A DNA stretch of 64,000 nt from a virus. How positions within the stretch are numbered: the stretch's first letter is position 1; each line of letters begins with the position of its first letter. Where the stretch lies: positions 1 through 64,000 of IMG/VR virus record IMGVR_UViG_3300025030_000050, one strand, 5' to 3'. The notes under the pieces are model-generated. The model saw only the letters and a program-made list of their open reading frames with translations. It had not been told where the DNA came from and did no database searches. Of this stretch, positions 1 to 64,000 are shown piece after piece. A program made the translations under genes and the position numbers.

Positions 1-1
1 T

Positions 2-343
2 ATGGGTTATAATTCTACAGTTATCATTATGAATGATTGTTTAAATGAAATCAGAAAAGATCAAAGGTTCGGTGAAAAAGTTAGTGATGCTATTTTAAAA
101 TTAAACACAACATTAAACAAAGGAATTGATATAAGTTCTGGTTATTGTTGTAATGCCGCAACTGTGGTTGACTGTCATCATGCAGACAACACGTCTTTAA
201 TTGCTGTAGGTGGTAATTGCGCAAGTGTAATTCCATATGTTGGAGGTTCTGCTCACCATACCATAGAATCACAAGAAAGAATTTTGCGAGAATGGGCAGA
301 TAGAATGGGATTCAGACTAGTTAAGAAAACAATTAAAAGGTGA
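2..343 (+). CDS. hypothetical phage protein
   Basis: 113-aa ORF in a tightly packed + strand run; no recognisable motif. Confidence 0.6.
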   Translation: MGYNSTVIIMNDCLNEIRKDQRFGEKVSDAILKLNTTLNKGIDISSGYCCNAATVVDCHHADNTSLIAVGGNCASVIPYVGGSAHHTIESQERILREWADRMGFRLVKKTIKR

Positions 344-347
344 AGTT

Positions 348-725
348 ATGTATGAAATGGAATACAGGCACCTTATTCAAAAACGAGAAGATAGTTTAAT
401 CACTGCTTTTAATTTAAATAATCTTCAAGACAGAACTCTGTTATATGGATACGATTGCGCAAGAATAACTCATCATGTTTATTTGAAGAATCGTAAAATA
501 TATGCGGTGGTTTATGATTACAATAAAGAGTTGGTTATAAACAATATCCATAAAAATGAGGATTATGTTCCCAATAAAAGACTTTATCCGGCTAGATGTG
601 ATTTCGAATTTTGTTGTATTTTAAAAGATAAGGGCATATATTTACCTTTTACAACCTTTACTACAAGTGAAATGGGAGCTAAACCAGATGGTGTTTATTA
701 TGGCAGGATTTTAAATGAAAGTTAG
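348..725 (+). CDS. hypothetical phage protein
   Basis: 125-aa ORF, AGGTGA RBS upstream, overlaps the next gene. Confidence 0.6.
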   Translation: MYEMEYRHLIQKREDSLITAFNLNNLQDRTLLYGYDCARITHHVYLKNRKIYAVVYDYNKELVINNIHKNEDYVPNKRLYPARCDFEFCCILKDKGIYLPFTTFTTSEMGAKPDGVYYGRILNES

Positions 726-2064
726 TATTAAAATTTTAGACCCTACAACAATTCAGATCTTAGAAGGCCATGATATTGTCAAGAAATGCTTATCTTACCC
801 TTCTGAGATCTGGATTCAAACGCAATTTAAAAAACAACGAAAGGAGATAATCAAAGATTTCGTATGGGGGAGAAAGGAGAAATATACCTATACAGGTTTT
901 TTACCAAGAATTGAAAAATATTGCCAGAAAAGAGGAATTGAATTTGTTGTTACAGGCAATATAAAGCCATTGCCATATCATGAAGTAAATTTGCCTGATT
1001 TTGAAATAAGAGAAATTCAAAATCAGGCAATAACTAAAATTCATGAACAGCAACGGGGAGTCATTAATTTTGCAACTGGAATAGGCAAGACCAAAACAGT
1101 TGCGGCTTTAATTAGCACTTATAACGATCCTTATGTGCTTTTTTTATGCAGGTCTAACGACTTAGTAAATCAAGCATATGATGTATTTACTGGTTTTGGA
1201 TTCAGATGCTGCAAACTTGGTGACGGCAGTAAAGAAATTAGTGAAAAAATTGTGATTTCGACTGCTCAGACCTATAAAAACTTTGATTTAGTTGAACTTT
1301 CTGATAGGTTTCAAATTCTAGTTGTTGATGAAGCACATATTGGATTCAAACCCAATAGTGAATATGAAAAAATCTGTCAATCATGCCTGGCCCCAATTAG
1401 AATTGGATTGACAGCTACTTTGAGCCAAAAAATTGAAAATAGCTTGTTATTAGAAGGTTTAATTGGAGAGGTTTTAATTAAAGCCGATACGAGTTATGGA
1501 GTTGAGAACATGATATTGTCCAAACCAAGTATTGAACTTTTGGTTATACCTGAAAGCAAGAGTTTGAAAAAATACACAACGTATAAAGATATTTATAATT
1601 ACGGAATTGTAGAGAATAATATCAGACATAACATAATTTGTAATGCTGTTGAGAATGAAATAAAGTCAGGCAATTCTGTGCTGATTTTTTGCACTGAAAT
1701 AGAACATATAAGAAATATCGGCTTGGTTTTAAAACAAAGAAATATAGGTTTTGAAGTCGTTCATGGTGAAATCGGCACAGAAGAAAGAACTAGAATTAAA
1801 GACGAGTTAAATAATAAAAAGAATTTAGTCGTTATTTCTTCAGCCGTATGGTATCAGGGCCTTGACATCCCTAATCTTAACACCATTATTAATGCCAGCT
1901 CGGGTAAATCAAGCGAAGTCGTGATTCAAAAGGCAGGGCGGGCCTTGCGAGTCACAGAAGAAAAGAAAAGTGCTAAAATCTATGACTGCCTGGACCAGGG
2001 GAAATTTATTTCTAGCCACACAATTAAAAGAATTATTGCTTATAAAAATTTGGGATTTATGTAA
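715..2064 (+). CDS. superfamily 2 DNA helicase (UvsW/DEAH-like)
   Basis: Walker A FATGIGKT, VVDEAH, GLTAT, motif VI QKAGRALR. Confidence 0.9.
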   Translation: MKVSIKILDPTTIQILEGHDIVKKCLSYPSEIWIQTQFKKQRKEIIKDFVWGRKEKYTYTGFLPRIEKYCQKRGIEFVVTGNIKPLPYHEVNLPDFEIREIQNQAITKIHEQQRGVINFATGIGKTKTVAALISTYNDPYVLFLCRSNDLVNQAYDVFTGFGFRCCKLGDGSKEISEKIVISTAQTYKNFDLVELSDRFQILVVDEAHIGFKPNSEYEKICQSCLAPIRIGLTATLSQKIENSLLLEGLIGEVLIKADTSYGVENMILSKPSIELLVIPESKSLKKYTTYKDIYNYGIVENNIRHNIICNAVENEIKSGNSVLIFCTEIEHIRNIGLVLKQRNIGFEVVHGEIGTEERTRIKDELNNKKNLVVISSAVWYQGLDIPNLNTIINASSGKSSEVVIQKAGRALRVTEEKKSAKIYDCLDQGKFISSHTIKRIIAYKNLGFM

Positions 2065-2072
2065 GATTATGT

Positions 2073-2101
2073 TTGACTTAATCCGCTTTAAAGAGTATAA
2101 T
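2073..2101 (+). promoter_or_regulatory. sigma70-type promoter
   Basis: TTGACT-17nt-TATAAT in an intergenic gap. Confidence 0.8.
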
Positions 2102-2400
2102 TTATTTAAATCAGGTAATAACTGAAAACTTATGAATTTTCTGGAGATCTAAAATGTATATAAACCAAAAACCAGACACAGAATACCGGAATTGCTGCGA
2201 TGAAAACGAAGGAGATTGTCCGTATATGGTTATTAACAAATATGGCACAGAGTGTTGCAGCATCGACCATATCGTTCAAGTCAAGTGGTATGGGTGTACT
2301 CCTCAAGAAATAATTGATAAGGTTGCAAATAAAAAATCGCAACTCAATTATGTCTGAGTTCAAAAATGACCAAAAATTTGGGTTTTATGTAAGATTTTTG

Positions 2401-2429
2401 TTGCTTAAACTCTAATAATTTGATATAGT
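2401..2429 (+). promoter_or_regulatory. sigma70-type promoter
   Basis: TTGCTT-17nt-TATAGT just upstream of ATG 2438 (possibly leaderless). Confidence 0.55.
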
Positions 2430-2437
2430 GTTATTAA

Positions 2438-2626
2438 ATGAAAACGATAAAGAAAGTAAGATGTGTTAACAACAGTGGTGGTCAAGAGAATTTGCTTGTA
2501 ATTGGGAAGACTTATGACGTAATTTGGGAAGACGAATTTTTATATTATATTTCTACTGATCAGATCTGGATTGGAGTTTTCTTAAAATATCGTTTTGAAG
2601 AATTGGGTGAATGTTATGGCGCGTAG
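2438..2626 (+). CDS. small SH3-like phage protein (KVRCVNN..L.IGK.Y module)
   Basis: 62-aa ORF; the same module recurs inside ORF 9836..10885. Confidence 0.55.
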   Translation: MKTIKKVRCVNNSGGQENLLVIGKTYDVIWEDEFLYYISTDQIWIGVFLKYRFEELGECYGA

Positions 2627-3434
2627 AAAATTAACAGAAGAAGAGAAAAATGCCAAGTTCCAGAAAAGTATTGAAGAAAGACAAGCTTTCGATATTGCTG
2701 AAATGAGAAAAATGTATATAAATACTCCAACTATTCTTTATTCTGTTGGAGAGCAAATTATTTATGGCGCTGCTCATCCTAATGCAGAAATTGTAGAAGT
2801 TTATGACGATGGCAAATTTTATAAAATCAGGGTTTGGGGCAACTATAAAGAATACCATAATACTGTTTATAGAGAAGTAATTAGAATAGTGTCTTGGAAT
2901 GATATTGAAAAGTTTAGGACAAAAGAACAAAATGACGATATCGAAATTTTTACACAAGACGATGAATTACAATTAAGTTATTTTCAAACTACAATGAGAA
3001 CTATATTTGGGAAAGTATATCATTTTGGACTTGATATGAATCCAGAATACCAAAGAGGCAATGTCTGGAATTTAGAAGATAAACGCAAATTAATTGATTC
3101 TATTTTTAAAAATATCGACATAGGAAAATTTGTTTTCGTTTATTTACCTTATGAAAAGGATTGTAAAGGCTATGAAGTATTAGATGGCAAACAAAGAATA
3201 AATGCTATTGTTGAATTTTTTGAAGACAGGTTTAGTTTTAATGGTAAGAAATATTCTGAGCTGAATTGGAGAGATCAAGGCCATTTCGAACATTACGGCA
3301 TTAGTGTTGCTGAAATCAAAAATGCAACTCCAAAACAGAAACTACTGTATTTCTTAAAGCTAAATACAGGTGGCAGACTTGTAGATCCGAAGCATTTAGA
3401 ATATGTTCAAAAACTTTACGATATGGAAGGCTGA
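2616..3434 (+). CDS. DUF262 (ParB/Srx-like, GmrS-type) domain protein
   Basis: PEYQRGNVW and VLDGKQR motifs; ATG at 2616 preferred over the track start. Confidence 0.8.
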   Translation: MARRKLTEEEKNAKFQKSIEERQAFDIAEMRKMYINTPTILYSVGEQIIYGAAHPNAEIVEVYDDGKFYKIRVWGNYKEYHNTVYREVIRIVSWNDIEKFRTKEQNDDIEIFTQDDELQLSYFQTTMRTIFGKVYHFGLDMNPEYQRGNVWNLEDKRKLIDSIFKNIDIGKFVFVYLPYEKDCKGYEVLDGKQRINAIVEFFEDRFSFNGKKYSELNWRDQGHFEHYGISVAEIKNATPKQKLLYFLKLNTGGRLVDPKHLEYVQKLYDMEG

Positions 3435-3435
3435 A

Positions 3436-3891
3436 ATGGAAACGAAAAAGTGTGACATTTGCAATGTTAGATACAAAATAAAAGATGGGCATACTTGCGA
3501 CCCAATTTTCTTAATTGAACTAAAAGAAGAAAAATTTAAAAATGAAAAACTATTTAAATTAACTGATATTGTTGATGCAATTGGTCAAAAAATTATAGAC
3601 ATTCATCTTAACTCTTCAGATTATTTATCAATTTCTTTAGATAATGGTAAAATTTTATTATTTCAACTAAAACAAGATGAATACGAAAACACTTACGGTT
3701 TATATAATGTCACAAATTTCCCCGATATTCACTGTTATCAACTGGAAAGCATTGGGTTTTATTCTGCTGAAGAATGTGCAGAAATAGTAAAACTTAAAAG
3801 CGAAAAAGACAAACTGTTTAGAGAAGCCCATGAAAGAAATCTGTATTTACGACTAAAAGCTAAATTTGGTGAAATAAATGCAAGTACTTAA
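3436..3891 (+). CDS. hypothetical protein
   Basis: ORF following the DUF262 gene. Confidence 0.55.
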   Translation: METKKCDICNVRYKIKDGHTCDPIFLIELKEEKFKNEKLFKLTDIVDAIGQKIIDIHLNSSDYLSISLDNGKILLFQLKQDEYENTYGLYNVTNFPDIHCYQLESIGFYSAEECAEIVKLKSEKDKLFREAHERNLYLRLKAKFGEINAST

Positions 3892-4063
3892 AATCGTCTT
3901 TAATATCTTTATACTGACTCCAATTAAATTTTCTCTATTCATTTTGTCATTACCTATTATTCTTTTTATACTATTTACAGGTTATGACAAGCACGGAATA
4001 ATTGAAAAATGGCTAGATTTCTGTTTTGATTTTAAAATCTAAATATAACAAACAGGTGATGAC

Positions 4064-4468
4064 ATCCAAACTTTTCTACCTTATAAAAATTTTAAACAGA
4101 CTGCCGAGTGTTTAGATTATAAAAGATTAGGTAAGCAACGTGTAGAGGCTATGCAAATTCTCAGCACTCTTACAGTTAATAAAAATTCGAGATGGAGAAA
4201 TCATCCTGCGGTTAAGATGTGGGCAGGACATGAAGGAATGCTCGAACAATATAAAAACACCATGATTGAAGAATGGAAAGCAAGAGGTTATAACAACACA
4301 ATGGCCGTCACAAATGAATTTCAAAATAATTTGACTATGCCGTCATGGATTACAGACGAATTTTGTATTGCACATAGATCCAACCTTTTAAGAAAAGACC
4401 GTCAATACTATAGTAAGTTTAATTGGAATATTGGTTCAGACTTACCTTATATCTGGCCTGTAGGGTGA
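4064..4468 (+). CDS. pyrimidine-dimer DNA glycosylase-like (DenV/MSMEG_6728 family)
   Basis: (I)QTFLPY..LDYKRLGKQRVEA.QIL, W.NHPAVKMWAG, HRSNLLRKD, LPYIWP; the conserved N-terminus lies upstream of the tracked ATG and begins at ATC 4064. Confidence 0.85.
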   Translation: MQTFLPYKNFKQTAECLDYKRLGKQRVEAMQILSTLTVNKNSRWRNHPAVKMWAGHEGMLEQYKNTMIEEWKARGYNNTMAVTNEFQNNLTMPSWITDEFCIAHRSNLLRKDRQYYSKFNWNIGSDLPYIWPVG

Positions 4469-4473
4469 TTAAA

Positions 4474-5175
4474 ATGAGTAGAATATTTGTAACTGGAGAT
4501 ACACATGGAGATTTTACCAGATTTTCAGGAAAGAATTGGAAAATAGGGAAAGATCTTACTAAAGCCGATTTCGTTATTATTTGTGGTGACTTTGGCGGCA
4601 TATGGCTAAATACTCCAGATAGAAATGAAATGTATTGGCTAAATTGGTTATCAGATAAACCCTGGACAACTCTTTTTGTAGATGGAAATCACGAAAATTT
4701 TATCAGATTAAATAAACTCGAACAAGTACCAATGTTTGGAGATATTGTAGGAAAAGCAAGTGATTCTATTTTTCATCTTAAAAGAGGCAGAGTTTATACA
4801 ATAAATGGTTTGAAATTTTTTACCATGGGAGGAGCGAAAAGTATTGATAAAAATAGAAGAATGGAGTATATATCATGGTGGCCTGATGAAGAACCGAATT
4901 GGGAAGAACTGGACTTGGGATTATCTAATTTGGGAAACCATGGCTTTGAAGTTGATTACATTATTGCCCATACCGCACCTACTGAAGTGATTAAAAGATT
5001 AGGTAATATTTGTAGAGTTAGTTTTGGAGATAAATTAGAAAATCTGAACAAATATTTTGAAGTAGTATGCTATAGAACTGGCTTCACTAAATTTTGGTTT
5101 GGGCATTTCCATGAAGATGAGAATATCGATGGAATTTATCATTCACTTTACACAGATATAGTTAAAATTAAATAA
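4474..5175 (+). CDS. calcineurin-like metallophosphoesterase
   Basis: GDTHG, CGDFG, DGNHEN, HT, FGHFH motifs. Confidence 0.9.
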   Translation: MSRIFVTGDTHGDFTRFSGKNWKIGKDLTKADFVIICGDFGGIWLNTPDRNEMYWLNWLSDKPWTTLFVDGNHENFIRLNKLEQVPMFGDIVGKASDSIFHLKRGRVYTINGLKFFTMGGAKSIDKNRRMEYISWWPDEEPNWEELDLGLSNLGNHGFEVDYIIAHTAPTEVIKRLGNICRVSFGDKLENLNKYFEVVCYRTGFTKFWFGHFHEDENIDGIYHSLYTDIVKIK

Positions 5176-5186
5176 AAGGAGAAGTT

Positions 5187-5477
5187 ATGAAAAATGTTAA
5201 TATCCCAATTGAAATTGATGGAAAAGAATATGCAATTCAAGCCGATTCAAGTAGTTGGATAATTGCGGAAAAAATGATCAGGAAAAATAAAGAAACAAAA
5301 GAAGAAGAAATTTATTATAATGGACGTTGGTTTTATGGCAAAATCGAGACCTTACTTAATAATCTATTAGAGAGAAAATTAAGAAAAAGCGATGCCCAGA
5401 CTTTAGCTGAATTGCAATCAAATTTAAAAGCAATTAGAAATGAACTAAAACAAGCTTGGGATACAGGTATTATTTAA
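5187..5477 (+). CDS. hypothetical protein
   Basis: AAGGAG RBS, 96 aa. Confidence 0.6.
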   Translation: MKNVNIPIEIDGKEYAIQADSSSWIIAEKMIRKNKETKEEEIYYNGRWFYGKIETLLNNLLERKLRKSDAQTLAELQSNLKAIRNELKQAWDTGII

Positions 5478-5592
5478 ACGCCTGTACGATCAATTGCGAT
5501 GCCATAATAGAGCGATTTGAAAATTTATGATATCCTAGAACGTCTGGATTTAAAAACGTCTGTATAACGCTTATAACGGCCTAGAATTTAGG
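5478..5592 (+). repeat. dispersed periodic intergenic element, copy A
   Basis: GCGAT-N12-core14-N8-TAAAAACGTC with GC patches about every 10-11 bp; related to copies at 9.75 kb and 48.3 kb. Confidence 0.55.
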
Positions 5593-5995
5593 AATGAAAA
5601 TATGAACTTCCCAATAGTTAAAATACATGAAAGAGAAATTATTGTAAGAGAGGCTGATTTAGAATTTACAACGATGATTGGTAAAATAATTAAAAAATAT
5701 GATTTAACTTACAGTGAAGAATTACGCATACTAAGTGACAGATTGCAAAGCATGGCAAAGTATATGATTAGAGAAGAAAGACATCCAGGAGAAATAAATA
5801 AACCTGGTGGCTTAGAATGAAAACATTATATTGTCAGGGTTGTAGTACCAAAGTGATGGAAATCATGGAAGGCAGTAAAATTAAAAAAGGAGCTGTTGTT
5901 TTATGCTCAAATTGCGAGATTAAGAGAAAGGCATCTGATTTGGCAAAGAAAACGTCAAAGAATGAATTTGGCGACATATTTGGAGGAATATTTAA

Positions 5996-6186
5996 ATGAA
6001 AACATATGTTGTAGATTTTCACATGAAGTCAGGCAAAACAATTGCTGTCAAAAATGTTGAAAAATATAAATTTGAATATTTAAAGATGGAAAAATAGAGT
6101 CATATGAGATATACCAGGCTGAGAAAAAAGATCCAATATTTTTCAAAATTGATTTAGACCAAATTGAAGCCGTTACAGTAAATTAA
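5996..6186 (+). pseudogene. small phage gene interrupted by a -1 frameshift
   Basis: MKTYVVDFHMKSG...FEYLK continues in the -1 frame as DGKIESYEI...IDLDQIEAVTVN; T_TTA_AAG at 6079-6085. Confidence 0.6.
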
Positions 6187-6437
6187 AAAGGAATAATATG
6201 AAAACAAAACTAAAACTAGAAAATTGGGAAGTGGTAAGTGCAAGCAATGGCGTAAATATTAGACTTATGGGAAAGATTTTCGGACATAAAAATTTTCATG
6301 ACGATACAAATATTTACACAAGTTTTTTAACAGGAAAAGAAGGCGAATCAGTCCTGGCAAGTAACGGCTCTGTATACGAATTAGGAGAACCTAGTCGGAA
6401 ATATGCAAATAAGGTTAAAGACGCAAAACAGAATTTG

Positions 6438-6466
6438 TTGAATTTATTTAAATAATTTGTTATAAA
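6438..6466 (+). promoter_or_regulatory. sigma70-type promoter
   Basis: TTGAAT-17nt-TATAAA with TG extension. Confidence 0.5.
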
Positions 6467-6930
6467 TATTAAGAGTTTCTAATTATGTGTGAATGTGGAA
6501 GTGAATATAATCAGCCATATTGTCCACTAGTTGGGTGGAAATGTAAAAAATGTGGAGAAATTATAATTGAAAATCCAATTAAAGTTTTAGAAATGTATGC
6601 CGAATCCGTAATGAATATGAATAGAGCAAACGGTAAAGAAATTAAATCAATTTGTTTAAAACTAAGAACTCTTATCGGGTGATGTTATGGACATTGCAAG
6701 AATAGGTTTGTCATGCGGAAGACTTTATTTAGAAGTTTCTTCTATTATTGTCGCAATGGAGGGTGATGTATGCAGAGATTCAACTATACCTGAAAAATAT
6801 CGGACTCCTGTAATTAAAATTGATGGCAAACCAATTGAACTTGTAAGGTATTTTGGAGGATCGGCATGGAATGAAGAAATGTTAGAATATGTTAGGGATA
6901 AAATAAATTTGTCTGTAAAAGGAGATTAAT

Positions 6931-7281
6931 ATGAACAACTTAACCTTAGAAGAACTGAAAATTAAAAGAGATTGTCTCCAATTAGAAATAGAAGAAATTG
7001 GCGAACAAATTAATAAGAAATTAAGCCAGACTTTAGTTAGGTGTGAAAGCAATAATTACGGCAGTGGGTGCAAAATGGGTTATGAGATTAAGGAATTGAC
7101 CTATATCCAAACTCATTGGTATGAAGAGCCTTATAGTTGTAATGGCGGAGACATATGGCATGCAGGAGAAGGAAATTTTATTTGTCCGAATTGCGGTCAT
7201 AGAAACAGGTTGTACAATAGAAAAGAAATTGAAAAACTCAGGCCACTATTTAAAAATATTGTAGAATTTTATGAAAAGTGA
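6931..7281 (+). CDS. hypothetical zinc-finger protein
   Basis: AAGGAG RBS; CPNCG motif. Confidence 0.6.
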   Translation: MNNLTLEELKIKRDCLQLEIEEIGEQINKKLSQTLVRCESNNYGSGCKMGYEIKELTYIQTHWYEEPYSCNGGDIWHAGEGNFICPNCGHRNRLYNRKEIEKLRPLFKNIVEFYEK

Positions 7282-7769
7282 GATATTAGCATGGAAGAAT
7301 ATGATATAATTATATCTATATTTAGAGAATCTGAAATGTACAGAGAAATTGAAAAAATATTTGATCCCGATTCTATACCAGATTTTGAAGATGATTTTTA
7401 TAATATATATAAAAAAATCGAAAAAGAAATAAAAGAAATAAAAGAAATAAGAGAATGTTAGTATGAAAGAATACAATATCGATGATTTAGAAGCCGCACT
7501 TCTTGATGCAATAAATCCTGATTGGAATGCTGAAGATATCATGTATTTTTGTGACCTGAGTATTGAAAGATCAATTGAAATCAGCAATCTTTTAAAACAA
7601 GTCAGACAAAATTATGACAAAAGACATGGGATTAAGGAATGAATTAAAATGACCGGAGAAGAACTAGACAAATATTTGAACAAGTAAATAGAAGGAAATA
7701 AATTAAAAGCAGTTTAAGTATTATTAAAGTTTCTATCTAATTATTCCGATAAGAAATAAAGGAGATATT

Positions 7770-7952
7770 ATGACAAAATCTGATTTTGAAAATTTTAGGA
7801 AACAAATTGGATGGAATAAAAAAGAAATGGCAAATAGACTCAAGGTTTCAGAACAAACAGTTAATGCTTATTCAAAGGGTAAAACACCCATTCCCGGCCC
7901 AGTTTGTCAACTTATTAAGGAATGGAAGGAAAGGTTTAAATTAGAGGAGTGA
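7770..7952 (+). CDS. Xre/Cro-like HTH DNA-binding protein
   Basis: FRKQIGWNKKEMANRLKVSEQTVNAYSKGKTPIP HTH pattern; AAGGAG RBS. Confidence 0.85.
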   Translation: MTKSDFENFRKQIGWNKKEMANRLKVSEQTVNAYSKGKTPIPGPVCQLIKEWKERFKLEE

Positions 7953-7961
7953 AATAAATTA

Positions 7962-9443
7962 ATGGAAGAAGCGAATGAAGATTTAAAACATGAGTGGGGT
8001 ATGCCGTCTATTGGCATACCATCAGAAATATTATTCAACCCTGTTTTTTCACCAGTAGAAAAATTATTATACGGTTTTATAAGAAACTTGTCCTCTCAGC
8101 CCAATGGATGTTATGCCACAAATGGTTATTTAGGCAAATTAGTTGGAATATCAAAAAATTCTGTTTCAAGAACAATATCCAGACTAAAAATAGCGAAATA
8201 CATTGTAATTGAAAACACGATATCAAATGGTTTTAATAAAAGAACAATAAGAATAAATAATAATTCCAAAGAAATTTATACATCTCTAACTAATTTAATC
8301 CATAAAGAAATAAAAAAATGTAACGATTGGCATAATAACGAAGAAATACAAAAGATTGCAATGGGATTATCAGGTGTGGTTATGGGGTTATCACCAGGGA
8401 GTACCCCCCTACTCACCAGGGAGTACCCCCCTACTCACCAGGGAGTACCCCCCTACTCACCAGGGAGTACCATTGAAGAAGATAGTAAAAGAGATAGTAA
8501 AGAAGATAGTAAAATTGTTTCTAAAGAAACAAAGACAGACTCTGACAAGTCTGATTGCCTGGCCTTGATTTTACCACTTGTTGAAAATAAGGCCAGAGTT
8601 GAAAATAATAACAATGTTGAAACCAAGGACAAAGTTGAAACCAAAACAAAACCATTGACAAGGAAATTAAAACAAGTTGTAGAAAACAAGACAAAGCCGG
8701 TTAAAGTTTCAGAGAATATAAAAAGAATCTTAGATTTTTGGAAATTAAGTGGTTTGATCAAACATAGTGAAGTATCAAAGACCGTATTAAATGCAGATAA
8801 CATTGTAAAAAAACTAAAGGCTGGAACTTTTTTTAATAATAGTGAATTTGATAAATATAAAAATAAAGCATTTAGCGAACAAGAAATTATAGACGCAATC
8901 AAAAATTTCGCCTTAGCTTGTACAAATTACGACTACCAGCCCATGGGGGAATATAAAGAATATTTGAGAAAGAAAATAGGAATTGATATTTTCTTTTATA
9001 ACCCAAGAGCTGTCAAAGACAAATCTTTATTTATAAAATATTTTGAAAACGCTCCTGTTCTTGTCAAAGAAGAAAACAGACTTGCTGCTGACGACGATCC
9101 TAAAACAACAGAAATCATAAAACAGTTTTGGATAAATAAAGTTTTGGGTGGAATCGTTCCAGTTGAATGGAGCAAACAAGACTTGAATAGTTTTAGACGC
9201 ACATCAAATTTCTTGACAAAATTTTATAAATCGAATATAAAGAAAATGAACGCAGAGTTTGGGCTGAAAGGTGATGACGTTGTGTCGAAAAGAAATAGGG
9301 TTGAACTTTTGTTTGAAGCTATTTTAAATGACGTAAATGACGATACGAGCAAAATAAGTCCGGGCTGGTTGTGTTCAACCACAACCATGACAAAAAGATT
9401 ACCAGCATATTTATTCGCTCAAAATATTATCGAAGAGGATTAA
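7962..9443 (+). CDS. replication initiator (N-terminal winged HTH, lambda O-like architecture)
   Basis: IP.EIL....SPVEKLLYG...GCYATNGYLGKLVGISKNSVSRTISRL wHTH; internal iteron array; lies upstream of helicase and primase. Confidence 0.75.
   Translation: MEEANEDLKHEWGMPSIGIPSEILFNPVFSPVEKLLYGFIRNLSSQPNGCYATNGYLGKLVGISKNSVSRTISRLKIAKYIVIENTISNGFNKRTIRINNNSKEIYTSLTNLIHKEIKKCNDWHNNEEIQKIAMGLSGVVMGLSPGSTPLLTREYPPTHQGVPPYSPGSTIEEDSKRDSKEDSKIVSKETKTDSDKSDCLALILPLVENKARVENNNNVETKDKVETKTKPLTRKLKQVVENKTKPVKVSENIKRILDFWKLSGLIKHSEVSKTVLNADNIVKKLKAGTFFNNSEFDKYKNKAFSEQEIIDAIKNFALACTNYDYQPMGEYKEYLRKKIGIDIFFYNPRAVKDKSLFIKYFENAPVLVKEENRLAADDDPKTTEIIKQFWINKVLGGIVPVEWSKQDLNSFRRTSNFLTKFYKSNIKKMNAEFGLKGDDVVSKRNRVELLFEAILNDVNDDTSKISPGWLCSTTTMTKRLPAYLFAQNIIEED
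8391..8471 (+). repeat. 22-bp direct repeats (iterons), probable replication origin
   Basis: TCACCAGGGAGTACCCCCCTAC starting at 8391, 8413, 8435 and (partial) 8457; followed by A-rich GATAGTAAA x3. Confidence 0.85.
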
Positions 9444-9461
9444 ACTAAAAGGAGAAATAAA

Positions 9462-9713
9462 ATGGGATATGATGCAGAAGGACAGGTTTTGATTCCTAGT
9501 GAAGATTTTTGGCAATTTGTTGGGAAATACTTGCCTAATCCAAATGGTGCAGAAATTTTATTTGGTGTGCCTAGAATGGATAAGGAAGGGATAGATATGG
9601 TAGTTTCATACGCTTTATCAACAATATGTCATCCCATAGATTGGGCCGTAAAAAGTAAGGCTGATGAGGAATGGAAAGATTATAAAAAGACTGGAGTTTT
9701 AAAAATAGTTTAA
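9462..9713 (+). CDS. hypothetical protein
   Basis: AAGGAG RBS, 83 aa. Confidence 0.6.
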   Translation: MGYDAEGQVLIPSEDFWQFVGKYLPNPNGAEILFGVPRMDKEGIDMVVSYALSTICHPIDWAVKSKADEEWKDYKKTGVLKIV

Positions 9714-9825
9714 ATTGTCAAATGCTTTCGGTTTAAGACGTTTTTAAAGTCTGGCATAGTCAGGTATGGAAAACTTTTAAAAACATCGCCACGGGCCTAA
9801 TAGGTGCCTTTAAGCACGGTTTAAA
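9714..9825 (-). repeat. dispersed periodic intergenic element, copy B (inverted)
   Basis: reverse complement reads CATACCTGACTATG-N8-TAAAAACGTCTTAAA, matching 48312-48348. Confidence 0.7.
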
Positions 9826-9835
9826 TTTAATAACA

Positions 9836-10885
9836 TTGACCTTATTAACAATGAGAGCAAACATAGGAAGAGTTGGCATGGCGATAGAATCTATTAAATA
9901 TTTAGATTTTAGACAAACATTTGAAGAAGAAATTAAAATGATTACAAATACTATTCCCAGTCATTTTTATAAAACGCTTTGTTATGATTATGATACAACT
10001 ATATCTAGTTTGCCTAGTGTCCGTGATTCATGGTTTGAGAAAAATGGAGGGATTATGGAATTTCCGTATAAAGTTGGAGATTATGTGAAAATTATTGATA
10101 AAATAACTGAGTGGTCAAGTGGACCTGGTGGAATATTTCCCTGGGCCGATATTAAAGTTTTTGACATTATAAAAATTACGAAAATTGAAAAAGAAAATGG
10201 TTATTTTTCCTTTAATGGTGAATTTAGAGGCAAAAATTATGGGTTTGTATATAATAAAAGAACAAAAGATAAGTTCGAATTAGTTAAAACTTTAAAAGTT
10301 AAATGCATTAATAATGAAGGCGTTAAAGATTTGATTCAAATAGGTAAAATTTATGTGGTTAGCAGTCAGACAGAAAAATTTTATTATATAGGTGATGATT
10401 GTGAAGACCACACAGGATTTTATAAACACAGATTTGAAATTGTAGAAGAGGAGAAAGAAATGTTAGAATATGAAGCGGTAGGCCCATTTAATGCTGAAGA
10501 TTTGAGAAAATCAGGTGCCTGTGATGACGGGATTGAAGAATTTATTAAAATATTTGGGTTTACAAAGCCAGTGCCTGTAAATCCTGAATCGTTTGAGCAG
10601 ATGAGGATGATTAGTGATTGCATTCCTTTTTTAATTAGAAAATGTTTTATTAAAAAGAAAGAAGAAATTTTTTATAAAGTTGGTGATAAGTTCGAGTATA
10701 ATGGTAAATATCTTTTATCACAGGTTGGAAACAATTCTTGTTGTTTAATTGCTCTTGCTGGTTTTCATAGAGGAAATAGGTATAAAGAACCAGCTAATGT
10801 CAGAGATTGCGGAAAAATCACAATGGCAGAATTTTCAAAAATCGCTGGAGACTGTGTTGATAAATTTAAAAAGATTGATGATTAA
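9836..10885 (+). CDS. modular hypothetical protein
   Basis: 349-aa ORF with repeated (F/Y)KVGD and KVKCINN modules. Confidence 0.6.
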   Translation: MTLLTMRANIGRVGMAIESIKYLDFRQTFEEEIKMITNTIPSHFYKTLCYDYDTTISSLPSVRDSWFEKNGGIMEFPYKVGDYVKIIDKITEWSSGPGGIFPWADIKVFDIIKITKIEKENGYFSFNGEFRGKNYGFVYNKRTKDKFELVKTLKVKCINNEGVKDLIQIGKIYVVSSQTEKFYYIGDDCEDHTGFYKHRFEIVEEEKEMLEYEAVGPFNAEDLRKSGACDDGIEEFIKIFGFTKPVPVNPESFEQMRMISDCIPFLIRKCFIKKKEEIFYKVGDKFEYNGKYLLSQVGNNSCCLIALAGFHRGNRYKEPANVRDCGKITMAEFSKIAGDCVDKFKKIDD

Positions 10886-10888
10886 TTT

Positions 10889-12418
10889 ATGACAATTACG
10901 ATTTCACCAAGGAAAATTGGCCTTGATCAAGAAAAGAAAATTATCCAAAACCTGATAACAGATACGGGGTATTGCAAACAGATCATACCTTTACTTGAAA
11001 AAGAAACATTCGATACTCCTTATTGTCAGAAAATATTTATTTGGGTAAAGGAGTATTTTGGCAAATATCAAGCCTCTCCAAATAAAATTATTCAAGATAT
11101 TTATAATATAAAAAAAAATAAATTGTCCCCAGAAGAAGGAGAGTTAATCAAAGATTTTTTACAAATATTAAGTAATGACTTTGATGAAGCTGAAAATAAA
11201 AATACTAAATATTCTGTAGATTCTACAATCCCTTATATTTCTTCACAATCTTACTTAAAATTAAGTGAAAAAATTCAAGCAAATGCAAAGTTAGGAGAAC
11301 TAGAGGAATGTTCTAAACTTTTAAACAAACACAAAAATATTACTGCTTCAACTTCTGGGTGTGTGAATCCCAGCACTCCTGAATTTATTGAGCAAACATT
11401 TTTAACTAAAGAAAGTGATTTGCTTTTTGAAATTCCAGGTCCATTGAATGATTTGATCAAACCGGAAAGAGGGAGGCTTGTTGCTTTTATGGCTCCCCCA
11501 AAAACAGGGAAAACATGGCAATTACATACCATGGGTTTATTTGCTAGGATGAATAAACTAAAAGTGTTTGAAACAAATCTTGAAATGAGCGCGACTAAAA
11601 TTAATTATAGAGATCTTAAAATGATTTCTAATAAAGGAGAAGAGGCGAAAGAATATGTCTTCCCTGTTTTTGATTGCAAAAAGAATCAGTACTCTACTTG
11701 TGCAAAAGAAGAGAGAATAAATAAAATAACATTGGTTGACGGCAATGGGGAAATGCCAGAGTTTTATAATGCTCCGGCAGGGTATAAAGTTTGTACAAAA
11801 TGTAGAGGTGGTAGAGATTTTGAAATCTCTACCTGGTTTGAGTCAAAGTATAGAGAAAAATTAAATGTAAGCAATGCATTAAGAACAAGCAAGGCGTTTA
11901 GTTTAATGTATGGTAATGATAATTATAGGTTAAAATCATATCCTAAATTTGCAGCAAGTGTGAATGATATTATAAATGATTTGGATATTCTTGAATATAG
12001 TAGTGGTTTTGTCCCAGATGTTTTAATTGTTGATTATGCAGATATTTTAAAACCAATTAATTCACACCTTGAAAACAGACATCAACTTGATGAGACGTGG
12101 AAAACACTTGGGCGTATAGCAACTGAGAGGAATATCCTTGTTATTACGGCTTCGCAAACAAATAGAGTTGGTGCGGGCAAGAAAAATCTTAAAGGGACTG
12201 ATATTGCTGAAGCTTTTACCAAAACCGCCCATGTTGATACACTTATTATGATTCAACAAACTGCTGCTGAGAAAAGAAGAGGTATAACGAGAATGTCTGT
12301 GGGGTATAATAGAGATGGTGATTGTGATACGACAAAACAAGTGATGGTTTTACAAAATTTCGCACTTGGTCAAGCATTTCTTGATTCTGAAATAATGAAT
12401 GGGTATATTGAAGAATAA
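10889..12418 (+). CDS. DnaB-like (SF4) replicative helicase
   Basis: APPKTGKT, NLEMS, LIVDYAD, ITASQTNR motifs. Confidence 0.88.
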   Translation: MTITISPRKIGLDQEKKIIQNLITDTGYCKQIIPLLEKETFDTPYCQKIFIWVKEYFGKYQASPNKIIQDIYNIKKNKLSPEEGELIKDFLQILSNDFDEAENKNTKYSVDSTIPYISSQSYLKLSEKIQANAKLGELEECSKLLNKHKNITASTSGCVNPSTPEFIEQTFLTKESDLLFEIPGPLNDLIKPERGRLVAFMAPPKTGKTWQLHTMGLFARMNKLKVFETNLEMSATKINYRDLKMISNKGEEAKEYVFPVFDCKKNQYSTCAKEERINKITLVDGNGEMPEFYNAPAGYKVCTKCRGGRDFEISTWFESKYREKLNVSNALRTSKAFSLMYGNDNYRLKSYPKFAASVNDIINDLDILEYSSGFVPDVLIVDYADILKPINSHLENRHQLDETWKTLGRIATERNILVITASQTNRVGAGKKNLKGTDIAEAFTKTAHVDTLIMIQQTAAEKRRGITRMSVGYNRDGDCDTTKQVMVLQNFALGQAFLDSEIMNGYIEE

Positions 12419-12420
12419 CT

Positions 12421-13299
12421 ATGCCAAGAAAACCTAAAGATTTAAGTGAATTTATAGGGAAGAAGTTTAATTCTTTAACGATATTAAGTTCATATATTGA
12501 TGAAAATTATGCTAATAATCGTCAAATGTTTATTTGTGAATGTGATTGTAAGAACAAAACGATATCTAAAGTAAGGCCACAAGATTTAATAAATGGGAAA
12601 ATTAAATCTTGTGGGTGTTTGGCTAATAAAAATAGAGAAAGTTATATTGGCAAAAAATTTGGACGATTAGTTATTGAAGAACAAATAAAAGGACAATATT
12701 TCTTGACGAAGTGTGATTGTGGGAATACTAAAATATTTTGTTTAGATTCTTTGAGATATGGTAATGTAAAATCTTGTGGTTGTTCCAGGGGAACACACAA
12801 ACTTTCTTCTCATAAATTATATGGAGTTTGGAAAGGAATTAAAGAAAGATGTTATTATGACAAAAATATAAATTATGTAAATTATGGTGAAAGAGGAATT
12901 AGGGTTTGTGAAGAATGGCATGATTTTCAATGTTTTTACAATTGGTGTATTGATAATGGATGGGAAGAAGGGCTACAAATAGATAGAGAAAATAATGACG
13001 GGAATTATGAACCATTGAATTGTAGATTTATAACTCATATGGAAAACCAGTGGAATACTAAATTATTGAGAAAGAATAATAAAACTGGTTATAGGGGAGT
13101 TTTTCAAAATACTGCTATGATTTTTAATTATTTGGCTTATGTTTCATTTAAAGGTAAAAGATATGATATTGGGTATTATGAAAATCCTATTATAGCGGCA
13201 ATATCACGGGACTTGTTTTGTATTAAAAATGATATTACTTTGCCATTAAATTTTAATTGGTATGATGTAAAAATAAGAGATGGTTGGATTTATTTTTAA
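12421..13299 (+). mobile_element. free-standing HNH homing endonuclease with AP2-like C-terminus
   Basis: CECDC/KSCGC repeats, YGERGIRVCEEW, IDRENNDGNYEPLNCRF, NKTGYRGV. Confidence 0.85.
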
Positions 13300-13527
13300 A
13301 GGTCAGAATATGAAGAAGAAAATTGAAGAATATGAAAAGTTTATTCCCCATTTTTGCAGCTTTGATCATGAAAAAGAAAGCTGTTCTTTAATTTTGTATG
13401 GCTATACTGAAAATAGAATTGGATGTTGCCGAACCTGTAGTTTTTCTATTATGTCTAAGAGGAAAGTCAAGTTTTTAAATACTTCTCCGTTGTTAAGCAG
13501 AAAAATTGAATATCGTTGGTAAAATTC

Positions 13528-13556
13528 TTGACTTTATCTTATTAAAATGTTATAAA
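13528..13556 (+). promoter_or_regulatory. sigma70-type promoter
   Basis: TTGACT-17nt-TATAAA with TG extension. Confidence 0.7.
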
Positions 13557-13572
13557 GGCATAAAGGGACAGG

Positions 13573-13657
13573 AAGGATTGATATTGTAAAACATGGACGT
13601 GGTATTATGTCGCGCAACGGCTATGCTTCATCAAGCTGCCATGTTATATCAATCCTT
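13573..13657 (+). ncRNA. long irregular hairpin RNA / structured leader of unknown class
   Basis: AAGGATTGATAT/ATATCAATCCTT (12 bp) plus AACATGG/CCATGTT, directly after the promoter. Confidence 0.55.
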
Positions 13658-13685
13658 TTATCTACAAAATGAAAGGAGATGGATT

Positions 13686-13889
13686 GTGAAAAAATATCAA
13701 TGTTTACCTCACCGTGATAAGAAAACATTAACTGTAAATGGTCTTATTTCATTTTTAAATACTATTAAAGATAAAGAAATTCCTGTAGTAGTCGAATGGG
13801 AAGGAGTAGCTTCAGGCATTATTATAGAACAAATTTCTTATATTTCTATAAACGGAGTAAAAACTTTATCAATCGGTGTCGAAGCATAG
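13686..13889 (+). CDS. hypothetical protein
   Basis: AAGGAG RBS before GTG 13686; the tracked start at 13593 runs through the hairpin. Confidence 0.55.
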   Translation: MKKYQCLPHRDKKTLTVNGLISFLNTIKDKEIPVVVEWEGVASGIIIEQISYISINGVKTLSIGVEA

Positions 13890-14159
13890 GACAAAATAAT
13901 TATGTGCGAAATTTGTAAAGATGTTTATGGGTATGGGCCTGCGGACATTGACGAATTGAGGATTAAATTTGAATGGTGGTTGGTGGCGCACCCTAGAATA
14001 AAATTAGACATACTTGCGCGATGCGCGATCGCTCCAGGTATCCTTCGGGATTACCGGGACCAAGAAACTGAATTGCAGTGGCGAGCGTATGTTGCTGGAT
14101 ATATGTCTAGCTAACGTCAAAACTCAGATAAACAGAACCACGCCATTTTATAAAACGGA

Positions 14160-14747
14160 ATGGGGACAAAAATTATGAAAATATTAGACGCAATTAAAAA
14201 TGTAGATAAATCATATAACAATGAAACAGAAGCCGATTTTTCAGATTTTTGTCGAGAGTTAGGCATTGTAGATGGAATTGGTTATTATACAGAATTTGCA
14301 GAAAGAGTGAGGGGTTATTATTTAATTAAGTGGATTTGTACTGACACATGGGTGGGAACAATTGTTTATTTTCTTGACAACGAACCAATTGCTGTTTCTA
14401 CTCAAAATGCAAGAAAGTCCGATACTAATTATGCGTTTGTCAGTAAAGAAGCGGCTAATAAAATGAGAGATTTTATTTTATCCATTATTGATAAAGAAGA
14501 AAATGAAGTAGGAGTATTAGACCCAGAAATTGAGATTGACGATTTTTATTATGTATGTTATAGTTCTCAATTATTGGTAAATGAAGGTTATGTTGAAGGC
14601 AGACATTGCGAAGTTGTGGATAAATTTAAATATGGTTATATTAGTAAACAAGTAAAAGTCGTTTTTGATGATGGAGAAGAAAGAATTGTTCCTGTTAATC
14701 TATTTAAAATTCCATTGCATTTAAGAAAAGAAAATGTTTCCGAATAG
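14160..14747 (+). CDS. hypothetical phage protein
   Basis: 195-aa ORF, W.CTDTWVG motif. Confidence 0.6.
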   Translation: MGTKIMKILDAIKNVDKSYNNETEADFSDFCRELGIVDGIGYYTEFAERVRGYYLIKWICTDTWVGTIVYFLDNEPIAVSTQNARKSDTNYAFVSKEAANKMRDFILSIIDKEENEVGVLDPEIEIDDFYYVCYSSQLLVNEGYVEGRHCEVVDKFKYGYISKQVKVVFDDGEERIVPVNLFKIPLHLRKENVSE

Positions 14748-15123
14748 AATAAATAAATTGATAGATCAGGCAATTGAATTGGCTAAAACAAATCCGGCAA
14801 AATTCAGGCTTGCTTGTATTGCTTCTAATAAAAGAGGGCAAGTTATATCGTCTGGCATTAATTCAAAACATACTCATCCAGTTCAAGCTAAATTAGCTAT
14901 TAGAAAAGGGCACAAGGACCAAATAGGACTGCATTCAGAAATAGCAACCATAGTTAAGGCACGCAAGCCAATTCATTTCTTAATTATTGTTAGACTGCTT
15001 CATAATGACGAATTGTCTATGGCTAAACCATGTGCAATATGTAGAGAAGCAATTAGATTAGCTGAAATTAAAACAATTATTTATTCAACAGATACAGGCT
15101 TTGTTTTGGAGAAACTGAGATGA
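14734..15123 (+). CDS. zinc-dependent cytidine/adenosine deaminase-fold protein
   Basis: HSE...KPCAIC zinc motif. Confidence 0.8.
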   Translation: MFPNRINKLIDQAIELAKTNPAKFRLACIASNKRGQVISSGINSKHTHPVQAKLAIRKGHKDQIGLHSEIATIVKARKPIHFLIIVRLLHNDELSMAKPCAICREAIRLAEIKTIIYSTDTGFVLEKLR

Positions 15124-15404
15124 AAGATACTTTCGTGTTAAATGACCTAAATGACCAGCCACGAAAAATGAGCTGTAAAAATATTATTAAGAAAAATTAT
15201 TCTACTTTAGACAAAATCTGTGATTGTGGGTGGGGTAGAGCTGATGAAGAGAATATCTTGAATTTAAGCCGGTTTTTGCCGTCTAATCTAATTTGTCCTG
15301 TTTGTAAAGAAAAGACTTATTTTTTAGCGCCATTACTAATGTGTGCTGTTACAAATAAACTATGTATTGAATATGATTGTGAATTATATTTATAAAGGCT
15401 GAAT

Positions 15405-15782
15405 ATGAAAATAGAAATGACTGATGAACAAGCTAAGGCTTTATCAAATGCATCTGAAACAATTTCAAGGCTGTTAATGGGGCAGTTTAATGAAATAAAA
15501 TATATGTTTTTACATAAAGATATTGATTTTGGCGAGCTTGATGTAGTTTTGCTTAGATTAGAGAAAGTTATTTTTCCTAATGGTAGGATAGTTGCTGATA
15601 GAGAATATTCATCAATTTTGTGGGATATTTATCAAGTTTTGCGCTGGCATCTGGCGTATAAAAGAGATAAAGACCCGACAATGACGAGAGATTGGAAAAC
15701 TCAAATAACAGTAGATTATGACGAGCCACGAAAAATGAGCAAAGAACCATTTATTAAAATAGAGGATAATTATGACGTATAA
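15405..15782 (+). CDS. hypothetical protein
   Basis: 125-aa ORF overlapping the ligase start. Confidence 0.55.
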   Translation: MKIEMTDEQAKALSNASETISRLLMGQFNEIKYMFLHKDIDFGELDVVLLRLEKVIFPNGRIVADREYSSILWDIYQVLRWHLAYKRDKDPTMTRDWKTQITVDYDEPRKMSKEPFIKIEDNYDV

Positions 15783-17106
15783 TGCAATTATATGTGAAGT
15801 AAATGAGGTAAAACCTCATCCAAATGCAGATAGAATTAAATTAGCTAATATCATAGGATATCAAGTTATAGTTGGTCTAAATGTTAAAGAACATGATATC
15901 GGCATTCTATTTCCAGATGATGGACAACTATCACCAGAATATTGCCAAGCCAATGATTTAATTGCATATGAAGATGAAGACGGCAATAAGAAAGGTGGTT
16001 ATTTTGACAACAATAGGAGAGTCAGGGCTCAAAAATTTAGAGGAGAAAAATCTGAAGCTTATTTCGCACCTTTAGATTCTCTTTCTTTCACTGGATACGA
16101 TATTTCAAAATTAAAAGTTGGTGACAGATTTAGTGAATTAAATAATATCAGTATTTGTAATAAATACATTAATGAAAAAACCAGGCATGTGGCCCAAAGC
16201 AATAAAAAGAAAACAGTTAAAGAAAAGCTGTTTACAAAGCAATTTAATGCGCATTTAAAAAATATATTTCCCGAACATTTTGAAACATCACAATTTAAAC
16301 AATGCTCTGACAAAATATTGCCAGGTTCTTTAATTACGCTAACGTCTAAAAATCACGGCACGTCTGGGCGAGTATCGTATTTGCCAGTAATTCAAAAGAA
16401 AAAGTGGCATGAACGAGTATTTGACTTTATCACAAAAAATAAAGACTATAAAACAGCTTATGATTATGTCCATGGCTCAAGGCGAGTTATTTTAACTAAA
16501 GATGGCTGTGATGGATTTTATCACAACACAGATTTTAGACATTATGTTTTAGAAAGATTTAAAGGTAAATTAAATAAAAACGAAATTGTTTATTTTGAAA
16601 TTTGTGGATTTTGTGCTAGCGACAGACCCATTATGTCAGTTGTAGATACTAGCAAGTTAAAGGACAAGGAATTTACAAAAAGATTTGGCAAAACAATGGT
16701 TTATAAATATGGGTGCATAAACGGGACTTGTGATATTTATGTGTATAGGATGGCTGTTATTAACCCAGATGGTGTGATTGAGGAAATGCCATGGAATAGG
16801 GTAAAACAAAGGTGTAGTGAGATGGGGATTAAGCACGTTGTTGAAATTGACCAGTTTATTTTGGATGATAAAACTGATTTAAGATCTATTGTTAAATATC
16901 ACGTAGAAGAAGTTGATATTGCCGATCCTATTGACGACTCACATATAAAAGAAGGTATTTGTATTAGAGTTGATGATAAAAATGGTAGGACAAAAATATA
17001 CAAGGAAAAGACCTTTATATTCAAAGTATTAGAAGGTATTGCAAAAGATAGCGATGTAGAAGATATGGAGGAAGTTGAGAGTTTGTTGGAGAATAGTACT
17101 GAATGA
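15772..17106 (+). CDS. RNA ligase (Rnl2/DRB0094-like) with N-terminal tRNA-binding OB fold
   Basis: VKPHPNADRIKL N-terminus, motif I SKNHGTS, YFEICG, KEGICIR, YKEK. Confidence 0.85.
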   Translation: MTYNAIICEVNEVKPHPNADRIKLANIIGYQVIVGLNVKEHDIGILFPDDGQLSPEYCQANDLIAYEDEDGNKKGGYFDNNRRVRAQKFRGEKSEAYFAPLDSLSFTGYDISKLKVGDRFSELNNISICNKYINEKTRHVAQSNKKKTVKEKLFTKQFNAHLKNIFPEHFETSQFKQCSDKILPGSLITLTSKNHGTSGRVSYLPVIQKKKWHERVFDFITKNKDYKTAYDYVHGSRRVILTKDGCDGFYHNTDFRHYVLERFKGKLNKNEIVYFEICGFCASDRPIMSVVDTSKLKDKEFTKRFGKTMVYKYGCINGTCDIYVYRMAVINPDGVIEEMPWNRVKQRCSEMGIKHVVEIDQFILDDKTDLRSIVKYHVEEVDIADPIDDSHIKEGICIRVDDKNGRTKIYKEKTFIFKVLEGIAKDSDVEDMEEVESLLENSTE

Positions 17107-17341
17107 CGACACAAAATTGTATAAGTTATAGAAATGGGAAATGTACTCATCAAGCCGCTCCTCGCCGTTTATTTGGTATGGCAGAATGTATCCTTGACTT
17201 AGAATGGCAAGATGCTAGAATACCAAGTGGATGTAATTTGCAGACTCCATTCCCAAAACCGACCGGGCCTCCTAGTCGTTCTCCCAAGAGCTGGTGAGAA
17301 TAATTCAAATATGAATAATTAACGGCTTTAAAGAATCGTAT

Positions 17342-18223
17342 ATGATAGATTTACCTAAATATTTTTTTGATAGAAACATAGAAACAAAAAAGACAGGTAA
17401 AAATATAGGTAAATATATAGGAATTAACACCTGTCTTTTTTGTGGTATTGGAGGATATCATCTGGGAATTTCTCAAAAAACAGGTCATGTCTCTTGTTGG
17501 GCTTGTGGCTCACATAGCCTTAATGAATTAATTTATAAGATTGAAAAATCATGGTATAAGGTAAACAAAGTTTTAGCAGAATATGTGCTTGATGCAGATA
17601 AACTAATTTTTGAAGATGAAGAGAAAATTGTTGTTAAAAACTATAAATTACCAATTGAGTTTGTAGAAAAATTTGATGAACCATATAAATTATACATCAA
17701 AAATAGAGGATTTGATTTTTTAGAATTAAGAAAAAAATATAATATCTTATGTTGCAATAGTGGGAGAGCAAGGTATCGAATTGTATTCCCTGTTTTTGAA
17801 AATAATGTTGTCGTTAATTGGGTTGCAAGAACAATCCTTGCTAATGATAAATCCATGCCTTATATGTTTGAGAAAGATAGCAATAATCCAATTGTTACTA
17901 GAAAAGAACTGTTATATGGATTAGATGATTGTGATGGCAATACTGTAATACTTACAGAAGGGGTTTTTGATAAAGTAAATATTGGCACAAACTGTATTGC
18001 AATGCTCAGTATTATTTTTAGCAAAGAACAAATACTGAAATTGAGACGGTTTAAAAACTTCTTTATTGCCTTTGATAATGAAGAAAAAGCCCAAAAAAGA
18101 GCGAAAGTTTTAGAATCTTACCTGACTTGGGCAGATAATATAAACTATATTAATTTTGATAAGAAAGACCTGGCCTTATTTGATAAAAAAGAAGTTTTGG
18201 AATTGAGAAGACTATGCTTTTAG
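17342..18223 (+). CDS. DNA primase (Zn finger + TOPRIM)
   Basis: CLFC...CWAC, RIVFPV, TEGVFD, AFDNE. Confidence 0.85.
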   Translation: MIDLPKYFFDRNIETKKTGKNIGKYIGINTCLFCGIGGYHLGISQKTGHVSCWACGSHSLNELIYKIEKSWYKVNKVLAEYVLDADKLIFEDEEKIVVKNYKLPIEFVEKFDEPYKLYIKNRGFDFLELRKKYNILCCNSGRARYRIVFPVFENNVVVNWVARTILANDKSMPYMFEKDSNNPIVTRKELLYGLDDCDGNTVILTEGVFDKVNIGTNCIAMLSIIFSKEQILKLRRFKNFFIAFDNEEKAQKRAKVLESYLTWADNINYINFDKKDLALFDKKEVLELRRLCF

Positions 18224-18224
18224 C

Positions 18225-18253
18225 TTGACAAAACCTGTGTTTTTATGTATAGT
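18225..18253 (+). promoter_or_regulatory. sigma70-type promoter
   Basis: TTGACA-17nt-TATAGT. Confidence 0.8.
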
Positions 18254-18298
18254 ATTTTGAAAGAGACAATGAATTAATAAAAATTGAGGTGATAATAA

Positions 18299-18598
18299 AT
18301 GAAACTGACCGTCGAGATAGATGATGCTTTACAGCATGCCGTGAATACCCAAATAGCAAAGGCTATCGCCACAATAGGCGAAAATACAATCAAAGTAAAA
18401 GTTGATGAGATCATTGGAAAGAAAGTCGCCCGGCTTGATGTCACAGTCATTGTGGAAAAATTGGTCACAAAAAGACTTAATCAGAAGATTGATGAGCAAA
18501 TTAATGCATTATTTGATAGCAATCCATATGCCACAAAAATAGATCAGTTAAGAAAATTCTTTCTTGATGCTGCAACCAAACTGCTTAAATCGATTTAA
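18299..18598 (+). CDS. hypothetical protein
   Basis: GAGGTG RBS; first gene after the promoter. Confidence 0.6.
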   Translation: MKLTVEIDDALQHAVNTQIAKAIATIGENTIKVKVDEIIGKKVARLDVTVIVEKLVTKRLNQKIDEQINALFDSNPYATKIDQLRKFFLDAATKLLKSI

Positions 18599-19373
18599 TA
18601 ATTATCCCATTAAGGAATTGCTCATGTCCAGTAAAAATATGCTTAGATTTAAAACAAGAAATAATTATGCTGGTCCAGGATTTTATGTAGTTGATACTAA
18701 AACAGGACGTGAAATAGCGTGGGTTTATGATCAGGTTAAGGGTTGGGAACATCCAGAAATTGATAAGCTTAGAGCAGAACTATTTAGTGAAGCCCTTAAC
18801 CAATTGGAATCTAAAAAAATAAAGTCTAAAGGGATTTAAAATGTTAGAACCGTTTAGTGTTATAACCATATTTTTATTTTATATTTGGATGCTTATCGGG
18901 GAAAATAGCCGATATCTATATCATAATTCTGAATTTAAGGGGGATTTACACCCTACGATGTTTAGACTTATGACGCTTGTAATCATTTTTGGTGTATGGA
19001 TAGTCTTATGTGCGGTAATGCAAAATACAAAATAATGACAATAAAAGAGGGAGATAATGACAAAAATTTTTAATTTAGGTATTTTAATTTGTGCTTTGTG
19101 GGGAGTAAAAACTTTTATATTGCTTCCAATGAATATTAAAGTTGGAATAACGAGTGAGGGGTTAATTACGGCTATTATTTGTTCTGCTATCGCCTTGATT
19201 ATTACTTTTATGTATGTTAAATAAGGGGAAAAGATGAAAATTAAAGATATTATTAAAATTATTATTGCTTTGTGGATTATTAAAAAATTTGTATTGGGTG
19301 ACGCTCTTTTTGAAAAAGGGAAAGAAAAGCTCACTTCAAAAATTGAAGATTTATTTACATAAAGTTTATAGTT

Positions 19374-19460
19374 TCACTTGCGGCGACGGCAAAATGATGC
19401 CGGTTACTTAGCCTAATCAACTAATAGCGAAAGGTTGATCACCTATATTGCCGCAGGTGA
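19374..19460 (+). ncRNA. multi-branched structured RNA of unknown class
   Basis: 13-bp closing stem with 2 G-U pairs enclosing CGGCA/TGCCG and ATCAACT/GGTTGAT hairpins; T-run follows. Confidence 0.6.
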
Positions 19461-19476
19461 TTTTTAAAGGCAAATT

Positions 19477-19596
19477 ATGAAAATTATCAATACAGAAAAA
19501 ATTCCGATTAAGATGTGGCTAAATGAAATTGAAGACGGCGCACTTGAACAAGCTAAAAATCTAGCCAACCTTCCATTTGCTTGTATAATCAGTTGA
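19477..19596 (+). pseudogene. rtcB: RtcB RNA ligase N-terminal remnant
   Basis: MKIINTEKIPIKMWLNEIEDGALEQAKNLANLPFA matches the bacterial RtcB N-terminus as I recall it; stops before the MPDxH motif. Confidence 0.7.
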
Positions 19597-19822
19597 GATT
19601 GATAGAATAGAGACGGGAGCAATGAAATATTTATTGAATATTATTTTTTCTGTATTGGCAATTATATTTACATGCTTTATATTTTGGGCATCTGGATATG
19701 ATTTTAATCATCGTGGATTTGAGGCTGTTTATTGTATTGTTTGTAATTTTTTGATGGTAGCGATTGCAAATGGGTTAGCACAAATTTTTAAAGTTAAGCC
19801 ATAAAATAATTGTAAAGTAAAT

Positions 19823-19898
19823 GCTCAGTTAGTTCAATTGGTAGAGCCACCGGCCCATAACCGGTAAGTTGGGGGTTCGAGTCCCTTTCTGCTCACCA
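19823..19898 (+). tRNA. tRNA-Met/Ile2(CAT)-like, acceptor stem defective
   Basis: 76 nt, D arm, ACCGG-CCCATAA-CCGGT, GGGGG-TTCGAGT-CCCTT, encoded CCA; only 4/7 acceptor pairs. Confidence 0.7.
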
Positions 19899-19917
19899 AT
19901 TTTTAAAAGGATAAGTT

Positions 19918-20238
19918 ATGGAAACACAAGGAACAGTAGAGATTATTAAAAAGATGTGCGCTACTCTTAGAAGTTTTGCCATGGATTGGGAAAGAATTGC
20001 AAAGAGAATGGAAGAAACTTGGGATCTTTCATATGCTGGTGAAATTTGTAATGGGGTTGTGGGTTTAATGCAAAATTTAAGACTTGATTTAATTATTACT
20101 AGACCAATTAGAGAATATGAAAGAGAAAAGGATGAACATTTATTCCTATTAAAACAAGTCTTGTTTTTATTGCCACAAAACAGAGATTGGCTGGACCCTG
20201 ATATTGAAAAACAAATTAAAGAAGTTGTAAAAGGATAA
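19918..20238 (+). CDS. hypothetical protein
   Basis: AAGGA RBS, 106 aa. Confidence 0.6.
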   Translation: METQGTVEIIKKMCATLRSFAMDWERIAKRMEETWDLSYAGEICNGVVGLMQNLRLDLIITRPIREYEREKDEHLFLLKQVLFLLPQNRDWLDPDIEKQIKEVVKG

Positions 20239-20243
20239 ATAAA

Positions 20244-21131
20244 ATGGAACTAGATTTTTTTGATGAAGAAAATGAATTATCTAAAGAAGCTGAAAAAAAT
20301 AAGAAAAGCAATTTAGAAAAAGCATTATCTGAGTTTAATATAAATACTGTTAGCACTGAAGAAGATCCCAATCCTCTTGAAAATATTGATGAAATCCAAG
20401 ATAAAGAAGTTTATTTATCTAGAGATGGATTTGTGGAAACTCCTATCCTAAGAGGATGGTTTGAAATATTGCCATTGATTAATATTATAAAAGACAATAA
20501 ATTAGATTCTTTTATAATGGGTGGGTATGTAAGATATATGGCATCAAGGGTTAGGAATCCTATTCCTGCTGGAGATGTTGATATATATTCAAAGACAGAA
20601 GAATCTTATGAAAAATTTGTAAAAATCCTTAAAGAAAATTATAATCTTACAGTCAAACATCAAAACAATGTGTCAATGACCTTTCATAATGTTGAAGACC
20701 CATTGAATAAATTGTTCTCTTGTCCAACAATCCAATTAATAAAGCCAGTTGAAAAAGGTGCGATTGTAGCAACCGGGTCAATGGAGAAAATATTAGAAAA
20801 TTTTGATTTCACTATTATTCGTTGTGGCGTAATATCTTATGACCCTCCTACGGCTTTGGTTGATGCAGATTTTGAGCATGATGAAGAAAAACGATGTTTG
20901 AGAATTAAGAACATTCATTGTCCTATTAGTTCGACATTAAGAATTGTTAAATATGCGAAAAAGGGTTATTGGATTCCTCCTATGCATGTCATTCCACTTT
21001 TTCTTGATTGGGAAAGAAGAGATCTTGATTATAGGAGTAAATTGATTGACTTTTTAGGTAAAGCTAATCAAGGTCAGGGTTTGACTCAAAAACAAGTAGA
21101 CGAACTTGAAGATTTATTGATGGTTGATTAA
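20244..21131 (+). CDS. tRNA nucleotidyltransferase / poly(A) polymerase head-domain protein
   Basis: FIMGGYVR, GDVDIY, NFDFTI motifs; acidic N-terminal extension. Confidence 0.8.
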   Translation: MELDFFDEENELSKEAEKNKKSNLEKALSEFNINTVSTEEDPNPLENIDEIQDKEVYLSRDGFVETPILRGWFEILPLINIIKDNKLDSFIMGGYVRYMASRVRNPIPAGDVDIYSKTEESYEKFVKILKENYNLTVKHQNNVSMTFHNVEDPLNKLFSCPTIQLIKPVEKGAIVATGSMEKILENFDFTIIRCGVISYDPPTALVDADFEHDEEKRCLRIKNIHCPISSTLRIVKYAKKGYWIPPMHVIPLFLDWERRDLDYRSKLIDFLGKANQGQGLTQKQVDELEDLLMVD

Positions 21132-21434
21132 ACATACAGATAAATTTGTAATGATTAGGAAATAGGGCTGAAAATGAGAAGACAAGCATCTCCATTTGGC
21201 TGGTGTTTTTTAAGTGCAGATTTTTCTTCACAAGCTATGGGTAAAAATTGTTACGGAACCGTTATATTTATTCGTGATGACGATCAACGCTTGTTATGGC
21301 ATGACTTATCTGAAGAAGATAAAGAAAAAATACCATTATATGTTGAAGGCAATGGCGTAACAATTGCTGAAGCTATTGAAGAGGCAGAAGCAAGAATTGA
21401 AGAAATAGGAATTATCGAATGCAAAATCTAAATC

Positions 21435-21677
21435 ATGTTTAATATCGAAAATATAAATCAAATCTTTATTTTATTCTTTTCATCATTGTCTATTTTTTAT
21501 TTATCTGGTAAGAAAAATATCAAATGCGGTTTTATTCTAGGGTTGTGCGGGCAACCGTTTTGGCTTTATACAACATTTGTATCTGAGCAGTGGGGAATAT
21601 TTCTAGTTTCTTTTTGGTTTGTATTTAATTATATTCGGGGGTTAATTAATTGTGAAACAAATATTGAGAAAAATTAA
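21435..21677 (+). CDS. small membrane protein (PnuC-like)
   Basis: three hydrophobic segments, GF.LGLCGQPFW..T....QWGIF. Confidence 0.55.
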   Translation: MFNIENINQIFILFFSSLSIFYLSGKKNIKCGFILGLCGQPFWLYTTFVSEQWGIFLVSFWFVFNYIRGLINCETNIEKN

Positions 21678-22122
21678 GAACATCTTTCTATGGTTTAAAA
21701 TAATTTGGAATGATTGCCAATACGATTATCAATATCTGTTTAAAATTCTTGAATTTAAACTAAGCCTAATGGAAGAATTTTATTCGTCTGATAAAGTTTA
21801 TGGCGTTAATGCCTGGAAAATAGCAGACCAAATCTACAAAATAAGACTCGCCATGAAAAGGATAATGGCTGATAATTATTTTGAAAATGTATTTTTATAT
21901 CATGACCGAAAATGGGGAGGAATTGAAATCGAAGAAAAGGCATTATCAAATGGTTGTTATGGTATAAATATAAAAAGAAAAAATGTTAGGACAGATAAAG
22001 ATGCTGAAATAGAGAGAAAAGAATTCAAGGTTTTAAGTAAAAGGGAAGAAGAATTAAGGAAGCAAGATCTTGAGTACGTGTTTAATAATTTAAGAAAATA
22101 CGCCAATACTTGGTGGGATTAA
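21652..22122 (+). CDS. conserved phage hypothetical protein
   Basis: W..IIWND..YDY.YL..IL.FKL and terminal WWD pattern. Confidence 0.6.
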   Translation: MKQILRKIKNIFLWFKIIWNDCQYDYQYLFKILEFKLSLMEEFYSSDKVYGVNAWKIADQIYKIRLAMKRIMADNYFENVFLYHDRKWGGIEIEEKALSNGCYGINIKRKNVRTDKDAEIERKEFKVLSKREEELRKQDLEYVFNNLRKYANTWWD

Positions 22123-23092
22123 AGGAGGATAAAATGGGAGATTGTCAGTGTAAGGGTAAGTGTAAAAATAATTCTGCTTCTACTGAAGCTTTAGAATTTA
22201 TCGACACAATGCAAAATCAACTTGATGGAGCTGCTAAGATTATAGGCAACTTGTTGCAAGAGAATAGAGATTTGAAAAACCAACTTGCCTATTATCAAAG
22301 TTTGAGATACGGGATTGGTGACGAGCCAATACCACCTGGAAAAGAACGAGAACGCATTGAACCAAATTGGAGAAATAGAAGTACATTAGAACAGTTAGGT
22401 TAGTATATATTACGGATGGGTTAAAATCTTACAATAGCTGAATTTATATAAATTTTGGTGTTTGATATGGAAATTATAATAGATGATTATGAATCGTCAT
22501 ATTCTAAATGTTATGAAATAAAAGATTATGTAAAGAAAATGCTTTCCGGAGAAGATTATGAAAGAGGAAGGCTTGAAGAATGTGAAGCTTCTATTAACAA
22601 TATGATTTCTGCTTTTAGCAGATTGTTAGAATTTTTAGTAAAAAACAATAAAATTAGTCCCAAAGATTTAGTCTGTATTGTAGAAGGAAGCAATTATTAT
22701 AAAGATGTAAAGGTTGGTTGATTAATATATATGGTGGTTAAATATGGCAGAATGGAATAGCAAGCTTGATTTGACAGATATATGGGATAATTATGTCGGT
22801 ACTGGCAAAATGAGTGTTCAAGAACTGGCCTTGGAGATTTCAAAGAGACTGGCAAAGCTAGACATTAATACCAGTCATATCGGCATTATTAGTAAAAGAG
22901 ATGAGATCTGTATTGATTTTGAATATTTCAGTGAAGACGATAACGCGAGTGTAAATGAATTTGATTATATTATGGAAGATTTATATGACTGGGGAGACTG
23001 GAGGCTAGATAATAAATTATTTGGAGGTAAGAAAGTTTGTTGGATAGCAACTAAATTTTAAAGGAAATACTAAGGGTTGAGATCAGATTCTA

Positions 23093-26000
23093 ATGTTAAC
23101 AAAAAAAATAAATAACTTTTGTCATCTTCATACCCATAATATGTTTAGCTTGCTCGATGGAATGGGGAGTTCTGATCAGTGGGCAGAACAAGCAAAAAAT
23201 TTAGGCTTTAAATATCTGGCAATTACAAATCACTCAAATATTGATGGATTGATTAAACATCAACTGTCTTGTGAAAAATATAAAATAAGCTCAATCCTAG
23301 GTGTAGAATTTTATATTGTTCCAAATCCAGAAATAAAAGAAAAAGGAGATAAGAGAGGACATTTAACGGTTTGGATTAAGGACGAAATAGGCTTCCAGAA
23401 CGTGTGTAAAATGCTTAGTAGGGCTAATTTATATTTTTTCTATCATAGACCTAGAATAGGCTACGATATGTTTTTAGAACACTGTCAAGGCTTGTGTGTT
23501 GGGACTGCTTGTTCTGCTTCGTTTTTGCATTTAGAAAATGGAATAGATTTTTTAAAAGATATTCATCAAAAGATTGGGTCGGATCTATATCTTGAAGTAA
23601 TGCCTCACAATTATGAAGATCAATTTAAAACAAACAAACTCTGTCTTAGTCTGAACAAAGAACTAGATATTAAATTAATTGCGACACAAGATGCCCATTA
23701 TATTTTAAAAGAAGATTGGGAATCTCATGATGTATTGCTTGCCTGCCAAACTAAAAAGAAAATGAGTGACCCAGATAGGTGGCAGTTTAATGGCAAAGAT
23801 TTTTATCTTTGTGAACCAAAATATTATAAACAAAAATTTATTTCTCAAAATATACTTAGTCAAGAAGAAATAAATCAGGCAATGCAAAATACGATTGAAG
23901 TTGCTGAGAAATGTAAAGATTTTAAAATTAAAAAGAAAAAAATTATTTTGCCTATTCCTCCTCAATTTGAAGGGAAAGATGAAGAAGAAATAATTAGACA
24001 ATTATGCGATATCGGATTTAAAGATAAGTTTGAAACAGTTACTGATGAATATAAGAATAGATTTGAATACGAACTGTCTGTAATTAAAGATTTTGAAGTT
24101 ATAAAATATTTTCTTATTGTTTATGATTTAGTAAATTGGTGTAAGAAAAATAATATTTTGACTGGACCAGGGAGAGGAAGTAGCGCGGGTTGCTTGATTA
24201 GTTATTTGCTTGGTATTACAAAGGTAGATCCTATAAAATATGGTCTTTTATTTGAACGGTTTCTGAACCCAGGCAGAAAAGGCGCGATGCCTGACGTGGA
24301 TCTGGACTTCGAAGACATTAAACGAAATCAAGTAGTCACGTATTTAAAAGATATTTATGGACAAAATAATATAGCAGGCATTTCTACGTTTTTAAAAATA
24401 GAAGATAAAGGTGCTGTTAAAGAAGTTTCAAGGGCATTTGATGTCCCATTAGTTGATGCTGAAAAATTTACTAAAGTAATTGTTGATACAGTTGAGAATG
24501 GGTTATTGACTGAAGAAGGCCGGGGTTTTAATCAAAAATACCCACAAGTAGTTAAACATGTTTTAAAATTAAAAGGAACATATAAATCATATGGGAGACA
24601 TGCTTCAGCTTCATTAGTTAGCCCTGTAGATTTGATGTTGGGGACACGTACTGCTCTTTCAGAAAGAAATGACCAATTAGTAGCTTCCTTTGATGGTAAT
24701 GACTGTGAATATCAAGGGTTGGTTAAACTTGATATCTTGGGTTTGAGCACATTAAGTGTTATTTCAATGTGTTTGGAATTGATTAAACAAAATCATGATA
24801 AAAATATAAATCTGGAGAAATTAAATTTAGAAGATAAAGTAATTTATAAAGAACTTTCTAAAGGACATACTGTAGGATGTTTCCAAGTATCAGCTTGGGC
24901 GTTATCGAATCTTATTAAAGAGATGGGTGTTTCTAATATAAAACAAATTTCTGATGCGGTTGCTGCTGTACGCCCTGGAGCTTTTAATTCAGGTGCAACA
25001 GCAAGGTATATTGAAAGAAAACGTGGTAAAAAATGGGATAAAAAACACCCAATATATGAAGAAATTACGAAAGAAACTTTTGGTGTTGTTTTATTCCAAG
25101 AACAAGTAATTCAGATTATTAATAAAATTGCTGGGTTATCTTTAACTGTTGGTGATAAAATTCGTAAAATAATCGCCAAGAAGCGTGATATAAAAGAATT
25201 CGAACAGTACAAAGATATTTTTGTAAAAGGGTGTTTAGAACAAAAGACATTTGATGAAAGAGAAGCTTTGGAATTTTGGCATGAGCTTGAATACCATTCG
25301 GATTATTCTTTTAATTTATCACATTCTCTATCATATTCAATAGTTACGTACTGGACTGCTTGGTTAAGACAATATTATCCAAGCGAATTTATTTGTGCAG
25401 CTCTTACTTTTGGAGGAGAAAGTGAAAAATATCACTTAATTCAAGAAACACAACGTCTTAATTTAGTTATTGTTCCACCTAAAATAAATACGTCAGATGT
25501 GCAGAATTGGGTAGTTAAGGGAAAAAGGTTGTATGTACCTTTCAAAGAGTGTAAGGGAATCGGGCCTAAAGCATTAGAAACAATAGAAAAATATAAAAAT
25601 TCAGGTAAAGCCGGTTTTTTCACAGATGATAAACCCGTCATAAAAGGAAAGTTAAAAACAATCCTTGACGATATAGGCGCATTTGATGAGTCATTGCCGG
25701 ACTCAATTGATGATTATTTTGATATAGGTGTTTCATTAAATCCCGAATTTAAATATAAGAAATTATTTAAATTATTTAAAGACGCAAAAAATTATAAAAT
25801 AAACGATTTGTTGAGTGGAGACGTTATTAATGAATATTTTGGTAGGGAAATTCAGAGTAAAATATCGCCAACCAAGGGGTTGATCAGTTGTAGTGAATGC
25901 GGCTTAAGATCTAAATGTGAAAAACCTGAAACAACTAAGCTTGGAAATTATAATATTTTAATTGTTAACGAATATCCGAACTGGAAAGACGTTGAAAATA

Positions 26001-26389
26001 ACAATTATTTATTTAAAGAACTTAATAAGTACGGATTCCAAAGCGATGATTTTTTTGTCACAAACCTTGTCAAATGTAGTGGCAGCAAGCCCGGTCATAA
26101 AGAAGGTCAGATTTGTGGTAATAAATGGCTGAGACAAGAAATTGAAAATATTAAACCATTTATTGTCTTGACATTAGGTGCAAAAAATGTTAAGTTCTTT
26201 ACAGGTGATGAACAAGGGGTGGTTAGAAGGTCAGGAACCTGTGAGTGGAATGAAGAATATGGTTGTTTCATGTTTTATTCTATTTCACCAAGCCTGGCCC
26301 TGTGGCAACCAGAAAATTTCAAAAAGTTGTTTAAGGAAAGTATTAAAAAGTTTGCTGATAAAGTCATAGATTTGGGAGGGTTCAAATGA
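23093..26389 (+). CDS. dnaE: DNA polymerase III alpha (family C) fused to a C-terminal family-4 UDG-like domain
   Basis: PHP HLHTH..SLLDG, GPGRGSSAG, FERFLNP.R..MPDVDLD, KLDILGL, FQEQ, YSFNLSH; C-terminal CSEC...TNLVKC...C..WLRQEI..IKP..VLTLG. Confidence 0.92.
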   Translation: MLTKKINNFCHLHTHNMFSLLDGMGSSDQWAEQAKNLGFKYLAITNHSNIDGLIKHQLSCEKYKISSILGVEFYIVPNPEIKEKGDKRGHLTVWIKDEIGFQNVCKMLSRANLYFFYHRPRIGYDMFLEHCQGLCVGTACSASFLHLENGIDFLKDIHQKIGSDLYLEVMPHNYEDQFKTNKLCLSLNKELDIKLIATQDAHYILKEDWESHDVLLACQTKKKMSDPDRWQFNGKDFYLCEPKYYKQKFISQNILSQEEINQAMQNTIEVAEKCKDFKIKKKKIILPIPPQFEGKDEEEIIRQLCDIGFKDKFETVTDEYKNRFEYELSVIKDFEVIKYFLIVYDLVNWCKKNNILTGPGRGSSAGCLISYLLGITKVDPIKYGLLFERFLNPGRKGAMPDVDLDFEDIKRNQVVTYLKDIYGQNNIAGISTFLKIEDKGAVKEVSRAFDVPLVDAEKFTKVIVDTVENGLLTEEGRGFNQKYPQVVKHVLKLKGTYKSYGRHASASLVSPVDLMLGTRTALSERNDQLVASFDGNDCEYQGLVKLDILGLSTLSVISMCLELIKQNHDKNINLEKLNLEDKVIYKELSKGHTVGCFQVSAWALSNLIKEMGVSNIKQISDAVAAVRPGAFNSGATARYIERKRGKKWDKKHPIYEEITKETFGVVLFQEQVIQIINKIAGLSLTVGDKIRKIIAKKRDIKEFEQYKDIFVKGCLEQKTFDEREALEFWHELEYHSDYSFNLSHSLSYSIVTYWTAWLRQYYPSEFICAALTFGGESEKYHLIQETQRLNLVIVPPKINTSDVQNWVVKGKRLYVPFKECKGIGPKALETIEKYKNSGKAGFFTDDKPVIKGKLKTILDDIGAFDESLPDSIDDYFDIGVSLNPEFKYKKLFKLFKDAKNYKINDLLSGDVINEYFGREIQSKISPTKGLISCSECGLRSKCEKPETTKLGNYNILIVNEYPNWKDVENNNYLFKELNKYGFQSDDFFVTNLVKCSGSKPGHKEGQICGNKWLRQEIENIKPFIVLTLGAKNVKFFTGDEQGVVRRSGTCEWNEEYGCFMFYSISPSLALWQPENFKKLFKESIKKFADKVIDLGGFK

Positions 26390-26709
26390 TTGGAACTGAA
26401 ATTTTTGATATTAATAAAATGCCGGAAAGACGGTTACACGCTAAGGCGGAGATAGTCCTTCAAGACCATCAACCAGTTGGTGCGGCCATAATGGAGATAA
26501 AAAGAAATATGGCGTTTAATTTGGTCCAAAAAATTTTAGAAGACAAGTCATTCTTTTGGAGTAACAGTAGGAAAATAGAAGGATATCCAGTGCTCGAATA
26601 TGGTGTTGATTGTATTGTTATGACAGAAGATGAATTTTTAAAAGTAAAACGCGATTCTTTTGAAAAAGGCATTAAACACGCATTAGGTTTTATGCCTATT
26701 GACAGATAG
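26386..26709 (+). CDS. hypothetical protein
   Basis: ATGA overlap with the dnaE stop, GGAGG RBS. Confidence 0.6.
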   Translation: MIGTEIFDINKMPERRLHAKAEIVLQDHQPVGAAIMEIKRNMAFNLVQKILEDKSFFWSNSRKIEGYPVLEYGVDCIVMTEDEFLKVKRDSFEKGIKHALGFMPIDR

Positions 26710-26983
26710 GATAGTATATGACATTTGATTTAGATTATTATGATAAAATTAAGAAAGAAAAATTGGGTCCTTGTCCAATTTGTTTTGATTATATTAAGCC
26801 TTGTAGATGTAAATTGAATGAAGAAATCAATAGATTAAATTGCAATAATATTGCCTGTCATCAAGGCCGTGATATTTTAGACAGCATTTATGAGGCTATG
26901 CGTCAATTACCATGTAATGGGGTGCAGGCTATATTGTGTGGAGCGGCACAAGAAATTCAGGCATTGCGAGCAGATGAACAAAA

Positions 26984-27058
26984 CGAGAGATAGTTTAGGT
27001 GGACAGAACAGCCCTGGACGCAGGAGCGGCACTCGTTCGAGTCGGGTTCTCTCGATCA
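26984..27058 (+). ncRNA. tRNA-like RNA lacking an anticodon loop
   Basis: CGAGAGA/TCTCTCG acceptor, GTTT/GAAC D stem, ACTCG-TTCGAGT-CGGGT T arm; anticodon arm capped by a GACG tetraloop. Confidence 0.7.
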
Positions 27059-28227
27059 TTTTTTATAAATTAAGAAAAATAGATCAAAAATTGGCGAACT
27101 AGATCTATTTTTAGGCAATTGTTATAATGAAATTATGCACAAGTCTCAATATGTGAAAAAGAAAAGACAAAGGATATTATTAGATAAAAAAAGAAAGCAA
27201 GTTAGGGTACAACGAAAAAAATATTTAAAGTAGGTAATATGAAAATTAAAGAAACCATCGAAAGAGAATGCTGTACACACAAAGATTTAAAAGAATATAA
27301 AGGGATTAAAAATAAAAATTTAATTGGCAGATCGTTGTTCTTTTGTATTTATTGCGGTCAGGCTTGGTTGGAAGTTAGAAAAATGGGTCCAGCAGGCAAT
27401 ATGGAAGATAATTTAGAGAAGATATGTCTAAATGATGACAAAATTTCTGAGAAAGGTGCAATTGGGGGTTGGAGATAGTATGGAAATATTAAATGAAAGA
27501 AAAAGCCCGTTTCAATGGTATTTATTTCTTCCAACAAATGGAAAAGATATCATTCTAAGATGCCCAAAATGTAAAAGAACGTTATTAGAGAAAAAGTGGC
27601 CTAAAGACCCAAAATCGGCAAAGTTTTGTGAAACCTTGTGTCCTAAATGTGATGATGGCGATTTTCACACAGAAGTGTTTTATGACGAACAAAATAATGT
27701 AATTGAGGTAGGAGATGATTAAAGACAAGAACTGGCAAGATGAATACCAACAAATGATTAAAGATTGTGAAAATAGAGAATCAAAGTTGAGTGAATGGGA
27801 AGAAAATTTTATTGACTCTCTTTATGATTGGATTGCAGACGATAAGATTCCAACATCTAAACAGGTTGAAAAACTAGAAAACATTTGGGAAAGAGTGACT
27901 CGAAATGGATAAATTTTATCACAAATTTAAAGAGTTATTTAAAACTAAATTAGAAAGTTTCTGGTCTGTTGAAAATCCGCAAGACCAGATTTGGGTTATT
28001 AAATATAAAGGGAATATTGTTCAGCTACCATCTAAGAAATCGGCATGGAAGAAAATTGGTCACGCCAAGTCTGCGTTGCGTAACTGTTTTACCCCATTTT
28101 CTTTAAACGAAATTAATTTTAATTATAAATTCGATAACCCTATTGATGCAAGGAATCAAAGAGAAAAAGCTTATCAAGAATTATTAAATAGCGGTGACAT
28201 TGAATTTGTTAACGTCTTGGAGAAGAA

Positions 28228-29517
28228 ATGGCAGTATACGAAATTATAAAACAGTTAGAAAACACGCCTTCAACTAACGACAAGCTAAAAATAATTGGAG
28301 AAAATAAAGATAATAATGACCTAAAAGACTTTTTCTATTATTGTCTTGCTCCAGAAATAGTTTATTATATTAAGAAAATTCCAGATTATGAACCAAATAA
28401 CCAAGTTTGCCTTTCTCTTTCAGAATGTATGAGCTCGCTAAAAACATTAGCTAATAGAGAGCATACGGGAAATGACGCAATTATTTTTTTGAAAGATATT
28501 TTGCAAAACACACATTATGAAAACGCCGATCTTATAGAAAGGATTATTAAGAAAGATCCAAATTGCAAAGTCGCTGTTTCTTCAGTCAATAAAATATGGC
28601 CGGGGCTAATTAAAGAATACCCCGTAGCTTTATGTGAAAGAAATACAGAGAAAAATAGGAAAAATATAGTCTTCCCAGCTTATAGCCAGTGCAAGGAAGA
28701 CGGAATGAGAGTCAATATTCACGTCAGGCCAGATAAAGTCGAATACAGGACAAGAAATGGCAAAGCCTTAGAATTTAATGATGAAGTAGATTTAATTTTC
28801 AAATCGCTTGGTTCTGGATTTGTATATGACGGTGAAGCCCTGGTAGTCGATAAAAATGATAATATCTTGCCTCGTAAAATTGGAAATGGTATTTTAAATA
28901 AAGCGGTAAAAAATACTATTTCTGAAAAAGAAAAAAATCAAGTAGTTTTCCATCTTTGGGATATGATAGATGTAAATAGCTTTTGGGACGGGAAATGTTA
29001 TAGAGAATATTCAACTAGGCTGAAGGAATTACAAAAGAGAGTAAATGGGGTAGGTAATAAAAGAGTCCAATGCATTGATAATTATGAAATTAACAGTTGG
29101 GAAGAAGCCAAAATTTTATTTCAGCAGCATCTTAATGATGGCAAAGAAGGGATTATTGTTAAAAACAAACTTTCTATTTGGGAAAATAAAAGACTTAAAG
29201 CCCATATTAAATTAAAGGCAGAAAATGACGCCGATCTTTTATGCGTAGGGGTGGAACCACATAGCAAAAATAAAGATATGATAGGTTCTCTTATTTTAGA
29301 AACAAGTTGTGGAAAGTTAAGAACAAGTTGTGGCAGTGGTTTAAAAGATAAAGATAGATTGTGTGAGGCTAAAACTTACCTTGACAAAATCATAGAAATC
29401 AAGTATAATGAGATCATTACTAAAGAAGGTGAGGACATTAAAAGTTTGTTTCTGCCTATATTTAAAAGAGTTAGATTAGATAAAGACAAAGCCAATAGCT
29501 TAGAGGAATTGAAATAG
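28228..29517 (+). CDS. ATP-dependent DNA ligase (T4 gp30-like)
   Basis: KEDGMR, YDGEA, EGIIVK, IKLK, SLFLPIF motifs. Confidence 0.92.
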   Translation: MAVYEIIKQLENTPSTNDKLKIIGENKDNNDLKDFFYYCLAPEIVYYIKKIPDYEPNNQVCLSLSECMSSLKTLANREHTGNDAIIFLKDILQNTHYENADLIERIIKKDPNCKVAVSSVNKIWPGLIKEYPVALCERNTEKNRKNIVFPAYSQCKEDGMRVNIHVRPDKVEYRTRNGKALEFNDEVDLIFKSLGSGFVYDGEALVVDKNDNILPRKIGNGILNKAVKNTISEKEKNQVVFHLWDMIDVNSFWDGKCYREYSTRLKELQKRVNGVGNKRVQCIDNYEINSWEEAKILFQQHLNDGKEGIIVKNKLSIWENKRLKAHIKLKAENDADLLCVGVEPHSKNKDMIGSLILETSCGKLRTSCGSGLKDKDRLCEAKTYLDKIIEIKYNEIITKEGEDIKSLFLPIFKRVRLDKDKANSLEELK

Positions 29518-30026
29518 TGTATTTTTTCACAGCAGATGAGCATTATGGTCATTTTAATGCTATCAGACATTCCAACCGCCCATTTGATACTGTTGAAGAG
29601 ATGGGTGATAAGATAATCGCCAATCACAATGAAGTTGTAAAAGATAATGATTTTGTCATTCATTTAGGTGATTTTACTTTAAAAGATAAGTTTAGCGCGA
29701 TGTCGTATATCAATAGATTAAATGGATCTAATATATTTTTACGGGGTAGTCATGATAAGTGGATGGACAAAACATATCATGAAATTTGGGAAAAGACAAT
29801 CAATGGACAAAAGATTGTAGCCTGCCATTATGCAATGCGAGTATGGGCGGCTTCACATTACAATTCATGGCACATTTATGGACATTCGCATGGTCGATTA
29901 AAATCAGAAGGTAAGTCTTATGATGTAGGAGTAGACAATAACAATTTTTATCCCGTTAGCTTTGATCAATTAAAAGAAATAATGGCTGGCAAGCCCGATA
30001 ATATTAATTTATTAAAAAGGAATTGA
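29517..30026 (+). CDS. calcineurin-like phosphoesterase
   Basis: ADEHYGH, HLGDF, GSHD, CHY, GHSHG, DVGVD. Confidence 0.88.
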   Translation: MYFFTADEHYGHFNAIRHSNRPFDTVEEMGDKIIANHNEVVKDNDFVIHLGDFTLKDKFSAMSYINRLNGSNIFLRGSHDKWMDKTYHEIWEKTINGQKIVACHYAMRVWAASHYNSWHIYGHSHGRLKSEGKSYDVGVDNNNFYPVSFDQLKEIMAGKPDNINLLKRN

Positions 30027-30027
30027 A

Positions 30028-32187
30028 ATGAACAGATATCTAAAAATTCAAGACAACTTGTTTCTTGTCCAGGAAGAAATTACAGTAAAAAAGGTTAAAA
30101 AAGACTCTAGACCTACAAATCATATTTTTATTTATGATAGGTCTGGTTCAATGTCTGGGCTTTTAAAGTCTCTTACAGAAGACTTGATTCAAAGATGCAA
30201 ACAAATTCCGGTTGGTAGTACAATTAGCATAGGTTGGTTTAGTTCAGAGAATAATTTTAATTTTATTCTAAAAGGGTTTAAAATTTCAGCAGAAAATGAT
30301 TACAATATTCTTGAAAACGCTATTAGGAAGAATAACACAACTATTGGCCTGACCTGTTTCTCTGAAATTCTAAACGAAACTGCCGATAACGTAATTAATG
30401 ATTTGTCTGTATTTTCAGATAGGTTTGCATTGACATTTTTTACTGATGGATATCCTGTAGTTAGTAATTATAGTAAAGAAAAACAAGATATATTCAGGGC
30501 AATTGAAAAACTTGAGAAAGTTTTAACGGGTTCTCTTCTTGTGGGGTATGGGAATTATTACAACAAAGAACTAATGTCAGAAATGGCAGAACAATTGGGA
30601 GGTTGTTTAGTTCACAGCAGTGATTTGCCGTCTTTTGGAATTGCTGTTGACGATTTTATCACAAGCGTAAAAACAGCAGATAATAAGATTAAAGTCTTAG
30701 TCAGTGAAAAAAGGGGAGATATTTATTTTGGTATTAATGATTCAAATGTAAATATTTATACTCCACGAGAAGGAATCATTAAATTTGCTCCAACAAAGAA
30801 AGGCAAAAATTATTTATATTCAATTGTAAGCACAGAACCTGGTAATGCAGAACTTGTTAAGTTAAGTGATGGTGAAGTAGGAAAAAATACGAAAATTGAA
30901 GCCTTTATTAAAGGCGTTTATGCCGCAGCTTATATATTGGTTCAAAAAACTAAGATTGGCGACTGTCTTGAAATCTTGAATAAGCTTGGAGACAAGGCGA
31001 TTGTAGACGTAGTCGCTAATTCTTTTACCAATGATGAATATGGCAAAGCCGAGAAAAGAATTGCAGATTGTGTAAAATCAGCAAATAAGAGATTTTTGAA
31101 AGGACGAGATGTAAATTATTTGCCTGCTAAAGACGCATTTTGTGTGCTCGATCTTATTGATTTGTTGTGCAATGACCGAGACGCTTATTTTTATCCCAGA
31201 CATGAAGGGTTTGTTTATAATAAAATTGGTGTATCCTCTGTTCCAAAAGATGGATATCCAGAATTTGTTGCGGATAAAGATAATAAATGCAGTTTTTCTC
31301 AAATTGTTTGGAATAAAGACAAGCTCAATCTATCTGTTTTGATGAAACTTAATGGTGTTGTAAAACTTAAAAAAGATTATAAAAAATTTGGATTCGCTTT
31401 TAATATGTTCCCTACCTTTGTATGGCGAAATTATACAATTGTTAGAGATGGTTTTAAAAATGTTAAAGCAATTCCTGTTTCATTCTCTGAACAAACTTTT
31501 AATAAGCTGAAAACTGAGGGTTTGATTAATGAAAATGAAAAATATTCCGACAAGGTTTATGTTCTTGATCTAGCCAATATTCCCGTAATGAATGCAAGCA
31601 TTGCAGAAAACAATACTTCAGCTAAACAATTGTTTGAATTGTCCTGGCTTTCTCTTAATCAGAAAGCCAGTCTTAAAGTATATAAATATTTGCGGGACGT
31701 TCTTTCTCCCGAAAAACAAGTTAGTGAATTTGATGGTTGGAATGAAAAACAGGTGCAATATCTTAACGATCTTTGCATTACAGAAAAAGGCTACTCTCCT
31801 CCTGTAGACAAAATCGAACCTACTGATTTTTATTATACTAAAGAGTTTAAAATCAGTATTAAGAAATTTAGTTCTTTGCCGAAAGTAACTGATGTTTTGA
31901 CTAAGATGAAAAATAAAAAGCCGTTGACTGCGAGTGAAGAGCTTTTTACAATTCCTTTGACTAGATACAATGAAATTGGCAAAAACCAACTAGAATGGCT
32001 TGATAAAAATATTAAAGAACTTACTAAAGAAAACAGAGCCGTTGACAGCAATATCCAAAGGATCAAATTTGCTGTAGTTCTTGGTAATCAATGGTTTGAT
32101 GAGTTTGATAATAGAGATGAATGTGATATGGAGTTGGATAGTGTAATGTTTAGTATCAAGCTTGACACTAAAAAGGTTGAGGTATAA
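30028..32187 (+). CDS. vWA (MIDAS) domain protein
   Basis: DRSGSM and FFTDG MIDAS motifs. Confidence 0.8.
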   Translation: MNRYLKIQDNLFLVQEEITVKKVKKDSRPTNHIFIYDRSGSMSGLLKSLTEDLIQRCKQIPVGSTISIGWFSSENNFNFILKGFKISAENDYNILENAIRKNNTTIGLTCFSEILNETADNVINDLSVFSDRFALTFFTDGYPVVSNYSKEKQDIFRAIEKLEKVLTGSLLVGYGNYYNKELMSEMAEQLGGCLVHSSDLPSFGIAVDDFITSVKTADNKIKVLVSEKRGDIYFGINDSNVNIYTPREGIIKFAPTKKGKNYLYSIVSTEPGNAELVKLSDGEVGKNTKIEAFIKGVYAAAYILVQKTKIGDCLEILNKLGDKAIVDVVANSFTNDEYGKAEKRIADCVKSANKRFLKGRDVNYLPAKDAFCVLDLIDLLCNDRDAYFYPRHEGFVYNKIGVSSVPKDGYPEFVADKDNKCSFSQIVWNKDKLNLSVLMKLNGVVKLKKDYKKFGFAFNMFPTFVWRNYTIVRDGFKNVKAIPVSFSEQTFNKLKTEGLINENEKYSDKVYVLDLANIPVMNASIAENNTSAKQLFELSWLSLNQKASLKVYKYLRDVLSPEKQVSEFDGWNEKQVQYLNDLCITEKGYSPPVDKIEPTDFYYTKEFKISIKKFSSLPKVTDVLTKMKNKKPLTASEELFTIPLTRYNEIGKNQLEWLDKNIKELTKENRAVDSNIQRIKFAVVLGNQWFDEFDNRDECDMELDSVMFSIKLDTKKVEV

Positions 32188-32649
32188 GTTTTATTTAATT
32201 ACAAATTTATCAGTAAAGGGGACCAAATGTATATTTACAAAGTAATGAAGACATACAAATATACAGAATATGTGGAAGTCGAAGCAAATAACGCCGACGA
32301 AGCCGAAGATATAGCGGCTTCGACTGACGGAGAAAATAACAATGACGATTTTTTATATGATTGCAAAGCGATAAGCAAAACTGAAATATCATGAGCAGAG
32401 AATATTTTAAATCGCTAGGGAAACTGTATGAGTGCCCAAACCCAAGTCATGAATTTGTAATTGGGAGACTAGTTGGATCTTGGAGATGGGCAAAGGAATC
32501 GTGGTGTGATATAAATGATAGAGGATATCTTGTTACGACTTTTATTGGGATTACGACTACTGAAACTCCAAATGGATTAAAATTAATAACCATAACGCTA
32601 TGGAAGTTATGTATTTTGTTAGGAATTAAACTGGATAGGGAGAATTAAT

Positions 32650-32893
32650 ATGGTAAAACATTTTTGTGATATTTGTGGGGCTGAAATATCTGGCACTCCC
32701 GCACTTGTTAACCGAATGATGGCAGAAGTAAAAGGAAAAAACATCTACGTTAAAAATAGAAATTATTACAGCAAAAAATAATACGTGGAATGACGGGGAT
32801 TTCTGCAAATATTGTATTATCGACGCAGTTGATAAACTTGATGATCGACCGAAAGTTGTATGTTCCTGTACATCACTGCATCATCATAATTGA
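32650..32893 (+). pseudogene. zinc-finger phage gene interrupted by a +1 frameshift
   Basis: MVKHFCDICG...EVKGK continues in the +1 frame as TSTLKIEII...GDFCKYCIIDA..KLDDRP; break in the A6 run 32736-32741. Confidence 0.6.
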
Positions 32894-33392
32894 AAAACGA
32901 TTGATATAATTAATAGAAGATAAAATATGCTGGTGAATTATGTATTTTATTAGGGATTAAATAAAATAATGAAATTTATAGGACCTAAAGAAAATGTAGA
33001 ACTTATAAGAGAAATAGTAGAATCTCTTGGTAATTATTCACAATACTCTGATTATTGGCGATCAAGACTGAAAGAACCAGGATGCTTGACTAATAAGGTG
33101 TGCTAATGATATTAGAGAAATTCAGAAATTAAGACTAGACCTGTTTAGTCATACCTATAAAAGTTTACGATTTTAATTAAAAAGAGGAATAAATGTGTTT
33201 ATTTTTCCATGATTGGACACGGTGGAGCGATTTTAAAAGGATAAAACAAGTAACAACAGTTATTGACCCTAAGACAAATAAAGAAAAACTATATGGGATG
33301 TTTGAAAGTTGGCAACATAGGAGATGTTTAGATTGCGGTAAGAAACAATGGGAATTGAACGGGAAGCCAAATTGGATTGAAGAGATAATGCA

Positions 33393-33914
33393 ATGAATCC
33401 AGCGCAAGACCGGACCATAAATAAATTTGCCTTAGATGATGAGACTGCAAATATAGGCCATTTACTTTCTGTTTATGACGAGGAATGGAATAAATATGTT
33501 GAAGTCGTGAATAAACTTGAGTCCCAAATCAAGAACATTGAAGAAGAGCAAAAAATTTTAAGAAATCAGTTAATGTTTAAGGCCAAAACAGAATGGGGCG
33601 AATGTGGGTTTGATAAGTCACCAACAGATAAAGTCTCAGAAGCTTATCCATTTACTTGTAAAGAATATATTGATAAGCACAATATCTTAAAATTGAAAAG
33701 AGAAGAATGGGCAAGCGCCAAAACAAAAGCTGAACTTTATCAAAATTATCACTACCAGCTAATAACGAAAGAAAGAGACGTTGAGAGATTGTGGCAAATG
33801 TGGCAAGCCCAATACTTTATTGATTCTAAAAATGGAGGCCAGAACAAACAAGGTCAGGAAGGAATAAATGAATTGACAAACAAATTAAATAGGAAGAAAA
33901 AAGATGGAAATTAA
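33393..33914 (+). CDS. coiled-coil protein, possible UvsY-like recombination mediator
   Basis: helical composition and position near SSB; function is inference. Confidence 0.35.
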   Translation: MNPAQDRTINKFALDDETANIGHLLSVYDEEWNKYVEVVNKLESQIKNIEEEQKILRNQLMFKAKTEWGECGFDKSPTDKVSEAYPFTCKEYIDKHNILKLKREEWASAKTKAELYQNYHYQLITKERDVERLWQMWQAQYFIDSKNGGQNKQGQEGINELTNKLNRKKKDGN

Positions 33915-34373
33915 AGAGATTGAAGGTGGGTTTAAACCAATAAAATTGCAGATTGTATTTAACTCAAAAGAAGAACTAATTGCTTTATATCATAGAATGG
34001 ATGTATCTTTAACTAAAGTAAAAGAATCTGTTGGTGAACTGCCAATATACCCGTTTTATGAAAAAGAAGACAACCACGTTTCTTATAAAATTTGGGAATG
34101 GCTTGATAATAAATTGGATGACTTAGAGGAGTCAGAACAAGATGTTTGAGCTATCAGTCAGCAATGCTTTTCTCTGGATTTTATCAGGACTTATATTTGG
34201 AATAGTTTTTTTATATATTATTCCAAATCTTGTCAAAGGTGTTTTGAATTTATTTTTTTCGATTAAATATTCAAATTATTTTGTACAAAAAATGATTTAT
34301 GAATATACAAAAGAAGGGAAGTCATTTAAAGAAATAGCTAATTTAGTAAATCAAAAAACAAAGGGAGTAAGGA

Positions 34374-35486
34374 ATGGCAACTAAAAGAAGTGCAATGAAA
34401 GAACAGTTGAAAAAGAGACTAGCAGAACAGCAGGCGGGCAAAAACAAAGGCTTGAATGATTTTGAATCGTATTTTGAAGCGCCGGAAGGGTCAAGCCAGT
34501 GGCAGACAAAGGCGGGCAAAGGGAGTGAAGGCACAGACTACGGATTTGACATTATCCCATTTTATGCAGGTTCTAAATATCCAACTAATGGATATAATAT
34601 CAATGAAGGAGATTTGACTTATACCCTTGACGTGTGGGTTCACTTTAAAGTCGGACCCATGAATAAGCCCGTAGTTTGTCCGCTGAAGAATTATAGCCTG
34701 CCTTGCCCTATTTGCGAAAAGCGAGTAGCTATTCTAGCCGAACGTGGTCAGATGGATAAGGAAGAATACAAAAAGTTTAAGAAAGAAAATGGTTATTTGT
34801 ATCCATCCCGCAGGGTTATGTATAACGTCATTGTTCGTAGCGATGAGAAAGAAGAAAAGAAGGGTATCCAGATCTATGAAATCAGCCATTTCTTTATGGA
34901 GAAAAAGTTACAGGAAGCGGCTAAAAAGCCTCGTGGTGGTGGCTTAGTTTCTTACCCTGATCCGGATGAAGGCAAGACTATTTGGATTAATTTTAGCCTA
35001 TCCGGTGAAGATAGTTGGAGTGTAGGAGTTCCGCAATTTGAAGACCGCGATTATATCATTACCGATGAACAGATTGATGCCGCATACAGGCTTGATGAAC
35101 TACTAGTCAGTTATGAATATGATGAAATTTTAGACATGATGAATGTTAAAGCCAGTCATGTTGCTGAAGAAGAAGTTTGTGAAGATGAACCTCCAGTTGT
35201 TAATCGGAGAAAACCAGCACCTAAAGAAGTTAAAGAAGAAGTCGAAGAAAAAGAAGTTGAGCCAAAACATGAACCTAAACAGAGTGAAACCAGCACTTGT
35301 CCACATGGAGCAAATTTTGGCGTAGATTACGATGAATACACAGAATGTGATAATTGTGTTGTGAATGATGATTGTTTGGCTAAAAAAGAAGCAAATGCTA
35401 TTGCTGAACAGAAGAAAAATGAAAAGAAACCCGTACCAAGGCGAAAACTCAAACAGAATGTGGATGACGATGACATTCCGTTTTAA
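34374..35486 (+). CDS. single-stranded DNA-binding protein (gp32-like)
   Basis: VH..VG....VVCP......CPIC, Y.V.VR, DPDEG core; acidic tail ending DDDDIPF. Confidence 0.8.
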   Translation: MATKRSAMKEQLKKRLAEQQAGKNKGLNDFESYFEAPEGSSQWQTKAGKGSEGTDYGFDIIPFYAGSKYPTNGYNINEGDLTYTLDVWVHFKVGPMNKPVVCPLKNYSLPCPICEKRVAILAERGQMDKEEYKKFKKENGYLYPSRRVMYNVIVRSDEKEEKKGIQIYEISHFFMEKKLQEAAKKPRGGGLVSYPDPDEGKTIWINFSLSGEDSWSVGVPQFEDRDYIITDEQIDAAYRLDELLVSYEYDEILDMMNVKASHVAEEEVCEDEPPVVNRRKPAPKEVKEEVEEKEVEPKHEPKQSETSTCPHGANFGVDYDEYTECDNCVVNDDCLAKKEANAIAEQKKNEKKPVPRRKLKQNVDDDDIPF

Positions 35487-35508
35487 TTGTTAGGGATTAG
35501 AATTTAAT

Positions 35509-35601
35509 AAGCCATGGTCTTGCACTGTAATCGCCTCGCAGAAAGGGTAAAGCAAGATGGGGTTAGCGGCGATTTACCTGGTTCGACTCCGGGGTGGCTT
35601 A
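35509..35601 (+). ncRNA. tRNA-like RNA with pseudoknot-like core
   Basis: AAGCCAT/GTGGCTT acceptor, CCTGG-TTCGACT-CCGGG T arm, two interleaved 7-bp helices inside. Confidence 0.65.
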
Positions 35602-35610
35602 TTTTTAATT

Positions 35611-35755
35611 GGTCTTATGGCGGAATAGGTAGACGCTACCAGATAGCTGGTGATCAGGATATGGCTGACAACATATCCTGCGAAAAGTGAGGGAGGGCCG
35701 ACAACGGTGAATGAACTTGAATCCTCTCATGTAGGTTCAAATCCTACTAAGACCA
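35611..35755 (+). ncRNA. 145-nt expanded tRNA-Leu-like RNA
   Basis: GGTCTTA/TAAGACC acceptor, Leu-type D arm, ACCAG-ATAG-CTGGT, two extra helices, GTAGG-TTCAAAT-CCTAC T arm. Confidence 0.75.
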
Positions 35756-37532
35756 TTTTTTAATTTTATAAAAGGAATAAAAATGGAAGAACTAAATTTA
35801 CAAAATACTTTTGTTATTGGTTATGCTATTGAAATAACTATAAATAATAGAAGAGTGATTTGTGTCAAAAATATAAATTATAAGGGTAATTATATGGGAG
35901 ATATAGAATTCACTACAGATATTAGAAAAGCGTTTTTATATTATTCAGAAGAAGAAGCTGTAAAAATGTTAAAATTTGCTAATTTAGATGTTGATGGGTT
36001 TGAAGTTAAGGAATATCATTTACCAATTACCGATTTTATTTAGAAAAGGAGAAAAATTATGAAATGTAATTATTGTGGTAAAAGAATTTGGTTTTGGCAG
36101 AAAAGTCAATCAATAGATATTTTAGGCTCTAATCCTAGACACTATCACTATTTGTGTCTATTTCATAAATTATGGAGCAGTCTTACTGACGCTTCTGGAT
36201 ATTTTGAACGAACTAAAGATAGTGAAAAAAGTTTTAAAATAATGTTTGAGTTGATTAACCGTATTTAGAAAAGGAATAAAATTATGAAATACCAAGATCT
36301 TGTAGAAGAAGTAAAAGCTGAAATGATGGAAGAAAAGAAAGACATTGCCAAAGAAGAAATTAGAGAAAAGCTTGTTGAGATTGAAGTTACTGAAAATGTA
36401 TTGGCTGAGATGAAAGAACAACTAGAGACGATGCTTGATAGAGAAATCTAATGATTATAATTGGTGATAAAAATAGAATAATTTTGCCATATATGTATGA
36501 TGAAGAATCTTTTATTGAACTGGAAAAACCATTCTTGAAAGATTGCCAGATAACTATGGCTCACGACTGTCATGATGTCACCGCGTCTTGGGGCATGTAT
36601 AAAAATTTTATGCCTGGGTTAATTGAACAAGAAGTAAACTTTAGGTTCGCTTGTGATAAAGTTAATATTGTTCCATCTAATACAGCAAAAGGTTGGTTTG
36701 AAAAATTATCGGAAGAGTTATCGGTTAAAGAACTAATGGGAATAGTCAAAAATAAACTAATGGAAAGAAAACATGGGAAAAGATGATTCAAGGATTATGG
36801 CTATTGTTTCTTTGTTTATTTCGAGTTTGGCTGTTGCCACTATGATAATAGAATTTACTTCTTTCAATCATGAGGTTGAAGATTTAAATGAAACAATAAT
36901 GGAGATGAAAAATAAATTAAGTGAAGTGGATCATAACTCAACTTATAGCCAATATGGAGACCTTAAACAAGTTGATGGTAATATTTTTTATTATGGTGGG
37001 GAGCGATTGCCAGTTAACGATGTTGTTGGTATGATTCTTGATGAAATGGGAATGGAAGTTGTTAGCCATAACGGATATGTTTTAGAATCTAAATAAATTA
37101 AAGGAATAGTCATGGAAGATAAAATGACGTTGAAAAATTGTTTAAAGATCATGGTTGATAGTTTAAGAATTCTTGAACAAGCAAAATCAGATTGTGATAC
37201 TGTTTGTCTATCTGCTTGGGACGTACTTATTGAAGACGATAATACAATTGAAGAAAAGGACATCAGTTTTAAAGAAATGCTTAAAATTGCTAAAAGTCTG
37301 GCAAAGAGAAAGTTAAAGAAATTAGAAGAAGAGCACAAAAAATTGGGTCTGTTACTAGAAGAAGTTATGCAAGAAGGAGAAAACAATGAATAGAAAAAGA
37401 AAAGATGGCGAAACATACGAACAATATAAAGCCAATATGAAAGAAGAAAATAGGCTCATCGACATCAAACTAGAAGGCCGTATTTTCTGGAATTCTAAAG
37501 TAAATGGGACATACACAAAGGTTTATAAATAA

Positions 37533-38621
37533 ATGGCAAAACCTAAGAAAACAGAAGACATAGCCGAACAAATTAAAGAAAGTATTGACTCTCCCGTAAA
37601 TGAAGGAATTGGATTATTCGATAGAGGGACAATATCAACCGGTTCTACTTTACTTGATTTGGAGATTTCCGGAAATAGGACTAAAAATGGAGGTTTGCCA
37701 GGAGGGATTATTGTAGAGATATTTGGACCGAGTGGAGCGGGGAAAACAAGTATTTTGGCAGAAATTTGCGCAAGTGCTAAAGCAAATGGGGGAGACTTTT
37801 TTGTGGCAGACCCAGAAGCAAGACTAGACAAAGAGTATGCAAGGATTTATGGGCTGTCTATCGATAAGACAAGGTATAGTAGACCAGATACAGTACCAGA
37901 AATGTTTGAGAAAATTTGGAATTGGGAGCCAAAGCCAGAAAACCCCAACGCTATTTGTGTATTTGCGGGTGATTCATTAGCTGCTTTGTCAACTTCTATG
38001 GAAATGGAAGATGAAGATAAAATGGGAATGCGGAGAGCAAAAGAATTTAGCGAATGGATGCGCAAAACATGTAGAAAAATTGCGAATAAAAATTGGCTTG
38101 TAGTTCTTACAAATCAAGAAAGGGAATCACCAACAGGCGTGACTACCCCTGGAGGAAAAGCTGTTCCTTACTATAGTTCTTTAAGGATTCGTGTCTCTCC
38201 TCAGATGACTAATAAATATATAACTTCCACAAAAACAATTAATGGCAAAACTTTAGAAAAAAGAAAAGGCGTTAGATCAAAGGCTCAAATTAAGAAAAGC
38301 AGTATTGGAGATCCTTATGGAGAAGCCCCGTATTCATTAATTTTTAACTATGGGATGGATGATTTAAGAGAAAATTTGCAATTTCTAAAAGATTTTATCG
38401 AACCAGAAATAGATGCGACAACTGGGAAGAAAAAATCTGTCCAATATCCTTGTATCGATAACACTTTTGGGACTATTGACAAGGCGATTGAATACGTTGA
38501 AAGTAAAGGGTATGAAAAACAAATTAAACAGATGGTTGTTGATAAATGGCATGAAATTCAAGATTCGTTTAAGACAGAAAGGAAGACAAGGGAAAGAAGA
38601 CAAAGGAAAGAGTTTGAATAA
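37533..38621 (+). CDS. recA: RecA/UvsX-like recombinase
   Basis: ISTGS..LD, GGLPGG.IVEIFGPSGAGKT, DSLAAL, TNQER, TTPGGKAV.YYSSLR. Confidence 0.92.
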   Translation: MAKPKKTEDIAEQIKESIDSPVNEGIGLFDRGTISTGSTLLDLEISGNRTKNGGLPGGIIVEIFGPSGAGKTSILAEICASAKANGGDFFVADPEARLDKEYARIYGLSIDKTRYSRPDTVPEMFEKIWNWEPKPENPNAICVFAGDSLAALSTSMEMEDEDKMGMRRAKEFSEWMRKTCRKIANKNWLVVLTNQERESPTGVTTPGGKAVPYYSSLRIRVSPQMTNKYITSTKTINGKTLEKRKGVRSKAQIKKSSIGDPYGEAPYSLIFNYGMDDLRENLQFLKDFIEPEIDATTGKKKSVQYPCIDNTFGTIDKAIEYVESKGYEKQIKQMVVDKWHEIQDSFKTERKTRERRQRKEFE

Positions 38622-38622
38622 A

Positions 38623-39492
38623 ATGGACAAACCAATTATTATCGTTGATTCAAGCTATTGGTTTTATCAGCTATTGTTTAAAATGCCGTCTTTATCTTAT
38701 GAAGATCAACAGACTGGGATTATATTTGGAATGATATCTAAAATAATCCAACACGCTAAAAAACTCGATTCTAATAAATTTATTTTTTGTTTTGATTCAA
38801 AGAAGAATAAAAGAAAGAAGATATTTCCAGAATATAAAGAAAAAAGAAACAAGCAAGATCGGACGCCAGAAGAAATACTTGCATTCAAGAATTCATTTGC
38901 TCAACTAAGTGAATTTAGAATGCAAGTATTGCCTAACCTGGGAATTAAAAATAACTTCATACAAACCGGTCATGAAAGTGATGATATTATTGCTTCTATT
39001 ATTTTTGAAAATCCTGGTCAAGATTTTGTAATTATAAGTTCTGATGAAGATCTTTACCAACTTTTGTCTGACAAGGTAAGTATTTATAATTCAAAAACAG
39101 ACAAATTTTATACCAGGAAAAAATTTATTGATGAATATGGGATAAACCCCTCAGATTGGGTGTTGGTAAAAAAGCTTGGAGGTTGCAAGAGCGATTGTGT
39201 ACCAGGGCCAGCAGGTGGTTATAAAACTAAAACGGCGTTAAAATTTATTAAAAATGAATTGCCAGAAACAAATGCTGTTTATAAAATTTTTACTTCTGAA
39301 GCGGGAAGAGAAATATCAATCAGAAATGAGAGATTGGTGAAGCTTCCACTTGAAGGCACACAAGTATTTGAAATAAACACGGACTGGAAATTAGATATCA
39401 AAGATTTCGTCTATATTTGTGATAAGTACGATTTCAGGTCTTTTTTAAATGGAGATGCTTATGGAAAGTGGCAAACCATTATGTGTGAATAA
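38623..39492 (+). CDS. 5'-3' exonuclease / flap endonuclease (T4 RNase H-like)
   Basis: IVDSS, RKKIFPEYK..R, ESDDII, SSDEDL.QL, GCKSDCVPG. Confidence 0.9.
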   Translation: MDKPIIIVDSSYWFYQLLFKMPSLSYEDQQTGIIFGMISKIIQHAKKLDSNKFIFCFDSKKNKRKKIFPEYKEKRNKQDRTPEEILAFKNSFAQLSEFRMQVLPNLGIKNNFIQTGHESDDIIASIIFENPGQDFVIISSDEDLYQLLSDKVSIYNSKTDKFYTRKKFIDEYGINPSDWVLVKKLGGCKSDCVPGPAGGYKTKTALKFIKNELPETNAVYKIFTSEAGREISIRNERLVKLPLEGTQVFEINTDWKLDIKDFVYICDKYDFRSFLNGDAYGKWQTIMCE

Positions 39493-39646
39493 AGAAAAAT
39501 ACTGGTATTTATTCCACTACGAAGAATGCCCAGTTTGTGGAGCTTCTGAGATATGGAAAGAAAGAATATATGATAAGCCAAAACCAAAAGATTGTGTAGA
39601 TAGAAAAGTTTTTACATATCTAAATTGTTATTGCATAGGAAAATAA

Positions 39647-40225
39647 ATGATTATAGGAATTGATCTTTCTCTTAGAAGCACGGCTATTTGTGCTTTAGAC
39701 TGTCAAAATAATTTAATCTATTTTGAACTTATAAAGTCTAAACCAAATGAAGGAAAGACTAAAAAAGAACAAAATAATGGCCTGCCTATTTTAAATGATG
39801 AAGCCTTGCTTATTTATAATGCAAAATCAATAATTGCTTTTATAAAAATGGCCGAAATGGGGTGGGGTATTGATGGCATTGCAATTGAGGGCTTGAGCTT
39901 TGGCTCTATTTCAGGGAATAAGGACATTATACAAGGCAACTTTTGGTATGTGCGTACAATGCTTTATCAGACTTTTACCAAAATCCCAATTGGCATAATT
40001 CCGGTATCGGCATGGCGCAGTAAAGCCGTAACTAAAGAAGAAAAAGCAAGAGCGAAAGAAAAATATGTCAAGGATTATTTAAAGCATGTAGTTGTAGACG
40101 CTTTGCCAGAAGATGTGAGAACTGAGTTTAAAACCTATATTGATAAAAACGAATACAGTCAAGAAAGTTTATTTGATTTAGCAGATTCATATTTTTTATC
40201 TAAATACAGAAACAGTTTAAGTTAA
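39647..40225 (+). CDS. RuvC-like Holliday junction resolvase
   Basis: IIGIDLSLRSTA, IAIEG, DLADS. Confidence 0.8.
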   Translation: MIIGIDLSLRSTAICALDCQNNLIYFELIKSKPNEGKTKKEQNNGLPILNDEALLIYNAKSIIAFIKMAEMGWGIDGIAIEGLSFGSISGNKDIIQGNFWYVRTMLYQTFTKIPIGIIPVSAWRSKAVTKEEKARAKEKYVKDYLKHVVVDALPEDVRTEFKTYIDKNEYSQESLFDLADSYFLSKYRNSLS

Positions 40226-40434
40226 ATTATGGAAACACAAATAGATTTAAAAATTACAAATCAAATGAAGAAAGAAGAAGTGAAAATACTTTTCCTTGTA
40301 TTGTGGGATATTTTAGAATTATCTGAATCAGGCAGGATTAATCCAAATTATAAGAATAATGAAAAATATAGGCAGTTATATTTTAAATTCGGCCATATTT
40401 TACTGGGCAATGAATGTCCAGAAAGAGAAGTCAA

Positions 40435-41664
40435 ATGTTAGAACAAATTGAGATTAAAAAATTTCAATGTCACGACAATTCTGTTATTAATCTTGCTCCA
40501 GGTGTTAATATTATTTCTGGTTCGTCAGATCATGGCAAAACAAGCGTATTTAGAGCTATTGGGCTGGTTAAAAATAACAGTCCTTCCGGATATCGTTATA
40601 AACCATGGCAGGCAAAGAAAAAAGACGTAACAATTATTGGTCTTAAGTTTGATAATGGCAAAGTAGAAAGAAGAAGATCGGATACAATTGATGAATATCT
40701 TATTCAGGCTTCAAATTGTTCAACCGACCCATTTAAAGCCATGAATAGGCAAGTGCCAGAACAAATATCTGAATTTTTAAATTTAAATGAATATAATTTT
40801 CAGAGTCAGCACGATCCCCATTTTTTCATTTCTAAAACGCCGGGCGAAAGGGCAAAGCTTTTAAATGAAGTAAGTGGATTAGAAATTATAGACAAATCTA
40901 CTTCTAAAATAAATTCGTTAATTAAAGAAAATAATTCACTTTTAGAAAAATCAAAAGAAGAAATAAAAAATCTTGGCAACAAAAAAGAAAAAATAGAATT
41001 TGTTGTAAAAGCCGATGCTATTTTAACTGATATAGAAGAAGGGGTTGAAAAAGAAAATAAATTAACTGCAAACAATAATATATTATCAAATTATTGTCAG
41101 AGTATAGAAAAGCTACAAACAGTAATTGATGACAATAAAGAGTTCTTGCTAATCAAAGCCAGTTTTGATTTAATTCAATCATTAATTAATAAAAACGAGT
41201 TTTTAACAACAGCTAATGAAAAAATTATTCAATATGTTGATAAAATAACAGTTCTTGCCAACATAATTGATGATAAAAAAGAATTTTTAAAAATAAAAGA
41301 CTTGACAAATAAGCTAGAATCTGATATAGATAATTACAAAGCCTCTTATTTAGATAATGAAAAGATTAAAAAATATTGCCTTGATTTAAAAGAAAATGAA
41401 GACAATGTTACTTCAGTTAAAGAATGGCTAGGGGTAAAAACATTGTATACCTCTAGCATTCAATATAAAGCCCGCTACGACGAATTAGAGGTAAAACAAG
41501 CTACCCTACTAGCTTATATTGAAAAAGCCCTTACAATTGATTCTAGGGCCATAGAATTGGATAATAAAGTAACGGAGTTGAAAAGAAAGAAAGAACAGTA
41601 TATGAAAAAGTTCGGCATTTGCCCATTTTGTGGCAGAGGTGATGGCGATGAAAGCAAATTATGA
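40435..41664 (+). CDS. SbcC/Rad50-like ATPase, N-terminal half
   Basis: IKKFQCH, Walker A GSSDHGKT, Q-loop, coiled coil, terminal CPFCG hook; no Walker B. Confidence 0.85.
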   Translation: MLEQIEIKKFQCHDNSVINLAPGVNIISGSSDHGKTSVFRAIGLVKNNSPSGYRYKPWQAKKKDVTIIGLKFDNGKVERRRSDTIDEYLIQASNCSTDPFKAMNRQVPEQISEFLNLNEYNFQSQHDPHFFISKTPGERAKLLNEVSGLEIIDKSTSKINSLIKENNSLLEKSKEEIKNLGNKKEKIEFVVKADAILTDIEEGVEKENKLTANNNILSNYCQSIEKLQTVIDDNKEFLLIKASFDLIQSLINKNEFLTTANEKIIQYVDKITVLANIIDDKKEFLKIKDLTNKLESDIDNYKASYLDNEKIKKYCLDLKENEDNVTSVKEWLGVKTLYTSSIQYKARYDELEVKQATLLAYIEKALTIDSRAIELDNKVTELKRKKEQYMKKFGICPFCGRGDGDESKL

Positions 41665-42074
41665 TAACCTTCTTCTCAAACTAAAAACAATTCCAGTTCT
41701 GTGCGGTCGTTGCTATAACTATGTAGATAAAGTCTATCAAGCAACTTGTGAAGAAAAGCCAGAAGAATTTGACAATTTTATTCACGGCACATATTATTGT
41801 CCCGATTGTGGGGCAATGGTAGTTGCTGGTCTTCCTCATCCAGACGTATGTGAAAAGTGTTTAAATGAGAAAAAGGATTAAGTGTTGGGGTTAAATATGC
41901 ATGAAAAATGTATAAAGTGTAAATATAGAGAACATTATGTGAGTAATTCAAACCAAGATCATATCAATTTGTGTATAGTTTTACCATATGAAGAAGATGA
42001 GGAAATAACGACTTGGCTTGATGTTGAAGATTTTGATTCATCAGATTGTTGTTATTTCAAAGAGGTTAGGAATA

Positions 42075-42542
42075 TTGAGTAAGACTAAACTAAAATCAAT
42101 TGATATTGAAATAGCAGTCGCGGCTTATTTAAATTTCAGGCATAATTTAATTGTGCCTAATGTGTGTTGGGGCATTCATATTCATGAATGTGATTTGCTT
42201 GTCATTACTAAAGCTGGTTACGCATGGGAAGTTGAAATTAAAGTTAGTAAAGCCGATTTAATAAAAGACACAGATAAGAGGCATGGGCATAAAGACAATC
42301 GAATTAAAGACCTTTATTTTGCCATGCCTGAAGAAATGAAAGATTGCATAGACCATGTTCCAGAACGAGCGGGTATTATTTTAGTTAAAAACAATTTGAG
42401 ATGCCAGACCATTAAAAAGCCTATTTCAAATCGAAATGCAGTCCCATTTAGTGATAGAGAAAAATATAAAGTTGCGAGACTGGGTGCGTTACGTATTTGG
42501 GGACTGAAAAGAAAAATTATTAAGAAAGATAAAGAGGATTAG
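42075..42542 (+). CDS. PD-(D/E)xK nuclease-fold protein (MmcB-like)
   Basis: HECDLL...EVEIKVSKADL..D, YFAMP, AGII. Confidence 0.7.
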   Translation: MSKTKLKSIDIEIAVAAYLNFRHNLIVPNVCWGIHIHECDLLVITKAGYAWEVEIKVSKADLIKDTDKRHGHKDNRIKDLYFAMPEEMKDCIDHVPERAGIILVKNNLRCQTIKKPISNRNAVPFSDREKYKVARLGALRIWGLKRKIIKKDKED

Positions 42543-43475
42543 ATGAAGATGTTATGTTTTGGTGATATTCATGCCAGATCAAATAACCCCAGATATAGGG
42601 TTGATGAATATTGGCAAACTTTATTGAATAAAATAGAATTTGGGCTAAATCTTGGGCTTGCTAATAATTGTGAATATGTTGCCATGCCTGGAGATATCTT
42701 TGAAACACATAGAGTTTCAAATGCTGTTATTAGCAAAATGATAGATACAATGCTTAAATATGGATATTTAAACATGACTTTTTTAGGCGTAGTTGGCAAT
42801 CATGACGCACCATTTCATAATTTGAAATTGGAAAATTGTCCACTAAATGTTTTACAATCAGCACAAGTATTGGAAATTTTAGATAAAAACCCATATAACG
42901 ACGATACTGCAAGTGATGGCAAGATTAATTTTTACGGTGCAAGTTGGGGTCAAACAATTCCTGAAATTAAAGATAAAGCAGCTTTTAATATTTTATTAAT
43001 TCATAAAATGATAATTGGTGAAGACAAGATTTGGGAAGGGCAAGAACATTATGTCAGTGCTCGTACATTACTCGCTAAAAATGGATTCGATTTAATTATA
43101 TCTGGGGATAATCATAATTGTTTTACTTCTGAATATTCAAAAAAAGTTTTACTGAATATGGGGAGTTTGGGTCGTATGACGGCTGGACAATTAGAGCATA
43201 AGCCGAAAGTTGCTATTTATGATACTAGCAATAGAACATATGAATTGTTTGAAGTTCCAATTCAACCTTCTTCAGTTGTTTTCAATTTAGATGAGATCAG
43301 ACATAAAAAACAAATAGCTGAAGAAAATGCTAAAATAAAAGAATATGTTAATTTTCTTAGTAGCAATGAAGAAAAGCAGGATTGGAATTATGTAAAGAAT
43401 TTAAATAATTTTATGCTCAATAATGACATAAGAGACGAGATTAAAGAAATTGTCTTACAGACATTGGAGGATTGA
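42543..43475 (+). CDS. SbcD/Mre11-like nuclease
   Basis: GDIH, GDIFE, GNHD, SGDNH, NMGSL.R. Confidence 0.88.
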   Translation: MKMLCFGDIHARSNNPRYRVDEYWQTLLNKIEFGLNLGLANNCEYVAMPGDIFETHRVSNAVISKMIDTMLKYGYLNMTFLGVVGNHDAPFHNLKLENCPLNVLQSAQVLEILDKNPYNDDTASDGKINFYGASWGQTIPEIKDKAAFNILLIHKMIIGEDKIWEGQEHYVSARTLLAKNGFDLIISGDNHNCFTSEYSKKVLLNMGSLGRMTAGQLEHKPKVAIYDTSNRTYELFEVPIQPSSVVFNLDEIRHKKQIAEENAKIKEYVNFLSSNEEKQDWNYVKNLNNFMLNNDIRDEIKEIVLQTLED

Positions 43476-43476
43476 C

Positions 43477-43680
43477 GTGCCTCTTAGAGATTACTGTTGT
43501 AAAAATTGTCAATTTGTGATAGAAGATAAGTTAGTGTTTGCTGAAAACGAAGCGGAAGCTATTTCATGTCCTAATTGCGGAAGCACTGCTTACAAGCTTC
43601 CTTCATTTGCTAATTTTGTCATAAAAGGGTATAATGCAAAGAACGGATATTCAAAAACAGAGGCTAATAATGGAAAATAA
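43477..43680 (+). CDS. FmdB-like zinc-ribbon protein
   Basis: P..DY.CKNC...CPNCG...F.IKG; GGAGG RBS. Confidence 0.75.
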   Translation: MPLRDYCCKNCQFVIEDKLVFAENEAEAISCPNCGSTAYKLPSFANFVIKGYNAKNGYSKTEANNGK

Positions 43681-43814
43681 GTCTTGGTGTGTTTGCACAA
43701 ATTATAATTGTCAATATGAAGGTGGATATGCGGAACCATATTCATTCTGTCCAGGGTGTGGGAATATTTTAGAGCCAACAAAAATAAGCATTGAAGAAAA
43801 TGTAGAGGAAGACA

Positions 43815-44060
43815 ATGATTGATTTAAAACAGATTTCAACAGATTTAGAAAAATTAAATAAAGAAATTGTAAGTGCTGAAAAAGAACTTCTACAAGCTGA
43901 GGCTCAAAGAGATTTGCTTCAAAAACAAGGTTTAGAATTTGGCGTAAAAAATGTCAAAGAAGCTAAAAAGCAGATACTAGATAATGACAAAGAATTGGCA
44001 GATCTAGCTAATGAAATAGAAGAAAAATATAATAACTTAAAGGCTTTGTATGAATGGTAA
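43815..44060 (+). CDS. short coiled-coil protein (possible SbcC arm piece)
   Basis: heptad-rich 81 aa located between the SbcC halves. Confidence 0.55.
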   Translation: MIDLKQISTDLEKLNKEIVSAEKELLQAEAQRDLLQKQGLEFGVKNVKEAKKQILDNDKELADLANEIEEKYNNLKALYEW

Positions 44061-44234
44061 ATTGATTTTAAGGAAAATATGGGACCATATTGCAAGATGT
44101 TTGGGGATTGTAGCGGTTATATTTATTATTTCATTTTGGCTAGGGTTCGGATTTTATTTTGGCATAATCTCAGCCTCTAATTTAGATTTCCTTATTTATG
44201 GATAATTTTTAATAGTATAAAATATATTAAAACA

Positions 44235-44939
44235 ATGATAAATAAAACAGAATTATCAAATATAAGAACAAAAGTCAATGACTTACTTGCTGATTTAAGG
44301 TCTTTAAACTCTTCTTTAAAAAATGAAGAAGAGAAAAAAATTAAGTATGAAAAGTACGGCCTCAGTGCTTTAGAGGCGAGAGCAATAATTCAGAATGTTT
44401 CGAAATCAACACAACAATTACTTGAAAAACAATTTAATTCGCTAGTCACACTTGCCATACAATCTGTATTTCAAGACGATAGAGAATTTTCAATTGAATT
44501 TGTTGAAAAACGGAACAAGACAGAAGTTGAATGTTTTATAATTAAAGACGGACAAAAAATAGGACTATATGAAGGAGGTGGGGGATTAGTTGATGTAACA
44601 GCTATTGGTTGCACAATCGCTTTCTGGAATTTAGAGAGAAAAACAAGACCTATTTTTATTTTAGATGAAAAGTTCAAATTTCTCCATAGCCCGACATTAC
44701 AGAAAAATTTGAGTCAGGTTTTAAAACTTATATCAGAAAAATTGGGCCTGCAATTTATTTTAATAACCGATCAATCTGATATTGTTGGTGATAAAGAATT
44801 CGGCGTTATTAAAGGCGAAATTTATGAAGTAAAGCCAACAGAAATTCAATGTCCTGAATGCGGAATAGCTTGTCTTTACTCTTATGTAAAAGACCAGACA
44901 GAAATATTTAGATGTAAGAATTGCGATTATATGGAGTAA
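44235..44939 (+). CDS. SbcC/Rad50-like ATPase, C-terminal half
   Basis: coiled coil, signature-like GGGGLVD, Walker B FILDE, QFILIT; C-terminal CPEC..CKNC. Confidence 0.82.
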   Translation: MINKTELSNIRTKVNDLLADLRSLNSSLKNEEEKKIKYEKYGLSALEARAIIQNVSKSTQQLLEKQFNSLVTLAIQSVFQDDREFSIEFVEKRNKTEVECFIIKDGQKIGLYEGGGGLVDVTAIGCTIAFWNLERKTRPIFILDEKFKFLHSPTLQKNLSQVLKLISEKLGLQFILITDQSDIVGDKEFGVIKGEIYEVKPTEIQCPECGIACLYSYVKDQTEIFRCKNCDYME

Positions 44940-45180
44940 AAATGAAAATTTTATGTATTAAAGATGTTATAATGCAGGATGGAGAAATTGCTTTTTATAA
45001 AAATAAATCATACTTTACCTCATTCGATCCAGATAAAATAAATTTTAATATTATTGACCATGTTGGGTTGTTTGCGGTTAATAGTGAAATATCCTTAGAA
45101 CATAATATGACAAGACATTTTTTAAAAGAACATTTTTCATTGGATAAACATGAAGATAAGACAGTTATAGTGGAGTAAAA

Positions 45181-45699
45181 ATGAAAATCGTTATAATCTT
45201 AAATGGTTATCCACGTAGTGGTAAAGATAGCTTTGCCAAATTTATAGGCCAGGCTTTGTTAGATAAAGGCGTACAAACCGATATTGTCAGTTCTGTATGT
45301 AATGTTAAAGATGCGGCAAAAATTTTGGGTTGGGATGGCGAAAAAACAGAAGTAAATAGAAAAGCTTTGTCTGATTTAAAAGATTTGTCTACAAAATATT
45401 GGGAAGGCCCATTCAATTTAATGTCAAATTGTGTCATGAAGATGAAAGAAAATCATTGCTTCGTATTCATGATTAGAGAACCAGAAGAAATTGAAAAATT
45501 TGTAGCTAGATTTCCACAATCAGTTTCGGTATTTATGAAAAGAGATGAGGCGAAAATAGATTGTCTTAATCACGCCGATCAAAGCGTAGAAAATTATATT
45601 TATGATTATTACATTTACAATAACGAAGATTTAAAAAATTTATCAACTCAAGCACAGTTATTAATAGAAAGGATAATTTATTATGGACAAACTAGATAA
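45181..45699 (+). CDS. P-loop nucleotide kinase-like protein
   Basis: NGYPRSGKD, IREPEE, NHAD..V. Confidence 0.7.
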   Translation: MKIVIILNGYPRSGKDSFAKFIGQALLDKGVQTDIVSSVCNVKDAAKILGWDGEKTEVNRKALSDLKDLSTKYWEGPFNLMSNCVMKMKENHCFVFMIREPEEIEKFVARFPQSVSVFMKRDEAKIDCLNHADQSVENYIYDYYIYNNEDLKNLSTQAQLLIERIIYYGQTR

Positions 45700-46097
45700 G
45701 GAAAAATTAGACTTGCTCCAAGCCATGGCAATTTTATTTGAAGAATACGAAGATGTTGCCAGTCATACAATTGATTGCAGTATTAGCTTTGGTGACGATC
45801 CTTGTGAAGTACATTACTACAGTCCAGAAGAAGACAAGCCATTTTGCACAAGGTATGAAGAATGAAAATAGAACTAGAAGAAAATCAAGCCGCTTTGATC
45901 CTAACCCTTGAAGAAGATGGAGAAAGCTGCAATATGAGAATTGTTTATGACAGAGGCCATGACGATTTTCTACCAATTAATATCCAAATGTTATACGCTG
46001 TTGCGGAATTATTTCAAGGCAGTGAACAATTTATGGAAAGTATTCATAAAACAATTGTTGAAATTTTTAAAGAACCCACAACACATTAGGAGCGGTT

Positions 46098-46772
46098 ATG
46101 GAAGTAAAGGTTTTAGGTGAATATGGTTATGAATTTGCAAGATATGGATTTTCTCTAAGTTTTAAAGAGAGGTCTATTAAACCAACTGATTGGATGCTTT
46201 GCCCTAAAAATTGTCACAAAGAGTGCAGCGATTGTGATATTTTTGAAAGGCAGCAACATTATGATAAAGTTTTAATTAAAAATGCAAATAGAGAAGGGGG
46301 CCACAATAAATTTTTAGAACACATATCTGTTTGGCTTGATGTTGAAGCTCCGTTAGAACTATGGAAGCAAATCGACACCTATCGGGTCGGTCCAAGTAAA
46401 CAGTCAGAGTCAACAATGCATACTTTAGATAAAAGAGATATGGCTGTTGAAGATTTTGATTTAGACGAAAAAGAACTAGAAAAAGAATGTATTTTAGACC
46501 CAACTGACATTGGGGACAAAAACCCTAGCTTAAAGCATATTTTAGGTTTATATTTGCAATATCTTAATTTTATGCCGTCAAGAATTAAGTCGAAACTATT
46601 ACCTCAAGGTTACAAACAAAGGCGTGAAATTGTTTTAAACTACAAAGTATTGCGACATATTATCAACCAAAGAAAGGGACATAAATTACCTGAATGGCAA
46701 TTTTTTATTAAATCAATTTATGAGCAAATTGAAAGACCAGAACTATTGCCCGAATACCCATATGAAAGATAA
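46098..46772 (+). CDS. divergent ThyX-like (FAD-dependent thymidylate synthase fold) protein
   Basis: GH.KFLE, Q.DTYR.....QSES, LLPQG, NY..LRHI..QR..H.LPEW. Confidence 0.7.
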   Translation: MEVKVLGEYGYEFARYGFSLSFKERSIKPTDWMLCPKNCHKECSDCDIFERQQHYDKVLIKNANREGGHNKFLEHISVWLDVEAPLELWKQIDTYRVGPSKQSESTMHTLDKRDMAVEDFDLDEKELEKECILDPTDIGDKNPSLKHILGLYLQYLNFMPSRIKSKLLPQGYKQRREIVLNYKVLRHIINQRKGHKLPEWQFFIKSIYEQIERPELLPEYPYER

Positions 46773-46939
46773 ATATTATAAAAATATGACATTCTGTGTC
46801 TTTGAAGAATGTACGTTCTATCAAGATTGTGGTAGGAGATTAACAGAAAAAGATAAAAAAGATGCCATTGAATGGTTTGGGTCTGACAAAGCCATAATTC
46901 AAATTTATCTTGATAAACCATATTGTTTTGAAGGAGAAG

Positions 46940-47530
46940 ATGAAAATATACTGTGATTATGACAGCACTCTTAATACCTTAGCTCAGGCTTGGACAGATT
47001 GGGCAAATAGGCTTTATCATACTAATATTACTACAAAAGACATTTTGCACTGGAATTGGATGGGAGAAAGATTCGGAGGAAGTGTTAATGATTTTTGGAA
47101 AAATGCCGATATTTATAAGAATGATGTTGTCACCGTACTTCCTGGTTCAATTCCTTTTATAAAAACCTTACAATCTTTATTTGGGAAAGAAAATGTATTT
47201 ATTGTAACCCATTCATGGCCGGGAACAGAAGTAGAAAAAGACAAACAAATTAGAAGAAAATTTGGTTTTATAAATATTATTCATGAAGCAGATAAATTTA
47301 GAGTAACAAATGATGGGATTTTAATTGACGACAGAGCCTGTACAGTAGGCTATCATTGTCAGATAAATAAAATGAGAGGAATTGTATTTAACAATAACAA
47401 CAATTACGGTTGGTCAACAAAAGAATTTATTGAAGATTTTGAAACAGTACAGACCTTAGTTAGCTTTAAACAAAGCTATGAAGATACTTTCGAATATTTG
47501 GTTAAATTATATAAAGATGGTGTTTATTAA
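46940..47530 (+). CDS. 5'(3')-deoxyribonucleotidase (HAD, NT5C-like)
   Basis: CDYDSTL, IVT, K...W-type segment, LIDD. Confidence 0.8.
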   Translation: MKIYCDYDSTLNTLAQAWTDWANRLYHTNITTKDILHWNWMGERFGGSVNDFWKNADIYKNDVVTVLPGSIPFIKTLQSLFGKENVFIVTHSWPGTEVEKDKQIRRKFGFINIIHEADKFRVTNDGILIDDRACTVGYHCQINKMRGIVFNNNNNYGWSTKEFIEDFETVQTLVSFKQSYEDTFEYLVKLYKDGVY

Positions 47531-47531
47531 T

Positions 47532-48235
47532 ATGAAATACATGGGGAGTAAAAGGAGAATTGCAAAACACATATTGCCAATAATTTTAAAAGATAGAAAA
47601 GAAGAACAATGGTATGTAGAACCATTTGTCGGTGGTGCAAACATAATTGATAAAGTAGTTGGTAATAGGATTGGAGCAGATTGCAATGGATATTTAATTG
47701 CTCTTTTAAAAGAAATGCAAAATGATGAAATGATTTTCCCTTTATTGGGGAAGAAAAATACAAAGAGATCCGGCAGAATAAAGAAAAATATCCAAGTTGG
47801 TTAGTAGGATATGTTGGCTTTCAATTATCTTTTGGCGCTAAGTTTTTTGGTGGATATAGAAGAGATAGCAAAAGTGTCAGAAATTATGAAAATGAAGCTA
47901 TGCAAAATTTAAAAGCACAACAAAATTTAAAAGCACAACAAAATTTAATAAAAGATGTTTTATTTTATTGCAATGATTATAAAAATATTGAAATTCCTAA
48001 AAACAGCATAATTTATTGTGACCCCCCATATAAAAATACTACTGGGTATAATAATAAATTTAATCATAATGAGTTTTGGGAATGGTGTGAATTAAAATCA
48101 AATGAAGGGCACAAAGTTTTTATATCAGAATATAAGGCCCCAATAAAATTCAAATGTGTTTGGTCAATGCCAGTAAAGACAAAAATTGATGTAAATTCAA
48201 AGAAGAATAGCATTGAAAAACTTTTTACAATTTAA
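47532..48235 (+). pseudogene. dam: Dam-like DNA adenine methyltransferase split by a -1 frameshift
   Basis: MKYMGSK, EPFVGG in frame 0; SFGAKFFGGY and YCDPPY in the -1 frame; junction near 47735-47744. Confidence 0.8.
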
Positions 48236-48254
48236 TACAAGAAAGAAAATATTG

Positions 48255-48356
48255 TAGATACTGTCAGGAATGGCCTTAACACCGCTTAGGTTAGGCGATT
48301 GGTATATTTAGCATACCTGACTATGGAAGGTAATAAAAATGTCTTAAAACGAATTG
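48255..48356 (+). repeat. dispersed periodic intergenic element, copy C
   Basis: GCGAT-N12-CATACCTGACTATG-N8-TAAAAATGTCTTAAA. Confidence 0.7.
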
Positions 48357-48372
48357 AGGAGGGCGGGTTGGA

Positions 48373-48573
48373 ATGGATACAAAAATAGATGCGTTTAATC
48401 GTACATTTTCAATTTTATGTGTTTGTGTAGTAACTGGATATATGGCTAGCGTTGGTTATGAAGTTTCAGACATTAGCATAATTGTAGAAAAGCTCGCATA
48501 TTTAGCCGGGGCTTATATCGGCGTAAAAGAAGTTGGAAATATCATTGCCTCAGTAAAGGAGAACAAGCAATGA
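48373..48573 (+). CDS. small two-TM membrane protein (holin-like)
   Basis: two hydrophobic segments, charged C-terminus. Confidence 0.45.
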   Translation: MDTKIDAFNRTFSILCVCVVTGYMASVGYEVSDISIIVEKLAYLAGAYIGVKEVGNIIASVKENKQ

Positions 48574-49028
48574 AAGTATTGCTTTATCAAGGAATTAGTG
48601 TTGTATCAAAAATAATCAAATGGCAGACAAGAAGTCAATATAGCCATGCCGCAGTTGAACTAGATGATAGCAGTGTTATTGAATCCTGGCATAAGGGAGT
48701 AGAACACGTTAAAGATTATCGAACAAATCATACTAGCGGAACAGTTGTTGATGTTTTTGGGATTAAAGCTCCATCAGAAAACATCGACCTTGCCGAATCT
48801 ATTTTTCTAAAACAAGTTGGAAGAAAGTATGATTTTCAAGGAGTATTCAATTTTGTAACAAGAGAAGACATTAATGTTGATGAACGCTTGTTTTGTTCTG
48901 AATCAGTTATGACTGGGTTTAATGAAGCAGGTATTTATTTGCTGGAAAGGATTAAACCAAATCTCGTTTCCCCACGTGATATTCATATTTCACCCTTGCT
49001 TTATTTTATTGAGAAAAGAATTGTATAG
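48570..49028 (+). CDS. permuted papain-like NlpC/P60 (YiiX/YebB-like) protein
   Basis: IKW.TRSQYSHAA, GRKYD, FCSE, VSP.D. Confidence 0.8.
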   Translation: MKVLLYQGISVVSKIIKWQTRSQYSHAAVELDDSSVIESWHKGVEHVKDYRTNHTSGTVVDVFGIKAPSENIDLAESIFLKQVGRKYDFQGVFNFVTREDINVDERLFCSESVMTGFNEAGIYLLERIKPNLVSPRDIHISPLLYFIEKRIV

Positions 49029-49610
49029 AGGTAAGTTATGAGAAAAGAAGAATTAAGTAGAGAAATACTGGCTGATGAGGCATGGAAAATGGAGTTAGGC
49101 GATCTTTGTGAAAGAGTTTTGAGATATAGTTATACTCCGGGTATTCATGACGAAATTTTGCTAGAAAGATGTAGAAAGCATGATATTGGAGAAAAACAAA
49201 ATCATCCTAATGAACGTTCTTGATCCATATTTTATAAAAATTGATGAAACCTTAATTCCTTATCTTGGCGATATGCTAACTGAATTGTGTGAGTGCAAGT
49301 TAGAGGTTTGTCTAATCCCATCGCAGAATGACAGCACAAGAGAAGATGGAGGCATGATCAGAGTCTGTATTGGTAAAAATCCGGAGTGGTATAGTAATTT
49401 ATGTTCTTCATATATTAGAAAATCAAAAAAGATAAAGAAACAAAGAACGATTATTAAAAGAAAAAATGTAATTGAATTGTTAGAACATATGATAAGAAAT
49501 GGCTACAGCAAAAGTAAATATTGTGATTATTTGGTTAAAATTGCTACAGATAAGAAACAAGTTGAAGACCAGTACACATTAAATCAATTTGAACCATGGA
49601 ATGATCAATT

Positions 49611-49970
49611 TTGAGGACAATTATAGCTGGATCAAGATCAATTGAAAGTTATATAGAATTATTAAAAGCTATCTCTAAAATTGATTTTAAAATAACAGTT
49701 GTAATAAGTGGTGGAGCACATGGTGCAGACAAATTAGGCGAAAAATATGCAAAAAGACACGGAATTCCATTAGAAATATATGAAGCCAATTGGGATAGAT
49801 ATGGTAAAGGAGCGGGGCATATCAGGAATTCTTTAATGGCTGATAAAGCAGAAGCGTTGATTTGTTTATGGGATGGAAAGAGCAATGGCAGTGCTAATAT
49901 GATTAAAAAAGCAAGGGTGAATAATTTAATTACTAAAGTTTTTATTAAAGGAATGGAAGGGGAAAAATAA
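49611..49970 (+). CDS. SLOG (YspA/DUF2493-like) protein
   Basis: IIAGSR, ISGGA.GAD, YGKGAG.IRN..MA, WDGKS.GS. Confidence 0.85.
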   Translation: MRTIIAGSRSIESYIELLKAISKIDFKITVVISGGAHGADKLGEKYAKRHGIPLEIYEANWDRYGKGAGHIRNSLMADKAEALICLWDGKSNGSANMIKKARVNNLITKVFIKGMEGEK

Positions 49971-50411
49971 ATGACAGTGTGGGTCAATGTTTTGAGAGAA
50001 GACAAGAGTTTGCCAATGCCAGAATTTAATTATGAAGGAGACGCAGGTTTTGACTTAAGAAGCGCAGAAGATGTTGTTATTTATCCAAATATGCCGTTAC
50101 CTGCTAAGATCTCTACTGGAATGAGATTTAGTATCCCTCTAGGATATTGCATGGAAGTTCATTCAAGAAGTGGATTAGCGGCTAAAAATCACTTGTTTGT
50201 AACCAATGGCCCTGGCATAATTGATAGTGTCTATACAGGCATTGTTTACGTATTATTAACTAATTTGGGCGAAGATCCTGTTCATATCAAACACGGTCAA
50301 AGGATTGCACAAGGCATTATTAAGAAATTGCCAGAAGTTATTTTTAAAGAAGTTGATACTATTAAAGAAACTAAAAGGGGTGATAAAGGATTCGGAAGTA
50401 GCGGTATTTAA
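49971..50411 (+). CDS. dut: trimeric dUTPase
   Basis: AGFDL, SRSGLA, GIIDS.Y.G, RIAQ, RGDKGFGSSG. Confidence 0.95.
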   Translation: MTVWVNVLREDKSLPMPEFNYEGDAGFDLRSAEDVVIYPNMPLPAKISTGMRFSIPLGYCMEVHSRSGLAAKNHLFVTNGPGIIDSVYTGIVYVLLTNLGEDPVHIKHGQRIAQGIIKKLPEVIFKEVDTIKETKRGDKGFGSSGI

Positions 50412-50437
50412 AATCTGGTATTAACAATTATCTTAGA

Positions 50438-50466
50438 AAGGCAAGGTATGTACCTTGCCTTGTTTT
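50438..50466 (+). terminator. intrinsic terminator-like hairpin
   Basis: AAGGCAAGGTA-TG-TACCTTGCCTT followed by GTTTT. Confidence 0.65.
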
Positions 50467-50488
50467 GTCTTAGGAGGTTTTTTATAAA

Positions 50489-52405
50489 ATGAATGATTTC
50501 CAGAAATATATCCATATTTCTAAATACGCTAGATATTTAGATAAAGAAAAAAGAAGAGAGACATGGGAAGAGACAGTCAGTCGATATGTCCAATTCTGGG
50601 AAAGAAAATATCCAGAATTAATTATGGGCGATTTTAAAACAGAGATGTTTAATGTCATTTATAATTTAGAATCAATGCCTTCTATGCGAGCATTAATGAC
50701 ATCAGGAAAGGCTTTAGAAAGAGACAATGCCTCTGGATACAATTGTACTGGTTGTGCTATAACAAACCCAAGGGTTTTTGACGAATTGTTTTACTTGCTT
50801 ATGTGCGGCTGTGGCTGCGGATTTTCAGTCGAAAGACAATATATTGTAAAACTACCTGAAGTGCCAGAAGAATTTTTTAAAAGTGATACTATTATATCAG
50901 TAGCAGATTCAAAAATAGGATGGGCATCAGCGTTAAGAGAATTAATAAGTTTGCTTTATGCCGGTAAAATTCCTAAATGGGATTTATCTAAAATAAGGCC
51001 CGCTGGAGCAAGATTGAAAACATTTGGTGGAAGAGCAAGTGGTCCTGATCCATTAAATTCATTATTTAATTTTGTTGTAAAAACATTTAAAAATGCTACT
51101 GGTCAAAGACTTAACAGTTTAGAATGCCACGACATTATGTGTAAAATTGCAGATACAGTTATTGTCGGTTCAGTAAGAAGGGCGGCGATGATTAGTTTCT
51201 CTAATCTATCAGATGATAGAATGAGAAGAGCAAAGAAAGGGGAATTTTGGTTAACTGCTCCTCAAAGATCATTAGCTAATAATTCTACAGCATATACAGA
51301 AAAACCAGATCTCGACGCTTTCTCAAAAGAATGGAGAAATCAATACATTTCTAAATCTGGAGAGAGGGGAATCGTAAATAAAATAGCTTTAAAGAAAAAA
51401 GCAGAATCTTGTGGAAGGGAATATGAAGGAGATTATATTTTAAATCCTTGCGCTGAAGCTATTTTAAGAGATTCAGGACAAATGTGTAACTTATCAGAAG
51501 TTGTTATAAGACCAGAGGATTCATTAGAAGAATTAAAAAGAAAAGTAAAATGGGCGGCAATTTTAGGAACACTCCAGTCAACCTTAACCGATTTCCGTTA
51601 TTTGAGAAAAATATGGAAAGATAATATAAAAGAAGAAAGATTACTTGGAATTTCATTGACTGGCATTATGGACCATCCAGTAATGAGCGGAGAATGGGAT
51701 AAATTCGATGATACTGTATGGGATCATTCAAGCTTTTGCGGTACATTTTCACTAAAAGAAGTCTTAGAAATATTAAAACAAACGGCAAGAGAAACGAATG
51801 AAATATGGGCAAATAAATTAGAAATAAACAAATCAAAACAATTGTCTTTAATAAAACCTAGCGGAACAGTTTCACAACTCGTTAATTGTTCTTCTGGAAT
51901 ACACCCTCGAATGTTCCCTTATTACATTAGAAGAGTCAGACAAGATAAAAAAGATCCATTGTCTAATCTCATGATTGACCAAGGTGTTCCATTTATAGAA
52001 GAACAGGATAAATATATTTTCTCTTTTTATATAAAATCACCAGAAAATGCTATAACTTCTGATAATGTAAATGCTTTAGATCAATTAGTATTATGGAAAA
52101 TATATCGTAATTATTGGTGTGATGGGAATCCAAGTCAAACAATCTACTATACAGATGACGAATATTTTGCTATAGCTGATTGGATATGGAAAAATTGGGA
52201 TGAAATAGGAGGTCTTTCATTTTTTCCTAAAAATGATCATTGTTATGAAAATGCACCATACCAACAAATTACACAAAAAGAATATGAAAAGGCTATCTCA
52301 ACCTTCCCAAAAATTGACTGGACTCAATTAATAAATTATGAAAAGGAAGATTTAACAACCTCTAATCAAGAGTTCGCATGTAGTGGAGGAAGTTGCGAAA
52401 TTTAG
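50489..52405 (+). CDS. nrdJ: class II (B12-dependent) monomeric ribonucleotide reductase
   Basis: RRETWEE, PSMRALM, ARLKTFGGRASGP, NPCAE, CNLSE, KPSGTVSQL, C-terminal CSGGSCEI. Confidence 0.95.
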   Translation: MNDFQKYIHISKYARYLDKEKRRETWEETVSRYVQFWERKYPELIMGDFKTEMFNVIYNLESMPSMRALMTSGKALERDNASGYNCTGCAITNPRVFDELFYLLMCGCGCGFSVERQYIVKLPEVPEEFFKSDTIISVADSKIGWASALRELISLLYAGKIPKWDLSKIRPAGARLKTFGGRASGPDPLNSLFNFVVKTFKNATGQRLNSLECHDIMCKIADTVIVGSVRRAAMISFSNLSDDRMRRAKKGEFWLTAPQRSLANNSTAYTEKPDLDAFSKEWRNQYISKSGERGIVNKIALKKKAESCGREYEGDYILNPCAEAILRDSGQMCNLSEVVIRPEDSLEELKRKVKWAAILGTLQSTLTDFRYLRKIWKDNIKEERLLGISLTGIMDHPVMSGEWDKFDDTVWDHSSFCGTFSLKEVLEILKQTARETNEIWANKLEINKSKQLSLIKPSGTVSQLVNCSSGIHPRMFPYYIRRVRQDKKDPLSNLMIDQGVPFIEEQDKYIFSFYIKSPENAITSDNVNALDQLVLWKIYRNYWCDGNPSQTIYYTDDEYFAIADWIWKNWDEIGGLSFFPKNDHCYENAPYQQITQKEYEKAISTFPKIDWTQLINYEKEDLTTSNQEFACSGGSCEI

Positions 52406-52408
52406 TCC

Positions 52409-52437
52409 TTGCATTTATTTTGAAAACGTGGTATAAA
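52409..52437 (+). promoter_or_regulatory. sigma70-type promoter
   Basis: TTGCAT-17nt-TATAAA with TG extension. Confidence 0.6.
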
Positions 52438-52699
52438 GATAGTTATGGAAACAAAAGTTAAAGAGTTGGTATAGAAATTAGACATCTATTAACAGCAAGA
52501 GGACAGAAATGGCTGAGATTAAAATTGTTATTGATGAGAAAAAACTAAAGGAGCTTATTTCAGATCATCTTTACGATCTGTTTGGAAGCCTTACTTTTAC
52601 TGAAGAAGAAATTAGTATAATGGTAAAATCTAAACAGAATTATAAAAGTGAGTGGGAGAAAGCAGATTTTAAAGCAGAAATAAATAAAAGTTTTTAACC

Positions 52700-53362
52700 A
52701 TGACAAATCAAGAAATAACAATTTTAACCTCAGTTAAAACAATCTTAGAATACTTGGATTCAAAATATGGTTTTAAACTAAACTCAGTAAGGTTTCACAA
52801 ACTCATTAAATCACAAGGATTCCCCGTAACTAAAATTGGAATCAAGTATGCGGCAAGAACTGATTTTATTGACAAGTGGATTGACGATTTATTTAACAAT
52901 AAAATTATTGAAAATATTAGAAATAGATATGATTTAGTTAGAAAACCTGAAAGAAAAGGACCAAGTAAATTTATTGATAAGGTAAAATACAGATACCCTA
53001 AAAAGAGAGGTAGAAAAAAAACCTGGAAAGAAGAAATAGATACTAAAAGTTGGGAATTTTTTCTTAAGAAAATAGATTTGGTATTGCCATGGTATGATAA
53101 TAAAAACCGAAACATGATTTATTCAAGTGCTAAGAAGCTGATCTTAAATAAATGTTCAGTTACACTTATTGTGAATGTTATAGAGCAATGTATGTGGGCT
53201 TCGTATCGTGAAGCCCTTCATGCATATCAAAAAGAAGGCACACCTTTTCTTAATTTTAGAGAAAGAAAGAAATTTGGGAGCTGGAAAGAAAAAGTAAGGG
53301 GGAAATTAACAATTGGAGATAACGTCTCAATTAATAAAGAAGATAAACCAATTAAAGAATGA
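52700..53362 (+). CDS. DNA-binding protein with N-terminal excisionase-like HTH
   Basis: KLIKSQGFPVTKIG..Y.A....IDKWI. Confidence 0.55.
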   Translation: MTNQEITILTSVKTILEYLDSKYGFKLNSVRFHKLIKSQGFPVTKIGIKYAARTDFIDKWIDDLFNNKIIENIRNRYDLVRKPERKGPSKFIDKVKYRYPKKRGRKKTWKEEIDTKSWEFFLKKIDLVLPWYDNKNRNMIYSSAKKLILNKCSVTLIVNVIEQCMWASYREALHAYQKEGTPFLNFRERKKFGSWKEKVRGKLTIGDNVSINKEDKPIKE

Positions 53363-53921
53363 CAATTACGTTCCTTTAAAATTACAGTTTAATGAAAGTA
53401 CGTATATTAAAATTTTAGAGGAATGTAATTTTATAAAGAAAGAAAACGGAGAATATATTTGGTATTCTCCTAAATTAGTAGAAACGAGTTCTAACACACC
53501 TGGGGTCAATACATTTTTTGGCCTGCCATTTGTCATTGAAGACGAAGGTTTCGATTGGGCTATAGTTTCAGAGGAGAAAAGTAATGGATGAAATAGATAA
53601 GTTGGGTATGAAAGCAAATCTAGTTAATGAAATTTGCGGATTAAATCACGGCCATTGGGATTGTCCAGATCCACAAGCAGTTGATTATATTGTAGCACCA
53701 TTTGGATATAAAGTCGGAGACATAGAATACATGCAAACACAAGAATTTGCTATTCCTGTTTGTAAGTGCTGTGCAGAAACATTATATAGCAATGACAAGG
53801 AGTGGATTCTGTACTATTGTATAAATTGTAATAGCTCGCAATGGATAATTAGACAATTGATGGGCATTAACAGCCAAAGACCAATGGTTGAATGGCTTGA
53901 CGAATGCCCCAAATGTAAGGC

Positions 53922-54182
53922 TCAGACTTTATAAAATCTTACATTATCAATCTGTTTGACGAAACTTGTTTTGGTCGCCCATTTAGGTGCGCTAATGCTA
54001 ATATCGTAATAACTATTAGCATTAGCGACTTCGGTTATATCTTTTCCAAACCAAGCCTTAGCTTTTACTCTATTCAAAATAACAGCAGCAATTCCTGTCT
54101 TAACTTCTTTACTTGCGCCTCTAGCTTCTCTCCAAATCATTAAAGCTAAAAATACAGTATCGGCTATTTTTAATAATTCCAT
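53922..54182 (-). CDS. SleB/Hydrolase_2 cell-wall hydrolase, apparently internally deleted
   Basis: LAL.IWREARG, A.VILNRV, PKWA, QI..VRFY; central QFS segment missing. Confidence 0.7.
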   Translation of the reverse strand: MELLKIADTVFLALMIWREARGASKEVKTGIAAVILNRVKAKAWFGKDITEVANANSYYDISISAPKWATKTSFVKQIDNVRFYKV

Positions 54183-54185
54183 TTC

Positions 54186-54296
54186 TCACATTTGGCAATT
54201 TATACAAACGCAACCACAATAAATACATTTTTCTTTATTGCTGCCATTCTCAATTTCAAAAACCATACCACAATTTTTGCAAATATAAATTATCAT
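54186..54296 (-). CDS. 36-aa zinc-ribbon peptide
   Basis: MIIYICKNCG...KCIYCG; below the ORF track cut-off. Confidence 0.5.
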   Translation of the reverse strand: MIIYICKNCGMVFEIENGSNKEKCIYCGCVCINCQM

Positions 54297-54574
54297 TTTC
54301 TCCCATTTTCTCTCAATATAGAATCCATCATATCTGTTTCTAAACTTTTAATTCTAGCCGCATTATTTTTTATATCTGCTTCTGCCTTAACAATCGTCAA
54401 GTTTTCCATTGATATTGAATTACTCAAAACACCAAAACCAGTTTCCATTTTGTCAACTCTTTTAATTATATATCCCTGCATACCTACCATTATCACTACT
54501 GCGATTCCAATTACCCATTGAGTCACAGTAAAGCGTGTACAGGTTTCGACATTACAGCTTTTCACCATAGTCAT
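54293..54574 (-). CDS. single-TM coiled-coil protein (holin/anti-holin-like)
   Basis: one TM segment plus coiled coil, upstream of the hydrolase. Confidence 0.45.
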   Translation of the reverse strand: MTMVKSCNVETCTRFTVTQWVIGIAVVIMVGMQGYIIKRVDKMETGFGVLSNSISMENLTIVKAEADIKNNAARIKSLETDMMDSILRENGRK

Positions 54575-54795
54575 TCTCCTTATATTCTATAAGAGACAAA
54601 GCTTCATATAAATAACATCTTTCCAAAACAAGATTTATCTCTTTTTTATTTTCAACTATAAAATCATTATCCATAATTAATTCATATATTATCTGTTTTT
54701 AAATACCCTCTGCCATAAATTGTACAATTACCACAACTGACACATCTTTTTTTGTCTTTTGTGAATTTATACATTTACAATCCTTGGTTAAATTA

Positions 54796-56796
54796 TCACC
54801 ACTCAGCAGCATAAATTGGGACATAGCCAAGTAAAACTCCACTTGAGTTATAAATAGGCCAGGCTTTAGATGTTGCTCCTGATGGTGTGTTGGCATTACT
54901 AGTGGTATTCCCTACTCCCAATCCATCACCAGCTCCAAGAGACAAAACATTAGCCGCTGTACGACTCAGAGTTACATCTACTGCTGTCGCTCCACCAGCA
55001 CCAAAAGACATAACTCCATCGCCAGTTAAATTAAATGTAGGTTGAGCATCTAAAGTTCCACCAGTAGATTGATGAACTCGAAGAACAATATTTGCCCCAC
55101 CTCGGACTACTTGGATATAATCATTGTCCACAATTCTAATATAATTATCTTCATCAGCCATCCAGCCATTGTAATTATCAAAAAATTCAAAGATTGTAGT
55201 TGTTGAGTTATTAGTAATATTAGATGCTGTAACTGGACGAAAATCATTTGACATTTGACCACTTGTTATATATGTATAATAAGCAGTCGCGGCTATTGTT
55301 CCACCTTTAAGACCTCCGTCTTTACATCTTAAAAACTCCACATTGATACAATTAGAAAGATCAAACGCTGGGATGCCTGCTTCAGTAGCAAATGAACTAC
55401 GATCAAATAGAATACCTCTAGGAATTTCCCCACCTTCATTAGAAATTTTTAAACCTACTGCTCCGGCATCAGGAGATGGGTAGCCTATGCTTTCAATATG
55501 ATGACGGACAAAGCTATAACGTCCACCTGCAGCAACATGAATCCCATGTAAACTATTAGCTTCGGTCACAACATCTATAAGCGTAACACCAAACGGACCA
55601 CTGTTAACATCAGCTAAAGCTTCAGTTAAATTACCATCGAAATGGATGCCTACCTTCCCACCCCAATAAGCACCACCTTTAAAATTCATAGTAGTGCCAT
55701 CAGCAACGTATGCCTGGTACTCTGTGTTGTCCCAACTATTCACGTTGTCTATTGAAGTTTCAAGACATCTTATCAGATAAAGGCCTGCATTAGTAAATCC
55801 AGTAACTTTAAGCTCTTTAATGGTCATACTCTGTGCAACACCGTAAAGAGCCAGCCCATTAGTCCCTGTCCCACCTCCATCAAGATACAAATTAGTAAAC
55901 TCAAGTCCCCTGGTCCAGTTAGCAGGATGCTGAACCTGAGAGTAGGTATTAAATATCGGAACAGCCGCAGTTGATACTAATTTCCCATTTCTGAAGATCC
56001 AATCTAGTCTAGGAGTAGAACCTGCTCCTGGGTCTGGTAAAGTGAGAACTGTCCCTATTCCATATCCCAACACACCACTTGCAGAAAAATCAAATATCCG
56101 ATTAGTTGAAGTTCCAACTGAATCAATCATAGACTGAAGTTCTGTACTAACATCTGTGCCATCACCAATACCAACCCACCATCCAGCATATAAAACAGTA
56201 TCGGGATAACCAGAAAAATCAGTCACTAAATTTGCCCCAATCCAATACTGCCCAGGAGAAGCAACAACCCCACCAGTTATAACTAATGTCTCGGTTCCGC
56301 CTCCAGCAGTACCATCAAAATAACCGCCTTCAGAAAGATTTAATATCCCATTAACTGTTAATGTAACCCCATCTGCTAAAGTAGTTATACAACCCTTAAC
56401 ACCTCGTAAAGTCAGTGTTGTAGGGGAAGCCAGATCAGCACTAACTGTATTATCTACATCAAGGGCTAAAATAGTTTCTGTTGCGCCGATATCGGTTAAA
56501 GCAGCGCTTAAACTGCCTGCATAATCAGCATATAAATATTTTATCCCTTCTTCTCCAACATTATGCAAATCCCACCATAAATTTCCGGGATTAGAATCGG
56601 GAATAATAACCCATGGGGAATTTTCAACAGCTCCAACACTCTCTTTCAACAAATATTGTCTAGCTCTACCAGCAACATATGTTAAAGCGACATCGCCTGC
56701 CGCTAAACTAGCGCCGTCAATAGCGTCTAAATTACCTGTTCCCCCAGACCAGGCACCTCCACCAATTAACCCCGTTGTTTTATAAAAAGTAGCCAT
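54796..56796 (-). CDS. tailspike / receptor-binding protein with beta-helix (pectate-lyase-like) domain
   Basis: Gly/Thr/Asn-rich repeats, D...LQ..ID motif, position after the tail genes. Confidence 0.75.
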   Translation of the reverse strand: MATFYKTTGLIGGGAWSGGTGNLDAIDGASLAAGDVALTYVAGRARQYLLKESVGAVENSPWVIIPDSNPGNLWWDLHNVGEEGIKYLYADYAGSLSAALTDIGATETILALDVDNTVSADLASPTTLTLRGVKGCITTLADGVTLTVNGILNLSEGGYFDGTAGGGTETLVITGGVVASPGQYWIGANLVTDFSGYPDTVLYAGWWVGIGDGTDVSTELQSMIDSVGTSTNRIFDFSASGVLGYGIGTVLTLPDPGAGSTPRLDWIFRNGKLVSTAAVPIFNTYSQVQHPANWTRGLEFTNLYLDGGGTGTNGLALYGVAQSMTIKELKVTGFTNAGLYLIRCLETSIDNVNSWDNTEYQAYVADGTTMNFKGGAYWGGKVGIHFDGNLTEALADVNSGPFGVTLIDVVTEANSLHGIHVAAGGRYSFVRHHIESIGYPSPDAGAVGLKISNEGGEIPRGILFDRSSFATEAGIPAFDLSNCINVEFLRCKDGGLKGGTIAATAYYTYITSGQMSNDFRPVTASNITNNSTTTIFEFFDNYNGWMADEDNYIRIVDNDYIQVVRGGANIVLRVHQSTGGTLDAQPTFNLTGDGVMSFGAGGATAVDVTLSRTAANVLSLGAGDGLGVGNTTSNANTPSGATSKAWPIYNSSGVLLGYVPIYAAEW

Positions 56797-56966
56797 TAAT
56801 TACCCCCTAAGTCATTTTGAACGTTAGTTATGACCTTATTTTTCATTTCATTAATTTGTGTTTTTAAAACCTGAATTTCTTCATTGGCAAGTCTTAAATT
56901 TATTGTCAATTCCCCTACGATTTGAAGAATTTTATTTAATTTATCTTGGTCCATATCTTCTCCCCA

Positions 56967-59747
56967 TTAAGCTGTTGCTGCAACTAAAACATAAATTGTT
57001 GAACCACCAAAATCAACTTCAACTGTCCCTACCGGAGTCGTATTAGATCCTGTAGTTCCGGCACTATGCATAACGTCTTGAGTTAAAACCTGAAGAGTTG
57101 TTAGCCCAGAAATAGAACCACCTGTTATACTAACATTGTCAGAAGCTTGTGTAGAAATACTACCAATACCTAAAGTTGATCTTGCCGCAATATTATTCGC
57201 ATCATCTAATAAAGTTCGCGCAAAGGGAGTTATATCTGTTTCTGCCGCTGTATTTGCAGCAGTTGTATATACCATCTTATCGGCAGCAGTCCCCAACCCT
57301 GCAATACTTGTTAAAAACACATCGTAAGCTTGAATATCGACTCCAATTTCTAAATCAATAGAAGCTAGAAAAGTAGCTGTATCTTCAATCGTTAATACCT
57401 CACCTGTTGGGACAGTAATACTCCCTTCAAAATATGGAGCTGTCCCATCAGTATAAATTTGGAAGACAACGCCGAGTACAGAGTCATAACCTATTAACCC
57501 ACTTGGGCTAATTTGAACATAATTACTTCCAGTATATGATTTTATTCTTTGATTTGCAGAATCTATTTCAACTCCATCAACAGATAACATTGTTGATGTC
57601 AGAGTGAAGCCACCAATAGTTCCACCACTAGCATAAATAGACTCACAATAATTATTTCCACTCTCATCAATTCTAAAAGGAGCTGTTGAAGGCGTAGCTC
57701 CACCCGCCCAAATTCTCCAATCCGTAGCCCCAGTTACTTCACTATTTAAACCAACTAAACCATTACTAGCGGTAAGACTATATTGATTTGCAGTAAACCC
57801 ACATAATTTATTCACTCCTGATCCGTCTAATCTTAATATAGAAACAGCATTTGAATCTAAAATTTCAAGGCCATAGTCATTTGTCCCCAAATCTCCTATT
57901 TTTAATCTAGTTGTCCCATTTTCAACAAATTTTTGAATAGGCTCATTAGGATCAAAATAAATATAATTTACCCCTGCTCCAATTCTAAAAACACCCTTAA
58001 CTGTATTTTGAGTATTGCCAGTACTAGTTGTTGAATCTGGCCCAGAGATCATAGGTGAATAAACTTGAGCAGAACTGGTATCATCTAAAACTGTTAAAGT
58101 AGTAACAGATAGGTCTGCAAAATCATCTAAAGCTTCTTTAAACTGAATACAATTTATACTTATTCCACTAGCTCTGGTAAAAGAAATAGAATCAATCAAA
58201 GCCGTATATGTTCCACCATATTTAGCAGAACTAATTGTTATAGCATCATCAGGATTTAAACCAAGTAATTTATATTTCCCAGAAAAAGAAATATTAGCTT
58301 TTTGTAATAAACGGCGTTGATAATACAAAATTCCAATTTTTTGCGCTACATCTGAATTTTGTATAAATGGGATATTTAGGTTTGATGTAGATATATCATC
58401 AGTGCTTGTTTTTGCAGGAACCAAAACTTTAATAAATTTGTCTTGAGCTTCATTGGTTTGTTGAAATGAAATATATCCAGAATCAGATTGAGTTTGTGTG
58501 ACAAGGTTATAATTAAAGGAACCCATTCCAACAGTATTGGGGTTAATTACAATAGCTTCATCAATTGTTTTTTGGCTAGCTTTAATTAAAGGTTGTAGTT
58601 CTATTTTATCATTAACAATTAAAGTAGAATGACAACAATTTAACAATTCGCCCAAAACTTCTGCTTTTGGCCTTTTATAATAATAGGCATAATTAAATAA
58701 AATGCCTTGACTGTCATATGTTGCTTTTGATGTAATAAAACTATCACCTATATCAATACTAGGTACGCCCATATCAAGCAAAACGAACTTAATTGCATCT
58801 GCTGGATTATGAATATTAGTTGTATTGGACTTATCAAATTGACATGGGATATCAAGGAAAGTATCTCCCTGCATCCACAATCCATTAGCATCAGCGTCTC
58901 CATCTCCATTGCTATCTGCAATTATGGCTTGAAAAACAGAATAATTTGTTGAATTCAGGGTTTTAGAAGTTTTGCCAAATGTATAAGAACTAGCATCCCA
59001 TTCAGACTTAGCATTCCCCCATGCTCGTGGAGATCTGACTTTATGGATATTATAGTCATATCCTGCCTCTCCGAGCAAATAATACCTTTGGTTCGTTATA
59101 TAAATTGAACGCAAAGGTATATAAGCTTTCCCAATAGGTACTGGTACACAAATATTATCATCGTTCACATCAGAACTAATACTTAATTCTTTAACTAATT
59201 TAGTATTTGGGTAATCACCACGTAAATATTTTTGTAACCAATCCTCGCAGGTAAACTTTATTTGATTATATACTTCTTCAGATCTTCTAATATTAAATTT
59301 AAAAAAACGAATAATTGCATCATCAGTACCGTTGCCAACGATTAACCTTATCAAAAGTGTGGCATCAATAAAATCAGCAGCAGTTAAAGACGCACTTGCA
59401 TTGCCAACAGAAAAAGACATTTCACTAGGCGCAATTATACCATATTCTGACCTAGACCGATTTAAAGTTACGCCACTAAATGTTTCTGGTACAATTTTAA
59501 ACGCATAAACGTCTGTATTAGCCCAAAAGTCAATGCCAGCAGCCCATGATATGCCAGAAGCCCAAACACCGCTTAGAGAAGCGTTTAGGGTCGTTAAATC
59601 ACTATCTGCTTTGGTACTCCACAAATACTTAACATTTGCAGCAGTAGTTATTTCAAACAACCAGTCAATGGTTTTATAATTTGAATCAACTAAAGCTTGT
59701 TTTGTTGTATTAAAAGTTATTGACATTTTAATCAGCGATCCTACCAA
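56967..59747 (-). CDS. tail tip / central fibre protein
   Basis: NPAD.I..VL hub motif, GTIGGFT repeats, QAYD..LT.IAGL...FARTLLDD fibre segment. Confidence 0.75.
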   Translation of the reverse strand: MVGSLIKMSITFNTTKQALVDSNYKTIDWLFEITTAANVKYLWSTKADSDLTTLNASLSGVWASGISWAAGIDFWANTDVYAFKIVPETFSGVTLNRSRSEYGIIAPSEMSFSVGNASASLTAADFIDATLLIRLIVGNGTDDAIIRFFKFNIRRSEEVYNQIKFTCEDWLQKYLRGDYPNTKLVKELSISSDVNDDNICVPVPIGKAYIPLRSIYITNQRYYLLGEAGYDYNIHKVRSPRAWGNAKSEWDASSYTFGKTSKTLNSTNYSVFQAIIADSNGDGDADANGLWMQGDTFLDIPCQFDKSNTTNIHNPADAIKFVLLDMGVPSIDIGDSFITSKATYDSQGILFNYAYYYKRPKAEVLGELLNCCHSTLIVNDKIELQPLIKASQKTIDEAIVINPNTVGMGSFNYNLVTQTQSDSGYISFQQTNEAQDKFIKVLVPAKTSTDDISTSNLNIPFIQNSDVAQKIGILYYQRRLLQKANISFSGKYKLLGLNPDDAITISSAKYGGTYTALIDSISFTRASGISINCIQFKEALDDFADLSVTTLTVLDDTSSAQVYSPMISGPDSTTSTGNTQNTVKGVFRIGAGVNYIYFDPNEPIQKFVENGTTRLKIGDLGTNDYGLEILDSNAVSILRLDGSGVNKLCGFTANQYSLTASNGLVGLNSEVTGATDWRIWAGGATPSTAPFRIDESGNNYCESIYASGGTIGGFTLTSTMLSVDGVEIDSANQRIKSYTGSNYVQISPSGLIGYDSVLGVVFQIYTDGTAPYFEGSITVPTGEVLTIEDTATFLASIDLEIGVDIQAYDVFLTSIAGLGTAADKMVYTTAANTAAETDITPFARTLLDDANNIAARSTLGIGSISTQASDNVSITGGSISGLTTLQVLTQDVMHSAGTTGSNTTPVGTVEVDFGGSTIYVLVAATA

Positions 59748-60147
59748 CTACTTTTAGTCTTACATCAGGAATTGTATGAAGTCCAGGAACAGAAATGCTC
59801 CTATTAAGCTTGCCCGCAAACCTTACAACATATGTATGACCTCCAGCATCGGCAGGGGCAGTCCATTTAAATGTCCTTGACATACCATTTCCTTTAGCTG
59901 CGTCATGATAAAAATCAATTATTGTACCGGCATCACTAGAATCTTTATTGTTCCATCTCAGAGTAATAAAAAATATTGACGTATTGGATAAAGCTATTCT
60001 TTCTTCACTTCCGTCATCACCTGTTAATATCACCGCCGATTTTTCCCCTTCTTCAACAATGACATCGCTTGGGCTAACACTTAGTGTTGTAGTTGAGTAA
60101 TCTGGGGTAACAGTACTTAAATAGTCATAAAGCTCTTGATTCGCCAT
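59728..60147 (-). CDS. distal tail (Dit-like) protein
   Basis: 139 aa immediately after the tape measure; G.EER, F.W, YVVRF. Confidence 0.6.
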   Translation of the reverse strand: MANQELYDYLSTVTPDYSTTTLSVSPSDVIVEEGEKSAVILTGDDGSEERIALSNTSIFFITLRWNNKDSSDAGTIIDFYHDAAKGNGMSRTFKWTAPADAGGHTYVVRFAGKLNRSISVPGLHTIPDVRLKVVGRIAD

Positions 60148-63100
60148 TATACACTCCCAATAGCACTAATTAATTCTACATCTCCACTTCTAATAGCAGA
60201 AACAACAAGATCAGAAATAGTCTTATCCCCTATTTTAATAGTCAAGTTAATTCCACCTTCTCCAGGGATTAAATATGGTTCAATAGCTTTTAAAATACCT
60301 GCTCCAATTTTTTCACCATCAACTAAAACATCGGAAGTGCTGACAACAAGATTTCTTAAAGTTCCACTTGGTCCAAATAATTCATTATACAAATCTTTAT
60401 AATCGGTTTCATCACCAGTAAAATTCTTTAAAAATGGCAGATATTGTGAAGATACAAAATCCATCAATGAATTTGTTGCATCCGTATCCCCAGATCTTGA
60501 TAAGCCCAATAATTCATTATACCTATTCTGATATTGTTCAACGCTTTGAACAGGAGCGAGGTCACTAAATTGAATATTGTTCACAAAATCAAGATAATCC
60601 TTTACAAGCTGAATCATCGGATTTACATCAAGAGATTGAGACGTTGCTTTAATTTGATCTACTTGGACTTTATATGCTTGATTTAGAACTCCAAGATTCA
60701 TGCCCAAACTATTAGCTAAAGCAGTTTGTTCTTCATACCACTTATTCAATTGCTTGAGTTGGTATTCAGCATCAGTCATGGTATTTTTGTCAATTATGTC
60801 CTGCCAACTTGCTTGCAATTCTTTAATTTGTGTAATATAATCAAAAATCGCCTGAATTCCACTCATAGCTATATCAATATTTTCCAAAGCCTTTGTAAGA
60901 CCTGCTTCGTCAGATATTTTCCCTATTTTCATTATATCCAATGCATCTGTCAAAGCGGCTTGAATTTTGTTTTTAGCAATATTAGAAAAAACAGAAAGAT
61001 CTAATTCATTAAAATCACTTTGTAATGCTTTTCTCATAATGCCAACACTACCAGAAATTAAGGGAGTGATAACACCAGAAGTAAATGCTTTTACAACATT
61101 AGCAACAGTTGCCTGTGCCTCACCAGCGTCTTCAGCCTGATAATATTGACCAATGGTAATTGCGCTAGATTTTGGCTTGTTGCCAACAATAGTACTACCA
61201 GAAGTAAAAGAGCTTTCTCGACTTCCAACGGCAACGGCACTAAAATTCTTTAAAAATGTTTCATATTGATTAGAAGCGGCTTTGCCGAACATTGAAATCT
61301 GACTAGAAAACATTGATGTTAGCTGATTCAAAGCAGAAGATAAAGAGCCTGTCAATGCATCAGCCGCTGGCGCAAAACTAGCACTGCCTCCTTTTCTATC
61401 ATATGGAGTATTTTTACCTGTTTGGACAAATCCTTGACCAGATTTATAATCTAATGTATAATTACTATACATATAAGCGCGTTCTTTATTATTCCCAAAT
61501 AAAGAGCCAACCCCCAAAGCACCTAACATTCCACCAAGAATTGCCCCGATACCAGCACCCCATGGACCAAAATAAGCTCCAACTTGTGCGCCTGCATATG
61601 CACCAGCGCCAGCGCCAGCGCCCTCAGCAGCAGATTGTCCAAAATCTTTACCATTTAATAAGCCCGCAATAAAAGTAGTGATACCAGCAGTCCAACCACC
61701 AAAGGCGGCACTTGACATGTTGGAAACACCAAATGCGGCAGAATCAAGGGCATTACCAAACATATTAGTTGAGGTAGTTAGGGAGTTTACAGACGATGCC
61801 ATATTGGTAAGGCCCCAAGAAACACTACTTTGCAGTGCAGCCGACGATGCTGCATAAGAACCAGGATTTAAGACCTCATTCCCTAAAGACAATGCTCCAG
61901 GTAGATATGAACCATTAGAAGCCATAGCCGCAGAAGAAACGCCAGCCGCACCACCTAATGAACTTAAAGAGCTGCTTAAACTGCCGCTACTCCCACTCAC
62001 CTGCATTTGAGTCTGACCCCAAAGCCAAGCACTCACCATTTCAGCAACAGCTTTTTTAAACAAATCATTTAAAGAATCAATATCAAATTTCCAATCATAT
62101 AACCACTGAGCAGTTAGATCTTGTAGATTGTCATACATGTTCTCCCAAATTCTTTCTACCTTTTTTCTAAATTCATCATGTTCATATTCTAATTGCTTTA
62201 TACCATTATTTTTAGCATCTAATAACGCTTCTTTATATTCTTTTGCCTTTTCAGTTGGGAAAACAGGTTGTTCTCCTTGTGCAATAAGTTTCTCATTTGC
62301 AGCTATTACGCCATTTAAAACCTCTATCATTTTCTCATATTCTATATTAAGAGAATGAAGGCCCTTTTGTAATGGAGTTAAATTCCCACTTTCATTATAT
62401 TTATTAACAAATTCATCAAGCTTATCAGTTAATTTGCTAATATCTCCTTTAAGAATTTGAGCGTTTAAATCTTTAATTGTTTGCTCAAGTTTTTTGCCTT
62501 CGGGACTCGCTTTTTTTAAATATTCAGCCAGCAACTCCAAATTTTTATTATATTTTTGTAAAGCGCTGTCTCCTTTATCAAAAGCAGATGCTTGTGATTC
62601 CAGTCTATTTTGTAAAGTTTCTAAAGAAGAGTCTGCCTTCATAGCAGCTTTATTTTTATCAAACTCTATAGATGCAGCCATAAGATCAGCAGATAAATTC
62701 TTAGCGGCATTACCAGCTTTCTCAATTCTTAATCTCCATTCATCAGTAACTAATAAAGCCGCCATCTCAGAAGCTTTAGATTCATCCAAGGCCGAATCTT
62801 TTACTTTAATTTTATCAATTAATTGCTGAAGGTCGTTGATTGTTTTCTCATTATCAATACCTTTAGACGTAGCCATAATCATATCTACATATTTTTGGCT
62901 ATTTTCCCCCGCCATAGCAATCGTTGCTTGCCATTCTTTACTAGCTAAAGTCGCGGCCATTTCAGACTCTTTAGATTTGTCCAAAGCCGCAGTTTTAATA
63001 TTTAACGAATCAGCTAATTGCTGAAGCTTTTTTTGAGCAGTTAGAGAATCAATAGAACCGGCTGTTTTATTCACCTCTGCCGTAAGCTTCTCTAGTTCAT

Positions 63101-64000
63101 TTCTTGCATTATATCCACCATCTTTTAAGCTATTTAAATCTTCTGCGAACTGTCCGGTAATCATTTTTGCATTAGCTTCAGCAGCAGCAGAATTGTTAGT
63201 TGATTCTTTTAGTTCTTCAAGTTTTGTTTTTAAAGAGGATAAATATTCTTTTACTTTCGTAGTTTTTTCAGAAATATCCGATGGGGATAGTGTGCCCTCA
63301 ATTGCGGGGATTATTTCAGAGCTTATGGTACTACTTGTTTCTGTTTTACCATAGATAATTTGGTCTGACTTTTGTTTCCTCACTTCCATTTCAGCTTGCA
63401 ATTGCAATGCTTTTTCAGCTTCTTTATTAGTCAATCCTAATTTATCAGCCAATTGGCTAAATTTATCTACTAAAGTACCTAAAAAACCCCAAGCCTGAAG
63501 GCCGGAAAAATAATAAACAAATTTCCCGCCTAATTCAACAAGGTATAGCATCCCGCTTATTAATTTACTTATTCCCTTACTTGTCATTGTTAATGAGCCA
63601 TCTGCATTCATTAACAATGCGTTCCACTTTTCAGCTAAAGAAATAAGATTCTCATAAGTCCGCTTAAACCCGTCTCTTAAAATCCTATTGTGAATAGTCT
63701 CCATAGTAGAACCGATTACAGCCCAGTTGTGCTGTAAATCTTTACTTGCAGGGCCAAAACCAACAAGTAAAGCGCCTACCTTTTCTATTAACACACCTTG
63801 TTGTCGCCACGTAACAAGGTGAGATTTTATTTCAGGGTCAATTGACTGAAGGGTTTTGACTAAAATATTAGAATCTCTCAACTGGCCCTGAACCAAAGAC
63901 CTGATCTCTTGTCTCATTTGGATTTCTTGGTTCTGGCCTTGGGTCAAGAGTTTTAAAGCATTTGCTATATTGGTGAATCCGTCCAATGTGCCTTGATTAG
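60147..64000 (-). CDS. tape measure protein (5' partial)
   Basis: >1279-aa Ala/Lys-rich helical ORF with a glycine-zipper segment; frame stays open to the window edge. Confidence 0.85.
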   Translation of the reverse strand, partial: NQGTLDGFTNIANALKLLTQGQNQEIQMRQEIRSLVQGQLRDSNILVKTLQSIDPEIKSHLVTWRQQGVLIEKVGALLVGFGPASKDLQHNWAVIGSTMETIHNRILRDGFKRTYENLISLAEKWNALLMNADGSLTMTSKGISKLISGMLYLVELGGKFVYYFSGLQAWGFLGTLVDKFSQLADKLGLTNKEAEKALQLQAEMEVRKQKSDQIIYGKTETSSTISSEIIPAIEGTLSPSDISEKTTKVKEYLSSLKTKLEELKESTNNSAAAEANAKMITGQFAEDLNSLKDGGYNARNELEKLTAEVNKTAGSIDSLTAQKKLQQLADSLNIKTAALDKSKESEMAATLASKEWQATIAMAGENSQKYVDMIMATSKGIDNEKTINDLQQLIDKIKVKDSALDESKASEMAALLVTDEWRLRIEKAGNAAKNLSADLMAASIEFDKNKAAMKADSSLETLQNRLESQASAFDKGDSALQKYNKNLELLAEYLKKASPEGKKLEQTIKDLNAQILKGDISKLTDKLDEFVNKYNESGNLTPLQKGLHSLNIEYEKMIEVLNGVIAANEKLIAQGEQPVFPTEKAKEYKEALLDAKNNGIKQLEYEHDEFRKKVERIWENMYDNLQDLTAQWLYDWKFDIDSLNDLFKKAVAEMVSAWLWGQTQMQVSGSSGSLSSSLSSLGGAAGVSSAAMASNGSYLPGALSLGNEVLNPGSYAASSAALQSSVSWGLTNMASSVNSLTTSTNMFGNALDSAAFGVSNMSSAAFGGWTAGITTFIAGLLNGKDFGQSAAEGAGAGAGAYAGAQVGAYFGPWGAGIGAILGGMLGALGVGSLFGNNKERAYMYSNYTLDYKSGQGFVQTGKNTPYDRKGGSASFAPAADALTGSLSSALNQLTSMFSSQISMFGKAASNQYETFLKNFSAVAVGSRESSFTSGSTIVGNKPKSSAITIGQYYQAEDAGEAQATVANVVKAFTSGVITPLISGSVGIMRKALQSDFNELDLSVFSNIAKNKIQAALTDALDIMKIGKISDEAGLTKALENIDIAMSGIQAIFDYITQIKELQASWQDIIDKNTMTDAEYQLKQLNKWYEEQTALANSLGMNLGVLNQAYKVQVDQIKATSQSLDVNPMIQLVKDYLDFVNNIQFSDLAPVQSVEQYQNRYNELLGLSRSGDTDATNSLMDFVSSQYLPFLKNFTGDETDYKDLYNELFGPSGTLRNLVVSTSDVLVDGEKIGAGILKAIEPYLIPGEGGINLTIKIGDKTISDLVVSAIRSGDVELISAIGSV

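What the first reader, a model, noticed from the sequence alone, without database searches (positions are those of the whole stretch)
25880..26389. DnaE polymerase fused to a degenerate Fe-S uracil-DNA-glycosylase domain
Seen: where DnaE normally has OB-fold and C-terminal domains there is a family-4 UDG-like sequence. All four cluster-type cysteines are kept (CSEC, VKC, QIC), but GEAPG reads NEYPN and HP(A/S) reads SPS. The PHP domain keeps most His/Asp/Glu metal ligands. Known: SPO1-type PolA carries a UDG-like domain, and vaccinia uses UDG as a processivity subunit. Inference: a catalytically altered UDG fold acting as a built-in processivity or base-reading module on a family C polymerase. 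No clamp gene is seen in this window.
Basis: partly seen in the sequence, partly recalled or inferred. Interest (0 to 1): 0.7.

Follow-up and report, generated by a model that had tools for sequence, protein, structure and literature searches.

The report
Phage DnaE polymerase with dead-UDG tail
A phage DnaE-type replicative DNA polymerase carries an iron-sulfur uracil-DNA-glycosylase fold, with its catalytic residues lost, in place of the usual C-terminal domains; the fusion is real, but it belongs to a widespread phage family noted in 2014, most of whose members keep intact glycosylase motifs.

Summary
ORF 23093-26389 (+, 1098 aa) is a complete DnaE: PHP with all nine metal ligands, palm, fingers and (HhH)2. 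Its last ~170 residues (25880-26386) are a family-4 UDG fold (Pfam UDG 41.9 bits; PDB 1ui0 E 2.6e-11; AF2 pLDDT 88, TM 0.75 to T. thermophilus UDG). The four cluster cysteines are kept. GEAPG reads NEYPN, HPA reads SPS, and the 8-residue Phe loop after motif A is deleted.

It is not an artefact: the same protein occurs on 30 contigs.

It is also not a new architecture. Timinskas et al. (2014) reported DnaE with OB and CTD replaced by UDG. I confirmed such tails in plasmid DnaEs and found matches under annotated DnaE genes in SSU5-like phages.

A search of all protein representatives shows a large metagenomic DnaE-UDG family. Most members keep canonical GEAPG, the Phe loop and HPA/HPS. The window's protein sits in a derived clade that lost them; at least 3-4 independent losses are needed, and the cysteines are almost always retained.

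Best reading: an ancestral glycosylase, by analogy with PolA-UDG one that excised template uracil ahead of the polymerase, reduced here to a non-catalytic Fe-S DNA-binding module. The processivity role is untested. The beta-binding domain and a clamp-motif-like YFxF are retained.

Moderate interest; new member of a known kind.

The parts
23093..26389 (+). DnaE-UDG gene, 1098 aa (P0001), stop included
   Evidence: Full-length AF2 model has pLDDT 90.5 and pTM 0.81. Foldseek matches Taq Pol III alpha 2hpi/3e0d, Mtb DnaE1 7pu7/5lew and E. coli alpha 2hnh.
23123..23602 (+). PHP domain (res 11-170 by Pfam) with all nine metal ligands H13 H15 D22 H47 E72 H90 C140 D200 H202; D200 and H202 lie beyond the Pfam match, so this span covers seven of the nine
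   Evidence: No DnaQ-like exonuclease was found in the record.
23990..24742 (+). Pol III alpha palm/NTPase core (res 300-550) with catalytic D401, D403, D547
24749..25243 (+). Fingers domain (res 553-717)
25466..25603 (+). (HhH)2 / beta-binding domain core (res 792-837); Pfam score is below the cut-off
   Evidence: 22.8 bits against 25.6. The KGIGPK and IGAFD elements are conserved in the family.
25604..25879 (+). Helical linker (res 838-929) between HhH and UDG
25709..25726 (+). DDYFDI: this protein's copy of the conserved [YLF]-F-x-[FIY] motif, a candidate clamp-binding motif
   Evidence: F in 34 of 46 and F at +2 in 30 of 46. Its position is analogous to the E. coli alpha internal clamp-binding motif (own knowledge).
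25880..26386 (+). Family-4 UDG fold (res 930-1098) replacing OB and CTD
25889..25900 (+). C933-x2-C936, first two Fe-S ligand cysteines
25967..25981 (+). Motif A, degenerate: NEYPN where the family has GEAPG
25982..26011 (+). Site of the 8-residue deletion that removes the GxGFVGxAG (Phe) loop
26063..26077 (+). N991 to C995 (NLVKC): conserved Asn and the third cluster cysteine
26114..26116 (+). C1008, fourth cluster cysteine
26285..26293 (+). Motif B, degenerate: SPS where the family has HPA/HPS

Best explanation
This is the replicative DNA polymerase of a large tailed phage of at least 113 kb. It has a DnaE-type core (PHP, palm, fingers, (HhH)2). The PHP domain keeps all nine metal ligands and probably proofreads. 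The OB fold and tau-binding tail of cellular DnaE have been replaced by a family-4, 4Fe-4S uracil-DNA-glycosylase fold.

The fusion is ancient and defines a large phage family. In most members the UDG motifs are canonical. [quoted passage not shown]

The window's lineage has destroyed the uracil pocket and catalytic residues: GEAPG became NEYPN, the Phe loop was deleted, and His became Ser. The Fe-S scaffold is kept. Here the domain most likely no longer cuts uracil and serves as a non-catalytic DNA-binding module on the template or duplex. It would take over the DNA-holding role of the lost OB fold and may add to processivity.

Shown here: the architecture, the fold, the motif states, the derived position of the loss, and retention of the cysteines. 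Inferred: Fe-S occupancy, loss of activity, the DNA-binding role, and the read-ahead role in canonical relatives.
For: Architecture and fold.

Family size. The tail search over 1.84 billion representatives gave 509 hits at E<=1e-3 and 172 at E<=1e-10. Most of the top 150 that exceed 1000 aa carry a full DnaE core plus the C-terminal tail.

The family profile is a bona fide family-4 UDG: 4zbx E 5e-41, 1ui0 E 8e-39, and it also hits the PolA-UDG structure 9qhs.

Motif census of 139 tails: GEAPG in 77, with Gly-to-Ala and similar variants making up many of the rest. His of motif B is present in 112 of 139 (HPA/HPS in 106). The four cysteines are present in 136 of 139, and each cysteine column is conserved in 137-138 of 139.

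The window row lacks the Phe loop.

A tree built on the DnaE core alone places P0001 in a supported (96) clade of five no-His proteins, nested among His-bearing ones. At least 3-4 independent losses are required. Further degenerate lineages that still keep the four cysteines are L013, L015, L017 and L019/20.

The tail is still constrained in the degenerate clade: 74.6% identity between P0001 and P0003, against 82.7% in the core.

An intein sits exactly after GEAPG in the canonical relative P0004, which marks that motif as a conserved functional site.

Analogy: SP15-like PolA-UDG excises dU ahead of the fork, N4-like PolA has an inactivated UDG, and mpox E4 contacts the template ahead of the polymerase (PMC13697223).

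The phage encodes a dUTPase and no second UDG.
Against: There is no biochemical evidence. Glu of motif A (E960), Asn991 and Pro1066 are kept. MUG/TDG-type glycosylases work without the motif-B His (own knowledge), so residual or altered activity cannot be excluded.

I could not read the model coordinates, so the position of the UDG domain relative to the template path is unknown.

Tail/core identity ratios are lower in degenerate pairs (0.82) than in canonical pairs (0.92). This means relaxed constraint and is compatible with a partly vestigial domain.

SSU5-type tails have lost most of the cysteines as well, so the Fe-S cluster is not indispensable for whatever the tail does.
Confidence: 0.6

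Rival explanations
1. The tail is still a base-flipping enzyme or reader with altered specificity. It might act on a mismatch, a damaged base or a phage-specific modified pyrimidine, like MUG/TDG-type enzymes that lack the motif-B histidine.
For: E960, N991 and P1066 are retained. The fold is predicted with high confidence. The ThyX-like gene at 46098-46772 lacks the RHR motif and sits next to an NT5C nucleotidase. That leaves room for unusual pyrimidine metabolism.
Against: Three separate pocket elements are changed at once: motif A glycines and alanine, the Phe loop deletion, and His to Ser. Different degenerate lineages show different, non-convergent replacements (NENAN/SPF, TEYPS/SPG, SETPS/SPS, SDIPN/SPN). 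That pattern looks like decay rather than a new specificity. No hydroxymethylase or ThyA homologue is present.
Confidence: 0.17
2. The tail is mainly a protein-protein adaptor. It would replace the tau-binding CTD and couple the polymerase to the phage helicase, primase or SSB, or to a host factor, rather than binding DNA.
For: It occupies the place of the OB and tau-binding domains. The phage has its own DnaB-like helicase, a primase-like protein and a gp32-like SSB, but no clamp loader. The linker-plus-tail module has been exchanged between divergent cores in P0002.
Against: There is no direct evidence. UDG folds fused to or bound by A- and B-family polymerases contact DNA (PMC13697223).
Confidence: 0.13
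3. The tail is a decaying remnant with only a folding or stability role and no functional contribution to replication.
For: Constraint is relaxed relative to canonical members. SSU5-type tails have decayed further.
Against: The tail is kept at full length in every lineage examined. The cysteines are nearly invariant (136 of 139 tails keep all four). Identity is 40-75% within the degenerate clade. No truncated DnaE ending after the HhH domain was seen among close relatives.
Confidence: 0.08
4. The fusion is an assembly or gene-calling artefact.
For: None.
Against: The reading frame is uninterrupted. The identical protein occurs on 30 contigs from independent sources. More than 80 representatives of different 50%-identity clusters show the same architecture.
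Confidence: 0.01

Closest known systems
DnaE variants in which OB and CTD are replaced by an archaeal-type UDG domain (Timinskas et al. 2014, NAR 42:1393, PMC3919608). I found the same architecture in three plasmid DnaEs, and matching tails in SSU5-like phages and phage-plasmids (SSU5, Cyrano, Klebsiella phage-plasmids, RHEph10, Pseudomonas phage nickie).
   Same: PHP-Pol3-(HhH)2-UDG architecture. The elements are about 100-120 kb, and the three complete plasmids checked lack their own beta clamp. The catalytic motifs are degenerate there too.
   Different: The proteobacterial phage-plasmid tails have also lost most or all of the four cysteines. They are too divergent to be found by tblastn with the window's tail. 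The window's tail keeps the complete Cys4 signature.
Canonical-motif DnaE-UDG polymerases of uncultured phages (for example P0020, P0033, P0060; loci L012, L014, L023). I found no paper describing them.
   Same: Same family and same domain order. Core identity is 35-45% and tail identity 30-40%. The four cysteines and the linker motif are shared.
   Different: They keep GEAPG, the GxGFVGxAG loop and HPA/HPS. Several have a clamp-loader-like AAA+ gene next to the polymerase. The window's genome has none.
PolA-UDG fusion polymerases: SP15-like and SPO1-like (active UDG) and N4-like (inactivated UDG). Missoury et al. 2026 (PMC13697223); Kazlauskas & Venclovas 2011 (PMC3201878).
   Same: A family-4-type UDG fold is fused to a phage replicative polymerase, with both active and catalytically dead lineages. 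The family profile hits the PolA-UDG structure 9qhs. The window's tail hits the UDG domains of Clostridium phage PolA.
   Different: The polymerase family differs (A versus C), and the UDG is N-terminal there but C-terminal here. This is therefore an independent fusion.
Family-4 UDG (T. thermophilus UDGA 1ui0, S. tokodaii 4zbx, TM0511) and UdgX
   Same: Same fold, with TM 0.70-0.76. The four Fe-S cysteines and the Asn of TN(V)VKC are present.
   Different: Motif A, the Phe loop and the motif-B His are lost. Scores are far below the TIGR00758 and Arch_udg cut-offs. The UdgX R-loop is absent.
Poxvirus D4/E4 UDG as a polymerase holoenzyme subunit
   Same: A UDG fold physically coupled to a replicative polymerase and to its processivity (PMC3201878, PMC4889955, PMC13697223).
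   Different: It is a separate subunit, belongs to family 1, is catalytically active, pairs with a B-family polymerase and needs the A20/A22 bridge.

Membership tests
C-family DNA polymerase, DnaE type | PHP domain | tested here: met
   PF02811 at 94 bits. All nine metal ligands are present.
C-family DNA polymerase, DnaE type | Pol3 palm with catalytic aspartates, plus a fingers domain | tested here: met
   PF07733 at 230 bits and PF17657 at 136 bits. D401, D403 and D547 are invariant. TIGR00594 scores 691 bits, above its cut-off. The fold matches 2hpi, 3e0d and 7pu7.
C-family DNA polymerase, DnaE type | (HhH)2 beta-binding domain | tested here: inconclusive
   PF14579 scores 22.8 bits, below the 25.6 cut-off. 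The GIG and IGAFD elements are conserved, and the structural alignment to Taq alpha spans about 966 columns.
C-family DNA polymerase, DnaE type (DnaE1 layout) | C-terminal OB fold and tau-binding CTD | tested here: not met
   No OB or CTD hit was found. Residues 930-1098 are a UDG fold. All DnaE1/2/3 equivalog models score below their cut-offs.
Family-4 uracil-DNA glycosylase | alpha/beta UDG fold | tested here: met
   PF03167 scores 41.9 bits against 24.3. Foldseek gives target TM 0.70-0.76 to 1ui1, 4zby and 1vk2.
Family-4 uracil-DNA glycosylase | Four cysteines that ligate the 4Fe-4S cluster | tested here: met
   C933, C936, C995 and C1008 align with the cysteines of 1ui0 and 4zbx. Cluster occupancy cannot be tested here.
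Family-4 uracil-DNA glycosylase | Motif A, GE(A/G)PG | tested here: not met
   The protein reads NEYPN.
Family-4 uracil-DNA glycosylase | GxPFVGxAG loop with the conserved Phe (uracil stacking, from own knowledge) | tested here: not met
   An 8-residue deletion removes it.
Family-4 uracil-DNA glycosylase | Motif B, HP(A/S) | tested here: not met
   The protein reads SPS. Ser aligns with the His of 1ui0.
Family-4 uracil-DNA glycosylase | Curated family score (TIGR00758 / NF040953) | tested here: not met
   27-32 bits against cut-offs of 125 and 250.
Family-4 uracil-DNA glycosylase | Uracil excision activity | not testable with these tools
   Needs an enzyme assay.
DnaE-UDG fusion polymerases (Timinskas 2014 architecture) | PHP-Pol3-(HhH)2 followed by PF03167 in place of OB and CTD | tested here: met
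   The same Pfam architecture is found in Moellerella pW1-b, Sinorhizobium pLM21S1, an A. baumannii 108-kb plasmid, and P0004, P0005 and P0009.
UdgX | GEQPG motif and KRRIH R-loop with the covalent-linking His | tested here: not met
   The alignment shows no such insertion or motif. TIGR03914 scores 27-32 bits against a cut-off of 190.

The most novel reading that the evidence does not exclude
C-family phage polymerases recruited an Fe-S UDG as a template read-ahead module. After repeated loss of catalysis, the Fe-S fold persists as an intrinsic DNA-gripping element, possibly redox- or lesion-sensing. That element would let the polymerase replicate a genome of more than 100 kb without a phage clamp loader. 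In the few loci I could inspect, dead-UDG forms lack the clamp-loader gene that sits next to several canonical forms.
Probability: 0.15. Interest if true: 0.7.

Novelty: new member of a known kind. Interest (0 to 1): 0.42.

Why it matters
UDG folds are now known to ride on A-family phage polymerases (structures published in 2026) and on B-family poxvirus polymerases. There they contact the template ahead of the active site. This gene belongs to the C-family counterpart.

That counterpart was mentioned once, in a 2014 domain census, and I found no study that has followed it up. It turns out to be a large phage family containing both apparently active and repeatedly inactivated versions. This offers a natural experiment for separating the glycosylase role of a polymerase-borne UDG from its structural role in DNA binding or processivity. 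It also offers a compact DnaE with built-in PHP proofreading for biochemical work.

For annotation, these proteins are currently labelled only 'DNA polymerase III subunit alpha'.

Tried and rejected
I could not fetch contigs of the closest relatives (P0003, P0005, P0009), so no dN/dS and no systematic gene-content comparison were possible.
- The search for related loci with the tail alignment failed because no stretch was conserved enough.
- Searches with the window tail or P0001 found no close relatives in viral contigs or genome contigs. The host remains unknown.
- tblastn of the window tail against GenBank phages and PLSDB plasmids found only PolA-UDG domains, stand-alone UDG/UdgX genes and one unannotated 8-kb fecal phage contig. 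The SSU5-type tails appeared only when the full-length protein or a plasmid tail was used as query.
- Y. pestis CO92 pMT1 has no dnaE listed in the gene table available here. I therefore used other plasmids to check the architecture reported in 2014.
- Model coordinates are not exposed to scripts. I could not measure Cys-Cys geometry or the placement of the UDG domain relative to the template channel.
- Searches of the 113-kb record were all negative for DnaN (PF00712, PF02768), gp45, clamp loader (PF13177), DnaQ (PF00929) and ThyA (PF00303). The record is estimated to be about 81% complete, so absence is not proof.
- UdgX-like covalent capture was rejected because the R-loop is absent.
- An assembly artefact was rejected.
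- The earlier-findings look-up returned only an unrelated note on tRNA-like genes.
Full report
**What is there.** The window is the first 64 kb of a 113,349-bp IMG/VR virus record, estimated to be about 81% complete. It has about 32% G+C, and its genes are packed tightly on one strand. ORF 23093-26389 (+) encodes a 1098-aa protein, P0001.

Pfam finds PHP (11-170), the Pol III alpha palm domain (300-550), fingers (553-717) and a sub-threshold HHH_6 (792-837). It also finds UDG PF03167 at 971-1084, at 41.9 bits against a gathering score of 24.3. NCBIfam places the core in the DnaE superfamily (TIGR00594, 691 bits) but below every DnaE1/2/3 equivalog cut-off. No OB fold or tau-binding domain is detected.

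**The tail is a UDG fold.**
- The last 198 residues match T. thermophilus family-4 UDG (1ui0, E 2.6e-11), S. tokodaii UDG and TM0511 by sequence alone.
- An AF2 model of residues 838-1098 has mean pLDDT 87.9. It superposes on UdgX, 1ui0/1ui1, 4zby and 1vk2 with target TM 0.70-0.76.
- The full-length model (pLDDT 90.5, pTM 0.81) matches Taq, M. tuberculosis and E. coli Pol III alpha over the core, and family-4 UDGs over the tail.

The identical protein occurs on 30 contigs from JGI, ENA and Logan, so it is not an assembly artefact.

They are C933-x2-C936, C995, C1008, NEYPN for GEAPG, and SPS for HP(A/S). Aligned against relatives, the protein also lacks 8 residues that form the GxGFVGxAG loop after motif A. 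In the aligned family-4 enzymes this is the PFVG loop, whose Phe stacks on uracil (own knowledge). It lacks 3 further residues after the third cysteine.

All nine PHP metal ligands and the three polymerase aspartates are present and conserved across 46 aligned relatives. No DnaQ-type exonuclease is found in the record. The PHP domain is therefore the likely proofreader, as in M. tuberculosis DnaE1 (own knowledge).

**The family.** I searched the tail against 1.84 billion cluster representatives. This returned 509 proteins at E<=1e-3 and 172 at E<=1e-10. Among the best 150, nearly all proteins longer than 1000 aa carry a complete DnaE core followed by this tail at the extreme C-terminus. Shorter hits are fragments or C-terminal halves, and longer ones carry inteins. 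A profile of the tails matches family-4 UDGs at E 5e-41 and also hits the PolA-UDG cryo-EM entry 9qhs.

The motif census was the surprise. Of 139 tails:
- 77 read exactly GEAPG, and many of the rest differ only by Gly-to-Ala and similar variants.
- 112 keep the His of motif B (106 read HPA or HPS).
- The Phe loop is part of the consensus.
- 136 keep all four cysteines, and each cysteine column is conserved in 137-138.

So the typical DnaE-UDG looks like an active glycosylase. The window's protein is one of a minority that does not.

**The loss is derived.** A tree built on the DnaE core alone, with tail columns excluded, puts P0001 in a supported (96) clade of five proteins that all lack the His: P0001, P0003, P0009, P0002 and P0005. 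The clade is nested among His-bearing proteins. The tree needs four changes of state, and at least three are forced by well-supported branches.

IMG/VR loci add further degenerate lineages with different replacements that still keep all four cysteines:
- SETPS/SPS in L019 and L020
- SDIPN/SPN in L017
- CEIPN/SPN in L015
- GEAPN/SPY in L013

The degenerate tails evolve somewhat faster relative to their cores than canonical tails do (identity ratio 0.82 against 0.92). They remain clearly conserved: between P0001 and P0003, identity is 74.6% in the tail and 82.7% in the core.

**Prior knowledge.** The architecture is not new. Timinskas et al. [quoted passage not shown]

I confirmed the architecture in complete 103-117-kb plasmids of Moellerella, Sinorhizobium and Acinetobacter baumannii. 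The Moellerella tail also matches under genes annotated as DNA polymerase III alpha in cultured phages. These include SSU5, Cyrano, Klebsiella phage-plasmids, RHEph10 and Pseudomonas phage nickie.

In the three plasmid DnaEs I aligned, the tails have lost the catalytic motifs and most or all of the cysteines. The window's protein is thus an intermediate state: Fe-S signature kept, catalysis lost. I found no paper describing the canonical-motif majority or testing any DnaE-UDG.

**Mechanism.** For A-family phage polymerases, Missoury et al. (2026) showed that a fused active UDG recognises dU on the template ahead of the fork. They note that N4-like PolA carries an inactivated UDG, and that the poxvirus UDG contacts the template ahead of a B-family polymerase (PMC13697223). 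Kazlauskas and Venclovas (2011) proposed a processivity role for fused UDG domains (PMC3201878).

In DnaE the replaced OB fold is the ssDNA-template-binding element (own knowledge). My reading is therefore as follows:
- Canonical DnaE-UDG enzymes probably read the template for uracil.
- In the window's clade the pocket is destroyed, and the domain survives as a non-catalytic Fe-S DNA-binding module.

This part is inference. Residual or altered activity cannot be excluded, because Glu960, Asn991 and Pro1066 remain. MUG/TDG enzymes also work without the motif-B His (own knowledge).

**On 'no clamp'.** The 113-kb record has no DnaN, no gp45 and no clamp loader. The three complete DnaE-UDG plasmids also lack DnaN.

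However, the (HhH)2 beta-binding domain is retained. A conserved [YLF]-F-x-[FIY] motif (YFDI, residues 875-878) lies in the linker, roughly where E. coli alpha has its internal clamp-binding motif. Use of the host clamp is therefore plausible, and the absence of a phage clamp says little.

One weak lead deserves mention. A clamp-loader-like AAA+ gene (PF13177) lies next to the polymerase in three canonical-motif relatives (L012, L014, L023). It is absent from all records with a degenerate tail that I could inspect, and one of those carries a remnant with stop codons. One 96.8-kb canonical record also lacks it. The sample is small and not phylogenetically independent.

**Context.** The neighbourhood is a replication and recombination module:
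- SF2 helicase
- replication initiator-like protein
- DnaB-like helicase
- primase-like protein
- RNA-ligase-like protein
- ATP-dependent DNA ligase
- gp32-like SSB
- RecA/UvsX
- FEN
- SbcCD-like pair
- dUTPase
- class II RNR

The polymerase tail is the only UDG-family sequence in the record.

**Verdict.** The gene is a new member of a known but uncharacterised architecture. What this check adds is that the fusion family is large, mostly canonical and repeatedly inactivated.

Noticed in passing
P0004 (relative, 1479 aa), residues ~1018-1331: An intein with an HNH endonuclease is inserted immediately after GEAPG of the UDG motif A (IIGEAPG|C...HN|SNEDKAGMGFIGRAG). This marks motif A as a highly conserved functional site in canonical DnaE-UDG enzymes.
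   Followed up: partly
P0008 (426 aa relative); compare phrog_4335: The protein begins with an intein C-terminal fragment followed by the DnaE 'SHAVPYS' motif, HhH and UDG. It may be the C-terminal half of a split-intein DnaE-UDG, or a truncated ORF.
   Followed up: no
P0002 (1091 aa relative): The DnaE core is only 49% identical to P0001, but the linker and UDG tail are 95% identical. This suggests recombinational exchange of the tail module between divergent polymerases, or a chimeric assembly. It is seen on 9 contigs.
   Followed up: partly
window 46098-46772 (+) and 46910-47530 (+): The ThyX-like ORF (Pfam Thy1, 26 bits) lacks the RHR of the ThyX signature and reads GPSKQSESTMH. It lies next to an NT5C-type deoxypyrimidine nucleotidase. 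There is no ThyA homologue in the record, and a dUTPase lies at 49971-50411. This may indicate unusual pyrimidine metabolism.
   Followed up: partly
L012:14563-15510, L014:8529-9464, L023:9072-9986: A clamp-loader-like AAA+ gene (PF13177) lies next to DnaE-UDG in canonical-motif relatives. It is absent from the window's genome and from the other degenerate-tail records examined. L015's record holds a remnant with two stop codons.
   Followed up: partly
window 25709-25726 (DDYFDI): A conserved [YLF]-F-x-[FIY] motif lies in the HhH-UDG linker across the family and is a candidate beta-clamp-binding motif.
   Followed up: partly
window 26386-26709 (+): A 107-aa ORF whose start overlaps the polymerase stop codon (ATGA). 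It has no Pfam hit and could be a translationally coupled partner.
   Followed up: no
window 12421-13299 (+) and G000 96023-96529 (+): An HNH homing-endonuclease-like ORF lies directly after the DnaB-like helicase gene, and an AP2-domain ORF lies elsewhere. These look like free-standing homing endonucleases in the replication module.
   Followed up: no
window 2595-3434, 715-2064, 37533-43475: The gene set (DEAD-box helicase, ParB/GmrSD_N-like protein, RecA-like recombinase, FEN, SbcCD-like pair) mirrors that annotated on Y. pestis pMT1. This hints at a very distant relationship of this low-GC phage to the SSU5/pMT1-type group.
   Followed up: no

Follow-up and report, generated by a model that had tools for sequence, protein, structure and literature searches.

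A candidate non-decoding tRNA-Leu-like RNA gene with a long structured interior follows the gp32 gene of an uncultured T4-like phage

Does a gene that has the acceptor, D and T arms of a tRNA-Leu, and only a 4-nt loop at the position of the anticodon arm, encode a tRNA, the remains of one, or an RNA of another kind? The question is raised by positions 35611–35755 on the + strand of the window, by which we mean the whole stretch of DNA that was analysed, i.e. the first 64 kb (64,000 nucleotides) of a 113,349-bp IMG/VR virus record with a GC content of 32%. The virus has T4-like replication genes encoding a family B DNA polymerase, an ATP-dependent ligase, a UvsX-like recombinase, a ribonucleotide reductase and a gp32-like protein, and the 145-nt RNA gene begins 125 nt 3′ of the gp32 stop codon (35486) and has the same orientation as the genes on either side. 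We find that it is very probably a real gene for a tRNA-like RNA that does not decode.

Direct reading confirmed that every feature described for this RNA in the initial annotation is present and in its place (Table 1). All 12 pairs of the acceptor and T stems are intact. The D stem has three standard pairs out of four, G13–A22 being non-standard, and the D arm contains A14, A15, G18, G19 and A20a within a 19-nt core that fits the pattern used in the family search described below. The Rfam tRNA model (RF00005) aligns to the RNA from end to end with a score of 36.1 bits (gathering score, 29), matching the acceptor, D and T arms and making a 74-nt local skip at the anticodon arm. No tRNA was called at 35611–35755 by ARAGORN at its default settings. 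In an Rfam scan of 35400–35900, RF00005 was the sole significant family, and YrlA/bacterial Y RNA, skipping-rope and the other curated tRNA mimics gave no significant match. A tmRNA search with ARAGORN likewise found none; the RNA contains no reading frame, and its D arm is complete.

Table 1 Features of the 145-nt RNA, its surroundings and its counterparts behind gp32
Feature	Position	Strand	Details
gp32-like single-strand DNA-binding protein gene	34374..35486	+	phrog_1192; PF08804 in homologues; syntenic anchor
Second tRNA-like RNA	35509..35601	+	9 nt upstream of the 145-nt RNA; two interleaved helices enclosed by an acceptor and a T arm
Acceptor 5′ strand GGTCTTA (G1–A7)	35611..35617	+	7/7 Watson-Crick pairs with TAAGACC 35748-35754; U at −1
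U8 G9, Leu-type D arm and U26	35618..35637	+	Rfam tRNA alignment; loop AAUAGGUAG
U8 G9	35618-35619	+	direct reading
D arm GCGG / AATAGGTAG / ACGC	35620-35636	+	direct reading
Truncated anticodon-position arm ACCAG/CUGGU, closed by AUAG	35638..35651	+	35638-35642, 35643-35646, 35647-35651
9-bp hairpin CAGGATATG / CATATCCTG, 8-nt loop GCTGACAA	35655-35663, 35672-35680	+	direct reading
Variable-arm-like third domain UGAGGG/CCUCUCA	35688..35729	+	closing strands 35688-35693, 35723-35729; MFE fold
GGCYGACAAC, copies 1 and 2	35663-35672, 35696-35705	+	in the 9-bp hairpin and in the third domain; direct reading
U48, candidate Levitt partner of A15 as in tRNA-Leu	35730	+	equivalent U invariant in the UGCAAAU-loop subgroup
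T arm GUAGG / UUCAAAU / CCUAC	35731..35747	+	Rfam alignment; 5/5 pairs; canonical U54 U55 C56 A58
Acceptor 3′ strand and discriminator A73 (35755)	35748..35755	+	direct reading; CCA not encoded; then U run
Post-gp32 elements of other lineages			L009, 116 nt (eight contigs); L014, 122 nt; L094, 102 nt; L093, about 190 nt

The RNA is predicted to fold well as a whole, with a minimum free energy (MFE) of −50.4 kcal/mol (z −4.2) that none of 200 shuffled sequences equalled and a structure that reproduces the helices of the initial annotation. The opposite strand reaches −40.7 kcal/mol, and the GC content of the RNA, 48%, stands against 32% for the genome. The variable region amounts to 79 nt with further helices, and the interior folded on its own gives a z of −3.4; this interior fold is a thermodynamic prediction throughout. 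The anticodon-position hairpin (−4.9 kcal/mol, z −6.1) and the 9-bp hairpin at 35655..35680 with its 8-nt loop GCUGACAA (−12.5 kcal/mol, z −6.4) score lower still, although for pre-selected segments such as these the comparison with shuffles is biased. The UGAGGG/CCUCUCA domain, which occupies the end position of the long variable arm of class II tRNAs, folds no better than shuffles when taken alone (z −0.7).

A 7-bp acceptor, a D arm and a T arm with a UUCRANY loop are thus all present in the RNA. A decoding anticodon arm is not: no 5-bp stem carries a 7-nt loop that has U33 and a purine at position 37, the ACCAG/CUGGU stem being closed by 4 nt, and the other candidate for such an arm has a 9-bp stem and the 8-nt loop G-CUGACAA. 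The same holds for the relatives described below: among the matches listed, one of 53 dereplicated long members has a 5-bp hairpin whose loop is a 7-nt YU-NNN-R, compared to 1.8 expected from shuffles. As hairpins of this kind are at chance level, the family as a whole does not decode, and the proposal of the initial annotation that the RNA could not read a codon is upheld.

Charging places different demands on a tRNA-Leu. [quoted passage not shown] All published E. coli LeuRS identity elements (A73, A15:U48, G18G19, A20a, U8:A14, U54:A58, G18:U55 and G19:C56) are found in the 145-nt RNA when scored as nucleotides at the expected positions, with pairing deduced from position. Since this set is complete, a charged-but-not-decoding RNA is a reasonable proposition for this copy, which is plausibly chargeable. 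Leucylation is less likely to be the common function of the family, because the discriminator and position 55 vary among its members.

The counterparts of the RNA were sought by synteny, using an alignment of gp32 homologues that yielded 160 related loci on contigs of viral or metagenomic origin. A Leu-type long tRNA-like gene lies directly 3′ of gp32 in five lineages, namely this phage, L009, L014, L094 and L093, the gp32 proteins of the nearest lineages being 49–58% identical to that of this phage. Each of these elements combines a D arm of the Leu type with a T arm and an acceptor stem that closes it; their interiors show no similarity among themselves or to that of the 145-nt RNA, MAFFT alignments of divergent members being unreliable in the interior. 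L014 and L094, whose downstream genes are nearly identical, differ in their acceptor and D-arm sequences, and the pairing is nevertheless retained. The tRNA shell has, therefore, been maintained at the gp32 locus across a long divergence while its interior was replaced. The initial annotation had named an insert that is unconserved and unstructured as evidence against its reading; the sequence of the insert is indeed unconserved between related phages, but the insert is structured.

In L057 a Leu-type long RNA is found 3.6 kb upstream of gp32. Homologues of gp32 with 71–73% identity are known from Logan/NCBI (P0002 and P0003); a search of genome contigs with P0003 gave no match, and two loci obtained by phrog_2426 synteny were both without tRNA-like genes. 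No closer homologues were found with an exact 25-nt D-arm/stem pattern, a single-protein gp32 search or blastn against GenBank phages, and tblastn of gp32 against phages returned one match at 24%. Two other odd tRNA-like genes follow gp32 in L009 (5102–5188 and 5198–5271) and in L095 (5110–5192 and 5205–5278). One resembles a tRNA-Sec or allo-tRNA (35–37 bits on RF01852, below the cut-off); its anticodon loop has GUA and its CCA is encoded. The other forms a cloverleaf of 73 nt with the loop CAAACAG and A33.

Shells of this type are common beyond the gp32 locus. The 19-nt D-arm pattern TGGCGGAAWAGGYAGACGC, searched against IMG/VR, matches at least 119 contigs. Among the matches listed, 88 distinct elements have definable ends (the procedure that finds them closes at 1.3% of random starts), including about 20 ordinary tRNA-Leu(UAA) genes of 81–91 nt and 64 long shells between 90 and about 250 nt in length. 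These shells are not represented by a family in Rfam 15, and none of their interiors matches an Rfam family. In 50 shells with distinct acceptor and T-stem sequences among the matches listed, acceptor positions 1–6 use all four Watson-Crick pair types. In one sublineage, according to RNAalifold, 9 of the 32 predicted pairs have both partners substituted and the pairing preserved, and some of these lie in an interior hairpin; the comparison comprised only five sequences, one of which is poorly aligned at its 3′ end. The interior has the motif AUA(A)G close to its 5′ end in 22 of 53 long members among the matches listed, compared to 11.2 ± 3.0 expected; the AUAG of the 145-nt RNA fits this pattern and may be what is left of a Leu anticodon loop, or may serve as a small recognition motif.

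The largest subgroup among the matches listed is defined by a UGCAAAU T loop with G55, a 6-bp T stem and any discriminator base; across the 88 distinct elements this loop occurs in 52 and the extra T-stem pair in 60. The sixth T-stem pair of the subgroup undergoes G-C to A-U exchange, and its junction before the T stem consists, among the matches listed, of A (53 of 57), U, the equivalent of U48 (57 of 57), and G (53 of 57). The CAUG junction of the 145-nt RNA (35728–35731) has the same A-U-G directly before the T stem. Furthermore, the RNA and the phage shells with the UGCAAAU loop have in common an identical 19-nt D-arm core, a structured interior that varies, the lack of both an anticodon arm and an encoded CCA, and a location in a tRNA cluster or accessory region. 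The RNA is nevertheless outside this subgroup on account of its UUCAAAU loop and 5-bp T stem: where the subgroup combines G55, a 7/6 arrangement with 13 stacked pairs and any discriminator, the 145-nt RNA combines U55, a 7/5 arrangement and A73, and because of these three properties it is closer to a true tRNA-Leu. The two T-loop forms are linked by L183 and L194, close relatives whose sole difference is U55 or G55. At the level of sequence, then, the conserved part of the family is the L-shaped upper body of a tRNA (acceptor, D/T elbow and A15:U48 core), and the interior is a structured module with a rapid turnover between lineages.

The genomic settings of the shells vary. Two Lactobacillus plantarum phages carry one that is without annotation in their records, in ATCC 8014-B2 between two tRNA-Arg genes and in H1-Guo with an ArpU-type gene on one side and the terminase genes on the other. 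The neighbours of the shell that recur in temperate phages are Tad2-like anti-defence genes and terminase subunits; in L170, L172, L235, L244, L254, L260 and L277 the shell lies about 0.5 kb upstream of a Tad2-like gene (Thoeris anti-defence 2, PF11195) and about 1 kb upstream of the gene for the small terminase subunit. Eight further shells (L212, L246, L282, L251, L266, L222, L191 and L200) have a second insertion, of 50–100 nt and with its own stem, in the T loop (GGUGA / CUAUACGAG ... CUCGG / CAAAUCC). An element of L180 (2870–3005, +) has a normal anticodon stem and variable arm, A73-CCA and an insert between CUU and AAAA, and is a candidate short-intron tRNA-Leu(UAA).

The interior of the 145-nt RNA contains the motif GGCYGACAAC twice, which the initial annotation took for a pair of protein-binding sites. 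This reading is not sustained. When the interior was shuffled 2000 times, 103 of the shuffled sequences contained a 10-mer repeat with no more than one mismatch (p about 0.05), so the duplication is marginal, and the predicted structural contexts of the two copies differ. Nor do the homologues contain clearly conserved loops of this kind, a check that the initial annotation had proposed: GACAAC occurs in 4 of 53 long family members among the matches listed, compared to 0.9 expected, which is not a clear enrichment. Neither GGCYGACAAC nor its complement has a further copy on either strand of the 113-kb genome, and therefore the motif has no antisense target in cis. The only canonical-looking anticodon arm in the family, GUGGG / UUGACAA / CCCAU with GAC in its loop, is that of L172 (2541–2648) and its relatives; its loop shares, perhaps by coincidence, the YGACAA core of which the 145-nt RNA has two copies.

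The 145-nt RNA is probably transcribed together with the second tRNA-like RNA immediately upstream of it. The latter has a 7-bp acceptor (AAGCCAU/GUGGCUU) and a UUCGACU T loop around interleaved 7-bp helices, GUCUUGC/GCAAGAU and AAUCGCC/GGCGAUU, and its nested MFE is no better than that of shuffles (z +0.96). A scan of the interval between the gp32 stop codon and both RNAs found no promoter-like site, and a scan at the 145-nt RNA found no terminator-like site, multibranch stems being invisible to the procedure. The heptamer TGGTCTT occurs at 35515–35521 and again at 35610–35616, which would allow GGUCUUG within the upstream element to pair with the 3′ strand of the 145-nt RNA acceptor; the repeat may be the trace of a tandem duplication or reflect an alternative long-range pairing. 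The open reading frames that adjoin the 145-nt RNA have no useful PHROG or Pfam matches.

A search of the genome recognised no phage-encoded RtcB, CCA-adding enzyme, L/F-transferase, FemAB or cyclodipeptide synthase. A 444-amino-acid open reading frame (15772–17106, +), which adjoins a dCMP-deaminase-like one, has a borderline RNA-ligase domain (PF09414; 24.7 bits in the scan of open reading frames and 27.1 bits in a six-frame search of the genome, with a cut-off of 27) and could encode an enzyme that repairs or joins RNA. At 19823–19895 (+) lies a tRNA whose anticodon is CAU and whose acceptor stem has mismatches; it scores 41.3 bits with Rfam and is not called by ARAGORN at default settings.

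Phages have long been known to make RNAs of comparable appearance: RNA1 and RNA2 of T5 and rnaC and rnaD of T4 were described decades ago, and we know of no function assigned to any of them. The closest in design is T5 RNA1 (AY543070, 30501–30644), a 144-nt RNA annotated in GenBank as a ‘tRNA-like stable RNA with unknown functions’. Its D arm is of the Leu type (CCGG / AAUUGGUAG / ACGG), its T arm is canonical, an acceptor stem closes the molecule and a 7-nt anticodon loop is missing; the gene lies among other phage small-RNA genes separated by short spacers, and the Rfam tRNA alignment is obtained only by skipping the interior. The two RNAs differ in where they have been extended, T5 RNA1 having an extra 47 nt inside the anticodon-position stem and an ordinary variable arm, and the 145-nt RNA an extra 79 nt in the variable region. 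Their interiors show no similarity, T5 RNA1 scores 24 bits with Rfam compared to 36 for the 145-nt RNA, and its discriminator in the Rfam alignment is not A. T4 rnaC and rnaD (species 1 and 2; AF158101, 70908–71171) are 139 and 119 nt long, lie at the end of a tRNA cluster and are annotated as small stable RNAs; for these and for T5 RNA1, stability is as given in the GenBank annotation. rnaC has a terminal T arm, a closing stem and an internal motif, GAGUAGCGU, that occurs twice. Unlike the 145-nt RNA, the two T4 species have no Leu-type D arm, they share no sequence similarity with it, and they are not recovered by the Rfam tRNA model, their best Rfam match being tRNA-Sec at 17.5 bits. In view of these precedents, the 145-nt RNA joins a kind of RNA that is known but unexplained.

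Two further comparisons set the limits of the likeness. With class II bacterial and phage tRNA-Leu the RNA shares the acceptor, D arm, T arm, A73, A15:U48 and the D/T loop pairs, and normal tRNA-Leu(UAA) genes have the same D-arm pattern. These tRNAs, however, are 81–91 nt long with one short variable arm, whereas in the 145-nt RNA the variable region measures 79 nt and forms two or three helices, and a 7-nt anticodon loop is lacking. Phage tRNA genes are also over-long in Lak megaphages, where ‘enigmatic introns’ fall outside the known intron classes (Devoto et al. 2019, PMC6784885). Removal of the insert leaves a recognisable anticodon in the Lak tRNAs, whereas no single excision restores a Leu anticodon arm in the 145-nt RNA.

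Could the RNA nevertheless be a real tRNA with one or more unconventional introns, whose removal yields a decoding molecule? The published Lak megaphage tRNAs set a precedent for unexplained introns in phages (PMC6784885), the L180 element resembles a tRNA-Leu(UAA) with an insert of roughly 52 nt in the anticodon loop, the phage has the weakly RNA-ligase-like reading frame described above, and ARAGORN at relaxed thresholds proposes a tRNA-Val(GAC) with a 56-nt intron at 32/33. This last candidate was rejected, being one of 18 relaxed calls of which at least two are verified to be false and many have kilobase-sized introns, and combining a mismatched stem, C33 and an unstructured 21-nt variable region with a Val anticodon on a Leu-type body. 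Among all 972 single deletions of the RNA, 423 led to ARAGORN calls, none with a Leu anticodon; as shuffled interiors gave 19–695 calls, i.e. as many, the excision test has no discriminating power. No intron family was matched at E values up to 10, no RtcB gene was found in the phage, and the extra sequence of 56–79 nt, which is shorter than typical group I introns, lies outside a stem that is already closed. Because 4 nt suffice to close this stem, the anticodon loop is deleted, not interrupted, and we regard an intron as highly improbable. A decaying tRNA-Leu pseudogene that lost its loop, acquired insertions and has no function is equally improbable in our estimate. It would fit the UAG, a Leu anticodon and possible remnant, within the AUAG loop, the unconserved interior and the third domain that folds no better than chance; decay is not expected, however, to leave two long perfect hairpins (with the low z values of pre-selected segments noted above) or to spare the acceptor and T stems, all but one D-stem pair and every nucleotide of the tertiary core. 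The persistence of the shell, with co-varying acceptor sequences, at the same locus in lineages whose gp32 is 49–58% identical, while the interior is replaced, is the main argument against it.

Other readings grant the RNA a role and place it elsewhere than in tRNA mimicry. The shell may be a carrier that provides nuclease resistance and RNase P/3′ processing for an interior that differs between phages and works as an aptamer, a protein-binding module or an antisense RNA. Identical or near-identical shells that bear unrelated interiors (e.g. the GTGCTTG group), compensatory changes in interior helices within a sublineage, extra T-arm-like hairpins in several interiors (GTTCGA in 7 of 53 members among the matches listed, compared to 1.1 expected) and the good predicted fold of the interior of the 145-nt RNA would all agree with this. 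With the search-defining D arm set aside, however, what is conserved family-wide is the elbow core (U48, G53:C61 and the T loop) and no interior motif, and neither the Rfam comparison of the interiors nor the search for an antisense target of GGCYGACAAC in the 113-kb genome produced a match, so that we consider a carrier unlikely. Still less weight is given to a cis-acting element at the end of an operon, at which RNase P cleavage, termination at a U run or both would stabilise the gp32 mRNA and release an RNA without a role of its own. The short distance from the gp32 stop codon with no promoter-like site between, the U runs that follow both tandem tRNA-like elements and the post-gp32 position kept in five lineages speak for such an element. 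However, RNAs of the same kind occur in tRNA clusters, ahead of terminase genes and, in L057, far upstream of gp32; the terminator scan, within its limits, was negative; and a processing signal would need no complete set of Leu-type D-loop nucleotides and Levitt pair. We judge this reading very unlikely.

Our best explanation, which we hold to be probable, is that the locus is a gene for a small, stable, non-decoding mimic of tRNA-Leu with the same design as T5 RNA1. The RNA would be transcribed with, or just after, the gp32 gene, and RNase P would cut it at G1, where the U at −1 and the 12-bp stack of acceptor and T stem would direct cleavage; the 3′ end would then be trimmed and CCA added by host enzymes. 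Because the RNA cannot read a codon, the mature mimic would, in our reading, occupy a host protein with specificity for the upper body of tRNA-Leu. We tentatively prefer a mechanism in which the mimic is a decoy or sink for such a tRNA-binding host factor, a possibility that the sequence allows and that we put forward with considerable doubt. LeuRS would be the first candidate target, in which case the mimic may be leucylated and serve as a sink or as a non-ribosomal carrier of leucine; alternatively, the target could be a tRNA-directed defence or toxin enzyme, for which the mimic would be a decoy. A more specific version, in which host LeuRS leucylates an RNA that never enters decoding and that would either act as a LeuRS sink and retune host translation or serve a tRNA-dependent enzyme as donor or decoy, with the two YGACAA loops as possible baits for an anticodon-directed nuclease, is decidedly unlikely to be correct as a whole; CUGACAA does fit the pattern of a valine GAC anticodon loop.

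The tRNA-shaped stable RNA design that was known from T5 and T4 is now found in an uncultured T4-like phage. The 145-nt RNA and its relatives have a conserved Leu-type elbow and acceptor core, a fast-changing structured interior and belong to a large family that is absent from Rfam 15. As the 145-nt RNA is unusually near to a real tRNA-Leu (7/5 arrangement, U55, A73 and the LeuRS identity set), it would be a convenient substrate for a charging test. If it is a leucylated non-decoding mimic, this would be the first function for the class of T5 RNA1 and T4 rnaC, and if such RNAs are decoys for tRNA-binding host factors, they would constitute an RNA-based class of phage counter-measures.
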